In this document: piece by piece, positions 1 through 64,000 of the stretch | Layout: each line of letters opens with the position of its first letter | Numbering within the stretch: position 1 is the stretch's first letter | NCBI GenBank assembly: GCA_947175495.1 | Contig: CAMWNB010000006.1 | Coordinates: 10,304-74,303, forward strand | DNA: 64,000 nucleotides | Reading direction: 5' to 3' | Source: an uncultured Porphyromonadaceae bacterium | GTDB lineage: Bacteria; Bacteroidota; Bacteroidia; Bacteroidales; Muribaculaceae | Notes under the pieces: generated by a model | What the model was told of the DNA's origin: nothing | The model's database searches: none | Seen by the model: only the letters and a program-made list of their open reading frames with translations | Made by a program: the position numbers and the translations under genes

Positions 1-1182
1 GGAGAAGATGCCGTTGCGCACACTGTCCACGGCGAAGTAGGCGCTCACCTGCGACTCGTCGAAGTCATACTTTTTCTGGCGCACCTTCTCGGCATAGTAA
101 TAATAGTCGTAGGGCGCGATGGTCACGCCCTTGCCTTCGGCGTCGGCGATTGCCTGCATCTCGGCCACTTCTTCCTTCACCTTGGCAACGGCAGGCTTCC
201 AGATGCGGCGCAGCAGGTTCTCGGCGGCCTCGACGCTGCCGGCCATCACATTGTTTGTCATGTACTCGCCGAAGTTGGGGAAGCCCAGAAGGGCGGCCTT
301 GCGGGCGCGTGCCTGAAGGATTTTGTTGATTACGGGCAGGTTGTTGTTCTCGCCCTCGGTGGCCTGCGTGGTGTAGCCTTCATAGATCTGCTTGCGCAGG
401 TCGCGGTTGTCGGCAAACTGCAGCACGGGCAGGCGGCTGGGTGCATGAAGAGTGAATACCCATTTGCCCTTGAGGCCGCGTTTCTCGGCTTCCTCGGCGG
501 CCACGGCCACGGTGCTCGCGGGCAGGCCGGCCAGGTCTTCCTTGTTGTCAACGGTCACGGAGAAAGCGTTGTTCGCGTTGAGAAGATTGCGGTTGAACTG
601 CAGGTAGAGGTCGGCGAGTTCGGCATTTACGGCCTTCAGCGAGTCCTTGGCCTCGGCCGGGAGCAGAGCGCCGTTGCGGGTGAAATCTTTGTACATGTGT
701 TCCACTGCCAGGAGCTGGTCGGAGGCCAGGCCGAGGCTGTCGCGGCGGTCGTAGAGCGACTTCACGCGGGCGAAGAGCTTGTCGTTCATCATCATCTCGT
801 CGGCGTGGGCCTGGTACATGGGATAGAACTTCTCGGCAATCTCCATCATTTCGGGCGAGGAGTTGCTCTCTTCAAGAGCGGCGAACACGGCCACCACGCG
901 GTCGAGGATGGCTCCCGAGCGGTCGAGCGCCAGGATGGTGTTGTCGAAGGTGGGGGTGGAGTCGTTGTCAGTAATGGCCTTGATTTCCTCGTTGTGCTGT
1001 TCTATGCCGGCCTCGAGGGCGGGCAGATAGTCATCGTAGGCGATCTGGTCGAACGGGGGGATTTCATACGGAGTGGTGTACTCCGCGAGGAACGGGTTCT
1101 CGTGCATTTTCTGTTTGTTGCAGCCTGTGGCGCCGACGACCAGAGCCGCGGCGACGAGGGCGGATGTTACACTGTGTTTCAT
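1..1182 (-). CDS. dcp: M3 family peptidyl-dipeptidase (Dcp-like), lipoprotein; 3' end outside the window
   Basis: Hand translation from ATG at 1182: MKHSVTSALVAAALVVGATGC-NKQKMHENPFLAEYTTPYEIPPFDQI...PTFDNTILALDRSG, the typical Dcp/M3 N-terminus. Absent from the ORF track because there is no stop in the window. Confidence 0.85.
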   Translation of the reverse strand, partial: MKHSVTSALVAAALVVGATGCNKQKMHENPFLAEYTTPYEIPPFDQIAYDDYLPALEAGIEQHNEEIKAITDNDSTPTFDNTILALDRSGAILDRVVAVFAALEESNSSPEMMEIAEKFYPMYQAHADEMMMNDKLFARVKSLYDRRDSLGLASDQLLAVEHMYKDFTRNGALLPAEAKDSLKAVNAELADLYLQFNRNLLNANNAFSVTVDNKEDLAGLPASTVAVAAEEAEKRGLKGKWVFTLHAPSRLPVLQFADNRDLRKQIYEGYTTQATEGENNNLPVINKILQARARKAALLGFPNFGEYMTNNVMAGSVEAAENLLRRIWKPAVAKVKEEVAEMQAIADAEGKGVTIAPYDYYYYAEKVRQKKYDFDESQVSAYFAVDSVRNGIFS

Positions 1183-1197
1183 TATTATATATTTGTA

Positions 1198-2340
1198 TTA
1201 CTGATGATGAATTTCGTCTGAGGCGGAGTCCCACACAAACGTGGTCAGCAGCGGGTAGTGGTCGGAGTAGGGCACTCGGAAGCGCTCTATGTCGACAGGA
1301 CGCAGAGCGCCGCGCCACAGCACATGGTCTATGCGGAAATAGAAGCGGTTGTCGTTGTAGGTCCACGTTGGGCCGAAAGCCACCTCTGGCCACACCTCGC
1401 GCAGCCCGGCGTCGGCAAGCGTGCGCAGCGTGTAGCAGCCGGGCACGTCGTTGAAATCGCCGCACACCACCACGTTCTCCCCGCCGTAGTACTCGACATA
1501 GCGTGCCAGCATCTGCGCCTGTCGCGCCCGCCGCATGGCCGCAAGTTCAAGCTTGTAGAGCAGGGTATTGCGCAGCTCGTGGATGTCCTCGTCGGGGCGC
1601 AGGCGGGTGAGCCCGCGGTAGGCGGCCTTATCGTCTTCGGTGAGGCTGTAGCTCTGCAGGTGCACGTTGAAGAGCGCGAGGCGCCGGCCTTCTACCTCTA
1701 CCACATAGGCTCCGACGTCGCAATAGTTGCCGCGCTCGCGCGATTTCACGTCGAGATGGATGGGAGTGACTGGGAATTTCGACATTATGGCCACCGCATA
1801 GCCGGATAGCACGATGTAAGGGTATCGGGCGTGCAGACTGTCGAGCTGCGCCTGCCATATGTGGCGGGCGGGCTGCTGCTCGAACAGCTGCATCTCCTGG
1901 ATGCACACGATGTCCGCATCGGTGCGCAGGATGAAGCTGAGGCCCGGGTTGGTGTCGTCGGGATAGCTGCCGGTGCGGTCGGTGAAGTTGTAGGCGTTGT
2001 AGGTGAGCAGGGTGAACACTCGCTCGGCAGGCGTTCCGTTGGGGATACCTCCGCCTATGTTGAGCGGGCAGGTGTCCCGCACCATCGGCCATGCGGCGGC
2101 GATAGCCGCGACGGCCACGAGCGCCGTGCGCCGCCACCATATGAGGTCAAGCACGAGCACGACAGCCAGAGCCGCCAGCCATATGGGGAAACTGAGCACC
2201 ACCACGCCGAAGACAGGACGCTCCACGGGCGAGACACATCCGGCATAGGCTGTGACAATCAAGGCTGCGGCAAGCAAGGTGTTGAGCAGCAGCCAGAATG
2301 CGTTGGCGATGCGCCGCCATGGCGAGAGATGCTTGCTCAT
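1198..2340 (-). CDS. Endonuclease/exonuclease/phosphatase family protein, membrane-anchored
   Basis: N-terminal TM helices; motifs TYN, DIVCIQE, NVHL, VCGDFND, RIDHV, SDHYP. Confidence 0.9.
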   Translation of the reverse strand: MSKHLSPWRRIANAFWLLLNTLLAAALIVTAYAGCVSPVERPVFGVVVLSFPIWLAALAVVLVLDLIWWRRTALVAVAAIAAAWPMVRDTCPLNIGGGIPNGTPAERVFTLLTYNAYNFTDRTGSYPDDTNPGLSFILRTDADIVCIQEMQLFEQQPARHIWQAQLDSLHARYPYIVLSGYAVAIMSKFPVTPIHLDVKSRERGNYCDVGAYVVEVEGRRLALFNVHLQSYSLTEDDKAAYRGLTRLRPDEDIHELRNTLLYKLELAAMRRARQAQMLARYVEYYGGENVVVCGDFNDVPGCYTLRTLADAGLREVWPEVAFGPTWTYNDNRFYFRIDHVLWRGALRPVDIERFRVPYSDHYPLLTTFVWDSASDEIHHQ

Positions 2341-3113
2341 CGTTTCACTTTATGGGATAGTTCGAACAGGCGCTGCTTGTCGCGCCGCGACAGGGCTTCG
2401 TAGCCCGAGAGTTTCACCTTGTCGAGCAGGGCGTCAAGTTCGTCGCGCATGTCGGCTTTAGCAGACGAGCTGCGCCGGCGGTGCAGCAGCAAGCGCCCGT
2501 AGTGGGCCACGGCGCCGTAAGCGGCACCGCCGGCGTGGGCTGCCGTGGCGGCCGCGCTGCCGGTGAAGCCAATGCAGAAGATTGCCACCATCGCAGCCAC
2601 CACCCACTTGAGGCGCACGGCGCCGATGAGCCAGAAATGCAGCTCCATGTCGGGCATCTCGAAAGCCACGGCCACAGCCACGGCCAGCACAGCGGCCGAA
2701 GCGCCCAGCAGCGGGCCGGCGCTCACACCCGGCGCCAGCGAGCAGGCGCAGAGAAAGACGATGCCGCCGGCCACCCCTCCGCCCGCATACACAGCCGCAA
2801 GCCTGCGGCCCGCACGCCCTCCGCCGCGCATCATCAGCGCGCCGAAGCAGTAGAGCCACAACATGTTGAACACCAGATGCATCGCGTCCGTGTGCACCAC
2901 CATGTAGGTGAGCAGCGTCCACGGCATGTGCATCAGCCCGTCCACGCTGGGAGGCAACGCAAGCAACACAGCCACACGGCTTGCACCGCACAGCGCGCAC
3001 ACAGCCATGCCGACGAACACCACGGCGTTGACGGCTATGATGGCATAGAGCGCGTTGCCGCGCAGCGCCTGCACGAATGCGGCCGCGCGGGTGTCAGAAG
3101 AACCAGTGGCCAT
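2337..3113 (-). CDS. Rhomboid intramembrane serine protease
   Basis: HLVFNM, GASAA and AHAGG motifs; multiple TM helices; start uncertain. Confidence 0.88.
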   Translation of the reverse strand: MATGSSDTRAAAFVQALRGNALYAIIAVNAVVFVGMAVCALCGASRVAVLLALPPSVDGLMHMPWTLLTYMVVHTDAMHLVFNMLWLYCFGALMMRGGGRAGRRLAAVYAGGGVAGGIVFLCACSLAPGVSAGPLLGASAAVLAVAVAVAFEMPDMELHFWLIGAVRLKWVVAAMVAIFCIGFTGSAAATAAHAGGAAYGAVAHYGRLLLHRRRSSSAKADMRDELDALLDKVKLSGYEALSRRDKQRLFELSHKVKR

Positions 3114-3843
3114 TGAACGTTCCTTTTTTCTTCCAGTAGAGTATCATGACGAGGCCCACGAGCATGCCGCCGAGGTGGGCGAAATGCGCCACATTGTCGG
3201 CCACGCCGCCGATGCCGTAGAAAAGCTCGAGCGCGCCGTAGCCCACGACGAGCCATTTGGCCTTGACAGGCACAGGGATGAACCATATGTAGACAGGCTG
3301 GTTGGGAAACAGCATGCCGAAAGCGAGCAGCACGCCGTAGATAGCGCCCGACGCGCCCACAAGCGGCGTGTTCACAAGAGCGTTCAGCGTAGCCGCCGTG
3401 GGATCGGAGAATGTCAGACCGCGCTGCATGAGGCTCCAGCCCTGCTCGATGATGTCGCCCGCGAGAGCCGGAGGAAACATGCCCGCGTATTTGCTCACGA
3501 AGATAGCGCTGACGCCCATCTGGATGAGGCCCGCGCCCACGCCGCACGCAAGATAGTAGAACAGGAAACGCTGCGAGCCGAGCGCGCGCTCGATGATGCC
3601 GCCGAACATGAGCAGGGCGAACATGTTGAAGAACAGATGAGTGAAGCCGCCGTGCAGAAACAGGTAGCTGACGAGCTGGAAAGGCATATAGCCCGGCGAC
3701 GAGAAATAATACATCGCACACCAGCGGGTGAGCGCATGATCAATGCCGGGCACCAGAGCCATAAGAGCCCACACAAGAATGCATATGCCGGCGATATTTT
3801 TAGTTACAGGCGGAATACGCTGCAAAAATCCCGAAAGATTCAT
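3094..3843 (-). CDS. Rhomboid intramembrane serine protease
   Basis: HLFFNM, GASGAI and AHLGG motifs. Confidence 0.92.
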   Translation of the reverse strand: MNLSGFLQRIPPVTKNIAGICILVWALMALVPGIDHALTRWCAMYYFSSPGYMPFQLVSYLFLHGGFTHLFFNMFALLMFGGIIERALGSQRFLFYYLACGVGAGLIQMGVSAIFVSKYAGMFPPALAGDIIEQGWSLMQRGLTFSDPTAATLNALVNTPLVGASGAIYGVLLAFGMLFPNQPVYIWFIPVPVKAKWLVVGYGALELFYGIGGVADNVAHFAHLGGMLVGLVMILYWKKKGTFNGHWFF

Positions 3844-4023
3844 ATGTTGAATATATTTCTGATTTGTTCCGCAAAATTACGAAAAATAGCGCTAAGGCCA
3901 GCCCGAAAACGCTCTTGCAAGAAGAAAAATAAATTTTTTGTGATTTTTTTAACAAAAATATACGGAATGTTCAGTTTTATGACTATATTTGCGCAAAATA
4001 TTTCCAAACTTAATTTCAACGTT

Positions 4024-4296
4024 ATGAACAAGACTGAGCTTATCAACGCCATCGCCGAAAAGGCCAATCTGACAAAGGCACAGGCAAAGGCCGCCCTCGA
4101 TGCTACCACCGCCGCTATCGCCGACGCACTCGCAGCCAACGACAAAGTGGCTCTCGTGGGCTTCGGCACTTTCGCAGTAAGCGAAAAAGGCGAGCGCACG
4201 GGCATCAACCCCCGCACCAAGGAGACCATCACCATCGCCGCACGCAAGACCGTGAAATTCAAAGCCGGCAGCGAACTCAACGAAGCTGTGAAATAA
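4024..4296 (+). CDS. hup: HU DNA-binding protein
   Basis: MNKTELINAIAEKA...LVGFGTF...GINPRTKETITIA...VKFKAGSEL; ATG at 4024 inside the long track ORF 3055..4296. Confidence 0.95.
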   Translation: MNKTELINAIAEKANLTKAQAKAALDATTAAIADALAANDKVALVGFGTFAVSEKGERTGINPRTKETITIAARKTVKFKAGSELNEAVK

Positions 4297-4314
4297 ACCG
4301 CCGCACTTCCGCAA

Positions 4315-4357
4315 AAAAGCGGCCGGAGCCTGCACCCGCAGCGCTCCGGCCGCTTTT
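4315..4357 (+). terminator. Intrinsic terminator after hup
   Basis: AAAAGCGGCCGGAGC-13 nt-GCTCCGGCCGCTTTT, a perfect 15-bp stem. Confidence 0.85.
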
Positions 4358-4526
4358 GCATTCATATCGCCGGGAATCCCCGTCTGCTCCCCGATTCGGT
4401 TAAAGAACTTAAAAATGGTTGATAGCTAATTAAACAATATTAAAAAACGTATTTTGGTGTGATATTTTGGAGTTTTTTTCGCAAATTTGCCGAAAGAAAA
4501 CACAATAGTTGCAATCATCACACAAT

Positions 4527-5930
4527 ATGTTCCGTAAGTTTTTATTTGCTGCCTGCTTGGGTGCGGCTGCGGTCGCTTCCGCTCAGGCCCCGCTCACTCT
4601 CGACCAGTGCATAGCCGTGGCGCTGAGCGACAACCCCACAGTGCGCGTGGCCGACATGGAAATCCGACGTGTCGACTATTCGCGCGGAGAAACCCTCTCG
4701 CAGCTTCTGCCCCAGGTCAACTTTGGCGCAAACTACTCGCGCATGCTCGCCAAGCAGGTCATGTATATGAACATGGACGGCTTCGGCGGCAGCACGCCCG
4801 GCTCCGGCGACACCTCCGGCGAGCCCGACGCCGACGAGAGCAAGAGCCGCACGCCTAACGGCATCAAGATGGGCCTCGACAACAGCTATCAGATAGGCTT
4901 CTCCGCATCCGTGCCCCTCATCGCCCCGCAGCTGTGGAAATCAATGAAACTCAGCGACAGCCAGATACTCCAGTCCGTCGAGCAGGCCCGGGCCTCCCGC
5001 CTCGACCTCGTCAATCAGGTCAAGGACGCATACTACGCTCTTATGCTCGCCAAGGACTCGCGCGACGTCGTGCAGGAAAGCTACGACATGGCAGCCCTCA
5101 CCCACGAGATATACAAGAAACAACATGCCGCCGGAGCCGCCTCCGACTACGACGTGCTGCGCACATCCGTAGCCATGAAAAACATCGAGCCCGAACTCCT
5201 CCAGGCCGACATCGCCGTCAAGCAGGCGCGCCTGCAGCTGCTGGTGCTCATGGGAGCCGAGGCCGACTTCCCCCTCGAAATCAGCGGCAGGCTCAGCGAC
5301 TACGAGAGCACCATGTTCGACGAAGCCATGCTCCTCGACGACGACTACTCGCAGAACACATCCCTCGTGCAGAACGCCCTGCAGACGCGCATGCTCCGCG
5401 ACGCACTCGACGTGCAGCGCATGGCATGGCTTCCCACACTCTCCGCAAGCATCAACTACTACTGGAACAGCAACAGCAACGGCTCACCCTTCAAGAACTT
5501 CCGCTGGAGCAACTCCTCCACCTTCGGACTCTCGCTCTCGATGCCCGTTTTCACCGGCGGAGCCCGCCTCAGCCGCCAGCGACAGGCCAAAGTGCAGCTG
5601 CTCGAGAACGAGCTGCAGCGCGAGCACATCGAACACACCGTAAGCATGCAGGTCGACCTCGCCATCGACAACGTCCGCCGCAACGTCCGCCAGATTTCCT
5701 CAAGCGCCGAGAGCGTAGCCGAAGCCACACGGGCCCACGACATCATGGAACAGTCCTTTGCCATAGGCGCCGCCAGCTACCTCGACCTGCGCGACAGCGA
5801 GCTGGCCCTCACCCGCTCGCGCCTCGCCTACTATCAGAGCATCTACAACTACCTCGTGGCCAACAGCCAGCTCGAGCTGCTGCGAGGCACAGCTCCACTC
5901 TCCACCTATCAGAACATAATAAAACAATAA
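4527..5930 (+). CDS. TolC family outer-membrane efflux protein
   Basis: Signal peptide; LTLDQCIAVALSDNP; QLLPQV; GAASYLDLRDSELAL; first gene of the tripartite pump operon. Confidence 0.92.
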   Translation: MFRKFLFAACLGAAAVASAQAPLTLDQCIAVALSDNPTVRVADMEIRRVDYSRGETLSQLLPQVNFGANYSRMLAKQVMYMNMDGFGGSTPGSGDTSGEPDADESKSRTPNGIKMGLDNSYQIGFSASVPLIAPQLWKSMKLSDSQILQSVEQARASRLDLVNQVKDAYYALMLAKDSRDVVQESYDMAALTHEIYKKQHAAGAASDYDVLRTSVAMKNIEPELLQADIAVKQARLQLLVLMGAEADFPLEISGRLSDYESTMFDEAMLLDDDYSQNTSLVQNALQTRMLRDALDVQRMAWLPTLSASINYYWNSNSNGSPFKNFRWSNSSTFGLSLSMPVFTGGARLSRQRQAKVQLLENELQREHIEHTVSMQVDLAIDNVRRNVRQISSSAESVAEATRAHDIMEQSFAIGAASYLDLRDSELALTRSRLAYYQSIYNYLVANSQLELLRGTAPLSTYQNIIKQ

Positions 5931-5945
5931 GCCCGCAACCATATC

Positions 5946-6980
5946 ATGTCCCGCTCATCATCCCTTACACGATTCACATCCTGCGCCATCGCAGCCCTGG
6001 CACTCGCCGCCTGCGGCAACTCCGACGCCGACAAGGCCCCCGACACGGTCGAAGAACTCCCCGTTGTCGAAATCGACTTCGCCCGCAGCCAAGACGTGCC
6101 GCAGCAGAAAGAATACACAGCCAACGTCGAGGCCTACAACGTCAACAACATCTCACCCTCGGCGCCAAACCGCATCAAGACCATCGCAGTAGAAGTGGGC
6201 GACCCCGTGCGCCGCGGCCAGACACTCGTCACACTCGACCCCGCCAACACCGACCAGCTCAAAATCAACCTCGACCAGATTGAGCGAGAGTACAACCGCG
6301 CGCTCCGCCTCCTCGAAATAGGCGGAGGCACGCAGCAGAGCGTCGACCAGCTCAAAGCCCAGTTCGACGCCGCCCGCACACAGTACGCCAACGCCATGGA
6401 GAACACCATCCTCACATCCCCCGTCAGCGGCGTCGTCACAGCCCGCAACTACGACCCTGGCGACATGACCGCCTCCATGCCCGTGCTCACCGTCGGCCAG
6501 CTCTCGCCGGTCGTCAAGGTGATAATCAACGCCACCGAGAGCGACCTCACCAAAATCACCCGCGGCAAGCAGGTCAGCATCACATTCGACGCAATCCCCG
6601 ACGAAACCTTCGCCGGCACCGTCGCACGCGTCTACCCCTCCGTCGACCCCGCCACACGCACCTTTGAGGCCGAGATACAGATAAAGAACCCCGGCGAGCG
6701 GCTCCGCCCCGGCATGTTCGCACGCGTGGAAATCGACCACGGCGCCATCAACCGCGTCGTAGTCCCCGACCGCGCCGTCGTCAAGCAGACCGGCAGCGGC
6801 AACCGCTACGTCTACGTCCTCCACGGCGACCGCGTCAGCTACAACCGCGTGGAGCTGGGACGGCGCATCGCCGACACCTATGAGATCCTCAGCGGAGTCA
6901 GCGACGGCGACACCGTCATTGTAGCCGGGCAGAGCCGCCTCGCCGACGGCATCCCCGTAGAGATCCTTTCACGCAACTGA
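5946..6980 (+). CDS. RND efflux periplasmic adaptor (MFP), lipoprotein
   Basis: Lipobox LAAC; VEVGDPVRRGQTL, SPVSGVV, VDPATRTF, LRPGMFARV. Confidence 0.93.
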   Translation: MSRSSSLTRFTSCAIAALALAACGNSDADKAPDTVEELPVVEIDFARSQDVPQQKEYTANVEAYNVNNISPSAPNRIKTIAVEVGDPVRRGQTLVTLDPANTDQLKINLDQIEREYNRALRLLEIGGGTQQSVDQLKAQFDAARTQYANAMENTILTSPVSGVVTARNYDPGDMTASMPVLTVGQLSPVVKVIINATESDLTKITRGKQVSITFDAIPDETFAGTVARVYPSVDPATRTFEAEIQIKNPGERLRPGMFARVEIDHGAINRVVVPDRAVVKQTGSGNRYVYVLHGDRVSYNRVELGRRIADTYEILSGVSDGDTVIVAGQSRLADGIPVEILSRN

Positions 6981-7002
6981 TAACCCCGCAAGCCCTCAAC
7001 AC

Positions 7003-10000
7003 ATGAGTCTATATGGCAACGCCGTGCGACGGCCCATCATGACCACACTCTGCTTCGTGGCCGTGGTGATTCTCGGACTGTTCTCGCTCAACACCCTCCC
7101 CATCGACCTCTACCCCGACGTAGAGACCAACACGCTGATGGTAATGACAAGCTACCAGGGCGCCAGCGCGCAGGACATCGAGCAGAACGTCACCCGCCCC
7201 CTCGAAAACGTGCTCAACTCCGTCAACGACCTCAAGCACATCACATCCAAGAGCCGCGAAGGCATCTCCGTCATCACCCTCGAGTTCGAGTACGGCAAAG
7301 ACATCGACGTCCTCACCAACGACGTCCGCGACAAACTCGACCTCGTCTCATCATCGCTCCCCGACGACGCCGAGAACCCCACCATCTTCAAGTTCTCCTC
7401 CGACATGATTCCCATTGTCATGCTCTCCGTGCGCGCATCCGAGAGCATGCCCGGACTCTACAAGATACTCGACGACGCCGTCGCCAACCCCCTCGCGCGC
7501 ATCAACGGCGTCGGCTCAGTCAGCATCTCCGGCGCGCCAAAGCGAGAAATACACATCTACGCCGACCCCGCGCGCCTCGAAGCATACGGACTCTCCGTCG
7601 AGCAGATAGCATCCGTCGTCGCCGCCGAAAACCGCAACATCCCCGGAGGATCCTTCGACATCGGCTCCGACACCTATTCGCTCCGCGTACAGGGCGAATT
7701 CACCGGAGCCGACCAGATGGCAAGCATCGTCGTCGGATCCCGCGAAGGCCGCAACATCTACCTCAGCGACGTCGCACGCATCGACGACTCCCTCGAAGAG
7801 CGAGCCCAGCAGACCTACAACGACGGCGAGAAAGGCGCGATGATCATCATCCAGAAACAGAGCGGAGCCAACTCCGTCGAAATCTCCAACAAGGTGCTCC
7901 GCATGCTCCCCTCCATCCAGAAGCGCCTCCCCTCCGACGTCCGCCTCGGCATCATCGTCGACACTTCCGACAACATCCGCAACACCATCGCCTCGCTCGT
8001 CGAGACCGTGCTCTACGCCCTCCTCTTCGTCGTGATCGTCGTATTCTTCTTCCTCGGACGATGGCGCGCCACACTCATCATCACCATCACCATCCCCATC
8101 TCCCTGATAGCCTCATTCATCTACCTGGCCGTCACAGGCAACTCCCTCAACATCGTCTCCCTCTCGGCCCTGTCCATCTCCATCGGCATGGTTGTCGACG
8201 ACGCCATCGTCGTGCTCGAAAACGTCACCACCCACATCGAGCGCGGATCCGACCCCCGCCAGGCAGCCGTCCACGGCACCAACGAAGTGGCCATCAGCGT
8301 CGTGGCATCCACCCTCACCCTCATCGCCGTATTCTTCCCCCTGACACTCGTCACCGGCATGACAGGCGTCCTCTTCCGCCAGCTCGGATGGATGGTCACC
8401 ATCATGATGATCATCTCCACCGTCTGCGCCCTCTCGCTCACACCCATGCTCTGCAGTCTCCTGCTGCGCCGCAACAACCGTCACGGACGCCTCTACACCC
8501 TCCTCTTCACACCCGTCAACCGAGCCCTCGACGCCTTCGACCGCTCCTACGGACGTCTCCTCCACTGGGTCGTATCCCACAAGCTCGTCACAGGCATCAT
8601 CTGCATGGCCATCTTCTTCGGCTCCCTCGGCCTGCTGCGACGCGTCGGCACCGAATTCTTCCCCATGGCCGACGACGGCCGCCTCAGCGTCAACCTCGAG
8701 CTCCCCATCGGAGCGCGCGTCGAAGTCGCCCAGGAACTCACCGCCAGGCTCGTGCGCGAATGGCGCGAGAAATACCCCGAAATCACCGTCATCAACTACA
8801 CCACCGGCTCCGCCGACAGCGACAACACATTCGCATCCCTCCGCGACAACGGCCCCCACATCATATCAATGAACATACGCCTCTCCGACCCCGGCGACCG
8901 CGACCGCGGCATCGCCGAGATCGCAGCAGCCATGCGCCGCGACCTCCGCGAATATCCGCAGTACAAGAAAGCGCAGGTACAGGTCGGCGGAGGCATGGGC
9001 ATGTCCGGACAGGCAGGCATCGACTACGAAATCTACGGCTACGACTTCGAACTCACCGACACCGTCGCACAGCGCCTCAAAGCCATGCTCGAAGCCATAC
9101 CAGGCACAGCCGACGTCTACATCTCGCGCTCCGACTATCAGCCCGAGTACCAGGTCGACTTCGACCGGGAGAAACTCGCCATCTACGGCCTCAACCTGCA
9201 GACCGCAGCCACCTACCTGCGCAACCGCATCAACGGTGCCACCGCATCGCGATTCCGCGAAGACGGCGAAGAATACGACATCAAAGTCATGTACGACCCC
9301 GCCCACCGCACATCCATCGAGGACATCGAAAACATACTCATCTACAACTCCGCCGGCAAAGGCGTCCGCCTCAGCGACGTAGGCACAGTCGTCGAACGCT
9401 CCACACCCCCCACCATCGAGCGCAAGGACCGCGAGCGCATCGTCACCGTCAAAGCCACCGTCCAGGACGTCCCCATGAGCCAAGTAGTCGAAGCATCACA
9501 GCGCCTGATCGACAAGATGGACATCCCCCAGGGAGTCACCATCTCCCTCAGCGGCAGCTACGAAGACCAGCAGGACTCATTCACCGACCTGCTCACCCTC
9601 GCCGTCCTCATCATCATACTCGTCTACATCGTCATGGCGGCACAGTTCGAGAGCTACACCTATCCCGCCATCATCATGACATCCCTCCTCTTCGCCTTCT
9701 CCGGCGTCTTCATCATCCTCTGGCTCACAGGCCACACCCTCAACGTCATGAGCATGATCGGAGCCATCATGCTCATCGGCATCGTCGTCAAAAACGGCAT
9801 CGTGCTCATCGACTACATCACCCTCAACCGCGAACGCGGAATGAGCATACGCCGAGCCGTAATCCTCGGCGGCGAATCACGCCTCCGCCCCGTCGTCATG
9901 ACCACCCTCACCACCATCCTCGGCATGGTGCCAATGGCCGTCGGCACAGGCCAGGGAGCCGAGACATGGCGCCCCATGGGCACCGCCGTCATCGGAGGCC

Positions 10001-10125
10001 TCACATTCTCAACCATCCTCACCCTCCTTTTCGTGCCGATGCTCTACTGCGTCTTCGCCTACAACGGCGTCCGCAACCGCCGCAAGAAACTACGCAAGTC
10101 GCTTCAAAAAACCGCAGAAAAATGA
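7003..10125 (+). CDS. RND efflux permease (AcrB/MdtC family)
   Basis: 1040 aa; LPIDLYP, GMVVDDAIVVLENV, GIVVKNGIVLID, RLRPVVMTTLTT. Confidence 0.95.
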   Translation: MSLYGNAVRRPIMTTLCFVAVVILGLFSLNTLPIDLYPDVETNTLMVMTSYQGASAQDIEQNVTRPLENVLNSVNDLKHITSKSREGISVITLEFEYGKDIDVLTNDVRDKLDLVSSSLPDDAENPTIFKFSSDMIPIVMLSVRASESMPGLYKILDDAVANPLARINGVGSVSISGAPKREIHIYADPARLEAYGLSVEQIASVVAAENRNIPGGSFDIGSDTYSLRVQGEFTGADQMASIVVGSREGRNIYLSDVARIDDSLEERAQQTYNDGEKGAMIIIQKQSGANSVEISNKVLRMLPSIQKRLPSDVRLGIIVDTSDNIRNTIASLVETVLYALLFVVIVVFFFLGRWRATLIITITIPISLIASFIYLAVTGNSLNIVSLSALSISIGMVVDDAIVVLENVTTHIERGSDPRQAAVHGTNEVAISVVASTLTLIAVFFPLTLVTGMTGVLFRQLGWMVTIMMIISTVCALSLTPMLCSLLLRRNNRHGRLYTLLFTPVNRALDAFDRSYGRLLHWVVSHKLVTGIICMAIFFGSLGLLRRVGTEFFPMADDGRLSVNLELPIGARVEVAQELTARLVREWREKYPEITVINYTTGSADSDNTFASLRDNGPHIISMNIRLSDPGDRDRGIAEIAAAMRRDLREYPQYKKAQVQVGGGMGMSGQAGIDYEIYGYDFELTDTVAQRLKAMLEAIPGTADVYISRSDYQPEYQVDFDREKLAIYGLNLQTAATYLRNRINGATASRFREDGEEYDIKVMYDPAHRTSIEDIENILIYNSAGKGVRLSDVGTVVERSTPPTIERKDRERIVTVKATVQDVPMSQVVEASQRLIDKMDIPQGVTISLSGSYEDQQDSFTDLLTLAVLIIILVYIVMAAQFESYTYPAIIMTSLLFAFSGVFIILWLTGHTLNVMSMIGAIMLIGIVVKNGIVLIDYITLNRERGMSIRRAVILGGESRLRPVVMTTLTTILGMVPMAVGTGQGAETWRPMGTAVIGGLTFSTILTLLFVPMLYCVFAYNGVRNRRKKLRKSLQKTAEK

Positions 10126-10415
10126 AAACCATATTCATAGCCTTCGACCAGGCCCATCGCGAGCGCATCATCGACATCCTCGACCGCAGCAGCTGTCGCG
10201 GCTTCACATCCTTCGGCACCGTCCAAGGCCGCGGCACCGTCGACGGAGAGCCGCACTACGGCTCCCACGCATGGCCATCCATGGCCTCCGCCATCCTCAC
10301 AGTCGTCCCCGACGAACGCGTCGCCCCCCTCCTCGACCGCCTCCGCGCCCTCGACGCCGAGAGCCCCCGCCTCGGCCTCCGCGCCTTCGTCTGGTCCGTC
10401 GAGCAATCCATCTGA
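10122..10415 (+). CDS. P-II-like transporter-associated protein (PG0541-type)
   Basis: ATGA overlap with the RND stop; MKTIFIAFDQ...GFT...VQGRG...GEPHYGSHAWP, 97 aa, GlnB-like pattern. Confidence 0.8.
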   Translation: MKTIFIAFDQAHRERIIDILDRSSCRGFTSFGTVQGRGTVDGEPHYGSHAWPSMASAILTVVPDERVAPLLDRLRALDAESPRLGLRAFVWSVEQSI

Positions 10416-10425
10416 CCCCGCCCCA

Positions 10426-10494
10426 AAACGGCCGCATAGCGGCCACACAATGCAGCGGCCAGTGGAGCGGCGACGTCCACGTCTCCGAATCCCC
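10426..10494. repeat. Single unit of a palindromic intergenic repeat family
   Basis: GGCCGCATAGCGGCC hairpin plus CGGCGACGTCCACGTCTCCG hairpin; homologous to units at 12778, 12978, 15325 and 15526. Confidence 0.85.
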
Positions 10495-10578
10495 CGTTCT
10501 CCACACCTGTTAGCTTGTTTTAGAAACGCAATCTTAACTGTTAAAATGATACATTTTCATAAATAATTCCAATAAATT

Positions 10579-10610
10579 GTTGCATATTAAAACTATTTAA
10601 CCTACCTTTG
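10579..10610 (+). promoter_or_regulatory. Bacteroidetes housekeeping promoter for OMP copy 1
   Basis: GTTG-20 nt-TACCTTTG (consensus TTTG-N19-21-TAnnTTTG); repeated at 13140-13171. Confidence 0.65.
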
Positions 10611-10633
10611 TCAAAAATCAATACTTTTTGACT

Positions 10634-12748
10634 ATGCACACCGCACGCATTCTTCCGGCTCTCCTCCTTTCTATTACCTCCCATGCCATCTCCGCCCAAG
10701 AACCGGCCTCCGCCCAGGAAGCCCCCGCCGACACCATAGCTGCCCGCGAGCTGAAAGAGGTGGTGGTCGAGGGAGAACGAATCATCCACAAGCCCGGATG
10801 CGACATCCTGCTGCTCTCAGAAAGAAACCGCAAGATTGGCGTAAATGCACTCGAAGCAATTTCATCCTTGAACTATTTCAAGACATCAATCGGCGACACC
10901 GAACTGATCTCCTACGACGGAAAGCCCGTATATATCACCATAAACGGCGTTCCTGCCAAGGGCGATCAACTTTGTTCCTATACCGCCGACCAGATAAAGC
11001 GCGTGGAATACTTCGCTGTCACACCTGCCGAATATATGGGATTGACCGATGGCCCGGTGATAAACGTAATCACACACCGCCCACGCACTCAGATGGTGTC
11101 GGGCTATTTCCGCGCACTTAATGCCGTGTCAACATTCTGGGGCACCAATTCGGGCTCGCTCACCTATGCCGACTCCCTCAACCGTGTACAGGCATTCTAT
11201 AATATGGGCTACACCAGCACCGGCAACGACGACATCAACAAGCACTCACGCTACGAATACGCGCCCGTCCATATCGCTGACTATCTTGAAAAGGGCAAGC
11301 TTGTGAGCGCATGGCACACACTCGACCTGGTGTATCAGCGCGACCAAGGACCACACATGTTCAACGCCACTCTATCCGGCCTCTACGAGCACTCGAAAGA
11401 ACAATACGGCGGCGTGGCCGACATCGTGAGCGGCATCACCTCCGCCGGGGGCACGAGTTATGAACTCAGCAAAGTGCACTCCAAAAGCCTTGGTTTGAGC
11501 CTCTATTATCGTTTCAAATTTCGCTCCGGCGCCAACCTGGCCTTCAATGTCACCAACTCTCTTGGCCGCTCTGGCAACGACGCCACTCTCCAGCGCGACA
11601 TCGATCCGCCCTACGACGCGCTCAACTACGATATAGCCACCGACACCCGCAACAAGATCTATGCGCTTGCCGCCTCCACTGCCTACTCTTTGCCACTCCC
11701 GAACGGCCAGTTTAGGGCGTCGTTCCGCTATCGATACAACCGATTGACGCAGACAAGCCTCGGCATAGACGCGCGCCCCGAAACACACATGACATACACC
11801 AGCCTGCAATATGTGTGGATGAAATATGGATTCTCCGTCATTCCCTCCATTGGCCTCAGCACCATTGAGAACCACACCGCCGCAGGAGAAAATACATCCG
11901 TGTCCCCCGCTCTCGGTTTATCTTCCACTTGGAACGCACAGAGCAAAGCGCTCAAAGGATGGTCCGTAAAACTGAATTATCATCTGAACAACGCCATGCT
12001 CGGAATAGGAAATCTTGCCAACAGCATCAGCTACATCGACAACGATTTTATATCTATGGGCAATCCCGACGCACGACCTTACCGCGAACACAGAGGCTCG
12101 CTGTCTGTGGAGTATATGTCGCCCGACGGCATGAACATGTTCAGGATAGGATGTTACCCCGGCTATGCACACCATCCCCTTGCGCCCGTGCTGTTGCTGG
12201 TAGACGGCGGCAACATGGCCCTCAGCTACGAAAACATCCGCTACAGCTACTCCAACGGATTCTATATGAGTGCATCTTGGTGCGTGTTGCCGTGGCTGGA
12301 ACTCTCCCCATATCTTGACTATTCATATAGCCGTAATGTGTTTCACGATGGACGCGTGTCGTTCGGCCAATGGCGTGTTGGCGGAAGTGCTTACATAACG
12401 AAGGGCAATTTCGAGTTTGGTGGCACCTTCAACCCTCCTGTAAAGCGCATAGATGGCAATCTGTTCAAGCGTGCGAGCACCCAGGCCACAGCCAGTTTGC
12501 GTTACAAACTGAAATCCTTCTCTGCAATGCTCAGTTACAGATACATGAGCCAAAACGACTATACCATAGGGCGCGCGCACGGCTTCTATTACATTCAGGA
12601 AAGTTCTCGCAAATCGTACGCCCGCCTCTTCAGCCTCACCCTCACATACTCGTTCAGCAAAGGTAAACACACCGACCACGCCGAGCGCATGCTCTACGAA
12701 AGCACCGGCGAAACGGGCCTCGGCAGCTTCAATGGCATCGTAAAATAA
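10634..12748 (+). CDS. TonB-dependent-receptor-like outer-membrane beta-barrel protein, copy 1
   Basis: Signal peptide, ELKEVVVEG TonB-box-like motif, plug-like ITINGVP...IKRVEY...VINVIT, GNPDARP, amphipathic strands ending LTYSFSKGK. Confidence 0.8.
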   Translation: MHTARILPALLLSITSHAISAQEPASAQEAPADTIAARELKEVVVEGERIIHKPGCDILLLSERNRKIGVNALEAISSLNYFKTSIGDTELISYDGKPVYITINGVPAKGDQLCSYTADQIKRVEYFAVTPAEYMGLTDGPVINVITHRPRTQMVSGYFRALNAVSTFWGTNSGSLTYADSLNRVQAFYNMGYTSTGNDDINKHSRYEYAPVHIADYLEKGKLVSAWHTLDLVYQRDQGPHMFNATLSGLYEHSKEQYGGVADIVSGITSAGGTSYELSKVHSKSLGLSLYYRFKFRSGANLAFNVTNSLGRSGNDATLQRDIDPPYDALNYDIATDTRNKIYALAASTAYSLPLPNGQFRASFRYRYNRLTQTSLGIDARPETHMTYTSLQYVWMKYGFSVIPSIGLSTIENHTAAGENTSVSPALGLSSTWNAQSKALKGWSVKLNYHLNNAMLGIGNLANSISYIDNDFISMGNPDARPYREHRGSLSVEYMSPDGMNMFRIGCYPGYAHHPLAPVLLLVDGGNMALSYENIRYSYSNGFYMSASWCVLPWLELSPYLDYSYSRNVFHDGRVSFGQWRVGGSAYITKGNFEFGGTFNPPVKRIDGNLFKRASTQATASLRYKLKSFSAMLSYRYMSQNDYTIGRAHGFYYIQESSRKSYARLFSLTLTYSFSKGKHTDHAERMLYESTGETGLGSFNGIVK

Positions 12749-12777
12749 CACCCCTCTCCGCCTCATCGCCAATGACG

Positions 12778-13052
12778 AAACGGCCGCATCGCGGCCACAC
12801 AATGCATGCGGTCAGTGGAGCGGCGACGTCCACGTCGCCGAATCCCCGCAAATCCACGTGCGCTCCACGCTCAAGAACGGCCGCATAGCGGCCACACCAA
12901 CCAATAGCCACAGGTGAGCAAGCCGCCTCAAGCGGCTCGCGCAGCCTGTGGTGTGGTCAAAGCACATCCCCGGACAGGGCCGCATCGCGGTCCTACAATG
13001 CGGGCGGCCGGTATGGCGTCCACGTCCACATCGCCGATTCCCCGCAAATCCC
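12778..13052. repeat. Composite palindromic repeat (unit-spacer-unit, BIME-like)
   Basis: Units at 12778-12855 and 12978-13052; GGCCGCATAGCGGCC at 12879-12893; CCACAGG...CCTGTGG hairpin; whole block repeated at 15325-15599. Confidence 0.85.
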
Positions 13053-13139
13053 TTTCGCTCTGCGCTTACTGGCATATTGTAAAAAAACATGCAATTACAT
13101 GTTAAAACGACATATTTTCGCGAATATTTCAAAAGAAAC

Positions 13140-13171
13140 GTTGCATATTAAAACTATTTAACCTACCTTTG
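13140..13171 (+). promoter_or_regulatory. Duplicated promoter for OMP copy 2
   Basis: Identical to 10579-10610. Confidence 0.65.
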
Positions 13172-13194
13172 TCGAAAATCAATACTTTTTGACT

Positions 13195-15295
13195 ATGCAC
13201 ACCGCACGCATTCTTCCGGCTCTCCTCCTTTCTATTACCTCCCATGCCATCTCCGCCCAAGAACCGGCCTCCGCTCAGGAAGCCCCTGCCGACACCATAG
13301 CTGCCCGCGAGCTGAAAGAGGTGGTGGTAGAGGGAGAACGAATCATCCACAAGCCCGGATGCGACATCCTGCTGCTGTCCGACCAAAACCGCAAATTCGG
13401 CGTCAACGCCCTCGAAGCCATCTCGTCGATTAACTATTTCAAGACAGCGATTGGCGACCATGACCTCACCTCCTACGACGGCCGGTCCGTGCTCATAACC
13501 ATAAACGGAGTTCCGGCAACAGGCTACGACCTCTGCACCTACTCCGCCGACGAGATAAAAAGCGTGCAATACTATGCCGTCACGCCTCCCGAATTCATGA
13601 GCGAGACAGACGGGCCCGTAATCAACGTAATCACACGCAAGCCGCGCAAACACATGGTGTCGGGCTATTTTGACCTTGCAAACGCAGTCTCCACATTGTC
13701 CGGCCGAAATTACGGCAACCTCACCTACGCCGACTCCCTCAACCGTGTGCAAGCCAACTATAGGATACAACAACTTCGGAGATGTAGAGGAGAACTCCAT
13801 ATTCCGCTATGCCCCCGACCATGTGGCTCAATATGCCAAGACCGGCAAACTCATAAGCACCTGGCATGAACTCAACCTTACCTACCAGCGCGACCAGGGC
13901 CCCCACATGTTCAACGCCACACTCTCCGGCATCTACGAACACTCCGACGAACATTCCGAAGGCACTGCCGACATCGTCGAAGGCGACGTAACAGCCGACG
14001 GTACCAGTCGCGACATCGCCAAGGCCAACGCCAAACAACTCGCTCTGAACCTCTATTATCGTCTGCAGCTCGGAGGCGGCCGCACCTTTGCCTTTACCGT
14101 GGCCAACACCCTCGGACAATCCGGCAGCGACGCCGCCCTGAGCCGATACGTCGCCCCGCCCTACGACGCGCTCAACTACGACGTTTCCTCCATCACCGAC
14201 AACAGCACATACGCCCTTGGTGCCGCCGCCGTGTTCATGATGCCGCTGCCCAACGGACAATTCTCCGCTTCGGCGCGCTACGGCTACACCCGCCTCCGGC
14301 AGACCGCCATCGGCAACACCACACACCCCTCCACGCACAATGCTTATGCCTTCGCCCAGTATGTGTGGATGAAAGGCGGATTCTACATCATCCCCTCGCT
14401 CGGACTCTCCGCCATCCGCGACTGCTTGCCCGTGGGCAACAACAACACCATTGCGCCGCTGGTCATGTTCGATGCATCATGGCGCGCGCCAAAAGGATTG
14501 CTCTACGGATGGTCGACAAGGCTCAGCTACAGCATGCCCACATACACCACGACCCTTGGCAATATGACCGACAGCTACACATACATCGACAATGGCCTCA
14601 TTGCAGCCGGCAACCCCGGCCTTAAGCCAAATCGCGCCCATCGCGGCACATTGTCGATAGATTATATGTCGCCCGACGGGCGCAACTCTTTCCGTGTCTC
14701 AACATCGCCATTCTACGCGCATAATCCGATGGAATGGACTCTTACCGACATCGACGGCATCATGGTGCGCCGTATGGAAAACATCCGCTACACCTATTCC
14801 AACGGCTTCTCCATGTCCGCCGCATGGCATGTGTTGCCATGGCTGGAACTCGCTCCCTATCTGGACTACTCTTATCGCCGCGACGTGATGTACGACCGCC
14901 GTGTCTCTTTCTCTCAATGGCGCTTGGGCGGAGGCCTCACAGTCAGCAAAGGCCATTTCGAAGCCTCGGCTTCGTTTAATCCGCCCATAAAAAGAATCAA
15001 CGGCGACTTCTTCAAGCGCGAGAGCACCCAGGCGGTAGGACGTCTGCGATATAAACTGAACAATTTCTCCGTAACATGCTATTACCGCCACTTCTCGCAA
15101 AATAACTACACTATAGGACGCTCTGCCGACTTCTCCTATAAAGTAGACACTTCGCGCAAAACATTTAATCATTATGTGGAGATAGGCCTTACCTATTCAT
15201 TCAGCAAAGGCAAGCAGATGCAGCACGACGACCCCATGCTCTACGAAAGCAGCAACGAAACAGGCCTCGGCAGCTTCAATGGCATCGTAAAATAA
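13195..15295 (+). pseudogene. Beta-barrel OMP copy 2, frameshifted at about 13762
   Basis: Track ORF 13189..13869 aligns to copy 1 up to ADSLNRVQANY; track ORF 13670..15295 resumes the alignment from GYNNFG through to the shared C-terminus ETGLGSFNGIVK. Confidence 0.8.
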
Positions 15296-15324
15296 CACCC
15301 CTCTCCGCCTCATCGCCAATGACG

Positions 15325-15599
15325 AAACGGCCGCATCGCGGTCCTACAATGCGGGCGGTCAGTGGGGCGGCGACGTCCACGTCGCCGATTCCCCGCAAAT
15401 CCCCGCTCGCTCCCCGCTCAAGAAGGGCCGCATAGCGGCCATACCCACCAATAGCCACAGGTGAGCAAGCCGCCGCAAGCGGCTCGCGCAGCCTGTGGTG
15501 TGGTCAAAAGCACATCCCCGGACAGGGCCGCATCGCGGTCCTACAATGCATCGGCCGGTATGGCGCCCACGTCCACGCCGCCGAATCCCCGCAAATCCC
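15325..15599. repeat. Second composite palindromic repeat block
   Basis: Closely similar to 12778-13052; units at 15325-15402 and 15526-15599. Confidence 0.85.
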
Positions 15600-15673
15600 A
15601 TTTTTCCGCACTTAATGGCTCAAAAATAGATTAACCTATTAATTTACTGATGTTTAGCGTCTTTATTGGCAAT

Positions 15674-15689
15674 TGTTCCACGTGGAACA
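15674..15689. promoter_or_regulatory. parS: parS centromere-like site
   Basis: Perfect 16-bp palindrome TGTTCCACGTGGAACA, matching the bacterial parS consensus (TGTTTCACGTGAAACA type). Confidence 0.8.
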
Positions 15690-15703
15690 TATGTCATCTC
15701 CAT

Positions 15704-15735
15704 ATTGGGCGTATCGCGGATTATTGCTAATTTTG
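15704..15735 (+). promoter_or_regulatory. Promoter for the EamA pair
   Basis: ATTG-20 nt-TAATTTTG, 21 nt upstream of the ATG. Confidence 0.55.
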
Positions 15736-15756
15736 CAGGCGAAAAACAGATAGGTA

Positions 15757-16680
15757 ATGGATATTTCTAAGATTAAGGGCCACGGCGCCATGATGGGTGC
15801 CGAAATGCTGTGGGGCGCAGGTGCGCCGCTCGGCAAGTTCATCCTTGCCGGAAGCGTGTCGCCCCTGCTGCTCACCGACTGCCGCATCATCGGCACAGCG
15901 GCGCTGTTCTGGCTGCTGTCGCTGTTCACGCCCTTGGAGCATGTGTCGCCGAAGGACCTCCTGCACATCTTCTTCGCATCTCTGCTGGGCCTTGTGTTCA
16001 ACCAGTGCCTGTTCCTCTTCGGCCTCAGCCACACATCGCCCATCAACGCCTCCATCATCACCACGAGCCTGCCGATAGTGACAATGGTGATGGCGGCGAT
16101 ATTCCTGCGCGAGCCCGTGACGAAGCTGAAAGTGGGAGGCGTATTCCTTGGCGCTATCGGCGCCCTCATCCTCATCGTCAGCGGCTCGGCGGCCGCAGGC
16201 ACCGGGTCCGCCCTGGGCGACGGCATGGTGCTGCTGGCGCAGATCAGCTTCAGCTGCTACCTCGTGTTCTTCAAGCGGCTGACAGCCAAATACCGTCCCG
16301 TCACGCTTATGAAGTGGATGTTCACCTACGCCTCCATCTGCATCGTCCCGTTCAGCTACGGCGAGTGGGCCGCCGCCGCCCACGCAGGCATCACGCCCGC
16401 GGAGTGGTGGGCCGTGGCAGTCTTCGTGCTGGGGCCCACATTCCTCAGCTATCTGCTGCTGCCCGTGGGACAGAAGAACCTGCGGCCCACTGTCACGTCG
16501 ATGTACAACTATGTGCAGCCCATCGTGGCTTCCGTCGTGGCCGTGTGGGTCGGCATGGACCGCTTCACGCCCGGCAAGGCCGTGGCCGTCGTGCTGGTGT
16601 TTGCCGGCGTCTTCCTTGTGAGCAAAAGCAAAAGCCGCGCCGACATGCAGCGCGAGGCGAGAAGCAAGAAACGAGCATGA
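15757..16680 (+). CDS. EamA/DMT family transporter
   Basis: About 10 TM helices in two repeats; GLSHTSPINASII, YNYVQPIVA. Confidence 0.92.
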   Translation: MDISKIKGHGAMMGAEMLWGAGAPLGKFILAGSVSPLLLTDCRIIGTAALFWLLSLFTPLEHVSPKDLLHIFFASLLGLVFNQCLFLFGLSHTSPINASIITTSLPIVTMVMAAIFLREPVTKLKVGGVFLGAIGALILIVSGSAAAGTGSALGDGMVLLAQISFSCYLVFFKRLTAKYRPVTLMKWMFTYASICIVPFSYGEWAAAAHAGITPAEWWAVAVFVLGPTFLSYLLLPVGQKNLRPTVTSMYNYVQPIVASVVAVWVGMDRFTPGKAVAVVLVFAGVFLVSKSKSRADMQREARSKKRA

Positions 16681-17603
16681 ACGCCAAGTCGCTGAAAGGC
16701 TACACCCTGGCGGCGGTGGCCGCCGCCACCTACGGCACCAACCCCGCATTCGCCGTGCCGCTCTACGCCGAGGGCATGAACGCCGTCTCGGTGCTCCTCT
16801 TCCGCTATCTGCTCGGACTGCCGCTGCTTGTGGCGATGATATTCGCCCGCGGCCACGACCTGCGCCTGCGGCGCGCGGAAATAGCGCCCGTGGCCACGCT
16901 CGGCGTGCTGATGGCCGCGTCGTCGCTCACGCTGTTCGAGAGCTACAACTATCTGAACTCCGGCGTGGCCTCGACCTTGCTGTTCGTCTATCCGGTCATG
17001 GTGGCCGTGCTGATGGTGTTCTTCTTCCACGAGCGTTTCCGCGCCACCACGGTGGTGTGCCTCGCGCTTATGGGCGCGGGCCTGCTGATGCTGATGCGCA
17101 CCGGCGCGGACGCCGGGCCGGTCAGCCCCTTCGGGTGCTGCCTGGTGATGCTGTCGTCGCTCACCTACGCTTTCTATCTGGTGATGATAAACGTGTCGAA
17201 GACAGTGCGGGGCATCCCCACGCTCAAGCTGCTGTTCTATGTGCTGCTGTCGGGCAGCAGCCTCTTCATGTTCGTGTGGGCGGCAGGCACTCCGCTGACG
17301 CTGCCGCCTTCTGCCGCGGCATGGCTCAACCTGGGTGCGCTGGCGTTTTTCCCAACGGTGGTGTCGCTCATATGCACCACCGTGGCCATACAGTGCATCG
17401 GCTCGACGCCCACGGCCATCTTCGGCGCATTCGAGCCGGTGACGGCCGTGGTGCTCAGCGTGGTGGTGCTGGGGCAGACGCTGACACCGCGCGAACTCGC
17501 CGGCGGCATGCTCATCGTGCTTGCCGCCACGCTCGTGATTGTGGGCGATCCTGTGGGCGCCGTGCTGCTGCGCGTGCGGAAGATGTTTCCGCGGCGCGCT
17601 TAG
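16677..17603 (+). CDS. EamA/DMT family transporter
   Basis: ATGA overlap; MNAKSLKGYTLA..., STLLFVYPVMVA, IFGAFEPVTAV. Confidence 0.9.
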   Translation: MNAKSLKGYTLAAVAAATYGTNPAFAVPLYAEGMNAVSVLLFRYLLGLPLLVAMIFARGHDLRLRRAEIAPVATLGVLMAASSLTLFESYNYLNSGVASTLLFVYPVMVAVLMVFFFHERFRATTVVCLALMGAGLLMLMRTGADAGPVSPFGCCLVMLSSLTYAFYLVMINVSKTVRGIPTLKLLFYVLLSGSSLFMFVWAAGTPLTLPPSAAAWLNLGALAFFPTVVSLICTTVAIQCIGSTPTAIFGAFEPVTAVVLSVVVLGQTLTPRELAGGMLIVLAATLVIVGDPVGAVLLRVRKMFPRRA

Positions 17604-17609
17604 CAGGCG

Positions 17610-18626
17610 TCAGTTCATGTCGTAGCGGTTGTAGATCTCCGTGGCCAGCTCGTGGGCGCGTCGGCGCGTGGCCGGGTCGAGCGCGGCGTGTTCGCCGAGG
17701 TCGGGGATGAGGATGCGTGTGCCGGGTCGTATGCGGTTGGGATGGCGCAGCTTGTCGGCATTGGCCTCGTAGATGAACACCCAGAAATCCTTGCGGCCGT
17801 AGTGGTCGCGGGCGATGGTGGTGAGGAAGCGGGTGGAGGTGACGGTGTCGTAGACCGGCTCTTTCTGCTGCGGTTCGGGCTCCGGCTCGGCTATGGTGTC
17901 GGGCTCTGCCACGGTGTCCGGTTCGGCGGCGGGGACGGCTGCGGCCACGGCCATGGTGTCTGGCGTCGCGGCCACGGCCACGAGAGTGTCGGCCGGCGGC
18001 TCTGCGACATCGGGCACACTGTTGCGGCTGCCGGCGAAATATCCGGCGGCAAAGCCGACAACGAGCATTGCCACGGCCGCAATCCACGGCCATGCGCTGC
18101 GGCGCGGCGCGCAGACCCTCTCCGGCTCGGCGTCTTCCTCCGGACTGACCTCGGGCTGCGGCTCAGGCACGGATTCGGGCTCCTGCTCTGCCACGGTTTC
18201 AGGCTCCGGTTCTGCCACGGTTTCCTCGGCAGTTTCTGTCTCTGCTTCTGTTGTATCTGCTTCCGGTTCGGGTTCGGCGGCGGGGACTGCTTCGGCCTCG
18301 GGAATCCCGGCTTCGGCCTCGGCTGTTTCCTCGTCGAAAATATCGGCGGGAGCATCGGCGGGCAGAGCAATGGGAGCGAAGGCCGAGAACGGCGCGTTCA
18401 CGGCGTCGGCCAGTGCCTTGTCCGGGGTGAAACCCACCCCGCCGGGCGCTGCGGCGTCGCGGCGCCATGTGCCGATGCCCTTGACGGTGGCTGTGCCGTC
18501 GGCGGCCAGCGACGACTCCACGGCGGCGAAGAGGCCGACGATGAAGCGCGTGGCGGTGTCGCTGTCGGAGGATGCGGCAAGCGCCGTGTGGGCGGCTATT
18601 TCGGGCAGTGTGACAGTCTTATTCAT
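17610..18626 (-). CDS. HU-like domain / acidic linker / single TM / LysM-like protein
   Basis: N-terminal ...TATVKGIGTW...VGFTPDKALADAVNAPF; EP-rich linker; TM WPWIAAVAMLVVGFAAGYFAG; C-terminal FLTTIARDHYG...WVFIYEAN...PNRIRPGTRILIP. Confidence 0.78.
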   Translation of the reverse strand: MNKTVTLPEIAAHTALAASSDSDTATRFIVGLFAAVESSLAADGTATVKGIGTWRRDAAAPGGVGFTPDKALADAVNAPFSAFAPIALPADAPADIFDEETAEAEAGIPEAEAVPAAEPEPEADTTEAETETAEETVAEPEPETVAEQEPESVPEPQPEVSPEEDAEPERVCAPRRSAWPWIAAVAMLVVGFAAGYFAGSRNSVPDVAEPPADTLVAVAATPDTMAVAAAVPAAEPDTVAEPDTIAEPEPEPQQKEPVYDTVTSTRFLTTIARDHYGRKDFWVFIYEANADKLRHPNRIRPGTRILIPDLGEHAALDPATRRRAHELATEIYNRYDMN

Positions 18627-18897
18627 GCGAGGCTATGTGTTTGCGCAGCATGCTGCCCGGGTTGAACGTGAGGCCGATGTGCGGCGGCATGAGCGTGCGG
18701 CTGCCGTCGTCGGCCACGGCCACATACTCGTCGCTTTTCTCGGGCACAAAGCTGCCGAAGCCGGGGATGGCCACGGAGTCGAGCGCGCAGAGCCGCTCGC
18801 GCAATGCCGCGGCAAAAGCCTCGGCGAGGCGGGAGCCTTGCGCGGCGTCGCAGCCCGCAGCCTTGGCTGCCTGCTGAAGAATGGTGCGGCTATCCAT
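18619..18897 (-). CDS. Small HU/IHF-family protein
   Basis: 92 aa; DSVAIPGFGSF...LTFNPGSMLR; ATG overlaps the queA stop. Confidence 0.82.
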   Translation of the reverse strand: MDSRTILQQAAKAAGCDAAQGSRLAEAFAAALRERLCALDSVAIPGFGSFVPEKSDEYVAVADDGSRTLMPPHIGLTFNPGSMLRKHIASHE

Positions 18898-19946
18898 CAG
18901 ATGATGAGCATGGCGTCGCCGTAGGCGCCGAAGCGGTAGTGTTCCTTCACGGCCTCGGAGTAGGCGTGCATCACCTGTTCGTAGCCGCCGAAAGCCGCCA
19001 CCATCATGAGCATGGTGGAGTAGGGCAGGTGGAAGTTGCTGACGAGCGATGAGGCCACGGTGAAGTCGTAGGGCGGGAAGATGAATTTGTTGGTCCAGTC
19101 GTCGAAAGGCTGGATGTGTCCGCCCATGCTGGCGGCGGTGGCAAGGCCACGGAGCACGCTCGTGCCGACGGCGCATACCTGCTTCTCGGCGTCGTTGGCC
19201 GAGTTGATGGTCTCGACGAGCTCGGGCGTCACGATGAGCTGCTCGGAGTCCATGCGGTGCTTTGTGAGGTCTTCGACGTCGATTTCGCGGAAGTTGCCGA
19301 GACCGCTGTGCTCGGTGAGAAATGCCTGCTTGACGCCCTTGATTTCGAGGCGCTTGAGGAGCTCGCGGGAGAAGTGGGTGCCTGCGGCGGGTGCCACTAC
19401 GGCGCCTTCGTGGCGTGCGAAGATGCACTGGTAGCGCTCGGCATCCTCCTCGGTGGGTTCACGCTTGATGTATTCGGGCAGCGGTGTGTGGCCCAGGGCG
19501 TAGAGGTCGCGCTTGAAGGCATCGCGGGGTCCGTCGTAGAGGAACCGGAGCGTGCGGCCGCGCGAGGTGGTGTTGTCGATGACCTCGGCCACCATCGACT
19601 CGTCGTCGCCGAAGTAGAGCTTGTTGCCGATGCGGATTTTGCGTGCGGGCTCCACGAGGACGTCCCACAACTTGATTTCGGGGTTGAGCTCGCGCAGGAG
19701 AAACACTTCGATGCGTGCTCCGGTCTTCTCCTTGTTGCCGTAGAGCAGTGCGGGGAATACCTTGGTGTCGTTGTAGACCATGACATCGCCGTCGTCGAAA
19801 TAGTTGAGAATGTCCTTGAAGATGCGATGTTCGATTTCGCCGGTGCGGCGGTGGAGCACCATCATGCGCGACTCGTCGCGGTTCTGCGCGGGATACTGTG
19901 CGATGAGTTCCTCGGGCAGGCGGTATTTGAATTGCGAAAGCTTCAT
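18897..19946 (-). CDS. queA: S-adenosylmethionine:tRNA ribosyltransferase-isomerase
   Basis: [63 protein letters not shown]. Confidence 0.96.
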
Positions 19947-20010
19947 ATCTGAATTACTTGTAGTTTTTTCTGAAAAAAAGAGATTATGAGGAAGAACAGG
20001 CGTGCGCGGC

Positions 20011-20736
20011 TCAATCCTTGCGCGGACCCTCGTACCACTCGGGATATTCGACGGGCACGGATGCGATGATGTCGGCCGCCTGTTGCACCGACACGCAGTC
20101 GGCGATGGTGATGTCGCCCACGCGCGTGCGGCGGAGGGCTGTGAGGTGGGCGCCCGAGCCGAGGGCGATGCCGAAATCGCGCGCGAGGGCGCGTATGTAC
20201 GTACCTTTGCTGCAGAGCACGCGCACGGTGATGCTCTCGGGCGAGAATTCGAGCAGTTCGAGTTCGTCGATGCGGAGCGTGCGCGCTTTCAGTTCGACCT
20301 CGCGGCCTTTGCGTGCGCTCTCGTAGGCGCGCTTGCCGTCGACCTTGCATGCGGAGAAAGCCGGAGGCACCTGCTGGATAGTGCCTGTGAAGCCGCGCAG
20401 CATCTCCTCGACGGCCTCACGGGTGATGTGGGCTGTGGGGTAGGTGGCGTCCACTTCGGTCTCGAGGTCGAAGCTGGGAGTGGTGGCGCCGAGTGCCATC
20501 GTGGCCACATATTCCTTGATGCCGGCCTGGAGTTCGTCGATGCGTTTGGTGGCGCGGCCTGTGCAGACAATCATGACGCCCGTGGCGAGGGGGTCGAGGG
20601 TGCCGGCATGGCCCACCTTGAGCTTGCGCACGCCGAGACGCCGCGTGAGGGCGCCGCGCACGCGCTTGACAGCGTCGAACGAGGTCCAGCCCAGGGGCTT
20701 GTCAATGCAGAGTATTTCGCCAGACAGGAAATCCAT
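20011..20736 (-). CDS. truB: tRNA pseudouridine(55) synthase
   Basis: [36 protein letters not shown]. Confidence 0.97.
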
Positions 20737-20737
20737 C

Positions 20738-21580
20738 TCAGAACATGGGGTAAATGAGGCAGACGATGCCTGCCACGACGCAGTAGACGGCGAACCACAC
20801 GAGGCGGCCTTTCTTGACGATATCGAGCATCCATTTGCAGGCCATGCAGCCGACGATGAAGGACGCGAGGAAGCCTACGGCCATGGACAGCAGACTGACA
20901 GAGCCGGCTGCGGCAGTCTGCGCGCCGGCGGTCTCAAGCATGTCCTTGATGTCGAGCAGGCCTTCGCCGAGGATGGGGATGATGACCATGAGGAAGGAGA
21001 ACTTGGCCACTTTCTCGCGGTTGTCGCCGAGCAGGATGCCGGTGGCGATGGTGGTGCCGGAGCGGGAGAGACCCGGCAGAACCGCGATGGCCTGTCCGAT
21101 GCCGATGACGAATGCGTCGCGCCATGTGATGTTGCGGCCCTGGGGCGCGGAGGGATCGAGCAGAGCGTGGCGCGTGCGGGTGAAATAGGCGAAACTTAGG
21201 AGCGCGGCCGTGACGAGCAGACACACGCCGACGACGGCGAGGTTGCCTTCGAAGAGGGTCGCAATCTGCTTCTTGAAGCATACGCCCACGATGCCGACGG
21301 GAATGCACGACAGGAGAATCTTGCAGACGTAGTAGAATTTGTCGTCGCGCCGGAATGTGAAGAACGAGGTGCACAGGGGCACGAACTCGCGCCACAGGAT
21401 GACGATGGTGCTGAGGACGGTTGCCACATGGAGCATGACGCTGAACTCGAGGGACGCGTCGGGGTCGAGATTTACTCCGAGAATCTGTTTGAAGATTTCG
21501 AGATGTCCGCTGCTGGAGATGGGCAGGTATTCGGAAAGGCCCTGGATGATTCCGAGCCAGAGAGCGTCTAACCAATCCAT
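20738..21580 (-). CDS. uppP: Undecaprenyl-diphosphate phosphatase (BacA)
   Basis: GLSEYLPISSSGHL, LPGLSRSGTTI. Confidence 0.96.
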   Translation of the reverse strand: MDWLDALWLGIIQGLSEYLPISSSGHLEIFKQILGVNLDPDASLEFSVMLHVATVLSTIVILWREFVPLCTSFFTFRRDDKFYYVCKILLSCIPVGIVGVCFKKQIATLFEGNLAVVGVCLLVTAALLSFAYFTRTRHALLDPSAPQGRNITWRDAFVIGIGQAIAVLPGLSRSGTTIATGILLGDNREKVAKFSFLMVIIPILGEGLLDIKDMLETAGAQTAAAGSVSLLSMAVGFLASFIVGCMACKWMLDIVKKGRLVWFAVYCVVAGIVCLIYPMF

Positions 21581-21582
21581 AA

Positions 21583-21852
21583 TTATTCCTTGTCTTTTTT
21601 AGAACGGATGATGATGGCTATGGCCATGGCCACGAAGCCGATGAATGCGATGGCGGGTCCGACCACGATGCGTCGGGTGCTGAAGATGTCGGGGTTGAAC
21701 CCGGTCTCGGAGGTGGAGCCGCCGAGCATGAGCACGAATCCGAGGATGATGAGTGCTGCCGAGACAGCCATGGCTATGAAATTGGTGCGCGTCAGAGGCT
21801 TCCGGTCGAAGCTCTCGCGCTCGATGGCGTCGTTTTTCTTTTTTGATTCCAT
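21583..21852 (-). CDS. DUF3098-type small membrane protein
   Basis: Two TM helices, FNPDIFSTRRIVVGP; conserved Bacteroidetes position between ftsX and uppP. Confidence 0.8.
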   Translation of the reverse strand: MESKKKNDAIERESFDRKPLTRTNFIAMAVSAALIILGFVLMLGGSTSETGFNPDIFSTRRIVVGPAIAFIGFVAMAIAIIIRSKKDKE

Positions 21853-21865
21853 ATGATGTTATGGT

Positions 21866-22741
21866 TCAGTTCATGTAATAATCGTCGATATCGGACCGCA
21901 GATAGCGGTTGGTCGCGAACAGCGATGCCAGCAGGCATATGAGCACGCCCGCGATTATGAGCGCGGCGTAGATGGCTGCGCTTGTGGTCCAGCTGAGGTT
22001 TGCCGCGAGTGCGGCGTCGGCGTGCATGGCGTAGGCCTGCGCACCGGCGAGGATTCCGGAGGCGAGGATGGCGGCAGTGAGGCCGGTGAGCGCTCCCGCG
22101 GCAAGGAACGGGCGGCGGATGAACGCGCCTGTGGCGCCCACGAGGCGCATGGTGTGGATGACGAATCGGCGCGAGTAGACGGCGAGGCTCACCGTGTTGT
22201 TGATGAGCACGAAAGAGATGACGAGCAACGCAGCAGCCACGGCCAGCATTATCCACGTGAGACGGGCTATGTTGGTGTTTACGCTGTCGATGACAGAGGT
22301 GTCGGTCTCCACTTCGTCGACACCTTCCATGGCTCCGATGCGTGCGGACAGGGCGAGGATGCTGTCGCCGCTCGCCCAGTCGGGACGCACGCGCACGTCG
22401 AATTCGGCTCCGTAAGGGTTCTCGTCGACGAGCAGCATGATGTCTTCTCCGATGATTTCACATTCCTGCGCAAGGATGTCGTCGGCGCTTGCGTAGACGA
22501 AAGACTCTGCAAACGGCGCTGCCGCAAGGGTCTTCTTCATGGCGTTCGTGGCGGCGTCGGAAATTCCACGCTCCATCTTTACGGTGAAGCCCATGTTGCG
22601 GCGCACGTTGTCGGTGGCGCTGCGCGCCGCCATTGTCATGACTGCAGCCACGCCGAGAATCACCAGCACGAGCGTCACGCTCACTACCGATGTGAGGCGT
22701 GAACCCAGCACGCTGATATGAAGAGATCGTTTTTTTGCCAT
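21866..22741 (-). CDS. ftsX: Cell division permease FtsX
   Basis: LISNTV-like INNTVSLAVYSRR, TMRLVGATGAFIRRPF; ATG at 22741. Confidence 0.92.
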   Translation of the reverse strand: MAKKRSLHISVLGSRLTSVVSVTLVLVILGVAAVMTMAARSATDNVRRNMGFTVKMERGISDAATNAMKKTLAAAPFAESFVYASADDILAQECEIIGEDIMLLVDENPYGAEFDVRVRPDWASGDSILALSARIGAMEGVDEVETDTSVIDSVNTNIARLTWIMLAVAAALLVISFVLINNTVSLAVYSRRFVIHTMRLVGATGAFIRRPFLAAGALTGLTAAILASGILAGAQAYAMHADAALAANLSWTTSAAIYAALIIAGVLICLLASLFATNRYLRSDIDDYYMN

Positions 22742-22944
22742 TTGCTTTAAGAGGTGTGAGGCTGCGAAGAACCTAAAAACGTGCAAAATTACTAAATTTT
22801 CGTCCCTTTGTCAATAGTTTTTTGCTGTATTTTCACTTCATGGTGGTAAAATAATGTATATTTCGTAACTTTGCAGTTCATAACCACCATTTCCAGGCAA
22901 ACTATAAGGTTTGCCGATGTGTTATTACATAAATTCAGTTAACC

Positions 22945-23628
22945 ATGAGCAGTATGTTCGATCTTCTTATGGAGCTGCCTCTGTTCAGGGGTGTGAGCCG
23001 TGAAACGATGGGCAAAATCGTAGGAATGGCAAAGTTCCATTTTCTCAAGTATCCGGCCGGTGCGGTCGTGGTGAAGGAGCACTCGCCATGCACGCATATA
23101 ACTTTTGTGATAAGTGGCCGCATACGGCTCACCACGTCCAATAATAACGGCAGGCTGTCGGTTTCGCAGACGCTGACGGCTCCGGATGTGATAGCTCCGG
23201 ATTTTCTTTTCGGGCGCGCTACGTTCTATCCCTGCAGGGCGGTGGCGCTTGAGCCGTCGGGCGTGCTTCAGATCAGCAAGGCCGACTATATGAAGATACT
23301 GAATGCCGACCCGGTGTTCATGTTCAATTATCTGAACATAATCTCGGTGAATGCCCAAAAGAGTGTGATCGGGCTGATGTCGCTGACGTCGGGGTCGCTT
23401 GAGGAGCGAATTGCCTTTTGGGTGATCGCGCTGACGCAATCGTCGGGCGAGAACATAAGCATCGACTGTCCGCTGCGGAATCTGTGTGCCATATGGGGTG
23501 TGCAGCGTTCGGCTCTGGTCGAGGCACTCAACAACATGAAGGCTCACGGGCTGGATTCGTTCGGTCCGAGCGGCGTTGTGTTCAGTTCCAGAAAGAAGCT
23601 GCTCGAGATGCTGGACGAGGGGTGCTGA
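22945..23628 (+). CDS. Crp/Fnr family regulator (resembles the Bacteroides Cur/BT4338 type, from recall)
   Basis: LLMELPLFRG, cNMP-binding barrel, NYLNIIS, C-terminal HTH (RSALVEALNNM). Confidence 0.85.
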   Translation: MSSMFDLLMELPLFRGVSRETMGKIVGMAKFHFLKYPAGAVVVKEHSPCTHITFVISGRIRLTTSNNNGRLSVSQTLTAPDVIAPDFLFGRATFYPCRAVALEPSGVLQISKADYMKILNADPVFMFNYLNIISVNAQKSVIGLMSLTSGSLEERIAFWVIALTQSSGENISIDCPLRNLCAIWGVQRSALVEALNNMKAHGLDSFGPSGVVFSSRKKLLEMLDEGC

Positions 23629-23940
23629 CTTCCGGCGTCTGTCCGGGAAAATCGGTTTTTTAGAATGCAAAAACGCCGATATGCCCAATATAATCGCTTA
23701 TATTTTTCAAAGCCGTTGATTTTTGTAGCTGATTGTCTTGTAGTCAATTATACTTTTAATGGCCTTGATTTTATTTATATTTGACTTATACAGGCATTGA
23801 AGTTGCTGTTCCTCTCATTAATTTTGCAACGTAAATAATTGTTAGGTCTAAGATTCAGGTTCTGATAAGGTTATTTTGAAAAGATTGTAAAAAGGATTTT
23901 AAATGGTTTTAGGTATTTAGTGTTAGAGACACGAATAAAG

Positions 23941-23968
23941 AAAAGCCGCTCCGTGAGGAGCGGCTTTT
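23941..23968. terminator. Bidirectional intrinsic terminator
   Basis: AAAAGCCGCTCC-GTGA-GGAGCGGCTTTT, with U-runs on both strands. Confidence 0.85.
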
Positions 23969-23990
23969 TCGTTTCGCGGCGGCACGTCTG

Positions 23991-24830
23991 TCACAGTTCG
24001 CGGCGCTCGAAAGCGTCGATGAAGCTGCCGGGAGTGCTGTTGTAGATTTTGACTTTTTCTTTTGCGGCAAAGCGCGCTATCTCGTGGTAGCTGCGGAAAG
24101 CGACGGTGAAGCTCTCGAGGATTTGGTGCAGGCGGTAGCCGCGATATTCGGATGCAGACCGGCGCAGCTCGCGCTTGTCGTCGGCGTAGAAGTGGGGCTG
24201 GACGCTTACGACCTCGTTGCTGTCGTTTACTTCTAAGGTGCGCAGCCATGAGTGGTCGGCGCCTGTGAGAAAGATGGTCTTGAAACCGGCCTTGATGGCT
24301 ATCATGATGGCAGCGATGAGGACGTTGCGCGGGCGGGGCATTCCAATGCCGCGGCGGAATGCTGCGTGGCAGAAGAAGTCGAAGCCTTCGACGCCGACGG
24401 CGTTGAAGGTCTCGACGCGCGCGTCGGGGGCGAGAGAGCGTGCGAGGGTTGCCCAATGGCAGGGCACATAGAGGGTGAGGGGCCATGTGGCGCCGTTTAT
24501 ATTGCGCCACAGTTCCTGCACGTTGGGCTCGTCGGAGGTGAAGAAGTGTGGGTCGGCGAGTACATATCGTCCGGGCCGCAGGATGGTGAATTCCGGGGCG
24601 TTTGCGGCGAAGTTGACGGCCATTGCGGCTCGTCGGCTCAGCTCGTCGGCGTGGCGGGCGATAGTGGTGCGGAGCGAGGGTCCGTTGGCGAGAATGACGA
24701 TGGAGTCGCCTTCGTCCGCGGCGTGCGGCGCTATGGTGCAGCGCCGGCTCTGTATGGCGATTTTCGCGAGGCTCTTGAGCGTGGCGCCCATGGCGGCGGA
24801 GAAGGCTGATATTTTATCGGAAGTTTTCAT
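23991..24830 (-). CDS. GT42/MAF-like (DUF115/CstII-fold) putative glycosyltransferase
   Basis: IVILANGPSL...AVNF...YVLADPHFF and IFLTGADH...HFY motifs resemble CstII/MAF-fold transferases. Confidence 0.55.
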   Translation of the reverse strand: MKTSDKISAFSAAMGATLKSLAKIAIQSRRCTIAPHAADEGDSIVILANGPSLRTTIARHADELSRRAAMAVNFAANAPEFTILRPGRYVLADPHFFTSDEPNVQELWRNINGATWPLTLYVPCHWATLARSLAPDARVETFNAVGVEGFDFFCHAAFRRGIGMPRPRNVLIAAIMIAIKAGFKTIFLTGADHSWLRTLEVNDSNEVVSVQPHFYADDKRELRRSASEYRGYRLHQILESFTVAFRSYHEIARFAAKEKVKIYNSTPGSFIDAFERREL

Positions 24831-24993
24831 AGTTTTCGTATGTATGGCAGAAGAGCGTGGCGTCGGAATCCGTGATGCCTGATGAAAAAGAGGCAAACCG
24901 GGATTATGGCGATGCATGCAAAATTAGCTGAAAAATGGCTGGTGTGCAAATTTAACACGCCTTAACGCCCAAAAAGTGGCGAATTAGTTAAAA

Positions 24994-25869
24994 ATGGCTA
25001 ATTTTGTAATTAATATGAACGCAACAGGTCCTATACGCATAAACCTGCGGAAGGTGCTCCGCGACCGTCTCGGCTGCTGGAGTCGCCTTGTGCCGTCGTT
25101 TTTGTGTCGCAAGCTGGAGCGGCTGGTGTGTCAGGAGCAGCTCAACGAACTGCTTGAGCACAACTATCCGCGGCGCGGCGCGGATTTCTGCCGCGGAGTG
25201 CTTGACGACCTGGATGTGGGCATCGATGTGTGCGGCATCCGCAACCTTCCGGCGCCGTCGGCGCGGCGTGTGCTGCTTGTGTGCAATCATCCGCTCGGCG
25301 GCCTGGACGGCATGGCTCTTGTGGCGTGGTTCTCGGATTACTTCGGCATGCAGCTGCAGGTGGTGGTGAACGACCTGCTGATGGCTGTGGAGCCGCTTTC
25401 GGACTGTTTCGTGCCCGTGAACAAGCACGGTGCCCAAAGCCGCCGCACGGCAGGCGCGCTCGACGAGGCCATGGCATCGGATGCTCCGGTGCTGATGTTT
25501 CCTGCCGGACTGGTGTCGCGGCAGGGCGACGACGGCCGCATTGCCGACCTGAAGTGGAACAAGATGTTTCTGCGCAAAGCTGTGGAATACGGCCGTGATG
25601 TGGTGCCTCTGCATTTCGATGGGCGGAACAGTCCGGGATTCTATCGGGCGGCACGGCGCCGCGTGAAACTGGGTCTGCGCTTCAATTTCGAGATGCTGCT
25701 GCTGCCGCGCGAGGTGTTTGCCAGCCGCGGCCGCCGCTTCACCATCGCTTGCGGCCGCCCGATCGCGTGGCAGTCGCTGGGCCGTCCCTCGGAGGCGGAG
25801 GCCGCGCGGATACGCGACATTGTGTACAATCTAAAAGAATGTAATGGAAAAGATAATATCGCCCGTTGA
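24994..25869 (+). CDS. PlsC-like O-acyltransferase (GlsA/OlsA-like)
   Basis: CNHPLGGLDG (HX4D), MFPAGLVSR; start could be 25015. Confidence 0.8.
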   Translation: MANFVINMNATGPIRINLRKVLRDRLGCWSRLVPSFLCRKLERLVCQEQLNELLEHNYPRRGADFCRGVLDDLDVGIDVCGIRNLPAPSARRVLLVCNHPLGGLDGMALVAWFSDYFGMQLQVVVNDLLMAVEPLSDCFVPVNKHGAQSRRTAGALDEAMASDAPVLMFPAGLVSRQGDDGRIADLKWNKMFLRKAVEYGRDVVPLHFDGRNSPGFYRAARRRVKLGLRFNFEMLLLPREVFASRGRRFTIACGRPIAWQSLGRPSEAEAARIRDIVYNLKECNGKDNIAR

Positions 25870-26782
25870 AACTTCGTTGATAGAGAGTGAACTCACTCCG
25901 GAACGCTTTCTGCGGCACACGAACCGTGGCGGCAACCTGCTGTATGTGGTGGACGCTCATTGCGCTCCGAACACCATGCGCGAAATCGGCCGTCTTCGTG
26001 AAATCGCTTTCCGCACGGCAGGCGGCGGTACCGGTCGGGGCTGCGACATCGACAACTTCGACACTATGGACCCGCCGTGCCGTCAGCTGGTGGTGTGGGA
26101 TCCGGAGAGCCGTCAGATTTTAGGCGGCTACCGCTTCATCTGCGGCAGCGACATACGGATGGATGCCGAAGGGCGTCCGCGCATAGCCACGAGCCACATG
26201 TTCAACTTCTCCGAGGAGTTTGTGCGTGATTATCTGCCCTACACGCTTGAGCTGGGGCGCAGTTTTGTGCGTCTGGAGTATCAGAGCACGCGCGCCGGCG
26301 TGAAAGCCATATATGTGCTCGACAACCTGTGGGACGGCCTTGGCTCGCTCACTGTGCTGCATCCGGAAATCCGCTATCTTTTCGGAAAGATGACGATGTA
26401 TCCGAGCTATACGGCCGAGTGCCGCGACATGATATTGTACTTTCTGCACAAGCATTTCCCGGATCCCGACCATCTTGTGACGCCCATCAATCCGCTGCCC
26501 GTGCACTACGACGAGGATGCGATGGGACGGCTCTTCACCGGCGACTGCTTCAAGGCCGACTACAAGATACTGAACGCCGAGGTGCGCCGGCGCGGCGACA
26601 ACATCCCTCCGCTGGTGAACGCCTACATGGGTCTGTCGCCTACGATGCGCATGCTCGGCACGGCTGTGAACGACGAGTTCGGCAACGTGGAGGAAAGCGG
26701 CATATTCATGGTGATAGACGAGATTCTCGACGAGAAAAAAGCACGACATATAGCGACCTATAACAGCGACCGGAGCTTATGA
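25844..26782 (+). CDS. GNAT-fold N-acyltransferase (GlsB/OlsB-like, 'hemolysin')
   Basis: REIGRLREIAF, DIDNFD, GGYRF, LELGRSFV; overlaps the O-acyltransferase, as in the Bacteroides glycine-lipid gene pair. Confidence 0.8.
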   Translation: MEKIISPVETSLIESELTPERFLRHTNRGGNLLYVVDAHCAPNTMREIGRLREIAFRTAGGGTGRGCDIDNFDTMDPPCRQLVVWDPESRQILGGYRFICGSDIRMDAEGRPRIATSHMFNFSEEFVRDYLPYTLELGRSFVRLEYQSTRAGVKAIYVLDNLWDGLGSLTVLHPEIRYLFGKMTMYPSYTAECRDMILYFLHKHFPDPDHLVTPINPLPVHYDEDAMGRLFTGDCFKADYKILNAEVRRRGDNIPPLVNAYMGLSPTMRMLGTAVNDEFGNVEESGIFMVIDEILDEKKARHIATYNSDRSL

Positions 26783-27528
26783 TACCGAAAGTGATACACT
26801 ACTGCTGGCTCAGCGACGACCCTATCCCGGCCGACCTGCAGGGCTACATAGACACATGGCGCCGCCTCATGCCCGACTATGAGCTGCGGCTGTGGAATTT
26901 CAAGCGTTTTCCGCGCGGCAAATCGGCGTGGGTTGACGATGCCTTCGACAACCGGAAATACGCTTTCGCCGCGGACTATATCCGCGCGTATGCCCTGTAT
27001 CATGAGGGCGGTATCTATCTGGACTCGGATGTGGAAGTGCTGAAGCCGTTCACTCCGCTGCTCGGGCTGCCGTATTTCATGTGCCGCGAGACCGGCTCGG
27101 GAAGTCCGGAAGCCGCGGTGATGGGCGCCGAGGCGGGCAATCCGCTGTTCGGCGCGCTGCTGGAGCATTACGACACGCACAGCTTCGTTCGCGCCGACGG
27201 CAGCCTGGACACCACGACGATGCCCCGGGTGATGCGCGAGAAGATGGAGGCAATGGGCATAGCGGTGGAGGACGTGGACGGCCCGGAGCAGGTGGCAATG
27301 CATCCCGACCGCATCAGCATGCTTCCCAGCGACTATTTCAGCCCCATCAGCATCGAGAACCTGGAGATGCGCAAGACCTCGCGCACCTATTGCATACACC
27401 ATTTCGCGGGAAGCTGGAAATCGCCGTGGCACCGCTTCAAGAAGCGCGTGCAGATGGTGCTGGGCCCGCGCGCGGCGCAGTGGGTGATCAATGTCAAGCG
27501 CGTTATTCTGCGTCAATCATACACATGA
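26779..27528 (+). CDS. GT32 (OCH1/Sur1-like) glycosyltransferase
   Basis: MIPKVIHYCW, AFAADYIR, GGIYLDSDVE, HHFAGSW. Confidence 0.9.
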   Translation: MIPKVIHYCWLSDDPIPADLQGYIDTWRRLMPDYELRLWNFKRFPRGKSAWVDDAFDNRKYAFAADYIRAYALYHEGGIYLDSDVEVLKPFTPLLGLPYFMCRETGSGSPEAAVMGAEAGNPLFGALLEHYDTHSFVRADGSLDTTTMPRVMREKMEAMGIAVEDVDGPEQVAMHPDRISMLPSDYFSPISIENLEMRKTSRTYCIHHFAGSWKSPWHRFKKRVQMVLGPRAAQWVINVKRVILRQSYT

Positions 27529-27531
27529 CCT

Positions 27532-28188
27532 ATGGAAAATAACAGAAAAAAAATACTTGTGATAGCTCCTCATGCCGACGATGAAGTGCTGGGCTGCGGC
27601 GGCTATCTTGTCCACGAGAAGGCGCATGGCGCCGAAATCCGCCTGGTGATAGGCACAATAGGCGGCACCGACCGCCGCCAGGACTACGACACGCGCATGG
27701 CGGAATTCCGCTCGGTGTGCGATGCGCTGGGGGCGAGCAGCGAGGTGCTGTACAAGAACATGGACGCAATGATGGACACTATTCCGGCCTTTGACATAAC
27801 GACCAAGCTTGACCACATAATCGACAGCTTCCGGCCGGACGAGATCTTCATCAACTACCGCAGTCTGCACCAGGACCATATCAAGCTCTACGAATGCGCG
27901 CTCGCCTCGGTGCGCCTGCGCGAGGGCTACTCGCCGCGTCTGGTGGCACTCTACGAGTATCCTTTCGCGACGACCCAGGTGGGGCCTATCGGCGGCGGTT
28001 TCATGTATCACGACATATCGGACTGCATAGAGGAGAAGGTGGCCCTGTTTGAGAAATACGTCACGCAGATACGCGAAACGCCGTCGCCGCTCAATCGCGA
28101 GGGTGTGCTTGCGCTGGCCCGCATGCGCGGGGTGGAGTGTGGCGTGGACTATGCCGAGAAGTTTTATGTTCAGAAGATGATTTTATGA
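27532..28188 (+). CDS. PIG-L/LmbE family N-deacetylase
   Basis: APHADDEVLGCGG and HQDH metal-binding motifs. Confidence 0.9.
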   Translation: MENNRKKILVIAPHADDEVLGCGGYLVHEKAHGAEIRLVIGTIGGTDRRQDYDTRMAEFRSVCDALGASSEVLYKNMDAMMDTIPAFDITTKLDHIIDSFRPDEIFINYRSLHQDHIKLYECALASVRLREGYSPRLVALYEYPFATTQVGPIGGGFMYHDISDCIEEKVALFEKYVTQIRETPSPLNREGVLALARMRGVECGVDYAEKFYVQKMIL

Positions 28189-29081
28189 AATACATAGTAT
28201 TCGAAGCCGGCAGCCGTGCGGGCTTTTCCGCAGAGATGTTCTACCGCGCGTGGAAGAAGCGCCATCCCGAGAGCGATTGCGGCCTGATCATGGCCGACAG
28301 CGACACGACGTTCGCCCAGGTGCCCGCTCCGGCCGGGGTGGAGCGCGAGAACGACAAGACGGCCGGCGCGCTGCTCGGCACGGCCGGCTATCGTGCGTTT
28401 CCCGGCGACGAGCTGACGCGCCAGCGCGACGGGCGCATACAGGAGGCTATAGCCAAGGATGTAATGGCCGCGGTGGAGCCGTGGTTTTATGAGAAAGCGA
28501 CGGTGAACCGCACGCTGGAGCGCCTTGCGGGAGCGGATGCAGGCATACGCGTGCCGCGCACGTTTGATTTCGAGAATGTGTGTGTGAAGCCCAACTCGCA
28601 GTCGGCCGGCTCGCGCGGCGTAGAGTTCAAGACGGGCATGTGTGTGTCGGAGCTCATCGACATCGCCCGCGAGTATGTGGTGGATGTGCTGGAGCGCGGC
28701 GACGGCACGCTTGACATATACGCGCGCGAGACGAAGCTGCGCTGCGGCTACGACAAGCTCGTGCGTCTGCTGCCGAAGAACGATCGCCTTGTCGAGGCTG
28801 TGCGCAGCTTTGTGGCGGCGGTGAACTCCGGCACGGATGCGACGCTGTTTCGCGGCGTGTTCCATCTGCAGATAGCGGAAAATCCGCAGGGGGAGTACTA
28901 TTTCATAGAGGCGTCGAAGCGTATCTCGGGGAGCGCCGTGGTGAACATCTTCCGTGGCTTCAACCCGTTTGACGTGCTGGAGGGCACAGAAGCCCAGGCG
29001 CCGGTGGAGCCTGCTCCTTTCGAGGACGGCCGCTGGTACCGCTTCGAGGATTTCGTGGCCGAGCTGCCGCGGGTGCTCTAA
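28185..29081 (+). CDS. Compact ATP-grasp domain protein
   Basis: VKPNSQSAGSRGV, ELIDIAREYVVDV, FHLQ...YFIEASKRISGS; ATGA overlap with the deacetylase. Confidence 0.7.
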   Translation: MKYIVFEAGSRAGFSAEMFYRAWKKRHPESDCGLIMADSDTTFAQVPAPAGVERENDKTAGALLGTAGYRAFPGDELTRQRDGRIQEAIAKDVMAAVEPWFYEKATVNRTLERLAGADAGIRVPRTFDFENVCVKPNSQSAGSRGVEFKTGMCVSELIDIAREYVVDVLERGDGTLDIYARETKLRCGYDKLVRLLPKNDRLVEAVRSFVAAVNSGTDATLFRGVFHLQIAENPQGEYYFIEASKRISGSAVVNIFRGFNPFDVLEGTEAQAPVEPAPFEDGRWYRFEDFVAELPRVL

Positions 29082-29980
29082 TTTGCGCGTGCGTGGCGAT
29101 GGTGGCGTATGAGCTGCCAGGAGTTGACGCTGTTGTGCCACGCCACATAGGCTGCCGGGGCGACGGATGCGATGGGATTAAGATAGGTGAGTGCCAGCCA
29201 TATGGCCAGGACTGTGTTTTTCTGTCCGAGGCTCTGTCCGCCCGTCACCTTGTCGGCGAAACGGCTTCCGACCTTTCGGCCCAGGGCAAACTGGGCAATG
29301 CACACTATCATCGACCCGGCCACGAGGGCGGCAATCTGCCCGATGTGCGACGGGTCGAAATTGCGTATGATGAAACTTACGGAGCTGCCGACCACGATGA
29401 ACAGCGCCACGGCCCACATGTAGAACGACAGCGACTGGTTGTCGGCGAGATAGTCGTGGACGCGGCGGCAGCTGTAGCGCAGGACGAAGGCAGTGATGAG
29501 GGGAAGGGTGAGCAGCGGCAGGACGCTCGAGCAGATGCGATGGAACGACTCGGCGAATGTCATCTCGGGATGTTCGCCTATGGCGGCGAGGATGACCGGG
29601 CCGGCTACGGCTACGGCGAGGTTGCATAGTAGGGAGTAGGTGGCGACGTGGGCGATGCTTCCGCCGAGCATGCCTGTGATGACCGGGGCAGCGGTGGCGG
29701 TTGGGACGAACACGCAGATGAACACGCCGGTGGCGACGGTGTGGCTGAAGGGCATGATGGCGAGGAGGACTGCCGCCGCGAAGGCCATCTGGACGGCGAG
29801 GAGCGCCCACTGAAAGCGGCCGATGCGGAAGGTACGCGGCTCGATGCGGCAGTAGGTGATGGTGAGCATGGCGAAAATCAGGAACGGGGAGAGAAACGTG
29901 AGATGGCCAATCCACTTGTAGAAAACGGCTCCGCCCAGCATGGCTACGGGCAGCATCCAGTCCTTGATCTTTTGACGCAT
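29078..29980 (-). CDS. Bile acid:sodium symporter-like transporter
   Basis: PTATAAPVITGMLGG, GQKNTVLAIWLA; about 10 TM helices. Confidence 0.8.
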   Translation of the reverse strand: MRQKIKDWMLPVAMLGGAVFYKWIGHLTFLSPFLIFAMLTITYCRIEPRTFRIGRFQWALLAVQMAFAAAVLLAIMPFSHTVATGVFICVFVPTATAAPVITGMLGGSIAHVATYSLLCNLAVAVAGPVILAAIGEHPEMTFAESFHRICSSVLPLLTLPLITAFVLRYSCRRVHDYLADNQSLSFYMWAVALFIVVGSSVSFIIRNFDPSHIGQIAALVAGSMIVCIAQFALGRKVGSRFADKVTGGQSLGQKNTVLAIWLALTYLNPIASVAPAAYVAWHNSVNSWQLIRHHRHARAN

Positions 29981-29991
29981 TGCGGTGGGGT

Positions 29992-30426
29992 TTAGTAGTC
30001 GGCTATGTTGATGTTTTCTTTGATGATGCGGGCGGGTACTCCTGCGACGACGCATCGGGCGGGTACGTCGTGGATGACGACGGCGTTGGCTCCAATGACC
30101 ACGTTGTCGCCTATTTTTACGGGTCCGAGGACTTTTGCCCCGCAGCTGATGTAGACGTTGTCGCCGATGACGGGTACTTCCCGGTGGCCCGAGCGTCCGC
30201 CGATGACGACTCCTGCGCCGATGGAGCAGTTGCGTCCGAGAACGGCTCTTTTGTGGACGACGACGCCAATGCCTCCGTAGCCGAAGCGGGTGCCGGGTCC
30301 GAGCGTGCATGACGGCGGCACGGCGCAGTTGCACAGCAGGTACTGGAGGCGGTAGATGATGTGGGGCAGTAGCGGCACGTTGTGGCGGTGGAGCCAGTTG
30401 GCGGCTCTATAGCAGTGTATCAGCAT
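29992..30426 (-). CDS. CysE/WcaB-like hexapeptide O-acetyltransferase
   Basis: GIGVVVH, IGDNVYISCGAKVLG, IGANAVV, VVAGVPARII. Confidence 0.88.
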   Translation of the reverse strand: MLIHCYRAANWLHRHNVPLLPHIIYRLQYLLCNCAVPPSCTLGPGTRFGYGGIGVVVHKRAVLGRNCSIGAGVVIGGRSGHREVPVIGDNVYISCGAKVLGPVKIGDNVVIGANAVVIHDVPARCVVAGVPARIIKENINIADY

Positions 30427-31609
30427 ATTTTTTTTCTTCAAGAATGTAGTGGCTCATGGCTGCGAACATGAAGGCGTCGCTCCACCGCATGTAGGGGATG
30501 CGGGATGAGATGCCTTGTTTGAGCTGATAATAGAAGTAGCCCCGGGGCGACTGCATGTGGCTCAGAGTCCATGCCATCACAGACGAGGCGAGTGTGCGGC
30601 GGGATTGCCATCGGCCGAGGCGCGACAGTGTGACGAAGAGCTGTCCCGGGCAATGAATGTCGATGGGATAGGTGCGCGTGTCGTAGTAACGGGGTGTGCC
30701 GTCGGGGAGGAAGAAGCGGGATGTGTAGTAGTCGAGGCCTCGCTCGAGGTTGGGGGTGAAAGTGTCGTCGCCGCTCAGAGTGATGTAGGTGTGGAGGGCG
30801 TCGAGGTTGTAGCCCGTGTGGAAGGAGTCGACCCATTGCGTGGCGTCCTTTACTCCGTAGGTCCATGCTCCGTCGGGGCGCTGCATGGAGCAGGCGGCTG
30901 CCACGGAGCTGCGTGCCACGCGCAGGAGCTCGTCGCCGTCGGGCGCTCCATAGGCGCGGCATAGCATGAGCAGGCGACTGCCGAGGAGGGATGCGTTGTA
31001 GATGGTGTCGTTGCCCGGCATGCGCGAGTAGGAGAGGAGTTCGCCGTCGCCGACGGGCGTGCGGTGCAGATCGCGGAGCACGAAGCGCGCGGAGCTGATG
31101 GCGGCGTCGCGAAACTCGTCGCGGCCGGTGATGTCGTAGGCTTCGAGCAACGCCGAGGCGCAGAACTGCGTGGCCACGACGGTGGGCTCGCCTGCCGGGA
31201 AAAGAAATTCGCGGCGGCACTGCCACGGGAAGTTGTAGCCCCATGCCATGCCGCTGTAGCCGGGTGTGGCCATGTGCAGGAGGGCGTCGCCGAGTTCGTG
31301 GATGCGCGCGTCGGCTCCTTCGGCGAGTGGGCCGCCGATGCGATGGAGGTTGCAGTAGCCATGGAGGAAGAGGCCTATCGCCTTGGCGTTGCGTTCTTTC
31401 GGCACGAGGGCAAGGGGGCGGAGGTTGATGGGGTTGCGCTTGAACAGCTGTATCCACACAAGGCGCGCCAGAGGAGAGCGACCGACGAGGGGCAATGCTT
31501 TGAATATCTTTGAGTTGAGGCCGTCGTAGGGGTCCCAGCCTGCGAATTGTTCGCTTTCGCAGTAGGCGCGCAGGCGGGAGAAGGCGGCGGTGACTTCGCG
31601 GATGGTCAT
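30407..31609 (-). CDS. (alpha/alpha)6-barrel-like protein of unknown function in a polysaccharide locus
   Basis: ATG at 31609; GWDPYDGLNS, WGYNFPWQ, Q-PDGAW-YG, WVDSFHTGYNL, YPIDIH, PYMRWS. Confidence 0.7.
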   Translation of the reverse strand: MTIREVTAAFSRLRAYCESEQFAGWDPYDGLNSKIFKALPLVGRSPLARLVWIQLFKRNPINLRPLALVPKERNAKAIGLFLHGYCNLHRIGGPLAEGADARIHELGDALLHMATPGYSGMAWGYNFPWQCRREFLFPAGEPTVVATQFCASALLEAYDITGRDEFRDAAISSARFVLRDLHRTPVGDGELLSYSRMPGNDTIYNASLLGSRLLMLCRAYGAPDGDELLRVARSSVAAACSMQRPDGAWTYGVKDATQWVDSFHTGYNLDALHTYITLSGDDTFTPNLERGLDYYTSRFFLPDGTPRYYDTRTYPIDIHCPGQLFVTLSRLGRWQSRRTLASSVMAWTLSHMQSPRGYFYYQLKQGISSRIPYMRWSDAFMFAAMSHYILEEKKYADTLL

Positions 31610-32667
31610 GAGTGGAGAATTTTGGTGTATAATCCGAGAAGGCGCCGGCTCACACGGTCGGGGTAGTAGCGGCACACGGTGTCGCGGTTGCGGGCGCCCA
31701 TGGTTTCGACGGCGTCGGGGCGGTCGAGGAAGCTGCGGATGGCGCGGTAGATGCTTTCTTTGTCGCGCACCTTCACATAGATGGCGCCGTATCCGTCGGC
31801 GACGGCCTCGGGGATGCCGCCGACGGGGGTGACGATTGCGGCGAGGCCTGCGCTCATGGCTTCGAGCAGGGATATGGGCATGCCTTCCGCATAGGACGGC
31901 AGGACGAAGACGTCGTTGCTCTCCAGCAGGGTTTCCTTGGCGTGGCCGGAGACCCAGCCGTGGAGGGTGACCATTCCGGGCATCGGGTGGGATGCCAGGA
32001 AGTCGTGCATGCGCTTGTCGTCGATGCCGCTGCCGCCTATGTCGAGCCGTACGCGTCCGCTCAGCTCGTCGCGGTGGTCGTAGAGTGCTTCGAGCAGTTC
32101 GAATAGCCCTTTGGTGTGGTCGATGGCGCTGATGAAGAGGAGGCGGAGCGGCCCCGGCGAGGGCTTGCGCACCACGCGGGCGGGGCGTACGGGATTTTCG
32201 ATGACTTCTACGGCGGGGACGCCGAGTTCGTCGTGAAGATAGCTTTTCCAGCTGTCGGTGAGGGCGACGACGCAGTCGGACTTGGCCATCTGTCGGGTGA
32301 CTTTTTCGAGCCCCATTGCGGTGAAATGCTTGCGCAGGGCTCCATTGTGGATGTGGTGGATGGTGCGCATGCCCAGGAGCCCGGCCCATCGGAGCAGGAG
32401 GCATTTGCGCCGCCAGGAGCCCCGGACGGAGCCGTGGGCGTGGACGATGCGGAAACCGCGCAGGCGATAGACGGGCAGCAGGGCCATGGTCAGGGCGAAG
32501 CGTATGGCTCCGAGCACTTTGCCGCGGTGGTGGGTGGTGGGGGCGTAGGTGATTCCGCCGAACATTTCCCGGTAGACATTGAGGACATAGGATATGCCTC
32601 CGCCGCTGCGTGTGTCGGGGCCGACGAAGAGCACTTTGTCGAGTATGTCGCGATGGGACAGTGTCAT
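31606..32667 (-). CDS. GT4 glycosyltransferase
   Basis: KGLFELLEA, FVLPSYAEGMPISLLEAMSAG, TPVGGIPE; ATG at 32667. Confidence 0.92.
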   Translation of the reverse strand: MTLSHRDILDKVLFVGPDTRSGGGISYVLNVYREMFGGITYAPTTHHRGKVLGAIRFALTMALLPVYRLRGFRIVHAHGSVRGSWRRKCLLLRWAGLLGMRTIHHIHNGALRKHFTAMGLEKVTRQMAKSDCVVALTDSWKSYLHDELGVPAVEVIENPVRPARVVRKPSPGPLRLLFISAIDHTKGLFELLEALYDHRDELSGRVRLDIGGSGIDDKRMHDFLASHPMPGMVTLHGWVSGHAKETLLESNDVFVLPSYAEGMPISLLEAMSAGLAAIVTPVGGIPEAVADGYGAIYVKVRDKESIYRAIRSFLDRPDAVETMGARNRDTVCRYYPDRVSRRLLGLYTKILHS

Positions 32668-33791
32668 AGATCGATGAGTTTTTGCAGGTCGTTGGCTGTG
32701 AGGGTGTCGGGCGGTGTGACGCGTGGCATGCCGGCGGCTTTGATGATGGCGTCGGCAAGGGCAGCCGGGTCGAGGGAGCGGACGACGGTGGCGTTGGGGA
32801 TGCCGTCGAGCTGTTCGGAGCCGGAGAAAGCGGTGCTGACTATGGGCATGCCGAATGCGCGGGCTTCGGCGAGGGTGATGCAGTAGCCTTCGAAGCGCGA
32901 CGGCTGCACATAGACGTCGGCAGCGGCGATGTAGGGGCAGGGGTTGGAGCGGAGCCCCAGGAAGTGGAGGCTGTCGTCGAGGCCGAGTTCGGCGGCCTGG
33001 CGGCGGCATGGCTCGAGGAGTTCGTCGTCGCCGACCCAGTTCCAGCAGAAACGGAATCCGCGGCGGCGGAGCTCGGCGGCAATCCGTATGGCCACGTCGG
33101 GGGCTTTCTGGCGTGTCATTCGGCCGACGGTGGTGATCATGACGCAGCCGTCGGGACGCTCGACAGGGTGGGCCGTGGCGGCTGCGCGGACGGCTGTGGC
33201 GTCGACGAGATTGTGGAAGACGTCGCAGCGGTCGGCTACTTCGGGGAATACTTTTGTGAATGCTTCAAGGGAGCTTTGGCTGACGATGAAAATGCGGTCG
33301 AACAGGGGGTAGACTTTGTGGCCCGTGCAGGGGTTGATGAAGCTGTGGGTGATGTCGAAGTGTATCCACGACACATATTTGTCGGCGTCGATGTGGGTGG
33401 GGACGTACCAGTCGAGGAGCTGGCTTGGTCCCTGGTAGGAGACGGCGATGTCGAAGTGTCGGGTGAGGTCGCGCTCGTCGCCGAGGATGTGGTGATAGTA
33501 GTGGATGAGGGTGCCGCGCGCTTTGGCCGCGAGGTAGCTGAGGGGGCCGGCGAGGTCGGTGGCGTGGCGTATGGGGAAGCCCAGGCGGGGTTTGTTCCGT
33601 TCGATGCGGCGGAGGATGTGGAGGGTGACGTCGGCGGGTATTTCCGGGAGGAGGTCGCCTTTGTGCTGCATCAGCGCTATGTGCACGTCGAAGATGTCGC
33701 GCGGGAGCGCACGCACCAGCGATAGCAGCGATTTCTCGACGCCGCCTGTGTGCATGTAGTTGATGCAAAAGATGATGCTTCGTTTCGTCAT
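32664..33791 (-). CDS. GT4 glycosyltransferase
   Basis: GGVEKSL, VGRMTRQKA, NPCPYIAAADVYVQPSRFEGYCITLAEA. Confidence 0.92.
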   Translation of the reverse strand: MTKRSIIFCINYMHTGGVEKSLLSLVRALPRDIFDVHIALMQHKGDLLPEIPADVTLHILRRIERNKPRLGFPIRHATDLAGPLSYLAAKARGTLIHYYHHILGDERDLTRHFDIAVSYQGPSQLLDWYVPTHIDADKYVSWIHFDITHSFINPCTGHKVYPLFDRIFIVSQSSLEAFTKVFPEVADRCDVFHNLVDATAVRAAATAHPVERPDGCVMITTVGRMTRQKAPDVAIRIAAELRRRGFRFCWNWVGDDELLEPCRRQAAELGLDDSLHFLGLRSNPCPYIAAADVYVQPSRFEGYCITLAEARAFGMPIVSTAFSGSEQLDGIPNATVVRSLDPAALADAIIKAAGMPRVTPPDTLTANDLQKLIDL

Positions 33792-35299
33792 TTTTTCAAC
33801 TTCTTAAGCAAAGATACTTTGACATCGGGCGGGAGGATGATGAGCCATGTGAGGGTGGCTGTGACGGCAAGGGATGTGAGCGCTACTGCGAAAAGACGCA
33901 GCCATATGGAGCTGAGGGCGGCGTGGACGGCGATGGCCGCGATGGCCGCGATGGCGATGACGGCGCCCGGACGCAGCACGCCGCGCCACCAGAAGCGGCG
34001 CACGCGGAAGGCGGGGAGCTGGTGGCGGAGGATGAGGGTGTTGGCGAGGAGGATGGCTGTGACGGCGCATGCGTGGAGGGCGTAGACCACGGGCGGCATG
34101 TGCGTGAGGCGTAGCAGGAGCCACATGGCGGGGAGCTCGAGGAGATAGAGGGTGCCGGAAATGAAGCTGATGCGGAACACGCGGCCTGTGGCGTGGATGC
34201 CGATGGCCACGACGGTGTTGAGCAGTTCGCCGCATGCTGCCACGAGGCTGAGGCGGCAGAATGCGACGGTGTAGGGCGGGACGTCGACGAGCCAGAGGCC
34301 GAGGAGGGTGTGCATCTCCACGATTATGGGGACGATGAGCAGTCCGAGGAGGAGCAGCGCGTAGCATGCGGCGTTGTTGAGCAGGGAGAGCATGCGGTCG
34401 TAGCTGCGTGCGGCGTATTCCTTGATGATCTGGGGGCGGAATGCGGAGACGACGGTGCCGGCGAAGCTGTTGACGGTGCCGTTGACAGTCATGGTGAGTC
34501 CGCACGCGGCGTTGAGGACGGTTCCTCCGAAATGGTTGAGCACGACGTTGGTTCCCTGCGAGCGGGCGGTGAAGCAGAGGTTGCCGTAGGAATCCCATCC
34601 GCAGAATCCGAGCATGGCTTTTGTGATGGCGCGGTCGGAAGCGTGGAGCGAACGACATTCGGGGAAGTTGCGTGCGGCGAAGATGCCGTACATGGCGCAG
34701 ACGGCTATGGCTGCCACGGCCATGAGAGCGGCGTAGCCGACGAGGGTGTCGGATGTGGCGAAGAGGGTGATGCCGAGTGCGGCGAGGAGCTTGAGCACGA
34801 CGTTGGCAATGGCGATGAAGGCGTAGGCGTCCATTCGCTCGTGGGACATGATGGCCGCGGAGTAGGGCACCTGGATGATTGCTGCCATGGCTGCGAGCAC
34901 GGACAGCTGGTAGGTGGCGTTGGCAGCAAACAGTCGGCCCGGGGCAATGACAAGGCGTGTGTTGACGTACCACAGGCCTATGGTTTCGGCGAAGATGAGG
35001 ACTATGACTGCGAGGGCTATGTGGACGCGCATGGATGCGCCGAAGGTGCGGCTGAGCCTGGGGAGGTCGCCGGTTCCGAGTTCATAGCTTATGAAGCGTG
35101 AGGTGGCGGCGCTCATGGTGCCGTTGAGGAAGCTGAGGATGGTGACTATGCCTCCGACGACGCTGTAGACGCCATAGTCGTCGATGCCGAGGCGTTCGAG
35201 CACGATGCGTGAGGTGTAGAGCGATATCCACACCGTGAGCAACATGCGTCCGTAGAGGTAGAGCGTGTTGCGTGCTATGCGTCGGTCAGCTTGTTGCAT
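33788..35299 (-). CDS. wzx: Wzx-like polysaccharide flippase
   Basis: RIARNTLYLYGRMLL...LYTSRIVL..LG..DYGVY; 12+ TM helices. Confidence 0.88.
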   Translation of the reverse strand: MQQADRRIARNTLYLYGRMLLTVWISLYTSRIVLERLGIDDYGVYSVVGGIVTILSFLNGTMSAATSRFISYELGTGDLPRLSRTFGASMRVHIALAVIVLIFAETIGLWYVNTRLVIAPGRLFAANATYQLSVLAAMAAIIQVPYSAAIMSHERMDAYAFIAIANVVLKLLAALGITLFATSDTLVGYAALMAVAAIAVCAMYGIFAARNFPECRSLHASDRAITKAMLGFCGWDSYGNLCFTARSQGTNVVLNHFGGTVLNAACGLTMTVNGTVNSFAGTVVSAFRPQIIKEYAARSYDRMLSLLNNAACYALLLLGLLIVPIIVEMHTLLGLWLVDVPPYTVAFCRLSLVAACGELLNTVVAIGIHATGRVFRISFISGTLYLLELPAMWLLLRLTHMPPVVYALHACAVTAILLANTLILRHQLPAFRVRRFWWRGVLRPGAVIAIAAIAAIAVHAALSSIWLRLFAVALTSLAVTATLTWLIILPPDVKVSLLKKLKK

Positions 35300-36761
35300 A
35301 GGCAGCCTCCTTCTCTTCCCGTTCGGTCTTGTCGCTCAGCAGGGTTGCGCTGAGTGCCAATGCGGGAGTCATGACGCCCATGAAGGAAATCAGTCCCTCG
35401 AATCCGCTGAGACCGAACCATACAAAGCACAGCAGCACAGAGAGGTAGTAGGTGGCATGGCGCATTCGCCGCACGACCCACCATGTATAGGCAAAGAAGA
35501 GGATGTGGGCGGCAAGGCCGATGTAGCCGACAGTCACTAATATCTGCAATGCGGTGATTTCGATGTTTGTAGCTACCTCGATGGATTCTTCGCGGTCGCG
35601 GTAGTACTCGTTTTCTACGATGAACTTGGGGTTGTCGGTTTCGAAGCGGCTCAGGAATCCGAATCCTCGCCACTGGTAGCCGAGGTCGTAGAGCAGTTCG
35701 AGTTTCGGGATTGCCTGGGCTATGCGTCCGGAGCCGAATTCGGCTATGTCTTCGTCGTCGACGGCTTCGGTGAGGTCGAGAATCTGGTCGACGGATGTCT
35801 TGATGCGGAGCGGCGAGCGCTCTTCGAACTCGTCGGCGACGTATGCCATGCTGGCGTCGACGAAATATAGCGCGACGAATCCTGCCAGGCCGGCTGCGCC
35901 GTAGAGCAGCACTCGCTTGAATCCGCCCTGGAAGAGGAGGAAGAGAACGATGTAGCCGGAGATGACCGTGAAGGTCTGCGTGGCGGCCAATGATGCCAGG
36001 ATGATGGCCCACTGCCACCATCGCAGGCTGTAGGAGCGGGCGAGCGGGAGCAGCAGGAATGCGAGCATGTAGAGGCCGGGAGGGTATTTGCGCACGACCC
36101 ATCCGGAGAGTGGCACGCAAACGAGGTTGTTGAAGGCCGAGAATGTGTCGCCCCACATGTGGGAGCACGGGACGAGCACCCAGCCGCTGAAGACATAGGC
36201 GTCGAGGATGTAGAACACGCAGATGGTGAGCGCATAGGGGAAGACGGCGCGGACGAAATGGTCGAAGTCGAATTTGCGCCCGGCGAACACTCCCATCGGC
36301 AGCAGAAAGTAGATGAATGTGATGTAGCCGATGAAGGAGATCATCTGCACGCGCATGGATTCTTCGCTGGTGACGGCCATGTAGAGGAGGAGGGCGGCGT
36401 ACAGCCCCCAGGCTGCCGTGATGTGCTTGACGTACTTGTTTTTGCGCAGCAGCAAGAGCATGGCGAAGCCTCCGAAGAAGGCCAGCCATCCGAGGTTGAT
36501 GCGGGTGGCGGCGGAGTTGGTGAGCGCGTAGCCTCCGAGCAGGAGGGTGAGCTGCACGACGAAGGCGTAGCGGTTTTTAACGAAGGTGTGGGCCAGGATG
36601 CATATGATGGCCAACACCGCGGGATAGAACCTTAGTCCGAGCGCCGACAGCGACAACAGGTAGGCCACGGCCCATGGCCAGCCTCCCGGAAGTGCCGTGA
36701 GGCAGGGGCGGCTGGTGCGTGGAGCGGTGGAGTCGGTTGCGGCAACTGAATCTTCGGCCAT
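35286..36761 (-). CDS. Putative Wzy polymerase / O-antigen-ligase-like membrane protein
   Basis: About 11 TM helices, large loop with GSGRIAQ...GFG; lies between wzc and wzx. Confidence 0.62.
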   Translation of the reverse strand: MAEDSVAATDSTAPRTSRPCLTALPGGWPWAVAYLLSLSALGLRFYPAVLAIICILAHTFVKNRYAFVVQLTLLLGGYALTNSAATRINLGWLAFFGGFAMLLLLRKNKYVKHITAAWGLYAALLLYMAVTSEESMRVQMISFIGYITFIYFLLPMGVFAGRKFDFDHFVRAVFPYALTICVFYILDAYVFSGWVLVPCSHMWGDTFSAFNNLVCVPLSGWVVRKYPPGLYMLAFLLLPLARSYSLRWWQWAIILASLAATQTFTVISGYIVLFLLFQGGFKRVLLYGAAGLAGFVALYFVDASMAYVADEFEERSPLRIKTSVDQILDLTEAVDDEDIAEFGSGRIAQAIPKLELLYDLGYQWRGFGFLSRFETDNPKFIVENEYYRDREESIEVATNIEITALQILVTVGYIGLAAHILFFAYTWWVVRRMRHATYYLSVLLCFVWFGLSGFEGLISFMGVMTPALALSATLLSDKTEREEKEAAYATS

Positions 36762-36767
36762 GCGTGC

Positions 36768-39062
36768 TTACTTTTCGCCATAGCCGTAGGTGCGGCGGGC
36801 AGGGGTGCCGTTGACGGCGATGGACAGTTTGTTGAGGCGCTTCTGTTCGTATATCTCGTCGGCGAGGTGCATGTCGGTGAGCGAGGTGTGGCCTACGCGG
36901 CACACGAAGATGGCGGCGTCGCAGATGCGGTTGAGGGTGAATGTGTCGCTGACGCGTCCGACGGGGGCTGTGTCGACGATGATGTAGTCGTAGTGCTTGC
37001 GGAGTTCGGCGAAGAGGTCGTCGACGCGGGGAGAGGTGAGGAGCTCGCCGGGGTTGGGCGGCACGGGACCGGCCACGATGACGTCGAGGTTGGGCATGTT
37101 GGGCTCGCGCACGATGAGTTTGTCGAGTGTGATGTCGGTGCCGGCGACGTATTGCGTGAGGCCGAAGCGCGGTGCGATGCCGAGGTATTCGGCCAGACGT
37201 GGCTTGCGGATGTCCATGCCGACGAGAAGCACTTTCTTGTCGAGCAGCGCGAGGGATGCGGCAAGGTTGACTGCCACGAAGCTCTTGCCGTCGCCCGGGG
37301 ATGCTGATGTGACGAGGACTACTTTTTCGTGGGGAGGTGTGAGGATGAACAGCAGGTTGCTGCGCATGAGGCGGAAGAGCTCGGCTGTGCTGCTGGTCTC
37401 GGCGGCATCGACCACGAGGTTCTTGCCGGAGCGCGAGGTGCTGATTTCGCCGAGAATGGGCACGTCGGTGATGTTTTCCACTTCCTGGCGTGTGTCGACG
37501 CGGTTGCGTATGATTTTGCGCAGGTAGAGGGCGACGGGGGGGCAGCACAGACCCAAGAGGAGGCATATGACGAGGATGCCGAGTTTGCCTATGCCAATGG
37601 GTTTGTTGTAGGTGAAGGCTTCGTCGACGATGAGGCCTTTAGGCGTGGAGTTGGCCAGCATGATGGCGGTTTCTTCCTGGCGCTGAAGCAGGAAGAGGTA
37701 GATTTCCTGCTTTACGCGGCGCTGGCGTTCCTTGTCGATGAATTCGCGTTCCTGAGCGGGAACGTTGCCGAGGCGTCCCATGGTGGTGCCGAGCTGGCTG
37801 CGGAGGTCGCGTACTGCACTTATGGATGTGTCGTAGGCGCGCATGACGGTGGCATGGACGTTTTCGCGCATGGCGTTGATCTGGTCGTCGAGCTGCTTGA
37901 GGGCCCGGTTGCCTTGTTTGGCGTTGGATGCAAGCTGCATGCGTCGCAGCACGAGTTCGTTGTAGCTTTGTATGGCTTTCTGCAGTCCTTCGTTTTCGAC
38001 GGAAGCAGCCGGAATGAGGTCGTAGGCGTTGTCGGGGTTTTTCACGAAGTCGGCTGTCATCTTGAGAACTTCGGCCTGCACTTCGGTCTGGATGAGATTT
38101 TCTTCGATAACGGCTCGTTTCTGTGTCTGATACTGTGCTTCGACGTCGACACCGATGATGCCGTGTTCCTGTTTGTATTTTTCGATGTCGCGCTCGGCTG
38201 AATCGAGGTCGCCGACGAGGAGCGCGATTCGCTCGTTGAGGAAGTCGCGTGTCTTTTCGGCCTGCAGGTTTTTTTCCTGTATGCCGCGGGCGTTGTACTG
38301 GCGCACCACTTCGTCGAGAATCATCTCGCCGTTTTCGGGGTAGGGGGTGTTGATGCCCATGGAGATGACGTTGGCTCGCTTGGATGCGATGCTCATGCTG
38401 AGGTCCTGCGCGAGGTCTTCGGCGGCATGGTGGTAGCCCATGAGGACGATGTTGGTGCGGACGTTTTCGTCGGCCGGATATGCGTCGGTGGGTACGACGG
38501 CGAAGTTGCCGTAGTCAGTGGAGAATGTGTGGGGAAGGCTGACTTTTTCTTTGTTGACAATCTTCTCGTTTTTTGCGAGGATGGTGACTGTGGCTTTTTT
38601 GTCGGCGTCGGCCTTTATCTTGAATGTGATGGCTGTCTTGAGTGTGTCGAACATTCCGGCCGAGACTTCGACTTCCACGGGGTAGTCCTTGAATTCCTGG
38701 ACTGTGTTGAGGAATCCTTTGCGCACGAAGTGGCGTCGGTTGAGGTCGAGCTCTTTTACGGCTTTTCGGAAAATGGAGTGGGATGAGAGCACATAGTACT
38801 CGTCGTCGACAGAGCCTTTCGCGCCGAAGAGGGCTCCGAGGGTGGCCATCTGGCCTCCGCTGCCCATGGAGTTGAGGGGGTTGTTCTCTTCCTGGGCTAT
38901 AAGCACGTTGGCGCGGACAGCGTAGACGGGTTTTTTCACCTTGACATACAGGACGCCTATGCCGAGGAAGAATATAAGCGAAATGAGGAACCACGGCCAG
39001 TGGCTCAAGTAGTCTTCGAAAACACTTTTTATGTCGATGAATTCTGATTTCTTCTTTGCCAT
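36768..39062 (-). CDS. wzc: Wzc polysaccharide co-polymerase tyrosine kinase
   Basis: Two TM helices; Walker A SPGDGKS; DMDIRKP-like GMDIRKP; PPNPGELL; DTAPV; C-terminal YGYG. Confidence 0.93.
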   Translation of the reverse strand: MAKKKSEFIDIKSVFEDYLSHWPWFLISLIFFLGIGVLYVKVKKPVYAVRANVLIAQEENNPLNSMGSGGQMATLGALFGAKGSVDDEYYVLSSHSIFRKAVKELDLNRRHFVRKGFLNTVQEFKDYPVEVEVSAGMFDTLKTAITFKIKADADKKATVTILAKNEKIVNKEKVSLPHTFSTDYGNFAVVPTDAYPADENVRTNIVLMGYHHAAEDLAQDLSMSIASKRANVISMGINTPYPENGEMILDEVVRQYNARGIQEKNLQAEKTRDFLNERIALLVGDLDSAERDIEKYKQEHGIIGVDVEAQYQTQKRAVIEENLIQTEVQAEVLKMTADFVKNPDNAYDLIPAASVENEGLQKAIQSYNELVLRRMQLASNAKQGNRALKQLDDQINAMRENVHATVMRAYDTSISAVRDLRSQLGTTMGRLGNVPAQEREFIDKERQRRVKQEIYLFLLQRQEETAIMLANSTPKGLIVDEAFTYNKPIGIGKLGILVICLLLGLCCPPVALYLRKIIRNRVDTRQEVENITDVPILGEISTSRSGKNLVVDAAETSSTAELFRLMRSNLLFILTPPHEKVVLVTSASPGDGKSFVAVNLAASLALLDKKVLLVGMDIRKPRLAEYLGIAPRFGLTQYVAGTDITLDKLIVREPNMPNLDVIVAGPVPPNPGELLTSPRVDDLFAELRKHYDYIIVDTAPVGRVSDTFTLNRICDAAIFVCRVGHTSLTDMHLADEIYEQKRLNKLSIAVNGTPARRTYGYGEK

Positions 39063-39072
39063 GAGGGTGTGA

Positions 39073-39909
39073 TTATTTGATGGCGAGAGCGATTACGAGC
39101 GATGCCACGACGGACGATGCACTCACGATGGTGGAAATCACGGACAGCTTGAAGCTGTTGTGCTGGTTGTACTTCGAGTTGGCCTGGCGGACGGCGTTGG
39201 GTTCGACGTAGATGTAGTCGTTCTGCTGGAGGTAGAAGTAGGGTGAGGTGAGGATGTCGGATGAATTGAGGTTGAGGCGATGGTATTCGCGCTGTCCGTT
39301 TTCTTCGCGGACGAGGAGCACGTTGGAACGCTCGCCGTATTCGGTGAGGTCGCCTGCGTCGCCGAGTGCGTCGAGGACGCTGTAGCGGTTGCGGTTGACG
39401 CGAATTTTTTTCGGTGTCTTGACTTCGCCGCCGACGACGACTTCGAAGTTGGCGATGCGTACGTTGACGACGGGATCTTCGACGTCGTTGCTGATGCGCT
39501 CGGTGAGGTAGGTCTGCAACTGTTCGACGGTCATTCCGGACACATGTATTTTACCAAGAACGGGGAAATAGATGTCGCCGGCGGAGTTGACTACATAGGT
39601 CTGAATCTGCATGGAAGATGTTACGACGGGCAGTGGAGTGGCGTTTGCAGCCGTGGTGAGGACACCGGCGTCGGCTCCGGGGTTGTAGTAGGGCAGACTG
39701 TAGATTGCAGTGGCTGCGGGGTCGGAGGAGTTGACGGATATGAGCAGCTGGTCGTCGGGTTTGATTTTCGACAGGTAGCTGCCGGCATCAACGACGCCGT
39801 CGGCAACTGAAGGGATGTCGGCAAAGTACGGCAACACAGTCTTTTTGGATGAGCATGAGCCGAGTGTGAGCGCACATAGCAGCGCGAACAAGATGCAAAT
39901 TCTATTCAT
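39073..39909 (-). CDS. wza: Wza polysaccharide export lipoprotein
   Basis: Lipobox LGSC; IKPDDQL, GDIYFPVLG, LQQNDYIYVEPN. Confidence 0.92.
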   Translation of the reverse strand: MNRICILFALLCALTLGSCSSKKTVLPYFADIPSVADGVVDAGSYLSKIKPDDQLLISVNSSDPAATAIYSLPYYNPGADAGVLTTAANATPLPVVTSSMQIQTYVVNSAGDIYFPVLGKIHVSGMTVEQLQTYLTERISNDVEDPVVNVRIANFEVVVGGEVKTPKKIRVNRNRYSVLDALGDAGDLTEYGERSNVLLVREENGQREYHRLNLNSSDILTSPYFYLQQNDYIYVEPNAVRQANSKYNQHNSFKLSVISTIVSASSVVASLVIALAIK

Positions 39910-40056
39910 TATATAATGATACAAGTATACAAGTTTCTCCATTATTAACGCTGCGATGAGGGAAATATTATGTATGTGTTAAAAAATATATTTGGGAAGG
40001 TGTGCGACCGTTTATTGGGGATTTTTAGCTAATTTTGCAAGATAAACAACCAGAAC

Positions 40057-41238
40057 ATGTACTTTAGCTTTAACATACAGATTATTATAGTGATATTGCT
40101 GTCGGCAGCTGTCGCTGCCGCTCTGATTGCCTGCGTTTATGTTGCGGTGCAGGGTCTGCGCCTGTCGCGCGCGCGCCGTTTCTGCGACAGCATTGAGCGC
40201 GGCGAGGAGGGCGGATATGAGCCTGTGAGCGTGATAATATATTCGCAGGACGAGGCGGAGGCGCTGGAGGTGTTGCTGCGCGATGTGCTCGCGCAGGATT
40301 ATCCTGCTCCGATGGAGGTGATAGTGGTGAATGAGGGCGAGAGTTCGGATGTGCGCGATGCCGTTGGTATGCTTCAGGCCGCGCACCGCAATCTTTATCT
40401 CACTCACACGCCTGACGGGGCGCGCAATCTCAGTCGTAAGAAACTGGCTATCACGCTTGGAGTGAAGGCTGCGCGGCATGCGACAGTGGTGGTGACGGCG
40501 GTGGGCGCGCAGATCCGCTCGGACCGGTGGCTGCGCGGCATGATGCGGCATTTTTCGCCGGATTCGCCGGTGGAGGTGGTCATAGGCTATGCGGCGCAGA
40601 TGCCGGATGCCGATGAGGGCCGTGGCTCGCGCTGCCGCGCTTTTGACAGTGCGGCGGGTGCTGCCCGCTGGCTGGGTGCTGCCATTGCGGGCCATCCTTT
40701 CCGCACGAGTGAGTTTAATGTGGCTTACCGCCGCGAGGCGTTTTTCCGCAACAAGGGATTCTCGCGGTCGCTCAACCTGCATTATGGCGATGACGATATA
40801 TTCATCAGTGAAATCGCTAATGGGGGCAATACGGCTGTCGAGCTGGGCGACGAGAGTATTTTGGGCGTGCTGGCGCACGATTATTCGCATGCGTTGCGTC
40901 TGTCGGCTGTCCGTCATGTGTTCACTGAGGGTCATATACGTCGCCGCCCCCGTGTGTGGTGTATGCTTTCTGCGCTCTGTGTGCCTGTGTGTGTGGCGTG
41001 TCTGGCTGCCGCTGTGGCCTGTGAGCCTGCCAATGGTTTTGTGCTGGCTGTGTGCGGTGTGGTTCTCGTCGCGCTCGTGGCCGGGCTGACGGCGGGATGG
41101 CGCAGTGTGCTGCGTTCGTTGTGCATGCGAGTGCTGGGGCCCAGCATTTTCCCGCTCGCGCTGGGCTATCCGCTGCGCCGCGCGATGCTGCGCGTGCGTG
41201 CGCGCTTCAGCAAGCAGAAGCGTTATACATGGGATTGA
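40057..41238 (+). CDS. Membrane GT2-family glycosyltransferase-like protein
   Basis: PVSVII, QDYP..EVIVVN, SRKKLAITLG, GDDDIF; N- and C-terminal TM helices. Confidence 0.8.
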   Translation: MYFSFNIQIIIVILLSAAVAAALIACVYVAVQGLRLSRARRFCDSIERGEEGGYEPVSVIIYSQDEAEALEVLLRDVLAQDYPAPMEVIVVNEGESSDVRDAVGMLQAAHRNLYLTHTPDGARNLSRKKLAITLGVKAARHATVVVTAVGAQIRSDRWLRGMMRHFSPDSPVEVVIGYAAQMPDADEGRGSRCRAFDSAAGAARWLGAAIAGHPFRTSEFNVAYRREAFFRNKGFSRSLNLHYGDDDIFISEIANGGNTAVELGDESILGVLAHDYSHALRLSAVRHVFTEGHIRRRPRVWCMLSALCVPVCVACLAAAVACEPANGFVLAVCGVVLVALVAGLTAGWRSVLRSLCMRVLGPSIFPLALGYPLRRAMLRVRARFSKQKRYTWD

Positions 41239-41297
41239 CCTTTGTCGCCCGAGCTTGAGACCCTGTTCCCAATATTAGTCAATGCCGGGAGCGGGGT

Positions 41298-41483
41298 CTA
41301 ATTGTCGGCGGGAGGCGCTGCGGGCGTGGCGTCGTGCTCGCCTGTGCGGGGGTTGTTGTTGAGCGTGCATGTGCGCTCGTCGACGAGTTTTTCGGTGACT
41401 TTGTTGCTGTCGGCGCTGTCTGTGGCTGCGCCGGGGTAGGTCTGTTGTGCCTTTCGCCCGGATTCGTTGTTATTATGTGTCAT
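41298..41483 (-). CDS. Small hydrophilic hypothetical protein (61 aa)
   Basis: ATG at 41483 preceded by an A-rich leader; MTHNNNESGRKAQQTYPGAATDSAD...LNNNPR. Confidence 0.5.
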   Translation of the reverse strand: MTHNNNESGRKAQQTYPGAATDSADSNKVTEKLVDERTCTLNNNPRTGEHDATPAAPPADN

Positions 41484-41561
41484 GTTTTCGTGTTTCGGGT
41501 GTTTAGTTTGACAATAAACGCTGCGGAAGGGCCCAATGTTTTGTGTGACGGGATACAAAAA

Positions 41562-41582
41562 AAGCCCGCTGAAAGCGGGCTT
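41562..41582 (-). terminator. Terminator after tRNA-Cys
   Basis: AAGCCCGCT-GAA-AGCGGGCTT followed by a U-run on the minus strand. Confidence 0.8.
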
Positions 41583-41583
41583 G

Positions 41584-41658
41584 TGGAGGTACCTAGCGGA
41601 ATCGAACCGCTGTACACGGTTTTGCAGACCGTTGCCTAACCACTCGGACCAAGGTACC
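41584..41658 (-). tRNA. tRNA-Cys(GCA)
   Basis: Acceptor GGTACCT/AGGTACC, anticodon arm ACGGT-CTGCAAA-ACCGT, T-arm AGCGG-TTCGATT-CCGCT, encoded CCA. Confidence 0.93.
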
Positions 41659-41750
41659 ATCGGTGGATTGCGAGTGCAAAGTTACAACATTTTTTTTGAA
41701 TTTGCAAGATTGCGGGCGAGATTTTTTGTAAAATTTGCGGTTGGTGGTGT

Positions 41751-44700
41751 CTATCGTGCAAGCGACAGGTTGAGGCTCAGGCCGTAAGAGGTGTTGGTGG
41801 TGGGGTAGGATGATGTGGTGATGATGGGGTTGTTGATCTGGTGCTCGAAGTAGGCTGCGAGGGTGACGCGTCGGCTGAGCACATAGTTGGCGGTGAAGTT
41901 GATGCGCCATGAGTCGGTGCCGCTTGTGGGCTGGGCGTAGTTGGTCTCGATGCGGCGTATGAGGGCGGTGTTGTGGTTGTAGCTGATGTCGGCATTCATT
42001 GTGAGGTCGTTGCTGACGCCTGTCTGGGTGCCTTTCATCTTGAGCACGGTGTTGAATCCTACTATTTTGTAGCCTACGCCGATGGTGAGGCCGCTGGTGG
42101 TGGCTTCGACTACCTGGCCTGCGGAGGTGTTGAGGGTGAGGGTGCGCTGGTCTTTGTATTCGACGTTCAGCCGCAGGTCGTTCTTGAGTGTGGCGTTTAC
42201 GCCGATAAGCGGTGCGAATCGTTCGGTGATGGCTACAGACGAGATGTTGTAGGGTGAGGAGGGTATGGGGTTGCCTGTGAGTTCGTCGAGGGTGAATCCG
42301 AGGCGTTCGCCGTCGACGCTTACCCAGTTGAGGTAGGATGAGTATGATCCTACGGAGTAGGTGCACTGGTAGGCGTGTGTGATTGTGAATGTCTTGAAGA
42401 TGTCGCGCATGCGTCCGAGGTTGATGAATCCGTCGTAGGTGACGCGCCAGTTGGGCAGCACTGCTGCGAAGGATGGGAAGGCGGTGAGGTAGATGTCGGA
42501 TGCTTTGCGTCCGGAGTAGGCGGCGATGAATGCGGGGATGAGCACGTCGCCGGAAGTGGCGCTGACGGCGCCTGTCTGCGGCGAGAACTGTGTGCCGGCA
42601 TGGGCGGTGCCGCGCAGGAATCCTGCGTCGGGATATGTGGTGCCGGCGTATCCGGCTTCGACGCGGTCGCGGACCTGCGGGATGTAGGCGAGGAAGCGGT
42701 CGAAGGCTTTGCTGGCGTAGCCGTCGGAGGCCTTTGACGGCGCGAGGGCCGTGGCGATGGCCATGTGGGTCATGGTGTAGGAGCCGCTGTAGGTGACGGG
42801 CATGTCGGCGTACATGAACTGTACTTGCTGGGTGCGGTTGTCGGTGCGGTTCATGGTGAGCTGTATCTTGAAGCCTTTGAAGGGTTCGACGGTGGCTTCG
42901 ATGTTGAGTTCTTTGCCTCCGCTCCACAGGGCGGGCGATGTCTGTCCGTCGTTGGTGATGAGCCAGTTGCGGTCGAGCGCTTTGTCGATGTAGTCGCGTC
43001 CGGCGAAGCCGAAGGCGAAGTCGAGTCCGGGCGCCATGGGTCCGTAGCTGAGGCTCTGTCCGAAGACGTTGCCGATGTCGGGGGTGAACAGGGGCAGGGA
43101 GAGGGAGCGCGTGTCGCGGTAGCGCACGCTGAGGTTGCGCGGCGACATGGCCAGGCGCAGGGCGTATTCTCCGACGTTGCGCCAGACGGTTTTTTCGTCT
43201 TTGAGTATTTCGGTGACGGTGAATTTGATGTTCTGTCCGTCGGCGCGTGTGAGGATTTCGACGCTGTTCTGGTCGACGATGCGTGTTTTGACGGGGAAGG
43301 GGCGGCTGTCGGTGGTTGTGGCCGACACGCGCACTTTCTGCGTGCGCAGGTTGTGCTTGATGATGATTGATGTGTCGGGCTTGAGGGCGTAGGTGCGCTC
43401 GAATTTCTTTGCTTTGCGCCGGCGTGTGGTTGTGGGCCGCTTGTTGGCGAAGCGTGTGTTGACGCTTTTCAGGATGGGAATTTTGTTGTAGAAGGTTTCG
43501 AAGTTGAGGCGTCCGTCGGCAGTCCATGAGCTTTGGTTGGCAATTGTGTTGCCGAGGCGTATGCCGTCGACTTCGGCTCCGCGGTCCCACCGGTAGGTGG
43601 CGTTGTAGGTGACGGATCCGTTGAGCATGTCGAGGAATGGTATCTTGGCGAACGGGGCTTTGTACTGGCCGGTGAATGTCTGGTTGTAGCTCCATGGTGT
43701 GCCCATGGAGAGGATTGACTGCCAGACGGTGTCGCGCCATTCGCGGTATTTGTCGGGGAAGAGGCGTCGGTTGACGGCTCCGACGGTTTCTTCGATGCGC
43801 GCTGAGGTGTTGGAGTTGAATGAGAGCGAGAGTGTCTTGGTGACGTTCCAGTTGAGGTTAAGCTGCCGGTCCCACAGGAAGTTCTTGCTTACGGACACGG
43901 GGAGCTGGAACATCTGGTCGATTTCGGAGCGTGTCTGCTGCTCGTAGTAGTATCGGCTCATGTTGGTGTTGAACGCGATGCTTGTGGGGAGCCAGTTGAG
44001 TTCCCAGTCGCGCAGGAAGCGTGCGTTCTTGCTCTTGGATTTTATGTTTTTGAAGGGTTTGAAGGGCTTGAAGTAGGGCGAGTAGCTGTACTGGAGCGAG
44101 CCGCGGTAGTCGTTGGTGTATTCGTACTCGGTGGTGGGGTCTTTTTTTGTTGTTTTGTTGAAGGAGAAGTTGGCTGTGAAGTTGGCGGGGTCCCAGGGCA
44201 TGGGGTTTTTGCTCTTGACTCCGAAGTTGAGGCCGGAGATGGAGAAATTGCGCACGGTGGTGCGCTCCTCGGCGTAGGCGAGGATGCTGTCGCGCTCGTG
44301 GGTGTTGTCGCACTCGTCGAGTGCGTCGCTGAGGCGTACGTCCTGGTCGAGGGGGTTGTATTTGGGCGTTGTCTTTTCGGTGCTGTAGGAGTAGTAGACG
44401 GGTGCGCGCAGCTTGGCTTTTTCCGGAAGGAAGCGGCCGAGGTCGGTCTGCACGGCGATGTTGTACTGGTGGTAGTCGTCGAGACGTCGTTCGTTGAGGC
44501 TCTGGTCTACACCTCCGAATCCGGAGCTTTCGATGTGGGCTCCCATGTTGATGGTGGCTATGTCGCTGACGGAGAGGGTGGCGTTGGCTTTTGCGGCGTA
44601 GCCTCCTTCTTCGTTGAAGTCGGTGACTTTGAGTTCGTTGACCCATACGGTGCCGCTTTTTGTCGTCGAGGAGTTGTTGCGCACGCCGATGAGTATGACG

Positions 44701-47700
44701 CGGACGTCGCTGAGGGACGGGTTGCCGAGGACGGCCATGCGGTTTCGCTCGTTGTCGGGGTCGCGTCCGGAGTAGAGTGTGGCGAATCCTACGCCGGACT
44801 GTTCTTCGCGTTTGGCCCGGTTGCGTTCTTGCTTGAGGTCGACGAGCGCCTGCAGGTTGAGGTTGAGGAAGTTGCGTTCGGGCCACACGATGTAGCGGTC
44901 GCTTTCGAGGTAGGTGTTGTAGTTGCCGGGCGGGGTGAGTTCGAGTGGTATCTCGTATTCGTAGAAGTTGTTTTTTACGTCGGTGCCGAGGCGTATGATG
45001 ATGGAGAGGTCGCCGGAGCGGAGGTCGGTGGTGTTGTCGATGAGGGCTTCGGCGTGGTTCCACATCTGGAGGCGTTTGTAGTTGCGCAGGTCGAGCTGTG
45101 TGTTGCGGTAGACGGCGCGTGCGTCGCCGGGGTTGAGTCCGCTTACTTTCAGCGACATGGACTGCTCGTTGAGCTGGATGACCTGGCTCTGTCCGGGGTC
45201 GGTGACGCGTGTGACTCCCGGGGGCAGGACGTAGTTGACGGGTGTGCGGCGTGAGTTTTCCTCGATGTTGACTACGGAGATGTCGAGGTCGCCTTCGGCG
45301 GGTGCGTCGCCGCGTGTGTTGAGGTTGAAGTCGTAGGGGCGCCATTCGCCGCGCACGAGTTCGAAGGATGCGAAGCGCAGGTGTGTGACGGCTTTGAAGC
45401 CGGTCATGAACAGGCGGGCGAATCGGATTGTGGAGAAGTCGCTGATGGATCCGACGATGCGTTCGTAGTCGCTGAGCGGGATTTTGAACTGGAACCATTC
45501 GACGCGCAGGTCCTTGCCGTCGACGGTGCGCTGCATGGATTCCTGACGGTCGGTGATGTAGTTTTTGCCGACGACGAGGTCGTCGGGGCGGATGGAGACT
45601 TTGTACTGGAAGTAGCGTTCGTATTCGTTGAGGGTGTTGTCCTGGTTGATGTCTTCGACGTCGGGGCCGCTTTTTGCCGATTGATAGAGTGGGTCGGGTG
45701 CTTCGTCGGGGTTGAGCGAGTTGCCTTCGACGCCGTTGTAGCGTTTGTAGCGTGCGAGGACGCCGAGGCGCTCTTCGTCGTAGTCGTATCCGCGGTAGAA
45801 GTGGTAGTTGTCGCCTGCGGGGTCGTTGAGGGGTGAGAATGCGTCGGCCTGCATGCGCTCTATGGCGGATGGGGAGAGGCGGGTGCGGAGTGTGGCGAGG
45901 TATTCGGCGTAGGAGGGGTGGTCGTACTCCATTTCGTTGGGGAGCCCGTCGAGGCCGACGTCCTGCACGAGGCGGGCGCCATTGGCGTTGTCGAAGCTGT
46001 AGGTCAGCGAGTTCTGGCGTGATACGCGTCCCCAGACGGTCTGTTCGAGGTATTGGTCGTCGCCGTCGTAAGGGATGCCGTTTTCGTAGCTTTTGAGGCC
46101 GTCTTTGAGGATGTCTTCGCTGATTTCGCCGAAGTTGAGGTAGAGGTCGCCGCCTTCGAGATTGGGGTTCTCGGGGTCGAGGAACGGGTTGAGGAGCCAG
46201 AACTGGACGTACTCGATGTTGCTTTGTTCGAAGTTGGTGTTGTCGAGGCGTCTCATTATACCGCCCCAGCGTCGCTCGGGGTAGAGGAGGTTGCCTTCGT
46301 CGTCGATGTTGGTGGCGTCGAGGTTGTAGGGGCCTCGCTCGGTCGGGTAGTAGGACAGGTTGAGTGTCTGGATGGTGGCGGATTCGCTGTAGCTCTGGTC
46401 GCGTCCGGGGTAGATTTCGCGGGTGTAGACTTCGCGCACATAGGGGTTGGATAGTTGTGCGAGGTCGCTTTTGAGGTAGCCCGGCGCGAGGGATGAGTTG
46501 CGCTGTGTGAACATGCGGTCGATGTAGTACCAGTTGAGCAGGGCGCGGTTTTTGCCGTAGTCGACGTTGTTGCTGAGCGATGCTTCGGGGAAGAGTGCGT
46601 TGGGTCCGGATTCCCAGGGGGTGGATGCCAGCTGCCAAGCGTAGGGTGAGCGCAGGTCGATTCCTGTCTGGGAGGATTCGAAGTCGTCGACGTAGCTTGA
46701 GCCTTTGTTGGAGCCGCTTTTCTGGGAGTGGGGGATTATGCGTGCGTACTCGGCGGTGAGGCTCATGCGTGACGGTGCTGTGGCGTTGACGGTTGGGATG
46801 CGGTTGACGAGGTTTGTGAGCCACATGAACTCGGAGTTGTAGCTGAGGTTGAAGCCGAGCATGGTGTTGCTGACGGTTTCGTCGCCGATGTTGACTTTCT
46901 CGGTGAGTGCTTTTTCGGAGAAGTGTAGGAGTGTGGCGCCAACGTTGAGCTGCTTGCTGAACTGGTATTGGAGGTCGAGTCCGAGGAGTGTCTTGCGCTG
47001 GGTGGAGAACATGGACTGGTTCTCGAGTGTGACGCTGACGCTCTGTCCGGAGTCGATGATGCTCTGGTTGGTGATGGTGACGATGCCCATGGCGTAGTCG
47101 ACGGTGTAGTCGGCGTTCTCGGTGAGGGTGACGCCTCCTGCGGTGACGACGACAGATCCTCTCGGAACGTTCATGGCGTTGAGGCGTATCTGCGAGCCGG
47201 AGGAGGCCTGGTATTCGCCGGTGAGGACGAATTTGTTTTTGTCGGCGAACTGACGGGCTACTATGAGCGTGGAGTCGTAAAGTTCTTGATAGACGTATTG
47301 CTGCGCGATGGCCGGGTTGCCTATTTTTTCGGCGAGGTGTGAACCGAAGGGTTCGACTACGGGGAAGATGACTTTGCCTGTCTGCGAGTAGATGGTGTAG
47401 CCTTCTATGAAGTCGAAGAATCCGTCGGGGTTGCTTTGCTCGTTGGAGTCGATGCGGTCGAGGTTCATTACCTGCAGCAGTGGCTGGTTGTTGAGGCCCG
47501 GGACCGGCAGGTAGTTGATCTGCAGGCCTGTGGTGTCGCTGAGGTATTTGATGTTGAGCTTGAATTTGTTTTTCTGAATCTGATAGCCGCCGAGGGAGTA
47601 TACGTTTTTCATCATGAGGTCCCACACGGGCATGGATGGTGTGGTGGTGGTTCCTTTGAGCATTTTTACGTATAGCGACTGGTCGGTGGTGGTGATGTCG

Positions 47701-49211
47701 CCGGAGAATTCTCCGACCTGGTAGACGCGTCCATTGTAGCTGTACTCGTAGGCTACGGCGAGGACTTCGTCGGATGCGATTGCGGTTTTTACGGAGATGT
47801 AGCCGAGTGTGGAGTTTAGGGTGTATTCGGACGATGAAAGGAGGCGGGCGCTTTCGATTTTCTCGTAGTCGCTTCCGCCTTCGATGCCGTAGGAGGCGAG
47901 GGGTTCGAGTGCCTGAGTGACGGTGTTGATGTTGCGTGCTCCCGGATAGTCGGCTTTTATGACTGCCGGGAGGTTGTTGCTGGCGTTGGCAGGGTTGGGC
48001 AGGGCGGGGTCGGGCTGCCAGTAGCTGTTGGCGAGGTGTGAGTTCTCGCCGAGGTCCTGGAAGGCCACGAGGTTGCGGCTCTGCTCGTATTTTCCGCCTT
48101 TGTTGGTGATCCACACTTCTATGCGTGTGATTTTCACTCCGCTGCTGACGTAGGGGAGTTTTGATGCGAAGCGGTCGTAGTTGTCGCGGAAAAAGTGGGC
48201 GAGGAAGTAGTGGCGGTTGGCGTCGTATTCGTCGGCGTTGACGGTGAACTGTGTTGTCTGTGATCCGCCTTTGGAGCTGACGGATTTGCTTTCGGAGTTT
48301 TGCTGGCTTACGAGCGCGGTTGCGGTGAGGCGTCCGAACTGGAGTTTTGTCTTGAAGCCGAACAGGGCTGTGCTGCCTCGGATGAGCGAGGAGCCTGTGG
48401 TCATGGACACGTTGCCGGCTTCGATGCTTTTGACGATGTCGTCTTCTTCGCCTTCGTAGGCGAGTTTGAGGTTTTTTGAGTCGAAGTCGAAGGTGGCGTC
48501 GGTGTTGTAGGTCATGTTGAATTTCAGGCGGTTGCCTACGGAAGCATTGACGGTTGCCTGGACTTTCTGGTCGAAGTCGAAGTAGGTTTTGCGGCGGGAC
48601 GACAGGGAAAGGGCGGGGTTGTCGGTGAAGTTGCTTTTTATGCCCATGGCTACTTGTACGGAGCCTTGTGTGCGCAGCTGGACTCCGCCCGGGCCGAAGA
48701 TTTTGTCGAGTGGGCCGAGGGCGAAGTTCATGTCGAGGATGTTGAATGGCTGCTTGTCTTTGTTGTCGGCTGCAATGGAGTTGCGCTCGCGGTAGTATTG
48801 CTGCATGGAGCGGCGCAGCTGCCAGTTGTCGTACTGGGCTTTGCTGAGCATGAACGGGGTGGCGATGTCGATGTCGCCTACGCGGGTGCGCACGACGTAG
48901 CAGCCGGTTGCGGGGTCGTACTCGGCTGTGGTCTTGATGTTTGACGGAATGTCGAGGTCGTAGGCCAGCTCGTCGGCCATGAGCTCTTCGTAGCTTTTGG
49001 GCACTGTTCCGTTGACGGGCAGCGGGAGGGGCACGGTGTCGATGGGCGCTGTGAACGCGGGGTAGGCTGCGGGCGCGGGCGGCGCAGGGCGTGTGTCGCG
49101 GGTCTGCGCTATTGCGGAATAGCATGCGCCGGCCAGGGCTGCAGCGATGGCTGCAGTCTTGACAAAGGCGCGCACGCGCGCGCGTATGTGGCGATGCTGT
49201 TCTTTTTCCAT
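41751..49211 (-). CDS. sprA: Type IX secretion translocon SprA/Sov
   Basis: 2486 aa; KLAYEGEEDDIVKSIEAGNVS, WVNELK; conserved ruvA-sprA gene order. Confidence 0.93.
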   Translation of the reverse strand: MEKEQHRHIRARVRAFVKTAAIAAALAGACYSAIAQTRDTRPAPPAPAAYPAFTAPIDTVPLPLPVNGTVPKSYEELMADELAYDLDIPSNIKTTAEYDPATGCYVVRTRVGDIDIATPFMLSKAQYDNWQLRRSMQQYYRERNSIAADNKDKQPFNILDMNFALGPLDKIFGPGGVQLRTQGSVQVAMGIKSNFTDNPALSLSSRRKTYFDFDQKVQATVNASVGNRLKFNMTYNTDATFDFDSKNLKLAYEGEEDDIVKSIEAGNVSMTTGSSLIRGSTALFGFKTKLQFGRLTATALVSQQNSESKSVSSKGGSQTTQFTVNADEYDANRHYFLAHFFRDNYDRFASKLPYVSSGVKITRIEVWITNKGGKYEQSRNLVAFQDLGENSHLANSYWQPDPALPNPANASNNLPAVIKADYPGARNINTVTQALEPLASYGIEGGSDYEKIESARLLSSSEYTLNSTLGYISVKTAIASDEVLAVAYEYSYNGRVYQVGEFSGDITTTDQSLYVKMLKGTTTTPSMPVWDLMMKNVYSLGGYQIQKNKFKLNIKYLSDTTGLQINYLPVPGLNNQPLLQVMNLDRIDSNEQSNPDGFFDFIEGYTIYSQTGKVIFPVVEPFGSHLAEKIGNPAIAQQYVYQELYDSTLIVARQFADKNKFVLTGEYQASSGSQIRLNAMNVPRGSVVVTAGGVTLTENADYTVDYAMGIVTITNQSIIDSGQSVSVTLENQSMFSTQRKTLLGLDLQYQFSKQLNVGATLLHFSEKALTEKVNIGDETVSNTMLGFNLSYNSEFMWLTNLVNRIPTVNATAPSRMSLTAEYARIIPHSQKSGSNKGSSYVDDFESSQTGIDLRSPYAWQLASTPWESGPNALFPEASLSNNVDYGKNRALLNWYYIDRMFTQRNSSLAPGYLKSDLAQLSNPYVREVYTREIYPGRDQSYSESATIQTLNLSYYPTERGPYNLDATNIDDEGNLLYPERRWGGIMRRLDNTNFEQSNIEYVQFWLLNPFLDPENPNLEGGDLYLNFGEISEDILKDGLKSYENGIPYDGDDQYLEQTVWGRVSRQNSLTYSFDNANGARLVQDVGLDGLPNEMEYDHPSYAEYLATLRTRLSPSAIERMQADAFSPLNDPAGDNYHFYRGYDYDEERLGVLARYKRYNGVEGNSLNPDEAPDPLYQSAKSGPDVEDINQDNTLNEYERYFQYKVSIRPDDLVVGKNYITDRQESMQRTVDGKDLRVEWFQFKIPLSDYERIVGSISDFSTIRFARLFMTGFKAVTHLRFASFELVRGEWRPYDFNLNTRGDAPAEGDLDISVVNIEENSRRTPVNYVLPPGVTRVTDPGQSQVIQLNEQSMSLKVSGLNPGDARAVYRNTQLDLRNYKRLQMWNHAEALIDNTTDLRSGDLSIIIRLGTDVKNNFYEYEIPLELTPPGNYNTYLESDRYIVWPERNFLNLNLQALVDLKQERNRAKREEQSGVGFATLYSGRDPDNERNRMAVLGNPSLSDVRVILIGVRNNSSTTKSGTVWVNELKVTDFNEEGGYAAKANATLSVSDIATINMGAHIESSGFGGVDQSLNERRLDDYHQYNIAVQTDLGRFLPEKAKLRAPVYYSYSTEKTTPKYNPLDQDVRLSDALDECDNTHERDSILAYAEERTTVRNFSISGLNFGVKSKNPMPWDPANFTANFSFNKTTKKDPTTEYEYTNDYRGSLQYSYSPYFKPFKPFKNIKSKSKNARFLRDWELNWLPTSIAFNTNMSRYYYEQQTRSEIDQMFQLPVSVSKNFLWDRQLNLNWNVTKTLSLSFNSNTSARIEETVGAVNRRLFPDKYREWRDTVWQSILSMGTPWSYNQTFTGQYKAPFAKIPFLDMLNGSVTYNATYRWDRGAEVDGIRLGNTIANQSSWTADGRLNFETFYNKIPILKSVNTRFANKRPTTTRRRKAKKFERTYALKPDTSIIIKHNLRTQKVRVSATTTDSRPFPVKTRIVDQNSVEILTRADGQNIKFTVTEILKDEKTVWRNVGEYALRLAMSPRNLSVRYRDTRSLSLPLFTPDIGNVFGQSLSYGPMAPGLDFAFGFAGRDYIDKALDRNWLITNDGQTSPALWSGGKELNIEATVEPFKGFKIQLTMNRTDNRTQQVQFMYADMPVTYSGSYTMTHMAIATALAPSKASDGYASKAFDRFLAYIPQVRDRVEAGYAGTTYPDAGFLRGTAHAGTQFSPQTGAVSATSGDVLIPAFIAAYSGRKASDIYLTAFPSFAAVLPNWRVTYDGFINLGRMRDIFKTFTITHAYQCTYSVGSYSSYLNWVSVDGERLGFTLDELTGNPIPSSPYNISSVAITERFAPLIGVNATLKNDLRLNVEYKDQRTLTLNTSAGQVVEATTSGLTIGVGYKIVGFNTVLKMKGTQTGVSNDLTMNADISYNHNTALIRRIETNYAQPTSGTDSWRINFTANYVLSRRVTLAAYFEHQINNPIITTSSYPTTNTSYGLSLNLSLAR

Positions 49212-49218
49212 TGTGCGC

Positions 49219-49809
49219 CTACATCATAGCAAGCGCTTTGCGGATAGCTGTCTCTACTTTTGTGGCGGAGTCAGCTTCGAAGATTTTTGCGAGTGCTTTC
49301 TGGCTTTGCTGGCGTGTGTAGCCAAGAATGGTGAGGGCTGTGAGTGCTTCCTCGAAAGCTTCGTTTTCTTTTCCTGCGCTGTGCTGTTCTAATAACGTAG
49401 CTTCCATGGGATTTATTTTGTCGCGCAGGTCAACAATTATTCTTTCGGCTGTTTTAGCGCCTATTCCTTTTACGTTTTTGAGGCGGCGAGTGTCGCCGGA
49501 GGTGATGACGGCGCCGAGTTCGGAGGCCGGAATCGCCGACAGAATGGTGCGTGCGGAGCCTGCTCCTACGCCGCTTACGCCAATGAGCAGCCGGAATAGC
49601 GCGCGCTCTGATTCGTCGAGGAATCCGAAAAGGGTCCATGCGTCGTCGCGAATGGCTTCGTGCACGAGCAGGCGTGCATTTTCGCGTCCGCCAAGTGCAG
49701 TGTATGTGGGGAGGGTGATGTTGAGCAGGTAGGCCACGCCTCCGGGGGTTTCTATTGTCGCATCGGTGGGTGTGAGTGCGGCGATGGTTCCTGTGATGTA
49801 TTCAATCAT
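49219..49809 (-). CDS. ruvA: Holliday junction branch migration protein
   Basis: MIEYITG, LFGF, LIGVSGVGA, KGIGAKTAERIIVDLRDK, EALTALTILGY. Confidence 0.96.
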   Translation of the reverse strand: MIEYITGTIAALTPTDATIETPGGVAYLLNITLPTYTALGGRENARLLVHEAIRDDAWTLFGFLDESERALFRLLIGVSGVGAGSARTILSAIPASELGAVITSGDTRRLKNVKGIGAKTAERIIVDLRDKINPMEATLLEQHSAGKENEAFEEALTALTILGYTRQQSQKALAKIFEADSATKVETAIRKALAMM

Positions 49810-49844
49810 GTCTGTGGCGTGATGTGTTTTTGCGGAAATAAAGA

Positions 49845-49875
49845 AAGTCGGCTACTCCATGGGAGCAACCGACTT
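49845..49875 (-). terminator. Probable terminator of the small lipoprotein gene
   Basis: AAGTCGG...CCGACTT stem with inner CTCC/GGAG, followed by TTCTTTATT on the minus strand. Confidence 0.55.
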
Positions 49876-49898
49876 ATGCTTTTTGTAGAGTCGTCGTA

Positions 49899-50111
49899 TT
49901 ATTCGGCAACTACAGCAGCAACTTCAGCTACAACGGTGTCAACAGCTGCGCTGTCGGTAGCTGCGCTGTCAACAACAGCAGCAACTTCTTCAACAGCTAC
50001 AACGGTGTCGCAGCAAGTGCTGTCGCAAGCGTCAGCAGCCTTGTCGGCGCTGCCGCAGGAGAACATGGTAGCGCTGAAAGCGACTGCGAGTAAAAGAACT
50101 AACTTTTTCAT
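49899..50111 (-). CDS. Small acidic lipoprotein (70 aa)
   Basis: MKKLVLLLAVAFSATMFSC lipobox; Ala/Val/Asp-rich body with CDSTCC. Confidence 0.75.
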   Translation of the reverse strand: MKKLVLLLAVAFSATMFSCGSADKAADACDSTCCDTVVAVEEVAAVVDSAATDSAAVDTVVAEVAAVVAE

Positions 50112-50278
50112 TTCCTTTTTGATTAAGAGTAAAACAATATTGTTGTGCTTCAAAAACGATGCAAAGTTATTGCAATTTTTTATTTTCGCAAAATATTTTA
50201 GCGTTTTTTTCTGCTTTATAGCATAAAAATTAACGGTTAAAAAATGCTAAAAATAATAAATTGCTGAGTTATAGGCGT

Positions 50279-51970
50279 TTACTTGTTGCCGGCGATGTTG
50301 TTTGCCATTACGACGGCTTTGGAGATGTGGTCGCAGATGTGGTCGGCTCCGATGAGTTTGTCGATGCCGGCATGCACGAGGGTCTCTCTGACACCGGGGC
50401 GCACGCCTGACAGCACAACGTGGATGCCTTCGCTCTGCGACGACCGGATGAGAATCTCGAGGTTGTGGAGCGCGGTGGCGTCGATGAAGGCTACTTTGCG
50501 CATGCGGATGATGCGTACGACGGGTTTGCTGCCGATGGTGGAGCGCATCATTTCGTCGAATTTCGTGGCTATACCGAAGAAGAACGGGCCGTCGATTTCG
50601 TAGACGCTGACTCCGCGGGCCACGTCGAGGACTTCGTGCTGCGACAGGTCGGTGCCTTCGGCTACGTCGAGCTGTTCGGAGTAGACTTTTATCTCGGTGT
50701 TTTCCATGACGCGGCGCATGAAAAGGACTACGGCGAGCAGCAGTCCCAGCTCGATGGCAATGGTGAGGTCGAAAATTACGGTGAGCAGGAATGTGACGAT
50801 GAGGACTGAGATGTCGCTCTTGGGCGCGTGGAACAGCCCTACAATCGTGCGCCAACCGCTCATGTTGTAGGCTACGACTACGAGGACTGCCGCAAGGGTG
50901 GCCATGGGGATGTAGTTGATGAGCGGCATGGCGAAGAGGAATATGAGCAGGAGCACGAGGGCATGGACGATGCCGGCGACCGGCGTGCGGCCGCCGTTGG
51001 TGATGTTGGTCATGGTGCGTGCGATGGCTCCTGTGACCGGTATGCCTCCGAAGAAGGGCACGACGATGTTGGCGACGCCCTGTCCGATGAGCTCGGTGTT
51101 GCTGTTGGTGCGGGAACCGGTGACGCCGTCGGCTACGGTGGCGCTGAGCAGCGATTCTATGGCGCCGAGCATTGCGATGGTGAATGCGGAGGGGAGCAGC
51201 AGGTTGATGGTGGCCATGTTGATGCGGAAGCCGTGGGGTGCGGGTATGTCGGTGCTCATGGTTCCGAACCGGTCGCCGATGGTTTCGACGCTGTAGCCGG
51301 GCAGGAACATGGACGCGATGTAGGCGCCTGCCGTGACAAGTATGATGGCGATGAGCGCTCCGGGCAGTTTCTTTGAGATGCGTGGCGTTACCATTATAAT
51401 AAGGAGCGATATTGCGGCTGTGGCGGTGGTGGCTATGTCGATGGAGCCCAGATTGGAGAGGTATTTTCCCCATTTGGGGATGAATTCGCTGGGGATGTCG
51501 CGCAGCCCGAGGCCGAGGAAGTCGTTGATCTGCGTGGAGAATATGGTGAGCGCTATGCCTGCGGTGAAGCCCACGACAATCGGGTAGGGGATGAATTTGA
51601 TGACGGTGCCGAGCCGGAACAGGCCCATCATGACGAGGATGAGGCCTGCCATGAGTGTGGCGATGGCGAGCCCCTGGAGGCCGAATTGGGCGATGATGTT
51701 GTAGACAATCACGATGAATGCGCCTGTGGGGCCTCCGATCTGCACGGAGTTGCCTCCGATGGCGGATACGAGGAATCCGCCGATGATGGCGGTGATCAGA
51801 CCGATTGACGGGCTTACGCCGGACGCGATGCCGAATGCGATTGCGAGAGGAAGAGCCACGATGCCTACTACTACTCCGGCTGTGATGTCGGCGCGCAGGC
51901 GTTCCATGCTATAGTGGCGGAGAGCACTGAAGAGTTTGGGATGAAAATCGATTGTACCTGTAAGTCCCAT
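50279..51970 (-). CDS. SulP family anion permease with STAS domain
   Basis: ADITAGVVVGIVALPLAIAF, GGPTGAF, GAIARTMTN, GPFFFG, IRMRKV.FIDAT. Confidence 0.94.
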   Translation of the reverse strand: MGLTGTIDFHPKLFSALRHYSMERLRADITAGVVVGIVALPLAIAFGIASGVSPSIGLITAIIGGFLVSAIGGNSVQIGGPTGAFIVIVYNIIAQFGLQGLAIATLMAGLILVMMGLFRLGTVIKFIPYPIVVGFTAGIALTIFSTQINDFLGLGLRDIPSEFIPKWGKYLSNLGSIDIATTATAAISLLIIMVTPRISKKLPGALIAIILVTAGAYIASMFLPGYSVETIGDRFGTMSTDIPAPHGFRINMATINLLLPSAFTIAMLGAIESLLSATVADGVTGSRTNSNTELIGQGVANIVVPFFGGIPVTGAIARTMTNITNGGRTPVAGIVHALVLLLIFLFAMPLINYIPMATLAAVLVVVAYNMSGWRTIVGLFHAPKSDISVLIVTFLLTVIFDLTIAIELGLLLAVVLFMRRVMENTEIKVYSEQLDVAEGTDLSQHEVLDVARGVSVYEIDGPFFFGIATKFDEMMRSTIGSKPVVRIIRMRKVAFIDATALHNLEILIRSSQSEGIHVVLSGVRPGVRETLVHAGIDKLIGADHICDHISKAVVMANNIAGNK

Positions 51971-52148
51971 ATTTTGAATTACCTTGAAAACCGGGCGCAG
52001 CCTCATTCGGATAGTGGCTTTGCCGCTGAAAAACGGGTGCAAAGGTAGTGAAAAAATATTAAAAATAAAAGAATTTGCCGAGTTTTGTGGCGGACTATAA
52101 GTGGAGGACTGTGTGTCGGGTGTAAAAAAAAGGATATGGCGCTTTAAA

Positions 52149-52180
52149 TTTGTTTAATTGCAATTTAATCTGTAATTTTG
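52149..52180 (+). promoter_or_regulatory. Consensus promoter for the wecA-ugd locus
   Basis: TTTG-20 nt-TAATTTTG, a perfect Bacteroidetes consensus, about 285 nt before the ATG. Confidence 0.7.
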
Positions 52181-52466
52181 CGGCAGAAAAGTGAGGGTTA
52201 AAAACTCATCAAGTGTATGTTTTCACGGTGTGAATCCGGAAATAATGCATTCTTGAGTGTGTTTTGCCGACCTTGCGATTCTTTATCCTTATGCTTGTAG
52301 AACCGCATAAATGTCAAGAGTGAAAGCTATAGCAGCAACACATAAAAAAATGCTTGGTGTGTCGGTAAAGGCCGGCACCGGGTCTATATGCGGACGACAA
52401 AGTGCGGATGGCCGCGAACTTTTTTAATCTTTTTTGCATTATCAATATAATTCATGCTACGTCCCT

Positions 52467-53588
52467 ATGAACTTGAGCGCTATTGAATGTCTTGCCGTAT
52501 TCTTTGTGAGCCTGCTGCTGGCGGGTATCATCATCCCACAAATATTGCTTATCTCGTTTCGAAAGAATCTTTTCGACGAGATTGACGAGCGAAAGATTCA
52601 TCAAGGTCGTGTTCCGCGTCTTGGCGGAATAGCGTTTATGCCTTCGATGGTTTTCTCTGTGGCATGTGTCGGCGGCCTTTGTTGTTTTGCCGGGCTGCAG
52701 GACGCCTCGATGCCGGAGGAGACTTTCGTGGCTTTCTGTTTCGGCGTGTGCGCTCTTATGATAATGTATCTTGTCGGCATGGCCGACGACCTTATCGGCG
52801 TGCGCTACAGCGCGAAGTTTGTCGCACAGATTCTTGCCGCCGGATTTCTTTCGGTGTCGGGTCTGACGATTGATAATCTTTACGGATTCTGCGGCATATA
52901 TGAGATTCCGCTTTATGTCGCGGTGCCGTTTACGATGCTGGTAGTGGTGTTTGTGACCAATTCCATTAACCTTATAGACGGCATCGACGGCCTGGCTTCC
53001 GGCTTGAGCTCCATAGCGATGCTGTTCTACGGCTGGGTGCTTCTGTGCTGCGGGGAGACGGCGTACGCATTGGTTGCGTTTGGTCTTCTTGGCGCGCTTA
53101 TCCAGTTCTATTATTACAATGTGTTCGGCAATGCCAAAGTCGGAAAAAAAATATTCATGGGCGACACCGGTGCTCTCACTACCGGCATCATAATCTGTTT
53201 CCTTGGTCTGCATATCTGCAATCTGGATGTTGCGGCCCACGGGTTCGACTGCGATCCTCTGGTGATGGCGTTTGCTCCGTTGCTGATTCCGTGTTTCGAC
53301 GTTGTGCGCGTGTATTTCCGCCGTATCCGCCACCACACGAATCCTTTCTTGCCCGATAAGTCGCATATTCACCACAAACTGCTTGCTGCCGGTCTCAGAC
53401 AGCGTGTGGCCATGGTCTCCATTCTTCTTGTATCGCTCGTGTTCATCGCTGCAAACTATTGGCTGTCAATTATGATGAACAGTACGTTCCTGCTTGGTGT
53501 GGATGTGCTGGTGTTTGTGGTGATTAATATTTGGCTCGGTCAAGCAATAAAACAAGCAGAAACTCGTATAAATATAGACACAAAATAA
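52467..53588 (+). CDS. wecA: WecA/TagO-like undecaprenyl-phosphate sugar-1-P transferase
   Basis: PRLGGIA, GMADDL, NSINLIDGIDGLA, IFMGDTGA, HIHHKLL. Confidence 0.9.
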   Translation: MNLSAIECLAVFFVSLLLAGIIIPQILLISFRKNLFDEIDERKIHQGRVPRLGGIAFMPSMVFSVACVGGLCCFAGLQDASMPEETFVAFCFGVCALMIMYLVGMADDLIGVRYSAKFVAQILAAGFLSVSGLTIDNLYGFCGIYEIPLYVAVPFTMLVVVFVTNSINLIDGIDGLASGLSSIAMLFYGWVLLCCGETAYALVAFGLLGALIQFYYYNVFGNAKVGKKIFMGDTGALTTGIIICFLGLHICNLDVAAHGFDCDPLVMAFAPLLIPCFDVVRVYFRRIRHHTNPFLPDKSHIHHKLLAAGLRQRVAMVSILLVSLVFIAANYWLSIMMNSTFLLGVDVLVFVVINIWLGQAIKQAETRINIDTK

Positions 53589-53608
53589 CCATTGTTCAGA
53601 TAAAAAAG

Positions 53609-54394
53609 ATGAAATTTACCCATATGCTTTGCATCACAGCTGTTGCCGCAGCAATGGCTTCATGCAATTCGTCGAAGAATGTGCTCTACATGCAGGACGC
53701 AAATGTGAATGTGCCCGAGACTATCACCAATATGCAGCAGATAACGGTGCAGCCCGGCGACAAGCTTACTATCATGGTGAGCTGTAAGGATCCCGAACTT
53801 GCGCAGATGTTCAATCTTGTGGAGACGAATACGCGAATCGGCCAGCAGAAGTCCTATAACAACTATGTGTCGGCCTACAGTGTCAATGAGGTTGGCGACA
53901 TCAACTTCCCGGTGCTGGGAGAAGTGCATGTGGCAGGTCTGACGCGCACCGGCATAGCGGAACTGCTCTGCCACCGTCTGGAGTCGGAGGATCTTCTAAA
54001 GGATCCCGTGGTGACTGTCGAGTTTGCCAATCTGCGTGTATCGGTTATCGGAGATGTGAAGAGCCCTTCCACTTATGAAATCACAAATGACCGTGTAACT
54101 CTTTTCGAGGCGCTCAGCATGGCAGGCGACTTGAATGTGACGGGTAAGCGCGACGGTGTGTATGTGGTGAGAGAAGAGGGCAACAAGCGTACCACTTACA
54201 AGGTGGATCTGCGCAGTGCCGATGTGATGAACTCGCCGGTGTTCTATCTCAAGCAGAACGACGTGATATACGTGGAACCCAATAAAACCAAGGCCGGTCA
54301 AAGCAGTGTGAACGAGAACAGCTTCAAGAGCGCCGGACTGTGGATCAGTGTGGCCTCGTTACTTACCTCCGTTGCAGTACTTATCTGGAAATAA
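53609..54394 (+). CDS. wza: Wza polysaccharide export lipoprotein
   Basis: Lipobox MASC; VQPGDKL, GDINFPVLG, LKQNDVIYVEPN. Confidence 0.92.
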   Translation: MKFTHMLCITAVAAAMASCNSSKNVLYMQDANVNVPETITNMQQITVQPGDKLTIMVSCKDPELAQMFNLVETNTRIGQQKSYNNYVSAYSVNEVGDINFPVLGEVHVAGLTRTGIAELLCHRLESEDLLKDPVVTVEFANLRVSVIGDVKSPSTYEITNDRVTLFEALSMAGDLNVTGKRDGVYVVREEGNKRTTYKVDLRSADVMNSPVFYLKQNDVIYVEPNKTKAGQSSVNENSFKSAGLWISVASLLTSVAVLIWK

Positions 54395-54407
54395 TTAGAT
54401 ACAGGAT

Positions 54408-56798
54408 ATGTCAGAAATACAGACTAATATCGACGAGAAAGTCGAATCCACCCTGTCAATTCACGACTTGCTTTACCTTTTCCGCCAGAAATGGTACTGG
54501 TTTGTAATAAGCCTCGCGTTCTTCTTCTGCGTGGGAGTTGTCTATCTGATGAAGACCGCTCCGATGTATACGCGCACTGCCGCTCTCCTTATCAAGGATG
54601 ACAAGAAGGGCACTTCGGTGGCAGCTGAAATGTCGAGTCTCGGCATTTTTCAGCCTAAAAGCAATATTGACAACGAGATGCTCACTCTCCAGAGCCCTTC
54701 GCTGATGGAGGAGGTGATCACGCGTCTCAAACTCAATGATTCGTATTCGATAAAGACCGGCCTTAGAAAAACCGATCTGTACAAATCTACGCCGTTCATT
54801 ATCGCCGCGGCGGAAAAAGATATGCCGGAGTTCACCTGCGTCGCTGTTCTTGCGGAAGAAGGAAACGAACTTACGCTGAGTGATTTTCGCTATGAGGAAG
54901 AGGAGCCGGAGGATGTGGTCAAGGGCCAGTTGGGCGACACTGTGGTCACTCCTGTCGGCAAACTTTATCTGAGCGTTTCGCCCTGGGACTCCGAAGGTTT
55001 GCGCGGCAAGCAGATTATGTTCGGCCATGTCGAGCCGTCGTCAATCTCCCAGGACTATGCAAAGGGTGTCGTGACGGAGCTTGGTGCGGAAAACGGCACT
55101 ATCATCGACATTTCGTACAGCGCATCGTCCATCCAGAAAGCCGAGGACATTCTCAACACTCTTATACAAGTGTACAACGACCGGTGGGTGCTGGACAAGA
55201 ATCAGATGGCTGTGAGCACGTCGCGCTTCATCAGCGACCGCCTGGGTGTGATAGAAGGCGAGCTTGGCAACGTCGATTCCGACATTTCCTCCTTCAAGAG
55301 CGCGCATCTTATGCCAAACGTAGAGGTCGCATCCGAATTGTATATGCGCCAGAACGAAGAGACACGCCGCGAAATCAGCGATGTGAACAACCAGCTTCAA
55401 GTGGCGCGACATATCCGCAATGAGCTTTCTAACGACCGCATAGACCAGCAGCTGCCGACGCCGTCGGCTCTGCAGTCGCCGGACCTCAACCAGCAGATCG
55501 GAGCCTATAATACGATGGTGATTGACCGCAACCGTCTGATTGCCGGTTCGTCGGAAACCAATCCGCTTGTGCAGGAGCGCACGAGTGCGCTGCGCGTGAT
55601 GCGTGACAACATCATCAGCACTGTCGACAATCTGATATCGGCTCTCAATTCGCGGGTGAACAGTCTGCATGGCCAGCAGGTGGCTACTACCGGCCAGCTG
55701 GCGGCCAATCCTAACCAGGCGAAATATCTTCTCAGCGTAGAACGCCAGCAGAAGGTGAAGGAGCAGTTGTATCTGTATCTTCTTCAGAAGCGCGAAGAGA
55801 ATGAGCTAAACCAGGCATTCACCTCGTACAATACGCGGCTGATCACTCCGCCGATGGGCAGCAAACTGCCGACTTCGCCCAACCGCCGCAATGTGATGCT
55901 TGTGATGTTCCTGCTGGGACTGGTGGTGCCTGCCGGTGCTCTTTACCTGTATGAACTTCTTGACAACAAGGTGCGTTCGCGCCGCGATCTTGAAGGGCTG
56001 TCGGTTCCGTATGTCGGAGAGATTCCCATGGCGTTCCCTATGCCTCATGGGCTGAAGCGTCTGCGTCCTGCCAAGAAGTCCGGTTCCGACGACCGTTTGC
56101 TTATAGAAGATGGCAATACCGATATCATCAACGAGGCATTCCGTGTGGTTCGTTCGAATCTTGAATTTGTGGGAGGCCGCGCGTTTGAGGAATCGCGTAC
56201 AATTATGGTCACGAGCGCGGTGCCCGGTTCCGGCAAGACGTTCGTGACGATGAATCTCGCTGCGGTGATGGCTCTTAAGGGCAAGCGCGTGATTGTGCTG
56301 GACCTTGACATGCGCCGCGCCTCGCTGAGCAAATATGTGGGGAGCCCTCATGTCGGCATATCGGCTGTACTTATCGGCAAGGCTCCGCTGTCGGCTGCCA
56401 TCGTCAAAAATGTGTCCGGCATAGACAACCTCAGTGTGCTGCCTGTCGGAGCGCTTCCTCCCAACCCCGCGGAACTTCTCTATACGCCGGAGTTCAGCAA
56501 ACTCATGGAGGAACTCAAGAGCAGCTACGACTGTGTGCTGCTTGACTGCCCGCCTGCCGAGGTTGTGGCGGATGCGAAGATTATCTCCAGGTTTGTCGAC
56601 CTTACGATTTGGGTGGTGCGCGCCGGTCTTTTCGAGAAGCCCATGCTGCCGCTTCTGCAGCGTTACTATGACGAGCGCCGTTATCCGAGCCTCTGCATCC
56701 TGCTCAACGGAACAGACCCCGCGCATACGTCGTCGTATCAGCGTTATGGCTATGCGGCAACATATAAGCAGTACGCCCAGGCAAACCATAAGCAATAG
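54408..56798 (+). CDS. wzc: Wzc tyrosine kinase
   Basis: Walker A VPGSGKT; DLDMRR; PPNPAELL; Tyr-rich tail YQRYGY. Confidence 0.93.
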   Translation: MSEIQTNIDEKVESTLSIHDLLYLFRQKWYWFVISLAFFFCVGVVYLMKTAPMYTRTAALLIKDDKKGTSVAAEMSSLGIFQPKSNIDNEMLTLQSPSLMEEVITRLKLNDSYSIKTGLRKTDLYKSTPFIIAAAEKDMPEFTCVAVLAEEGNELTLSDFRYEEEEPEDVVKGQLGDTVVTPVGKLYLSVSPWDSEGLRGKQIMFGHVEPSSISQDYAKGVVTELGAENGTIIDISYSASSIQKAEDILNTLIQVYNDRWVLDKNQMAVSTSRFISDRLGVIEGELGNVDSDISSFKSAHLMPNVEVASELYMRQNEETRREISDVNNQLQVARHIRNELSNDRIDQQLPTPSALQSPDLNQQIGAYNTMVIDRNRLIAGSSETNPLVQERTSALRVMRDNIISTVDNLISALNSRVNSLHGQQVATTGQLAANPNQAKYLLSVERQQKVKEQLYLYLLQKREENELNQAFTSYNTRLITPPMGSKLPTSPNRRNVMLVMFLLGLVVPAGALYLYELLDNKVRSRRDLEGLSVPYVGEIPMAFPMPHGLKRLRPAKKSGSDDRLLIEDGNTDIINEAFRVVRSNLEFVGGRAFEESRTIMVTSAVPGSGKTFVTMNLAAVMALKGKRVIVLDLDMRRASLSKYVGSPHVGISAVLIGKAPLSAAIVKNVSGIDNLSVLPVGALPPNPAELLYTPEFSKLMEELKSSYDCVLLDCPPAEVVADAKIISRFVDLTIWVVRAGLFEKPMLPLLQRYYDERRYPSLCILLNGTDPAHTSSYQRYGYAATYKQYAQANHKQ

Positions 56799-56805
56799 TT
56801 TCTGA

Positions 56806-57993
56806 ATGAAACAGAAGACCGTACTGCTTGTGTTTGGCACACGTCCGGAGGCAATCAAGATGGCTCCGCTCGTGAGGACACTTGCCGCCCGCAAGGATGA
56901 TTTCCGCACGGTGGTGTGTGTGTCGGGCCAGCACAGGAGTATGCTCGACCAGGTACTTGACGTGTTTGGGATAACGCCCGATTTCGATCTTGACATAATG
57001 AAACCCGGGCAGGACCTGTACGATGTGACTGCGCGTGTGCTCACCGGCATGCGCGATGTCCTTGGAAAGGTGAATCCCGATATTGTGCTTGTGCACGGCG
57101 ACACGACTACGTCGACGGCAGCCGCACTGGCGGCGTTTTACCGGCAGGTGCCGGTGGGACATGTCGAGGCCGGACTGCGCACACATAATGTGATGTCGCC
57201 ATGGCCGGAGGAGATGAACCGCCAGATAACGGGCCGCATTGCTTCGATACATTTTGCTCCTACGGCGCTCGGCCGTGAGAATCTGTTGAACGAAGGGGTT
57301 GACGGCTCGGCGGTCATGGTGACGGGAAACACCGTGATAGATGCGTTGCATCTGGTGGTGGACAGGATCGGCGGGGACAGGGTTCTGGCTGAGTCGCTGG
57401 ACGCTCAGCTGAGGACTGCCGGATACGACTGCGGGCGCATTGCCGGCGGTCGTCGGCTTGTTCTTGTGACCGGTCACCGCCGAGAGAATTTCGGCGCGGG
57501 CTTTATTTCGATATGCAATGCGCTGAAGACTCTTGCGGAACATTTCCCGGATGTGGATTTTGTGTATCCGATGCATCTTAATCCGAATGTGCGCCGTCCG
57601 ATTGCCGAGGTGTTCGGCGAGAATCATGGTCGGCTGAAGAACGTTTTCTTCATTGAGCCGCTGGAGTATCTGAGTTTTGTCCGTCTGATGTCGCGGTCGC
57701 ACATTGTGCTTACCGACAGCGGCGGCATTCAAGAAGAAGCTCCCGGGCTGGGCAAGCCTGTGCTTGTGATGCGAGACACGACGGAGCGTCCGGAGGCACT
57801 TGAGGCCGGAACGGTGCGTCTTGTCGGCACGGATTATGACAGGATTGTGGGCGAGATGACGCGTCTGCTCACCGATGCTGATGCGTATGCTGAAATGTCG
57901 AAGGCGGTCAATCCTTATGGCGACGGTCGGGCATGCTCCCGCATAGCAGAGGCTGTCGCCGATTTTTTAACGAATAAAAAAGATAAACAATGA
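56806..57993 (+). CDS. wecB: UDP-GlcNAc 2-epimerase (non-hydrolysing)
   Basis: FGTRPEAIKMAP, HGDTTT, GHVEAGLRT, HRRENFG, TDSGGIQEEAP, NPYGDG. Confidence 0.97.
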   Translation: MKQKTVLLVFGTRPEAIKMAPLVRTLAARKDDFRTVVCVSGQHRSMLDQVLDVFGITPDFDLDIMKPGQDLYDVTARVLTGMRDVLGKVNPDIVLVHGDTTTSTAAALAAFYRQVPVGHVEAGLRTHNVMSPWPEEMNRQITGRIASIHFAPTALGRENLLNEGVDGSAVMVTGNTVIDALHLVVDRIGGDRVLAESLDAQLRTAGYDCGRIAGGRRLVLVTGHRRENFGAGFISICNALKTLAEHFPDVDFVYPMHLNPNVRRPIAEVFGENHGRLKNVFFIEPLEYLSFVRLMSRSHIVLTDSGGIQEEAPGLGKPVLVMRDTTERPEALEAGTVRLVGTDYDRIVGEMTRLLTDADAYAEMSKAVNPYGDGRACSRIAEAVADFLTNKKDKQ

Positions 57994-59198
57994 AAGCATG
58001 TTTCATTGGTCTCGGATATATAGGACTTCCTACGGCGATTATTGCAGCGCGTTATGGCGCGGCGGAGGTGGTCGGAGTGGATATCAATCCGTCGGTCGTG
58101 GAGAAAACGAATGCGGGCAAGCTGCACTTTGTGGAACCCGGCATGGAGGAACTGCTGCGGGAGTCGCTGTCGTCGGGGGCTTTTCGTGCCACTCTTGCTC
58201 CTGAAGAGGCTGATGCGTTCTTTATTGTTGTGCCTACGCCGTTCAAGGGCGACCACAAGCCGGACATCAGTTTTGTGGAAGCAGCAACGCGCGCGGTCGT
58301 ACCTTTCCTGAAAGAGGGAAATCTGTTTGTCATCGAGTCGACATCGCCAATCGGCACGACGGAGGCGATGGCCGCGCTGATATACGAGCTGCGCCCAGAG
58401 CTTGAAGGAAAAATACATGTGGCATACTGCCCCGAGCGTGTGCTGCCCGGCAATGTGAGCTATGAACTGGTGCACAACGACCGTGTGATTGGCGGCATGG
58501 ATGAGGCGGCTACAGAGGCGGCATGTGCTTTTTATTCCCGCTTTGTGAAAGGGCAGCTGCATCATACGAACTCGCGCACGGCCGAGATGTGCAAGCTGAC
58601 GGAAAATGCGTCGCGCGACGTGCAGATTGCGTTTGCCAATGAGCTGAGTTTCATATGCGACAAGGCCGGCATCAACGTGTGGGAGCTTATCGCTCTGGCC
58701 AACCGCCATCCGAGGGTCAACATCCTGCAGCCGGGCTGTGGGGTGGGCGGCCATTGCATAGCCGTGGATCCTTATTTCATCACCGCTGATTTCCCCGAGG
58801 AATCGCGGTTGATTGCTTCGGCTCGAGAGATAAACAACCACAAGGCCATGTGGTGTGCGGAGAAGGTCAAGAACGCGATGCTGCAGTTTGAGATTGACAA
58901 GCGCCGGAAGCCTGTTGTGGCTATGATGGGACTGGCTTTCAAGCCGAATATCGACGATTTGCGTGAATCGCCGGCCAAATACATCGTGTCGACCGTGCTG
59001 CAGTGCTGCAACAGAGCTGATATTCTTGTCGTAGAGCCAAATGTGGCCGAGCACAATGTGTTTAAACTCACCGACTATCGTGAGGCGTATGACAAGGCCG
59101 ATATTGTGGTGTTCCTGACTGCTCATGATCAATTCAAATCGCTTCCCGAACCGACAGAAAAGACCGTATTAGACTTTTGTGGAATCTATAAAAAATGA
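57990..59198 (+). CDS. wecC: UDP-ManNAc dehydrogenase
   Basis: GLGYIGLPTA, YCPERVLPG, CKLTENASRDVQIAFANE, GGHCIAVDP. Confidence 0.95.
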   Translation: MKACFIGLGYIGLPTAIIAARYGAAEVVGVDINPSVVEKTNAGKLHFVEPGMEELLRESLSSGAFRATLAPEEADAFFIVVPTPFKGDHKPDISFVEAATRAVVPFLKEGNLFVIESTSPIGTTEAMAALIYELRPELEGKIHVAYCPERVLPGNVSYELVHNDRVIGGMDEAATEAACAFYSRFVKGQLHHTNSRTAEMCKLTENASRDVQIAFANELSFICDKAGINVWELIALANRHPRVNILQPGCGVGGHCIAVDPYFITADFPEESRLIASAREINNHKAMWCAEKVKNAMLQFEIDKRRKPVVAMMGLAFKPNIDDLRESPAKYIVSTVLQCCNRADILVVEPNVAEHNVFKLTDYREAYDKADIVVFLTAHDQFKSLPEPTEKTVLDFCGIYKK

Positions 59199-60259
59199 AC
59201 GAACGTATGAAAATTCTTGTGACAGGTGCCGCCGGTTTTATCGGCTCGGCCGTGTGCAGACGTCTGCTTGACCGTGGCGACACAGTCGTGGGCCTTGACA
59301 ACATAAACGACTATTACGACCCGGAGCTGAAATACGGACGTCTTGCCGGACTTGGCATTGCTAAAGAGGCCATAGACTGGTATAAGTTTGTCAAGTCTGA
59401 TGCGTTCGAAGGTTTCACGTTTGTGCGCATGAACCTTGAAGACACGCAGGCCATGCGCATGTTGTTTGCGAACGGTTCGTTCGATACGGTGATAAACCTT
59501 GGCGCTCAAGCCGGGGTGCGTTATTCAATCACCAATCCGCATGCTTATATCGAGAGCAATGTGGATGGTTTCATAAATGTGCTTGAAGGATGCCGCGACA
59601 ATAAGGTGGGCCACCTGGTGTATGCTTCGTCGTCGAGCGTGTACGGCCTCAATGGCAAGGTGCCTTTCTCGGAGCATGACGGCATAGCACACCCTGTGAG
59701 CCTGTATGCCGCGACCAAAAAGAGCAACGAGCTGATGGCGCATGCCTATTCAAAGCTCTATGGCATACCCACGACGGGACTGCGTTTCTTCACGGTGTAT
59801 GGTCCATGGGGACGCCCGGACATGTCGCCATTCCTTTTTATGGATGCGATTCTTCACGACCGTTCGATAAAGGTGTTCAACAATGGCGACATGCTGCGCG
59901 ATTTCACATATATCGACGATATCGTGGAGGGTGTGGTGAGAATCGCCCAGGTGGTGCCTGCCGGCAATGCAGAGTGGGACGAGGAGAATCCCGACCCGGC
60001 TACGTCGCCTGCTCCATACCGCATCTATAACATAGGCAACCAGCAGCCCACACGCCTGATGGACTACATCGCCTGCATAGAAAAGGCAATCGGCCGCGAG
60101 GCCCGCAAAGATTTTCTGCCCATGCAGCCGGGAGATGTGTATCAGACATATGCTGACTCGTCGGCGCTTGCGGAAGCCACCGGTTTTCGCCCCTCCACCC
60201 CGCTTCAGCAGGGCATAGACCGCACCGTGGAGTGGTTCAAAAAGTATTATAATCTATAA
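59195..60259 (+). CDS. NAD-dependent epimerase (UDP-glucuronate 4-epimerase-like)
   Basis: TGAAGFIG, AQAGVRYS, YAATKKSNE, RFFTVYGPWGRPDM, MQPGDV. Confidence 0.93.
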   Translation: MNERMKILVTGAAGFIGSAVCRRLLDRGDTVVGLDNINDYYDPELKYGRLAGLGIAKEAIDWYKFVKSDAFEGFTFVRMNLEDTQAMRMLFANGSFDTVINLGAQAGVRYSITNPHAYIESNVDGFINVLEGCRDNKVGHLVYASSSSVYGLNGKVPFSEHDGIAHPVSLYAATKKSNELMAHAYSKLYGIPTTGLRFFTVYGPWGRPDMSPFLFMDAILHDRSIKVFNNGDMLRDFTYIDDIVEGVVRIAQVVPAGNAEWDEENPDPATSPAPYRIYNIGNQQPTRLMDYIACIEKAIGREARKDFLPMQPGDVYQTYADSSALAEATGFRPSTPLQQGIDRTVEWFKKYYNL

Positions 60260-60276
60260 CCAATCAATAAACGCAT

Positions 60277-61593
60277 ATGAATATTGCAATCGTAGGTACA
60301 GGCTATGTAGGCCTTGTTTCCGGAACATGTTTCGCCGAAATGGGTGTGAACGTGACGTGTGTGGATATAGACAGCTCCAAGATCGAGCGTCTTCTGCATG
60401 GCGAGATTCCCATCTACGAACCCGGTCTTGACGAGATGGTGAAGCGTAATGTAGAGGCCGGCAGATTGCATTTCACCACAGACCTGCGCACGGTGCTCGA
60501 CGATGTGGAGGTTGTGTTCTCGGCTGTGGGAACGCCTCCCGACGAGGATGGCTCGGCCGATCTGAAATATGTGCTGGCGGTGGCCAAGACTTTTGGTGAG
60601 AACATCAACAAATATACGATTCTGGTGACAAAGTCGACCGTGCCTGTAGGAACGGCTCAGAAAGTGAAGATGGCTGTCAAGGCGGAACTTGAGCGTCGCG
60701 GCGCTGACATTCCGTTTGACGTGGCTTCCAATCCCGAGTTCCTCAAAGAGGGTGCCGCCATCAAGGACTTCATGTTCCCGGACCGTGTGGTAGTGGGTAC
60801 GGAGAGCGAGCAGGCACGCAAAGTGATGTCGCGTCTGTACAAGCCTTTCATGCTGAGCGGCGAGCGCATGATTTTCACCGATATCCCCTCGGCCGAGATG
60901 ATCAAATATGCGGCCAACTCCATGCTTGCCACGCGCATCTCGTTCATGAATGACATCGCCAACCTCTGCGAGCTTGTGGGCGCCGATGTCAACATGGTGC
61001 GCAAGGGCATCGGCTCCGACACCCGAATCGGCAAGAAGTTCCTGTATCCCGGATGTGGCTATGGCGGCTCCTGTTTCCCGAAGGACGTGAAGGCGCTCAT
61101 AAAGACGGCCGAGAAAAACGGCTATCCCATGCGTGTGCTCAAGGCTGTGGAAGAGGTGAACGAAAAGCAGAAAGAGATTCTTTTCGACAAGCTTTCCCGC
61201 CATTTCGACGGAGATCTCAAAGGCAAAACGATTGCCATGTGGGGTCTTGCCTTCAAGCCTGAGACGGACGACATGCGTGAAGCCCCGGCTCTGGTGCTTA
61301 TCAAGAAGCTCAACGAGGCCGGCGCGCATGTAAAGGTGTACGACCCGGTGGCTATGAGCGAATGCCGCCGCCGTCTGGGCGATGATGCGGTGGAGTATTG
61401 CTCCGATATGTATGAGGCCGCACTCGAGGCTGATGCGCTGCTGCTCGTGACGGAGTGGAACCAGTTCCGCATGCCGTCTCTCCCTGTGCTGAAGAAAACC
61501 ATGCGTAACGCTCTTATCATAGACGGCCGCAACATCTACGACCGCGAGTATCTTGAAGAGAACGGCTTCACCTATACCTGCATAGGCAAGTAG
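60277..61593 (+). CDS. ugd: UDP-glucose 6-dehydrogenase
   Basis: GTGYVGL, SNPEFLKEG, KYAANSMLA, GYGGSCFPKD. Confidence 0.96.
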   Translation: MNIAIVGTGYVGLVSGTCFAEMGVNVTCVDIDSSKIERLLHGEIPIYEPGLDEMVKRNVEAGRLHFTTDLRTVLDDVEVVFSAVGTPPDEDGSADLKYVLAVAKTFGENINKYTILVTKSTVPVGTAQKVKMAVKAELERRGADIPFDVASNPEFLKEGAAIKDFMFPDRVVVGTESEQARKVMSRLYKPFMLSGERMIFTDIPSAEMIKYAANSMLATRISFMNDIANLCELVGADVNMVRKGIGSDTRIGKKFLYPGCGYGGSCFPKDVKALIKTAEKNGYPMRVLKAVEEVNEKQKEILFDKLSRHFDGDLKGKTIAMWGLAFKPETDDMREAPALVLIKKLNEAGAHVKVYDPVAMSECRRRLGDDAVEYCSDMYEAALEADALLLVTEWNQFRMPSLPVLKKTMRNALIIDGRNIYDREYLEENGFTYTCIGK

Positions 61594-61616
61594 GCAAGGA
61601 ACCACATGCATAAAGT

Positions 61617-61652
61617 AACAGAAAGCGCCGCAATATTGCGGCGCTTTCTGTT
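61617..61652 (+). terminator. Terminator-like perfect 36-bp palindrome after ugd
   Basis: AACAGAAAGCGCCGCAAT|ATTGCGGCGCTTTCTGTT followed by GTTT. Confidence 0.75.
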
Positions 61653-61876
61653 GTTTGTAGGGGAGGGTACCGAGCTGTTGCTGCATAGCCTCCGGCATGG
61701 AGGCACGGCTCTTATGTGCATTGTGGTGAAATTATGGATGCCGTCTTATAAGTTTACGGATTCATTGAGAGACTCGTTGGCAATGCGCGGTGAGCTTTTT
61801 GGCAGGAAATAATGGACAGTTCTAACTATATTCTCGAATTTAAGACCCCGTTCCCCAATATTTGTTAACGCCGGGG

Positions 61877-61971
61877 TCGCATATCTCTGAGTGATTTTTG
61901 TCTTGTGACGAAGGAGCGTAGCCTTTGCTACGTGACTGAGGAACAAGGCAAAAAGCGCCGGAGAGATGCGA
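61877..61971. other. Long imperfect stem-loop element (MITE/REP-like or structured RNA)
   Basis: TCGCAT...TTTTTGTCTTGT pairs with ACAAGGCAAAAA...ATGCGA; inner CGTAGC-CTTT-GCTACG hairpin. Confidence 0.5.
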
Positions 61972-62237
61972 TGATAAAGTAACTTTTGTATCATCTATGG
62001 GGGTAAAAACGAAACGAGCACACTCTTTGTTGTATAACGCGTTGATGTGGTGATGTTTGGCGTTAAGTGACTGATTTGAAAAAGTTTAATTTGCTTGAAT
62101 TTCGGTTTAATTTCCGGGGTGTTTCGGTTGTATTTTAGTTGAATTTGGCTTTAATCAAGTTGAATTTTACTTTAATTTTAACGTCTGATTTAACGCTTGC
62201 TTACTCCCTAACACGTTGATTTAGTGGCGATATATAG

Positions 62238-62278
62238 AAACGCCGTTTAATCGTTTGAATGATGATTAAACGGCGTTT
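62238..62278. terminator. 15-bp perfect inverted repeat (terminator or protein-binding site)
   Basis: AAACGCCGTTTAATC-11 nt-GATTAAACGGCGTTT. Confidence 0.55.
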
Positions 62279-62488
62279 TAACGTTTTGAGCGATTAAGGG
62301 GCTAAAATCGGCGATGTTGCACAAAACGAAACGTACAAAATAGCGATGTGACAGGCGGTAGGATATACATTAAATTATTTAAGTTTCAGAGTATCAAACG
62401 ACTAAAAGTGTTAATAATGTACGGTTCGTTTTATTTAGAGTTGGATAATCTGTTAATGTGACATTTTGAACTTAGACACCCAACAATT

Positions 62489-62968
62489 TTAACAATTCAG
62501 ATTATTTAAGGCGGTTAGGATCTTCCGATATAATTCGGCATGACGTGGCGTGGCATTCTTATATTTTTCAAGTGCTTTAATCATTTGCTTTAATTCATCC
62601 ATAACGCCCGGCAATGTTGGAAGCGTTGAGAGTTTCGCGGACTCTTGATTAGTGAGGTTGAAGGTTGTTTTAAGTTCCTCTAAATTCCCTTTCTCAATAT
62701 AGAGCATTTGTCCGAGATTTTCTTTTGTCATGTACTTTTGTTCAAATCTTAATAAGGTTCTATAACACACCCCGAAAAGGTTTGCTAATTCAGATTTTGC
62801 AGTCGTACCCTTTTCAATGGCGTTAAGGTAATTTAATAGGGTTAAAGTTTTGGGATTATGTTGGCGCAATACCCTACACACATAACTAACCGAAACGTTA
62901 CAAATTTCGGCTACTTCTTTTGTGTTAAAGTGTTTAGACAATTCAATGATGCGCTCTTTGTTTGTCAT
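62489..62968 (-). CDS. Prophage protein with two HTH motifs
   Basis: TKEVAEICNVSVSYVCRVLR and KSELANLFGVCYRTLLRFE. Confidence 0.7.
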   Translation of the reverse strand: MTNKERIIELSKHFNTKEVAEICNVSVSYVCRVLRQHNPKTLTLLNYLNAIEKGTTAKSELANLFGVCYRTLLRFEQKYMTKENLGQMLYIEKGNLEELKTTFNLTNQESAKLSTLPTLPGVMDELKQMIKALEKYKNATPRHAELYRKILTALNNLNC

Positions 62969-63038
62969 TCAGCATTTTAGCGTTGTTATTATGATAGGTG
63001 CAGCGGCAATCGCCCAAAAGCGACTGCCGCTGTTAGAT

Positions 63039-63323
63039 TTATTTTTCCATTGTCAAGGAGATAAGCCCCGGATTTCCTGACTGATCGTCCATTTCGATAA
63101 TGGCTTCAATCAGATTTTGGAGCGTGGAAAGTGCATCGCCGAAAGTTCCAACACCTGCCCCGTCTGCAATAATGGCGTTTACTGAGTGAAAGTAAATGTC
63201 AAGGAGGTGGTTGCGAAGTTCCGAAACGGGTTGATCGCGCAAGAGGATACCGAGGATCTTGTCGAGATTGAGACCGCGTGAACATCCAACTGTCCACTCA
63301 GCCATTTCTACTTCATGGTTCAT
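63039..63323 (-). CDS. Small prophage protein (94 aa), target of the putative antisense switch
   Basis: Start codon lies inside the 25-bp repeat; helical, acidic; no recognised family. Confidence 0.65.
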   Translation of the reverse strand: MNHEVEMAEWTVGCSRGLNLDKILGILLRDQPVSELRNHLLDIYFHSVNAIIADGAGVGTFGDALSTLQNLIEAIIEMDDQSGNPGLISLTMEK

Positions 63324-63341
63324 AACTGTTAATTTTTAGGA
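63317..63341 (-). repeat. 25-bp direct repeat, copy B (start of the 94-aa gene)
   Basis: GGTTCATAACTGTTAATTTTTAGGA, identical to 63459-63483. Confidence 0.95.
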
Positions 63342-63349
63342 AGTTAAAT

Positions 63350-63430
63350 AAAAAAGCGACCCTTAGGTGTCCTACGCTATTAACAGTTAACAAGCGCCGG
63401 GGCGTTTCCGCGCTCCGCACCATAGGTCGC
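63350..63430 (-). ncRNA. Putative C4/CI-like cis-encoded antisense RNA (about 80 nt)
   Basis: Basal stem GCGACC..GGTG/CACC..GGTCGC plus U6; GCG-GAAA-CGC tetraloop hairpin; segment UAACUGUUAAU-AGCG-UAGGA complementary to both flanking repeats. Confidence 0.65.
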
Positions 63431-63458
63431 AAATATCTTTTAGGGAGATTGTTAAAGG

Positions 63459-63483
63459 GGTTCATAACTGTTAATTTTTAGGA
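63459..63483 (-). repeat. 25-bp direct repeat, copy A (5' leader and start of the 50-codon uORF)
   Basis: Identical to 63317-63341; immediately downstream of the minus-strand promoter. Confidence 0.95.
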
Positions 63484-63487
63484 TGCA

Positions 63488-63518
63488 CAAAGGTAAGCAA
63501 ATAATCTGACCCGGCAAA
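63488..63518 (-). promoter_or_regulatory. Leftward prophage promoter
   Basis: Minus strand TTTG-19 nt-TACCTTTG. Confidence 0.75.
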
Positions 63519-63587
63519 ATATCCGGGCGCAAAATTGCGATAATTGCAAATTTCGCGCAAAAATAGTGTAAATCTTTTACACTCTAT

Positions 63588-63619
63588 TTTGTGCAGGGGG
63601 GCGGTTGGTCGTACCTTTG
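63588..63619 (+). promoter_or_regulatory. Rightward prophage promoter for the head genes
   Basis: TTTG-20 nt-TACCTTTG. Confidence 0.75.
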
Positions 63620-63725
63620 TGGCAACAAGTTAGGGCAAAGAGGAATAAAATAATTATCACTTTGATAACACCATTTGCACCGACTTAAAAAAGTGAGCAA
63701 TTTTGCTACAAAAAAAGATAACAGA

Positions 63726-64000
63726 ATGAGCAAAGAAAATGGAGATAACAAGCCTATAACCTTTGTGTTAAACGATGAGTCCGTTAATACTTACGGCTTT
63801 ATTGTATTGACCGAGGGTATAGATACAAGCGTATTTGAGCGCAACCCGGTAATGCTCTACATGCACAACCGGGACGGCAATGTTATAGGACGCTGGGAGA
63901 ATATCCGCAAGGAAGAAAAGCGGCTTTTAGCCGATGCCGTGTTAGATGATAGCACCGAGTTAGGGGCGCAAGTTAAAAAGCAAGTGGAGGGCGGTTTCCT
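63726..64000 (+). CDS. Phage prohead (HK97/caudovirus-type) protease, 3' end outside the window
   Basis: Hand translation: MSKENGDNKPITFVLNDESVNTYGFIVLTEGIDTSVFERNPVMLYMHNRDGNVIGRWENIRKEEKRLLADAVLDDSTELGAQVKKQVEGGF. Confidence 0.85.
   Translation, partial: MSKENGDNKPITFVLNDESVNTYGFIVLTEGIDTSVFERNPVMLYMHNRDGNVIGRWENIRKEEKRLLADAVLDDSTELGAQVKKQVEGGF

Follow-up and report, generated by a model that had tools for sequence, protein, structure and literature searches.

Homogenized ends and divergent interiors in tandem genes for two predicted outer-membrane transporters from a mouse-gut Muribaculaceae bacterium

Among the SusC/SusD-family shufflons and invertible promoters of Bacteroides fragilis, a site-specific invertase acts at inverted repeats, so that genes in opposite orientation exchange a single promoter and 5′ end. 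In Neisseria pilE/pilS and Borrelia vlsE, one expression site is accompanied by many promoterless partial cassettes, which are copied by homologous recombination. In Helicobacter pylori, intragenomic gene conversion affects the babA/babB/babC (and homA/homB) genes close to their 5′ end, ∼60–240 bp into the gene, and again within the 3′ part; chimeras and out-of-frame copies occur, and gene content varies among strains (PMC4552749).

We analyzed two adjoining genes for predicted outer-membrane transporters on a 64,000-nucleotide stretch of DNA (the window) from a mouse-gut Muribaculaceae bacterium, whose 2.34-Mb genome is a MAG in 90 contigs. The locus is a mosaic of the bab type, with alike ends, a divergent middle, and differing trees for ends and middle. 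We conclude that it probably represents clean but ordinary gene conversion, a known kind exemplified by H. pylori babA/babB.

Results

The two paralogues lie head to tail in direct orientation, both full-length in design (Table 1). Putative Bacteroidota-type promoter boxes (GTTG ... TACCTTTG, at 10579–10610 and 13140–13171) precede both, and this reading of the sequence agrees with an earlier, preliminary description of the locus, which had assigned each unit its own promoter. Genes for an RND pump, a P-II-like protein, EamA, queA, truB, uppP, and ftsX are neighbors in the window. No recombinase, invertase, integrase, or reverse transcriptase was found among the genes near the two units, no gene for a SusD-like or other partner lipoprotein adjoins the transporter genes, and the locus gave no Rfam match. 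REPa, in the gap between the RND-pump operon and unit 1, forms two hairpins (−27 kcal/mol, z −2.5) and is dispersed across the genome. The first spacer is composed of REPb (12774–12856), a “mid” hairpin element (12860–12965), and REPc (12965–13052), with hairpin z values of −2 to −4; copies related to its elements lie on 10 or more other contigs, in many cases at the contig end. The same hairpins bracket both units, as first described, but they are not specific to the locus: they belong to a dispersed family of about 30–40 copies genome-wide.

Table 1. Positions of the features of the locus, counted from the first nucleotide of the window
Feature	Position	Strand	Remark
REPa, REP-like palindromic unit, RND-pump operon/unit 1 gap	10421..10494	.	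repeat families D3/D4/D6
up1, upstream region of unit 1	10495..10578	+	not homogenized with up2 in window strain
5′ handle of unit 1	10579..10815	+	233/237 identical to 13140-13376
Gene A (copy 1), lineage A	10634..12748	+	intact, 704 aa, predicted TonB-dependent-transporter-like
3′ handle of unit 1	12716..12794	+	79/79 identical to 15263-15341
Spacer REPb-mid-REPc	12774..13052	.	91-92% identical to 15321-15599
up2, upstream region of unit 2	13053..13139	+	∼60% identical to up1
5′ handle of unit 2	13140..13376	+	233/237 identical to 10579-10815
Gene B (copy 2), lineage B	13195..15295	+	frameshifted
Frameshift site, ATAGGATAGG cut to ATAGG	13755..13769	+	5 nt lost after 13759, by alignment with L006
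3′ handle of unit 2	15263..15341	+	79/79 identical to 12716-12794
Second spacer REPb′-mid′-REPc′	15321..15599	.	then AT-rich gap, EamA gene

The contrast between near-identical ends (handles) and divergent interiors, on which the preliminary description centered, was confirmed. The 5′ handles are 98.3% identical, with mismatches at 10613, 10714, 10726, and 10768 (13174, 13275, 13287, and 13329 in unit 2), whereas the ∼1.9-kb interiors (10816–12715 and 13377–15262) agree in 1201 of 1900 aligned columns (63% nucleotide identity) and share 54% of their amino acids, close to the half estimated by eye. At the interior identity rate, matches as good as those of the 5′ and 3′ handles would arise with chances of ∼1e-40 and ∼2e-16, respectively. 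The 5′ handle comprises the promoter-like boxes, the 5′ UTR, the ATG at 10634, and 61 codons for the signal peptide, a linker, the motif ELKEVVVEG, and the first plug strands; its edge is abrupt, at the putative −33 promoter box, and the 79–87 nt 5′ of it are only ∼60% identical between units (49 of 81 aligned columns for 10500–10578 vs. 13061–13139). The 3′ handle takes in the final 10 sense codons with their stop codon and then 46 nt of flanking sequence, and the coding share of the homogenized tract is very short (33 nt); beyond these 79 nt, likeness continues at ∼91% across the whole 260-nt palindromic spacer, to 13055/15605. Between the two copies, dS is 0.087 and dN is 0 in the handle, compared with a saturated dS of 1.5 and a dN of 0.35 in the interior. 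Protein selection does not explain the handle identity, because synonymous sites are conserved along with nonsynonymous ones and the identity includes the noncoding promoter. Copies A and B end in a common peptide, GLGSFNGIVK, that is organism-specific. The handles are direct repeats, and the 2.34-Mb genome contains two copies of the 5′ handle and no more, both with promoter-like boxes and a start codon.

Gene B is not intact in the window: the preliminary description had missed the loss of one ATAGG from ATAGGATAGG, a 5-nt deletion that splits the gene into ORFs 13189–13869 and 13670–15295. The intact form (701 aa; P0003/P0178) is present in other samples, and the truncated product (P0177, 516 aa) is also encoded on a second contig, of 147,689 nt, that carries the copy-1 product. 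Sequencing runs X1 and X2 have the extra ATAGG. There are only two ATAGG units and no long tract, and each run had one ATAGG state, so neither a simple-sequence tract of the phase-variable kind nor a mixed state was seen. One copy is inactivated in each organism examined, B by the 5-nt deletion in the window and A by an inserted element in a second organism; on another contig (L025), a C5 run has turned into C4.

We then compared the encoded proteins with known families and folds. Both copies match PF14905 (OMP_b-brl_3; copy 1, 36.9 bits, E 3e-9; copy-2 3′ ORF, 39.9 bits; cut-off 27). The AlphaFold2 model of the gene A product (pLDDT 89.7, pTM 0.83) has a plug-like α/β part at residues ∼50–147, followed by an unbroken series of long strands. 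Its top Foldseek hits are Cir, BtuB, and PfeA (E 1e-17), and every one of the best 50 PDB matches is a TonB-dependent transporter (E 1e-17 to 1e-14, probability 1.0, TM about 0.5), in keeping with the N-terminal plug and roughly 22-stranded barrel that characterize this superfamily. At the sequence level, neither Pfam Plug (PF07715) nor TonB_dep_Rec matched residues 1–200, even at E 10; NCBIfam gave no match; and a PDB profile search detected no relative, the best being PirA at E 0.14. The TonB-box-like ELKEVVVEG (residues 38–46) follows the signal peptide and is nearly invariant in the family, and distant relatives have an added CarboxypepD_reg domain, typical of Bacteroidota TonB-dependent transporters. 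The products of A and B are, therefore, predicted to belong to a small family of TonB-dependent-transporter-like proteins, each having a plug in a large barrel, and may function as TonB-coupled importers. The predicted fold is also that of classical phage and colicin receptors.

Both genes have relatives in other organisms. Lineage A consists of copy 1, its relatives P0001, P0002, and P0169, and P0014; lineage B consists of copy 2, P0003, P0004, and P0005. Nucleotide identity is 83–92% within a lineage and 57–72% across lineages. Interior dN/dS within a lineage is 0.15–0.17, which lends no support to diversifying selection: the two lineages are old and are found elsewhere under purifying selection. 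In a tree of the first ∼63 codons, window A, window B, and contig L006 group together (support 99/98), and A of the second organism groups with its own B (path 0.013). In a tree of the next 86 codons, window A groups with A of the second organism (94/95), and all B genes group together (91/94). Ends, therefore, group by organism and interiors by lineage. Between organisms, handle dS (1.0–1.5) exceeds interior dS (0.45–0.5), whereas within a genome the handles are near-identical.

The second organism shows the same pattern in another gene order. On its contig L026, the end of a B gene comes first; 430 nt of spacer containing REP-like units separate it from the beginning of an A gene. The promoter and 5′ part of this A gene match the B gene of contig L017 at 264 of 272 positions; the drop in identity, to 57–70%, coincides in the alignment with that in the window, and 3′ identity likewise starts about 30 nt before the stop. 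A third organism has a third handle type, seen at the protein level: A-lineage P0169 has the N terminus (MHLTR...) and C terminus (...GLGDFNGVAK) of B-lineage P0004. Organisms 2 and 3 were assembled from contigs of different samples. At the 3′ junction, relatives have CACCCCTTTCCG and then the ATG of a Peptidase_C39 ABC exporter (L014, L017, L023/L024), with a remnant of this junction in L016 and L026. Both window copies have the same replacement sequence plus REP in place of the exporter start; their common junction is derived. In a search of 401 Muribaculaceae genomes, we found single, distant copies only.

Copy content appears to differ among samples. All data on this point are short-read assemblies or k=31 Logan contigs, which end at repeats; depths are low and noisy, and no single molecule spanning both units was seen among the data examined. 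Run X5 holds up1, up2, both interiors, and both flanks; seven of its eight longest pieces are without differences from the window, and the remaining one, which covers up2 with the 5′ handle, shows two letters of the copy-1 type and an added A. In X1 and X5, some of the four handle mismatch positions show the copy-1 letter. X1 and X2 contain both interiors, with B intact; X3 contains copy 1 and both flanks without differences and no copy 2; X4 contains the B interior only; and up2 is absent from X1–X4. Contigs L006/L007 join up1-like sequence and a handle to the B interior, so that up1-like sequence precedes copy 2; the MAG that holds them also has a copy-1 interior contig (L013). This junction, like the other variable content, is found on short contigs that break at repeats, and it may be genuine, as a recombinant or an extended conversion tract, or may result from a jump of the assembler between REP or handle repeats.

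Discussion

We consider it probable that the locus arose by RecA-type gene conversion between the old tandem paralogues A and B, together with loss or inactivation of one copy in different strains. General homologous recombination, presumably of the RecA type, would repeatedly copy short tracts between the units, pairing at two places that are still alike: the promoter with the first ∼61 codons, and the last ∼11 codons together with the flanking 3′ sequence and its repeat spacer. Tracts would be kept from extending by the divergence of the interiors; handle boundaries would therefore remain sharp and be passed on, the ends of each genome would evolve in concert, and the interiors would keep their own lineages. 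The constant boundary could also reflect selection for a common N-terminal module, not only a mismatch barrier. Copying seems to have run from a B-type 5′ end onto A. The direct repeats and surrounding REP units may also serve as substrates for unequal crossing-over, which would account for samples with one interior, and single-copy strains may have arisen by deletion. Independent of conversion, one copy is often inactivated, as B in the window and A in organism 2. The preliminary description had proposed interior swapping by recombination or gene conversion, or else end homogenization in a variable array of receptors, with a possible role in antigenic, phage-receptor, or substrate variation. 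Tree incongruence, the gap between handle and interior dS, the common derived 3′ junction, and the apparently differing copy content bear out recombination, with ends homogenized after the interiors had diverged; the variable array, with two units, two 5′ handles in the genome, and only single, distant copies in the 401 genomes, is not borne out.

A different use of the same handles is conceivable, if unlikely: they might act as landing pads at which homologous recombination, also with DNA of other strains, exchanges or discards barrel cassettes, leaving each cell to express one receptor, A or B. The 5′ pad would then be the promoter, signal peptide, and TonB-box module, and the 3′ pad the last codons and flank. 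Pressure from gut phages or bacteriocins would keep both receptor types and the handles in the population, and the inactivation of a different copy in each organism (B here, A in organism 2) and the single-interior samples would be its footprint.

Similarly doubtful is the view that A and B are deeply diverged alternative alleles of one locus, with the common ends being the locus flanks and the tandem either a rare product of recombination or a chimera assembled from two coexisting strains. Only A is apparent in X3 and only B in X4; in X2, a single 1.66-kb upstream contig at double depth (22.9, about the sum) leads into interiors at 17.5 and 13.1, a pattern more easily read as alleles of one locus than as a tandem; in X1, the handle is one unitig, of nonadditive depth, that branches to both interiors; and linkage is weak where contigs break at REPs. 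Against this, up1, up2, the interiors, and the flanks have equal depth in X5 (2.3–5.1x), whereas two strains would double the depth of the flanks. The distinct up2 is linked to REPc and the copy-2 handle, both genes occur in two assemblies (80-kb and 147.7-kb contigs), contig L026 of another organism places B next to A, and each product is carried by about 91–115 contigs. We take the tandem arrangement to be real. Near-identical ends that arose when reads of two loci or strains were merged into one consensus might be suspected in a 90-contig MAG with repeats at many contig ends, but the four handle differences are preserved and the pattern recurs in independent runs, assemblies, and other organisms, making such an artifact very improbable.

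We regard as distinctly improbable a programmed exchange or phase variation, in which a fixed handle with alternative barrels, or ATAGG switching, would vary a surface receptor. The inactivated copies (window B, organism 2 A, the C5-to-C4 change), the differing copy content, and a modeled fold like that of phage and colicin receptors would suit it. However, both units are full-length with a putative promoter each, exchange between direct repeats would remove sequence instead of switching it, the surroundings lack genes for an invertase, integrase, or reverse transcriptase, the genome has no extra cassettes or handles, and two ATAGG units without a long tract showed no mixed state within a run. 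A programmed cassette system or antigenic switch is, therefore, not supported. Recent duplication with very fast, positively selected divergence of the interiors, the ends not yet having diverged, also predicts alike ends and an unlike middle. It is contradicted, and hardly credible, because each interior has orthologues elsewhere (83–92% nucleotide identity, dN/dS about 0.16), the interiors of A and B are saturated with synonymous differences, and in the trees each lineage groups with its own kind from other organisms.

Among described systems, the predicted proteins resemble TonB-dependent transporters (Escherichia coli Cir, BtuB, and FepA; Pseudomonas aeruginosa PfeA; Bacteroides thetaiotaomicron BtuB1) in having an N-terminal plug in a large barrel; unlike these, they match PF14905 only, with no Plug, TonB_dep_Rec, or NCBIfam match. 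As in the B. fragilis shufflons, the genes are paralogues for predicted Bacteroidota outer-membrane transporters with common 5′ coding ends. Shufflon genes vary in expression and depend on inverted repeats and an invertase, whereas the window has direct handles, a putative promoter per gene, and no invertase or integrase in the neighborhood. Conserved handles around variable sequence and the proposed copying by homologous recombination recall pilE/pilS and vlsE, but in place of one expression site and several promoterless cassettes the window has two complete genes, each with promoter-like boxes, and no further handle copies. From the bab genes, the locus differs in being adjacent and direct rather than spread over separate chromosomal loci, in its very short homogenized 3′ coding tract, and in having two ATAGG units without visible reversible switching in place of on/off control by a CT dinucleotide tract; Bab proteins are adhesins of another fold, whereas those of the window are predicted plug-plus-barrel proteins of a commensal Bacteroidota. 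As at bab, outer-membrane protein paralogues have probably recombined in their 5′ and 3′ parts.

A Tandem Pair of TonB-Dependent-Transporter-Like Genes

The window covers positions 10304-74303 of contig C6 in a genome of 2.34 Mb and 90 contigs, and its database relatives are named Muribaculaceae, which are dominant, little-studied bacteria of the mouse gut. An RND efflux operon is followed by a P-II-like ORF, two tandem outer-membrane protein (OMP) genes, here units 1 and 2 (copies 1 and 2), an EamA transporter gene, and queA on the minus strand. The P-II-like ORF overlaps the 3′ end of the AcrB-type pump gene, and the same pair occurs in related contigs L006 and L007. Conserved synteny with the pump was suggested by its position 5′ of the OMP genes in the window and in genome G022; we rejected it because identity between the AcrB proteins is only 28% and other family members lie in unrelated contexts. 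The tandem also adjoins a switch in GC skew.

Features of the OMP locus and of related contigs (window positions unless a contig is named)
Feature	Position	Description
RND operon, outer-membrane factor	4509-5930	
RND operon, membrane-fusion protein	5946-6980	
RND operon, AcrB-type pump	7003-10125	
P-II-like ORF	10122-10415	97 aa
Composite repeat, REP unit-"mid" hairpin-REP unit	10421-10494, 12774-13052, 15321-15599	196-nt spacing
Upstream regions, up1 vs up2	10500-10578 vs 13061-13139	49/81 aligned columns (60%)
5′ handle	10579-10815 vs 13140-13376	233/237 identical (98.3%)
Interior	10816-12715 vs 13377-15262	63% nt, 54% aa
3′ handle	12716-12794 vs 15263-15341	79/79 identical
Repeat spacer	to 13055 vs to 15605	91% identical
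Unit 1 gene	10634-12748	intact, 704 aa
Unit 2 gene	13189-13869 and 13670-15295	same kind, split into two ORFs
GC-skew sign flip	~15600-16000	cumulative skew minimum directly past unit 2
Frameshift in copy 2	after 13759	one ATAGG of ATAGGATAGG lost
Inserted element, organism-2 A gene	L026:1353-1396, L014:1-44	after codon 148
Pseudogene	L025:1447-3554	C5 run to C4
Pseudogene	L027:1308-2540	~245-codon internal deletion
Peptidase_C39 ABC exporter gene	L014:1735-1932, L023:2106-4304	12-13 nt 3′ of OMP gene
Decayed remnant of exporter's first codons	L016:3609-3650, L026:504-540	

PF14905 was the only match for both genes; the Pfam Plug and TonB_dep_Rec models did not match, NCBIfam holds no family for either OMP, and a PDB sequence-profile search gave no significant match. 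An AlphaFold2 model built from 70 relatives was confident (pLDDT 89.7, pTM 0.83), and its best PDB structure matches were all TonB-dependent transporters: Cir, BtuB, PfeA, and FepA (E 1e-17, probability 1.0, TM ∼0.5). The family has few members (247 cluster representatives at E≤1e-3 among 1.8 billion) and is patchy, with one distant copy each in 11 of 401 Muribaculaceae genomes, and its genomic contexts vary. Distant relatives of ∼770 aa carry an additional CarboxypepD_reg domain. In some relatives (L014, L023/L024), a Peptidase_C39 ABC exporter gene follows the OMP gene; it has decayed to a remnant in others and been lost from the window. These OMPs may have a functional tie to peptide export. 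Being absent from the window, the exporter was set aside as a partner and served solely to mark the derived 3′ junction.

Near-Identical Ends Flank Two Old Interior Lineages

The preliminary description of two units with near-identical ends and divergent interiors was confirmed by alignment. Identity is concentrated in a 5′ handle (the promoter and first ∼61 codons) and a 3′ handle (the last ∼11 codons and flank), with chance probabilities of ∼1e-40 and ∼2e-16, respectively, reckoned against the interior identity rate. The 5′ handle stops past codon 61 (...DILLLS) and is predicted to encode a signal peptide, a Pro/Ala/Glu linker, a TonB-box-like ELKEVVVEG, and the first plug strands. Each unit also has its own predicted promoter, as had been proposed, with boxes predicted by known consensus: GTTG at the handle start would be the Bacteroidota −33 box and TACCTTTG the −7 box. 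No Rfam model matched across 10100-15900, and therefore, the handle contains no known leader or riboswitch.

The interiors belong to two lineages. Lineage A includes window copy 1, P0001, P0002/P0165, P0014/P0194, and P0169, and lineage B includes window copy 2, P0003, P0004, and P0005/P0181. Interiors within a lineage share 83-92% of nucleotides with dN/dS of 0.15-0.17, whereas identity between A and B interiors is 57-72%, and dS is saturated at 1.5. These old, constrained lineages and the interlineage dS of 1.5 exclude a recent duplication that then diverged fast.

The Ends Were Homogenized Secondarily

Between A and B in the window, the 5′ handle has a dS of 0.087 and a dN of 0, and the promoter is likewise identical, so protein-level selection cannot be the cause. 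Between organisms, handle dS is 1.0-1.5, above the interior dS of 0.45-0.5. Trees of the first ∼63 codons sort the genes by organism (window A with window B and L006, support 99/98; organism-2 A with B), and trees of the following 86 codons sort them by lineage (A with A, 94/95; all B genes, 91/94).

The pattern recurs in other organisms. On contig L026, from organism 2, a B gene ends and, after a 430-nt spacer containing REP-like units, an A gene begins; the order is thus B then A. Over its promoter and 5′ part, this A gene agrees with the L017 B gene at 264 of 272 positions, and identity drops to 57-70% at the window's own alignment position; at the 3′ end, organism-2 B (L026) and A (L014) are again identical from ∼30 nt ahead of the stop. 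C-terminal peptides are likewise shared within pairs (...GLGSFNGIVK in the window, ...GLGDFNGVVK in organism 2), and a third handle type, with N-terminal MHLTR... and C-terminal ...GLGDFNGVAK, is common to A-lineage P0169 and B-lineage P0004.

In relatives L014, L017, and L023/L024, the exporter's ATG lies 12 nt past the OMP stop, and a remnant persists in L016 and L026; both window copies instead have one common, different sequence and a REP unit at this junction. Since both carry the same derived junction, independent gain by the two lineages is not possible. The ends have been homogenized secondarily, and more than once.

The Tandem and Its Variation Among Samples

The same palindromic repeats do surround each unit, as previously noted, but they are not specific to the locus. 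They form stable hairpin folds and belong to a dispersed family of ∼30-40 copies across the genome, 14 of 38 lying no more than 400 nt from a contig end. With many copies at contig ends, this dispersed family breaks the assembly. Within the 64-kb window, all seven core motifs of the composite repeat fall inside the OMP locus.

We weighed the tandem against a reading in which A and B are alternative alleles of one locus and the tandem is a recombinant or chimeric assembly. The best support for alternative alleles comes from sequencing run X2, where a 1664-nt contig at approximately the summed depth of both interiors joins at 10690 (equivalent to 13251) and leads into both; in this contig, another signal peptide (...ACCALTTTVA/SAQEPASAQE) precedes the distal handle. 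However, two coexisting single-copy strains predict flanks at twice the interior depth, and in run X5, which shares its study with the best-matching runs, depths were 2.3-5.1×. X5 yielded up1, the A interior, its link through the 3′ handle to the REPb and mid elements, the REPc-up2-handle segment, the B interior, and both flanks, and 7 of its 8 longest pieces did not differ from the window. Its REPc-up2-5′ handle piece has two copy-1-type letters in the copy-2 handle (at 13275 and 13287) and one extra A. Both products were found in two assemblies, and B and A are adjacent in organism 2 (L026). We consider the tandem very probably real.

Samples differ in the copies that they carry. X3 contains copy 1 and flanks identical to the window (∼5×) without copy 2 or up2; X4 contains the B interior at 20-70× without the A interior, up1, or up2; X1 and X2 contain both interiors, and in X1, a single handle unitig with copy-1-type letters branches to both. 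In L006/L007, AcrB, REP, mid, REPc, an up1-like region, and a copy-1-type handle are joined to a B interior, which can be read as a recombinant, as a strain whose conversion tract reaches further upstream, or as an assembler jump across repeats; these contigs do not prove recombination because the metagenome-assembled genome (MAG) of L007 also holds L013, a copy-1 interior contig. B-lineage genes such as P0180 and P0205 have further types of signal peptide, and with several such types, the extreme 5′ end is itself mosaic.

A search of this and related genomes for additional copies of the handles had been suggested. The genome contains just two copies of the handles, and no JGI metagenome contig exactly matched a 41-mer from the 5′ handle. 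Scanning GTDB species genomes with a pattern from the family alignment gave one other locus, a single copy (G022/L015). Across 40 relatives and 401 Muribaculaceae genomes, only single copies were found, with no second tandem among species representatives.

Recurrent Inactivation of Either Copy

Window copy 2 is frameshifted relative to the intact 701-aa P0003/P0178 of other samples, and the intact form is present in X1 and X2. A second assembly (147,689-nt contig) encodes the copy-1 product together with an identically truncated copy 2, so a single assembly mistake does not account for the frameshift; the reads behind the two assemblies may, however, be related. In organism 2, it is the A gene that is split, into 148- and 550-aa products found on ∼91-176 contigs of public assemblies, by an inserted element that has terminal inverted repeats of the AAGTGCAAAA type and is flanked by direct copies of CCCGGTGATAAACGT. 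L025 and L027 carry further pseudogenes. Judged from these disrupted reading frames, apparent loss of function is frequent in the family.

Mechanism and Comparison with Known Systems

Homogenization of the ends by recombination survives from the preliminary interpretation, whereas a cassette array or programmed switch does not: the units are two full genes with their own predicted promoters, the handles are direct repeats found only twice, and the neighboring genes include no recombinase, invertase, or reverse transcriptase. Together with the lack of an Rfam element, these features argue for general homologous recombination as the best-supported explanation. Gene conversion would be limited to the two islands of similarity, with occasional unequal crossing-over in addition.

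Ordinary gene conversion can keep two receptor genes identical at their regulatory and export end for long periods while their barrels stay distinct. The same boundaries last across related organisms, and strains vary in which copy is present or intact. To our knowledge, little is known of strain-to-strain variation in Muribaculaceae surface transporters, and our literature search on OMP gene conversion or concerted evolution in Muribaculaceae or Bacteroides found nothing relevant. The pair offers a defined test case for whether alternative TonB-type receptors are traded off under pressure from phages or bacteriocins. It also serves as a warning for MAG annotation, as repeats break assemblies and can create or mask chimeric genes.

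The pair reveals no new mechanism. Its nearest known case is babA/babB/babC of Helicobacter pylori, in which N- and C-terminal regions are identical and the middle is divergent, with gene conversion in the 5′ and 3′ parts, chimeric genes, and copies that are out of frame (PMC4552749). To this, the Muribaculaceae pair adds boundaries conserved across three organisms and the alternate inactivation of copies.

Follow-up and report, generated by a model that had tools for sequence, protein, structure and literature searches.

The minus strand near the end of the window, that is, of the whole stretch of 64,000 nucleotides that was analysed, raises the question whether a small structured RNA, lying between two identical repeats, represses the genes of its own transcript in the way of the immunity RNAs of P1/P7 and P4, and what kind of element carries it. 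According to PMC8198154, the c4 RNA of P1 blocks the expression of icd/ant, in the P1/P7 immI operon c4-icd-ant (Rfam C4, RF01695; Citron and Schuster 1990, cited therein), and according to PMC4825925, the CI RNA of P4 pairs with seqA and seqC, which leads to premature termination. The preliminary description of the locus had proposed an antisense RNA similar to P1 C4 and P4 CI, and this reading is supported by the membership of the RNA in the Rfam family c4-2 and by the three-way co-variation between the RNA and the two repeats, as discussed below.

On the minus strand, the order of the features is promoter, site 1 (the first repeat), a 31-nt leader, the c4-2 RNA, site 2 (the second repeat), the gene of a 94-aa protein (gene 1) and the gene of a double-HTH protein (gene 2); the coordinates are listed in Table 1. 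The two 25-nt repeats match each other exactly. The start codon of the 94-aa gene begins with the final A of the a2 box, as is also the case in most homologues. The 11-nt segment of the a' loop is 100% complementary to both repeats, and the UAGGA of the b' junction can pair with the UCCUA at the start of each repeat. The predicted duplex energies of the RNA with its own sites are -18.8 kcal/mol (site 1) and -17.2 kcal/mol (site 2). The flanking identical repeats and the pairing of one antisense segment with either of them (11 bp + 5 bp), both put forward in the preliminary description, are therefore borne out, the repeats as exact copies and the pairing by complementarity.

It had also been proposed that a consensus promoter precedes the first repeat. 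A promoter is present at this place, but it is of the Bacteroidetes type, and a sigma-70 scan calls no promoter at 63488-63518. The pattern TTTG-N19-TACCTTTG has six matches in the window, compared with 0.37 expected by chance, and the TTTG/TACCTTTG consensus is the established one of Bacteroides promoters. In homologous loci, a TAnnTTTG box is found at the same distance from site 1. The gap between the end of the promoter and site 1 is 4 nt, and the transcript therefore probably starts at or beside the b1 box.

Table 1. Positions of the features of the c4-2 locus and of its carrier element, in the numbering of the window.
Feature	Position	Strand	Basis
Left terminal inverted repeat, TATGGGGGTAAAAACGAAACGAGCAC	61996..62021	+	homology boundary with eight relatives
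Second AAAACGAAACG box, inside the left end	~62323		
Gene 2, 159 aa, two HTH motifs and helical tail, downstream in the same operon	62489..62968	-	profile matches
Gene 1, 94 aa, predicted four-helix protein	63039..63323	-	ORF translation and AlphaFold model
Leader ORF (uORF), 50 codons, MNPFNNLPKR...INSYEP	63313..63465	-	ORF translation
Site 2 (repeat B)	63317..63341	-	exact 25-nt direct repeat and co-variation with loop
Site 2, a2 box, AUUAACAGUUA	63323-63333		
Site 2, b2 box, UCCUA	63337-63341		
c4-2 RNA, 85 nt	63350..63434	-	Rfam RF02944 match and fold
c4-2 RNA, U6 tail	63350-63355		
c4-2 RNA, P1 basal stem, GCGACC/GGUCGC	63425-63430 / 63356-63361		
c4-2 RNA, b' junction, UAGGA	63370-63374		
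c4-2 RNA, a' loop, UAACUGUUAAU	63379-63389		
c4-2 RNA, GAAA tetraloop	63405-63408		
Site 1 (repeat A)	63459..63483	-	exact 25-nt direct repeat and co-variation with loop
Site 1, AUG of the uORF	63463-63465		
Site 1, a1 box, AUUAACAGUUA	63465-63475		
Site 1, b1 box, UCCUA, followed by an AAA spacer	63479-63483		
Promoter, Bacteroidetes-type (-33 TTTG, 19-nt spacer, -7 TACCTTTG)	63488..63518	-	pattern search
14-nt inverted repeat between the promoters	63559-63572 / 63576-63589		
Divergent Bacteroidetes-type promoter of the protease/scaffold-capsid operon	63588..63619	+	pattern search
Prohead protease/scaffold gene start, 374 aa, runs off the window	63726..64000	+	profile matches
Right element end, imperfect inverted copy, TATAATCGCCAAAACGAAACGAGCAC	~66709 (outside the window)		

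The structured block matches the Rfam family c4-2 (RF02944, clan CL00128) over model positions 1-79 of 79 with 59.6 bits and E = 2.7e-12, the curated gathering score of RF02944 being 41 bits. The motif is thus known and already catalogued, which the preliminary description had not been able to say. The family was described by Weinberg et al. 2017 (PMC5737381), and no experimental paper on c4-2 was found in a literature search. As judged by this match, the RNA truly belongs to c4-2, in the same clan as the c4 antisense RNA of P1/P7. The complete consensus architecture is present, with a basal and an inner stem, a GNRA-capped hairpin, a hairpin with the variable loop, the AGGA junction and the 3' U-run, and these features are the same in the family and in this RNA, with no structural difference between them; the only non-canonical pairs with respect to the c4-2 consensus are the three outermost pairs of P1. 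The family and this RNA also share their location in mobile or phage DNA. The MFE fold (-31.7 kcal/mol, z = -2.0) contains the basal stem, the GAAA hairpin and the U6 tail that had been noted before, and its second hairpin carries the antisense loop. When the complete leader is folded with ViennaRNA, which considers nested structures, this fold is kept as an independent module. Only one c4-2 copy is found in the 2.34-Mb genome, at this locus. In the Rfam scan (E up to 10), the C4 family is not reported at the RNA, the best clan match kept being c4-2, and the c4-a1b1 motif is not reported at either repeat. The P1 stem and the U6 tail are not called by a simple terminator scan. P1 closes a multi-branch structure and is therefore not a textbook intrinsic terminator.

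Carriers of c4-2 were found among 9 of the 401 genomes sampled from the same order, on 14 IMG/VR contigs and on 46 contigs of named genomes. The named carriers are mostly Bacteroidales (Muribaculaceae, Prevotella, Bacteroides, Alistipes, Tidjanibacter, Dysgonomonas and Azobacteroides), and the others are Flavobacteriales, Chitinophagaceae and one Elusimicrobiaceae MAG. Cultivable carriers are Muribaculaceae isolate A17, Prevotella sp. MGM1, Prevotella koreensis KCOM 3155, Phocaeicola oris 14-104 and Dysgonomonas sp. 511. Among the order-level matches, three contigs also appear as named records of Bacteroidales, which fixes the order to which the genome of the window belongs. After removal of duplicates and of one chance match, 47 distinct loci are obtained. 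The layout is shared by all 47, and both flanking sites change along with the loop. No match to the module was found by blastn among 50,697 GenBank phage records. Mouse-gut metatranscriptome contigs of relatives cover the conserved c4-2 core only; the region thus occurs in RNA libraries, which may include DNA carry-over.

The pairing between the loop and the sites is specific for each locus, as shown when cognate and non-cognate combinations are compared. The duplex energies are -16.0 versus -10.6 kcal/mol for site 1 and -15.6 versus -9.2 kcal/mol for site 2, and the longest Watson-Crick run is 7.9 nt (site 1) and 8.0 nt (site 2) for the cognate combinations and 4.1 nt at each site for the non-cognate ones; the observed run is reached in none of 10,000 locus permutations at site 1 and likewise in none of 10,000 at site 2. 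In the alignment of 24 sequences, 95.2% of the cells are paired at site 1 and 96.1% at site 2, compared with 33-39% and 36-48%, respectively, when the partner is slid by 1-3 columns. The covariation score is 0.505 at site 1 (shuffled, 0.147) and 0.478 at site 2 (shuffled, 0.134), which is matched by none of 500 column shuffles at each site. Double-sided changes are seen in all 8 tested a-helix pairs, at site 1 as well as at site 2. The a box of locus L018 differs from that of the locus described here in one A/U swap, which is compensated at all three places (a site AUUAACUGUUA and loop UAACAGUUAU, compared with the a site AUUAACAGUUA here). The b box is usually fixed, yet it also co-varies, being UGCUUA/UAGCA in L019, CUCU/AGAG in L010 and L064, and GUCUA/UAGAC in L060. 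The loci are phylogenetically related, which inflates the shuffle statistics, and this concern is reduced by the slid-partner control, by the many independent specificities and by the use of all three reading frames in the leader (see below). The preliminary description had named a lack of co-variation of the antisense segment with the repeats as the outcome that counts against its reading; the opposite is found, strongly at both sites.

These data bear directly on the suggestion that the repeats are DNA sites, such as operators or recombination sites, for a protein like the HTH protein, and that the RNA complementarity is incidental. In its favour, a double-HTH protein is encoded in the operon and the repeats adjoin promoters, but a protein site does not require that a third, inverted copy lies within a structured RNA and varies together with both repeats. 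Moreover, G-U pairs are present among the variants of the loop and the sites; such pairs are tolerated in an RNA duplex, but they would be A-C mismatches on the other strand. The b box complements the conserved junction of the Rfam model. A role of the repeats as DNA sites is therefore considered most improbable.

It can also be considered that the RNA acts in cis only, the loop pairing with site 1 or site 2 as alternative pseudoknots of a leader that responds to translation or to a factor, with no RNA acting in trans and no immunity. The three elements lie within 170 nt of one transcript, pairing in cis is kinetically favoured, and a free small RNA is not among the observations made here. A cis switch has no need to diversify, whereas the loop is hypervariable, with 38 distinct a1 helices in the 47 loci and two in one genome, which fits the discrimination of co-resident elements in trans; the clan also contains c4 RNAs that act in trans. 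A switch that works exclusively in cis is thus distinctly improbable. The genome with two specificities (G267) has two c4-2 copies with different loops, both having the upstream site alone, and site 2 is therefore not universal or obligatory in the c4-2 family. The reading preferred here is that the 85-nt block is a c4-2 antisense RNA which, with high probability, represses the downstream genes of its own transcript by antisense pairing in a general sense.

The role of site 1 is best considered together with the leader ORF (uORF). The start codon of the uORF is the AUG in site 1, and the uORF reads through the whole c4-2 RNA. Its TGA stop codon is 8 nt past the A of the ATG of the 94-aa gene, in a different frame, in agreement with the earlier claim of a 50-codon uORF that starts in the first repeat and stops just inside the 94-aa gene. 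The frame that starts at the site-1 AUG is open across the whole RNA in 41 of 46 loci, and exactly one stop-free frame runs through the RNA in 38 of 45 loci. Of 45 loci, 42 have the site-1 AUG in a frame that is open, compared with 16.7 expected for a random frame. When sorted by the offset of the AUG, frame 2 is used at -31 and -28, frame 0 at -30, and frame 1 at -29 and -20, such that all three frames are used, differing between subfamilies, with at least seven leader configurations, and the leader peptides are unrelated between frames. Conservation of the uORF as a peptide is rejected, since sequences and frames differ between subfamilies; the blastp matches between uORFs reflect conservation of the RNA and not of the peptide. 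Placement of the uORF stop codon for termination-reinitiation at the AUG of gene 1 was also considered and is not supported as a rule, the distance varying widely and going beyond 60 nt in many uORFs. The position of the stop codon is not fixed, and a precise termination-reinitiation device is therefore not supported. Since an open frame is kept while frames and peptides differ, it is apparently the passage of ribosomes across the RNA, and not the peptide, that is selected. The open leader frame is a result that goes beyond the c4-2 catalogue entry, and we are not aware of any earlier description, within the c4 clan, of a conserved ORF that crosses a structured antisense RNA. The conservation of the leader frame suggests a translation-coupled switch similar to that of P4.

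A simpler arrangement, as in P1, would be that the RNA is excised by RNase P and acts by masking of site 2 alone, repressing the translation of gene 1 with a polar effect on the HTH gene, site 1 and the uORF being by-products of a duplication that are kept by gene conversion. The layout is indeed equal to the a1/b1-c4-a2/b2 layout of P1, as given in PMC8198154, and the 25 nt over which the repeats are identical include codons 1-2 of the gene, as would be left by a recent duplication or conversion. A passive relic is not expected to keep the AUG in an open frame to the extent described above; site 1 and the loop co-vary as tightly as site 2 and the loop, and two loci retain site 1 alone. In RNase P substrates such as c4, the 3' end is of the CCA type, whereas the RNA described here ends in a U-tract. 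This simpler arrangement is considered unlikely.

A comparison with the two known systems is in line with a switch that has features of both. Here as in P1/P7 c4, the RNA is a small structured RNA on the same transcript as its target, with a' and b' segments matching an upstream and a downstream site; the downstream site lies over the place where translation of the first small ORF is initiated, and the specificity resides in a variable segment. The differences from P1/P7 c4 concern the host phylum and the promoter type, the covariance model that is matched (c4-2 and not C4), the U-tract in which the RNA ends here, the controlled genes, which are not icd/ant and have a hypervariable gene-1 slot, and the conserved ORF that traverses the RNA. 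We know of no ORF through the c4 RNA of P1. With P4, where the order is seqA, CI/seqB and seqC, the locus shares an antisense RNA between two complementary sites on one transcript, and in both cases the carrier is a small capsid-related parasite and not a full phage. In P4, termination is Rho-dependent and occurs at timm, whereas a U-tract follows the RNA here, and P4 has an integrase and a primase, neither of which is found in this element. For P4, Forti et al. in 1999 reportedly observed that premature termination is opposed when the region is translated, a logic that the conserved leader ORF described here would fit.

The 94-aa gene would be the gene that is directly controlled by the c4-2 switch. 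Its product matches no Pfam, PHROG or NCBIfam family and has only 10 close homologues, none of which is named. The AlphaFold model has a mediocre pLDDT of 66.8, and a Foldseek search with it against the PDB finds no fold match. Across homologous loci, the small proteins encoded in the gene-1 slot belong to at least six families that are unrelated to each other. In one homologue only (locus L052), the slot codes for a KilA-N protein (6e-11), KilA-N being a kind of domain found in phage antirepressor-type proteins; genes 1 and 2 of the locus described here have no match to the Ant, Icd, Bro or KilA families. Gene 2 is conserved in 20 relatives, as seen in an alignment, with lengths of about 140-180 aa. 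Its matches to HTH_23 and HTH_28 are near threshold and those to PHROG regulators are weak; the model (pLDDT 86.5) has only generic HTH fold matches with E of about 1, and there is no sequence relative in the PDB. The gene 2 protein could regulate the divergent capsid promoter, bind the element ends, or be a small-terminase-like protein. The switch as a whole may serve immunity, the control of lysogeny or the control of a toxic gene.

The features of the locus can be combined into a working mechanism. From the strong Bacteroidetes promoter, a single transcript would be made that contains site 1, the leader, the c4-2 RNA with its U6 tail, site 2, the 94-aa gene and the double-HTH gene. The c4-2 RNA would be freed by termination at the U-tract, by processing, or by both, and the freed RNA would expose the a' loop and the UAGGA of the b' junction, which would pair with both sites (11 + 5 bp). 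Pairing with site 2 would mask the initiation region of the 94-aa gene. Initiation of translation in Bacteroidetes relies on an unstructured upstream region, which makes such masking plausible. Pairing with site 1 would keep ribosomes out of the leader ORF; the untranslated leader RNA would then fold, and transcription would end at P1 and U6 or by the action of Rho. In this way, the downstream genes would be off and more c4-2 RNA would be made, giving a self-sustaining OFF state that is specific for the "address" in the loop. In a cell that lacks a matching c4-2 RNA, translation of the leader would melt the RNA and the terminator, and the downstream genes would be on. The repression step of this mechanism is the part considered highly probable above; its translation-coupled attenuation is put forward tentatively, as a plausible part that may or may not hold.

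The preliminary description had placed the locus in a prophage, and this does not hold for a complete prophage, since only the protease/scaffold gene, the capsid gene and two or three small genes are found between the ends. Judging from its boundaries and gene content, the carrier is a capsid-carrying mini mobile element of 4.7 kb, bounded by inverted repeats, of a gut Bacteroidales bacterium, and the c4-2 module would be its regulatory arm. Homology with eight relatives starts sharply at 61996 and stops at about 66709, and the flanks differ in every relative. One extra AAAACGAARCG box is present inside each end, which gives four boxes, and no others occur in the 2.34-Mb genome. The element described here has a 4-nt duplication (CATC), as does L035 (GATC), but there is no clear one in L040 or L045; the complete copies in these three loci are about 4.2 kb, being without the 163-aa gene. 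The 14-nt inverted repeat between the two promoters overlaps by 2 nt with the upstream edge of the divergent promoter and is a putative operator. Past the end of the window, the operon continues with the genes of the major capsid protein (292 aa), a 57-aa protein and a 163-aa virion-morphogenesis protein, in this order, the family matches of the operon being Peptidase_S78, phrog_11321, phrog_267 and Phage_tail_S. Between the inverted-repeat ends, the HTH gene, the 94-aa gene, the c4-2 RNA and the genes of the protease/scaffold, the capsid, the 57-aa protein and the 163-aa morphogenesis protein are found, and no integrase, transposase, terminase, portal, tail or lysis gene is found inside the element. 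The element is flanked by cellular genes (UDP-glucose dehydrogenase and transglutaminase-like). The same cassette has UvrC on one side and cellular genes on the other in Tidjanibacter, and its neighbours in Muribaculaceae A17 are phage replication genes (ParB, SNF2 helicase and VRR-NUC). When the same genome is searched for signs of a helper phage, no other AAAACGAARCG terminal box and no other c4-2 is seen.

It is possible, though doubtful in this complete form, that a mini-Mu-like satellite with a capsid gene uses c4-2 as the switch for both its commitment and its immunity, in the manner of a bistable attenuator that is coupled to translation, with the loop being a barcode for the coexistence of such elements and the gene-1 slot possibly holding cargo for helper interference or anti-defence. 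The carrier, with Mu-like ends and a capsid gene within 4.7 kb, is a more unusual object than the RNA itself.

What is added here to the c4-2 family is a concrete target model, a conserved leader that would be translated, and the finding that the module is part of a mini-element with capsid genes. So far, c4-2 has been known from bioinformatics, its target not having been defined by experiment, and this locus and its 46 relatives provide a testable target model, with two sites, pairing over 11 + 5 bp, dozens of natural specificities and single-base swaps. Bacteroidales are a dominant group of gut bacteria, in which translation is initiated without strong Shine-Dalgarno pairing. The many orthogonal "addresses" of the loops could also supply naturally occurring parts from which orthogonal RNA regulators are built in Bacteroides. 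The translated leader ORF may be part of the switch, and if this is true, RNA-based phage immunity would become testable in Bacteroidales.

The c4-2 RNA, together with its two sites, is found within a carrier element of 4.7 kb that extends beyond the end of the window (Table), and imperfect 26-nt inverted repeats are present at the two boundaries of this element. Each element end also has two AAAACGAARCG boxes, giving four boxes in total, and this motif is found nowhere else in the genome. The chromosomal sites of relatives of the carrier element differ from one another, and a 4-nt target duplication is present in two of four cases. The gene content of the element is limited to the HTH gene, the small gene, c4-2, the protease/scaffold and capsid genes, a 57-aa gene and the 163-aa morphogenesis gene. 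Judged from sequence comparison, the latter is an extra insert: when the loci L035, L040 and L056 are compared with the extended version of the present locus (L002), the homology jumps precisely from L002 position 5939 to 6478, which is the stretch of this gene.

Features of the c4-2 locus and its carrier element (positions in window numbering)
Feature	Position	Strand	Remarks
Carrier element of the c4-2 module	61996-64000, on to about 66709		4.7 kb; L002 1996-6709
163-aa Phage_tail_S / virion-morphogenesis gene	about 65993-66484		L002 5993-6484; outside the window
14-nt inverted repeat, AAAAATAGTGTAAA / TTTACACTCTATTT	63559-63589		in the spacer separating the divergent promoters, adjoining that of the capsid operon
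Third b-like box, CUCCCUAAAAGAU	63438-63456		directly 5' of the c4-2 RNA
13-bp hairpin	63001-63032		92% complementary, 6-nt loop, without U-tract; after the 94-aa gene and ahead of the HTH gene
tRNA gene	41587-41658	(-)	Rfam match above threshold

The tRNA gene is the only above-threshold Rfam match in the window besides c4-2. The 14-nt inverted repeat may be an operator, and a similar palindrome, TGTAAA...TTTACA, occupies the same position in the Tidjanibacter locus. The third b-like box, which is similar to the sequence preceding repeat B and is conserved in an alignment of 24 sequences, may serve as a signal for processing or as a further partner of the b' segment of the RNA. The hairpin following the 94-aa gene could act as a processing or stability element, or as a weak terminator.

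Two c4-2 copies are seen in one genome (G267), 380 kb apart on the same contig (L006 and L012). The variable loop 'addresses' of these copies differ (UGUAUGUAUGUA and AAAUAAUAGUA), each loop matching an upstream site only, and no site copy is found at the downstream gene start of either locus. An identical module, comprising site 1, the RNA and site 2, is present on three 2.1-2.4-kb contigs (entered as L029, L032, L033 and L059), labeled as belonging to Saccharibacteria, Alphaproteobacteria and Christensenella MAGs, with two such contigs in one Christensenella MAG. Most likely, these contigs were mis-binned and belong to a mobile element that is present in high copy number in Bacteroidales of the mouse gut.

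The gene directly after site 2 is hypervariable among the loci L013-L074, where it encodes small proteins from at least six families unrelated to each other and, in one case, a KilA-N protein. The double-HTH gene that follows is conserved. This pattern, of a variable slot next to a conserved HTH gene, resembles that of a cargo or moron slot.
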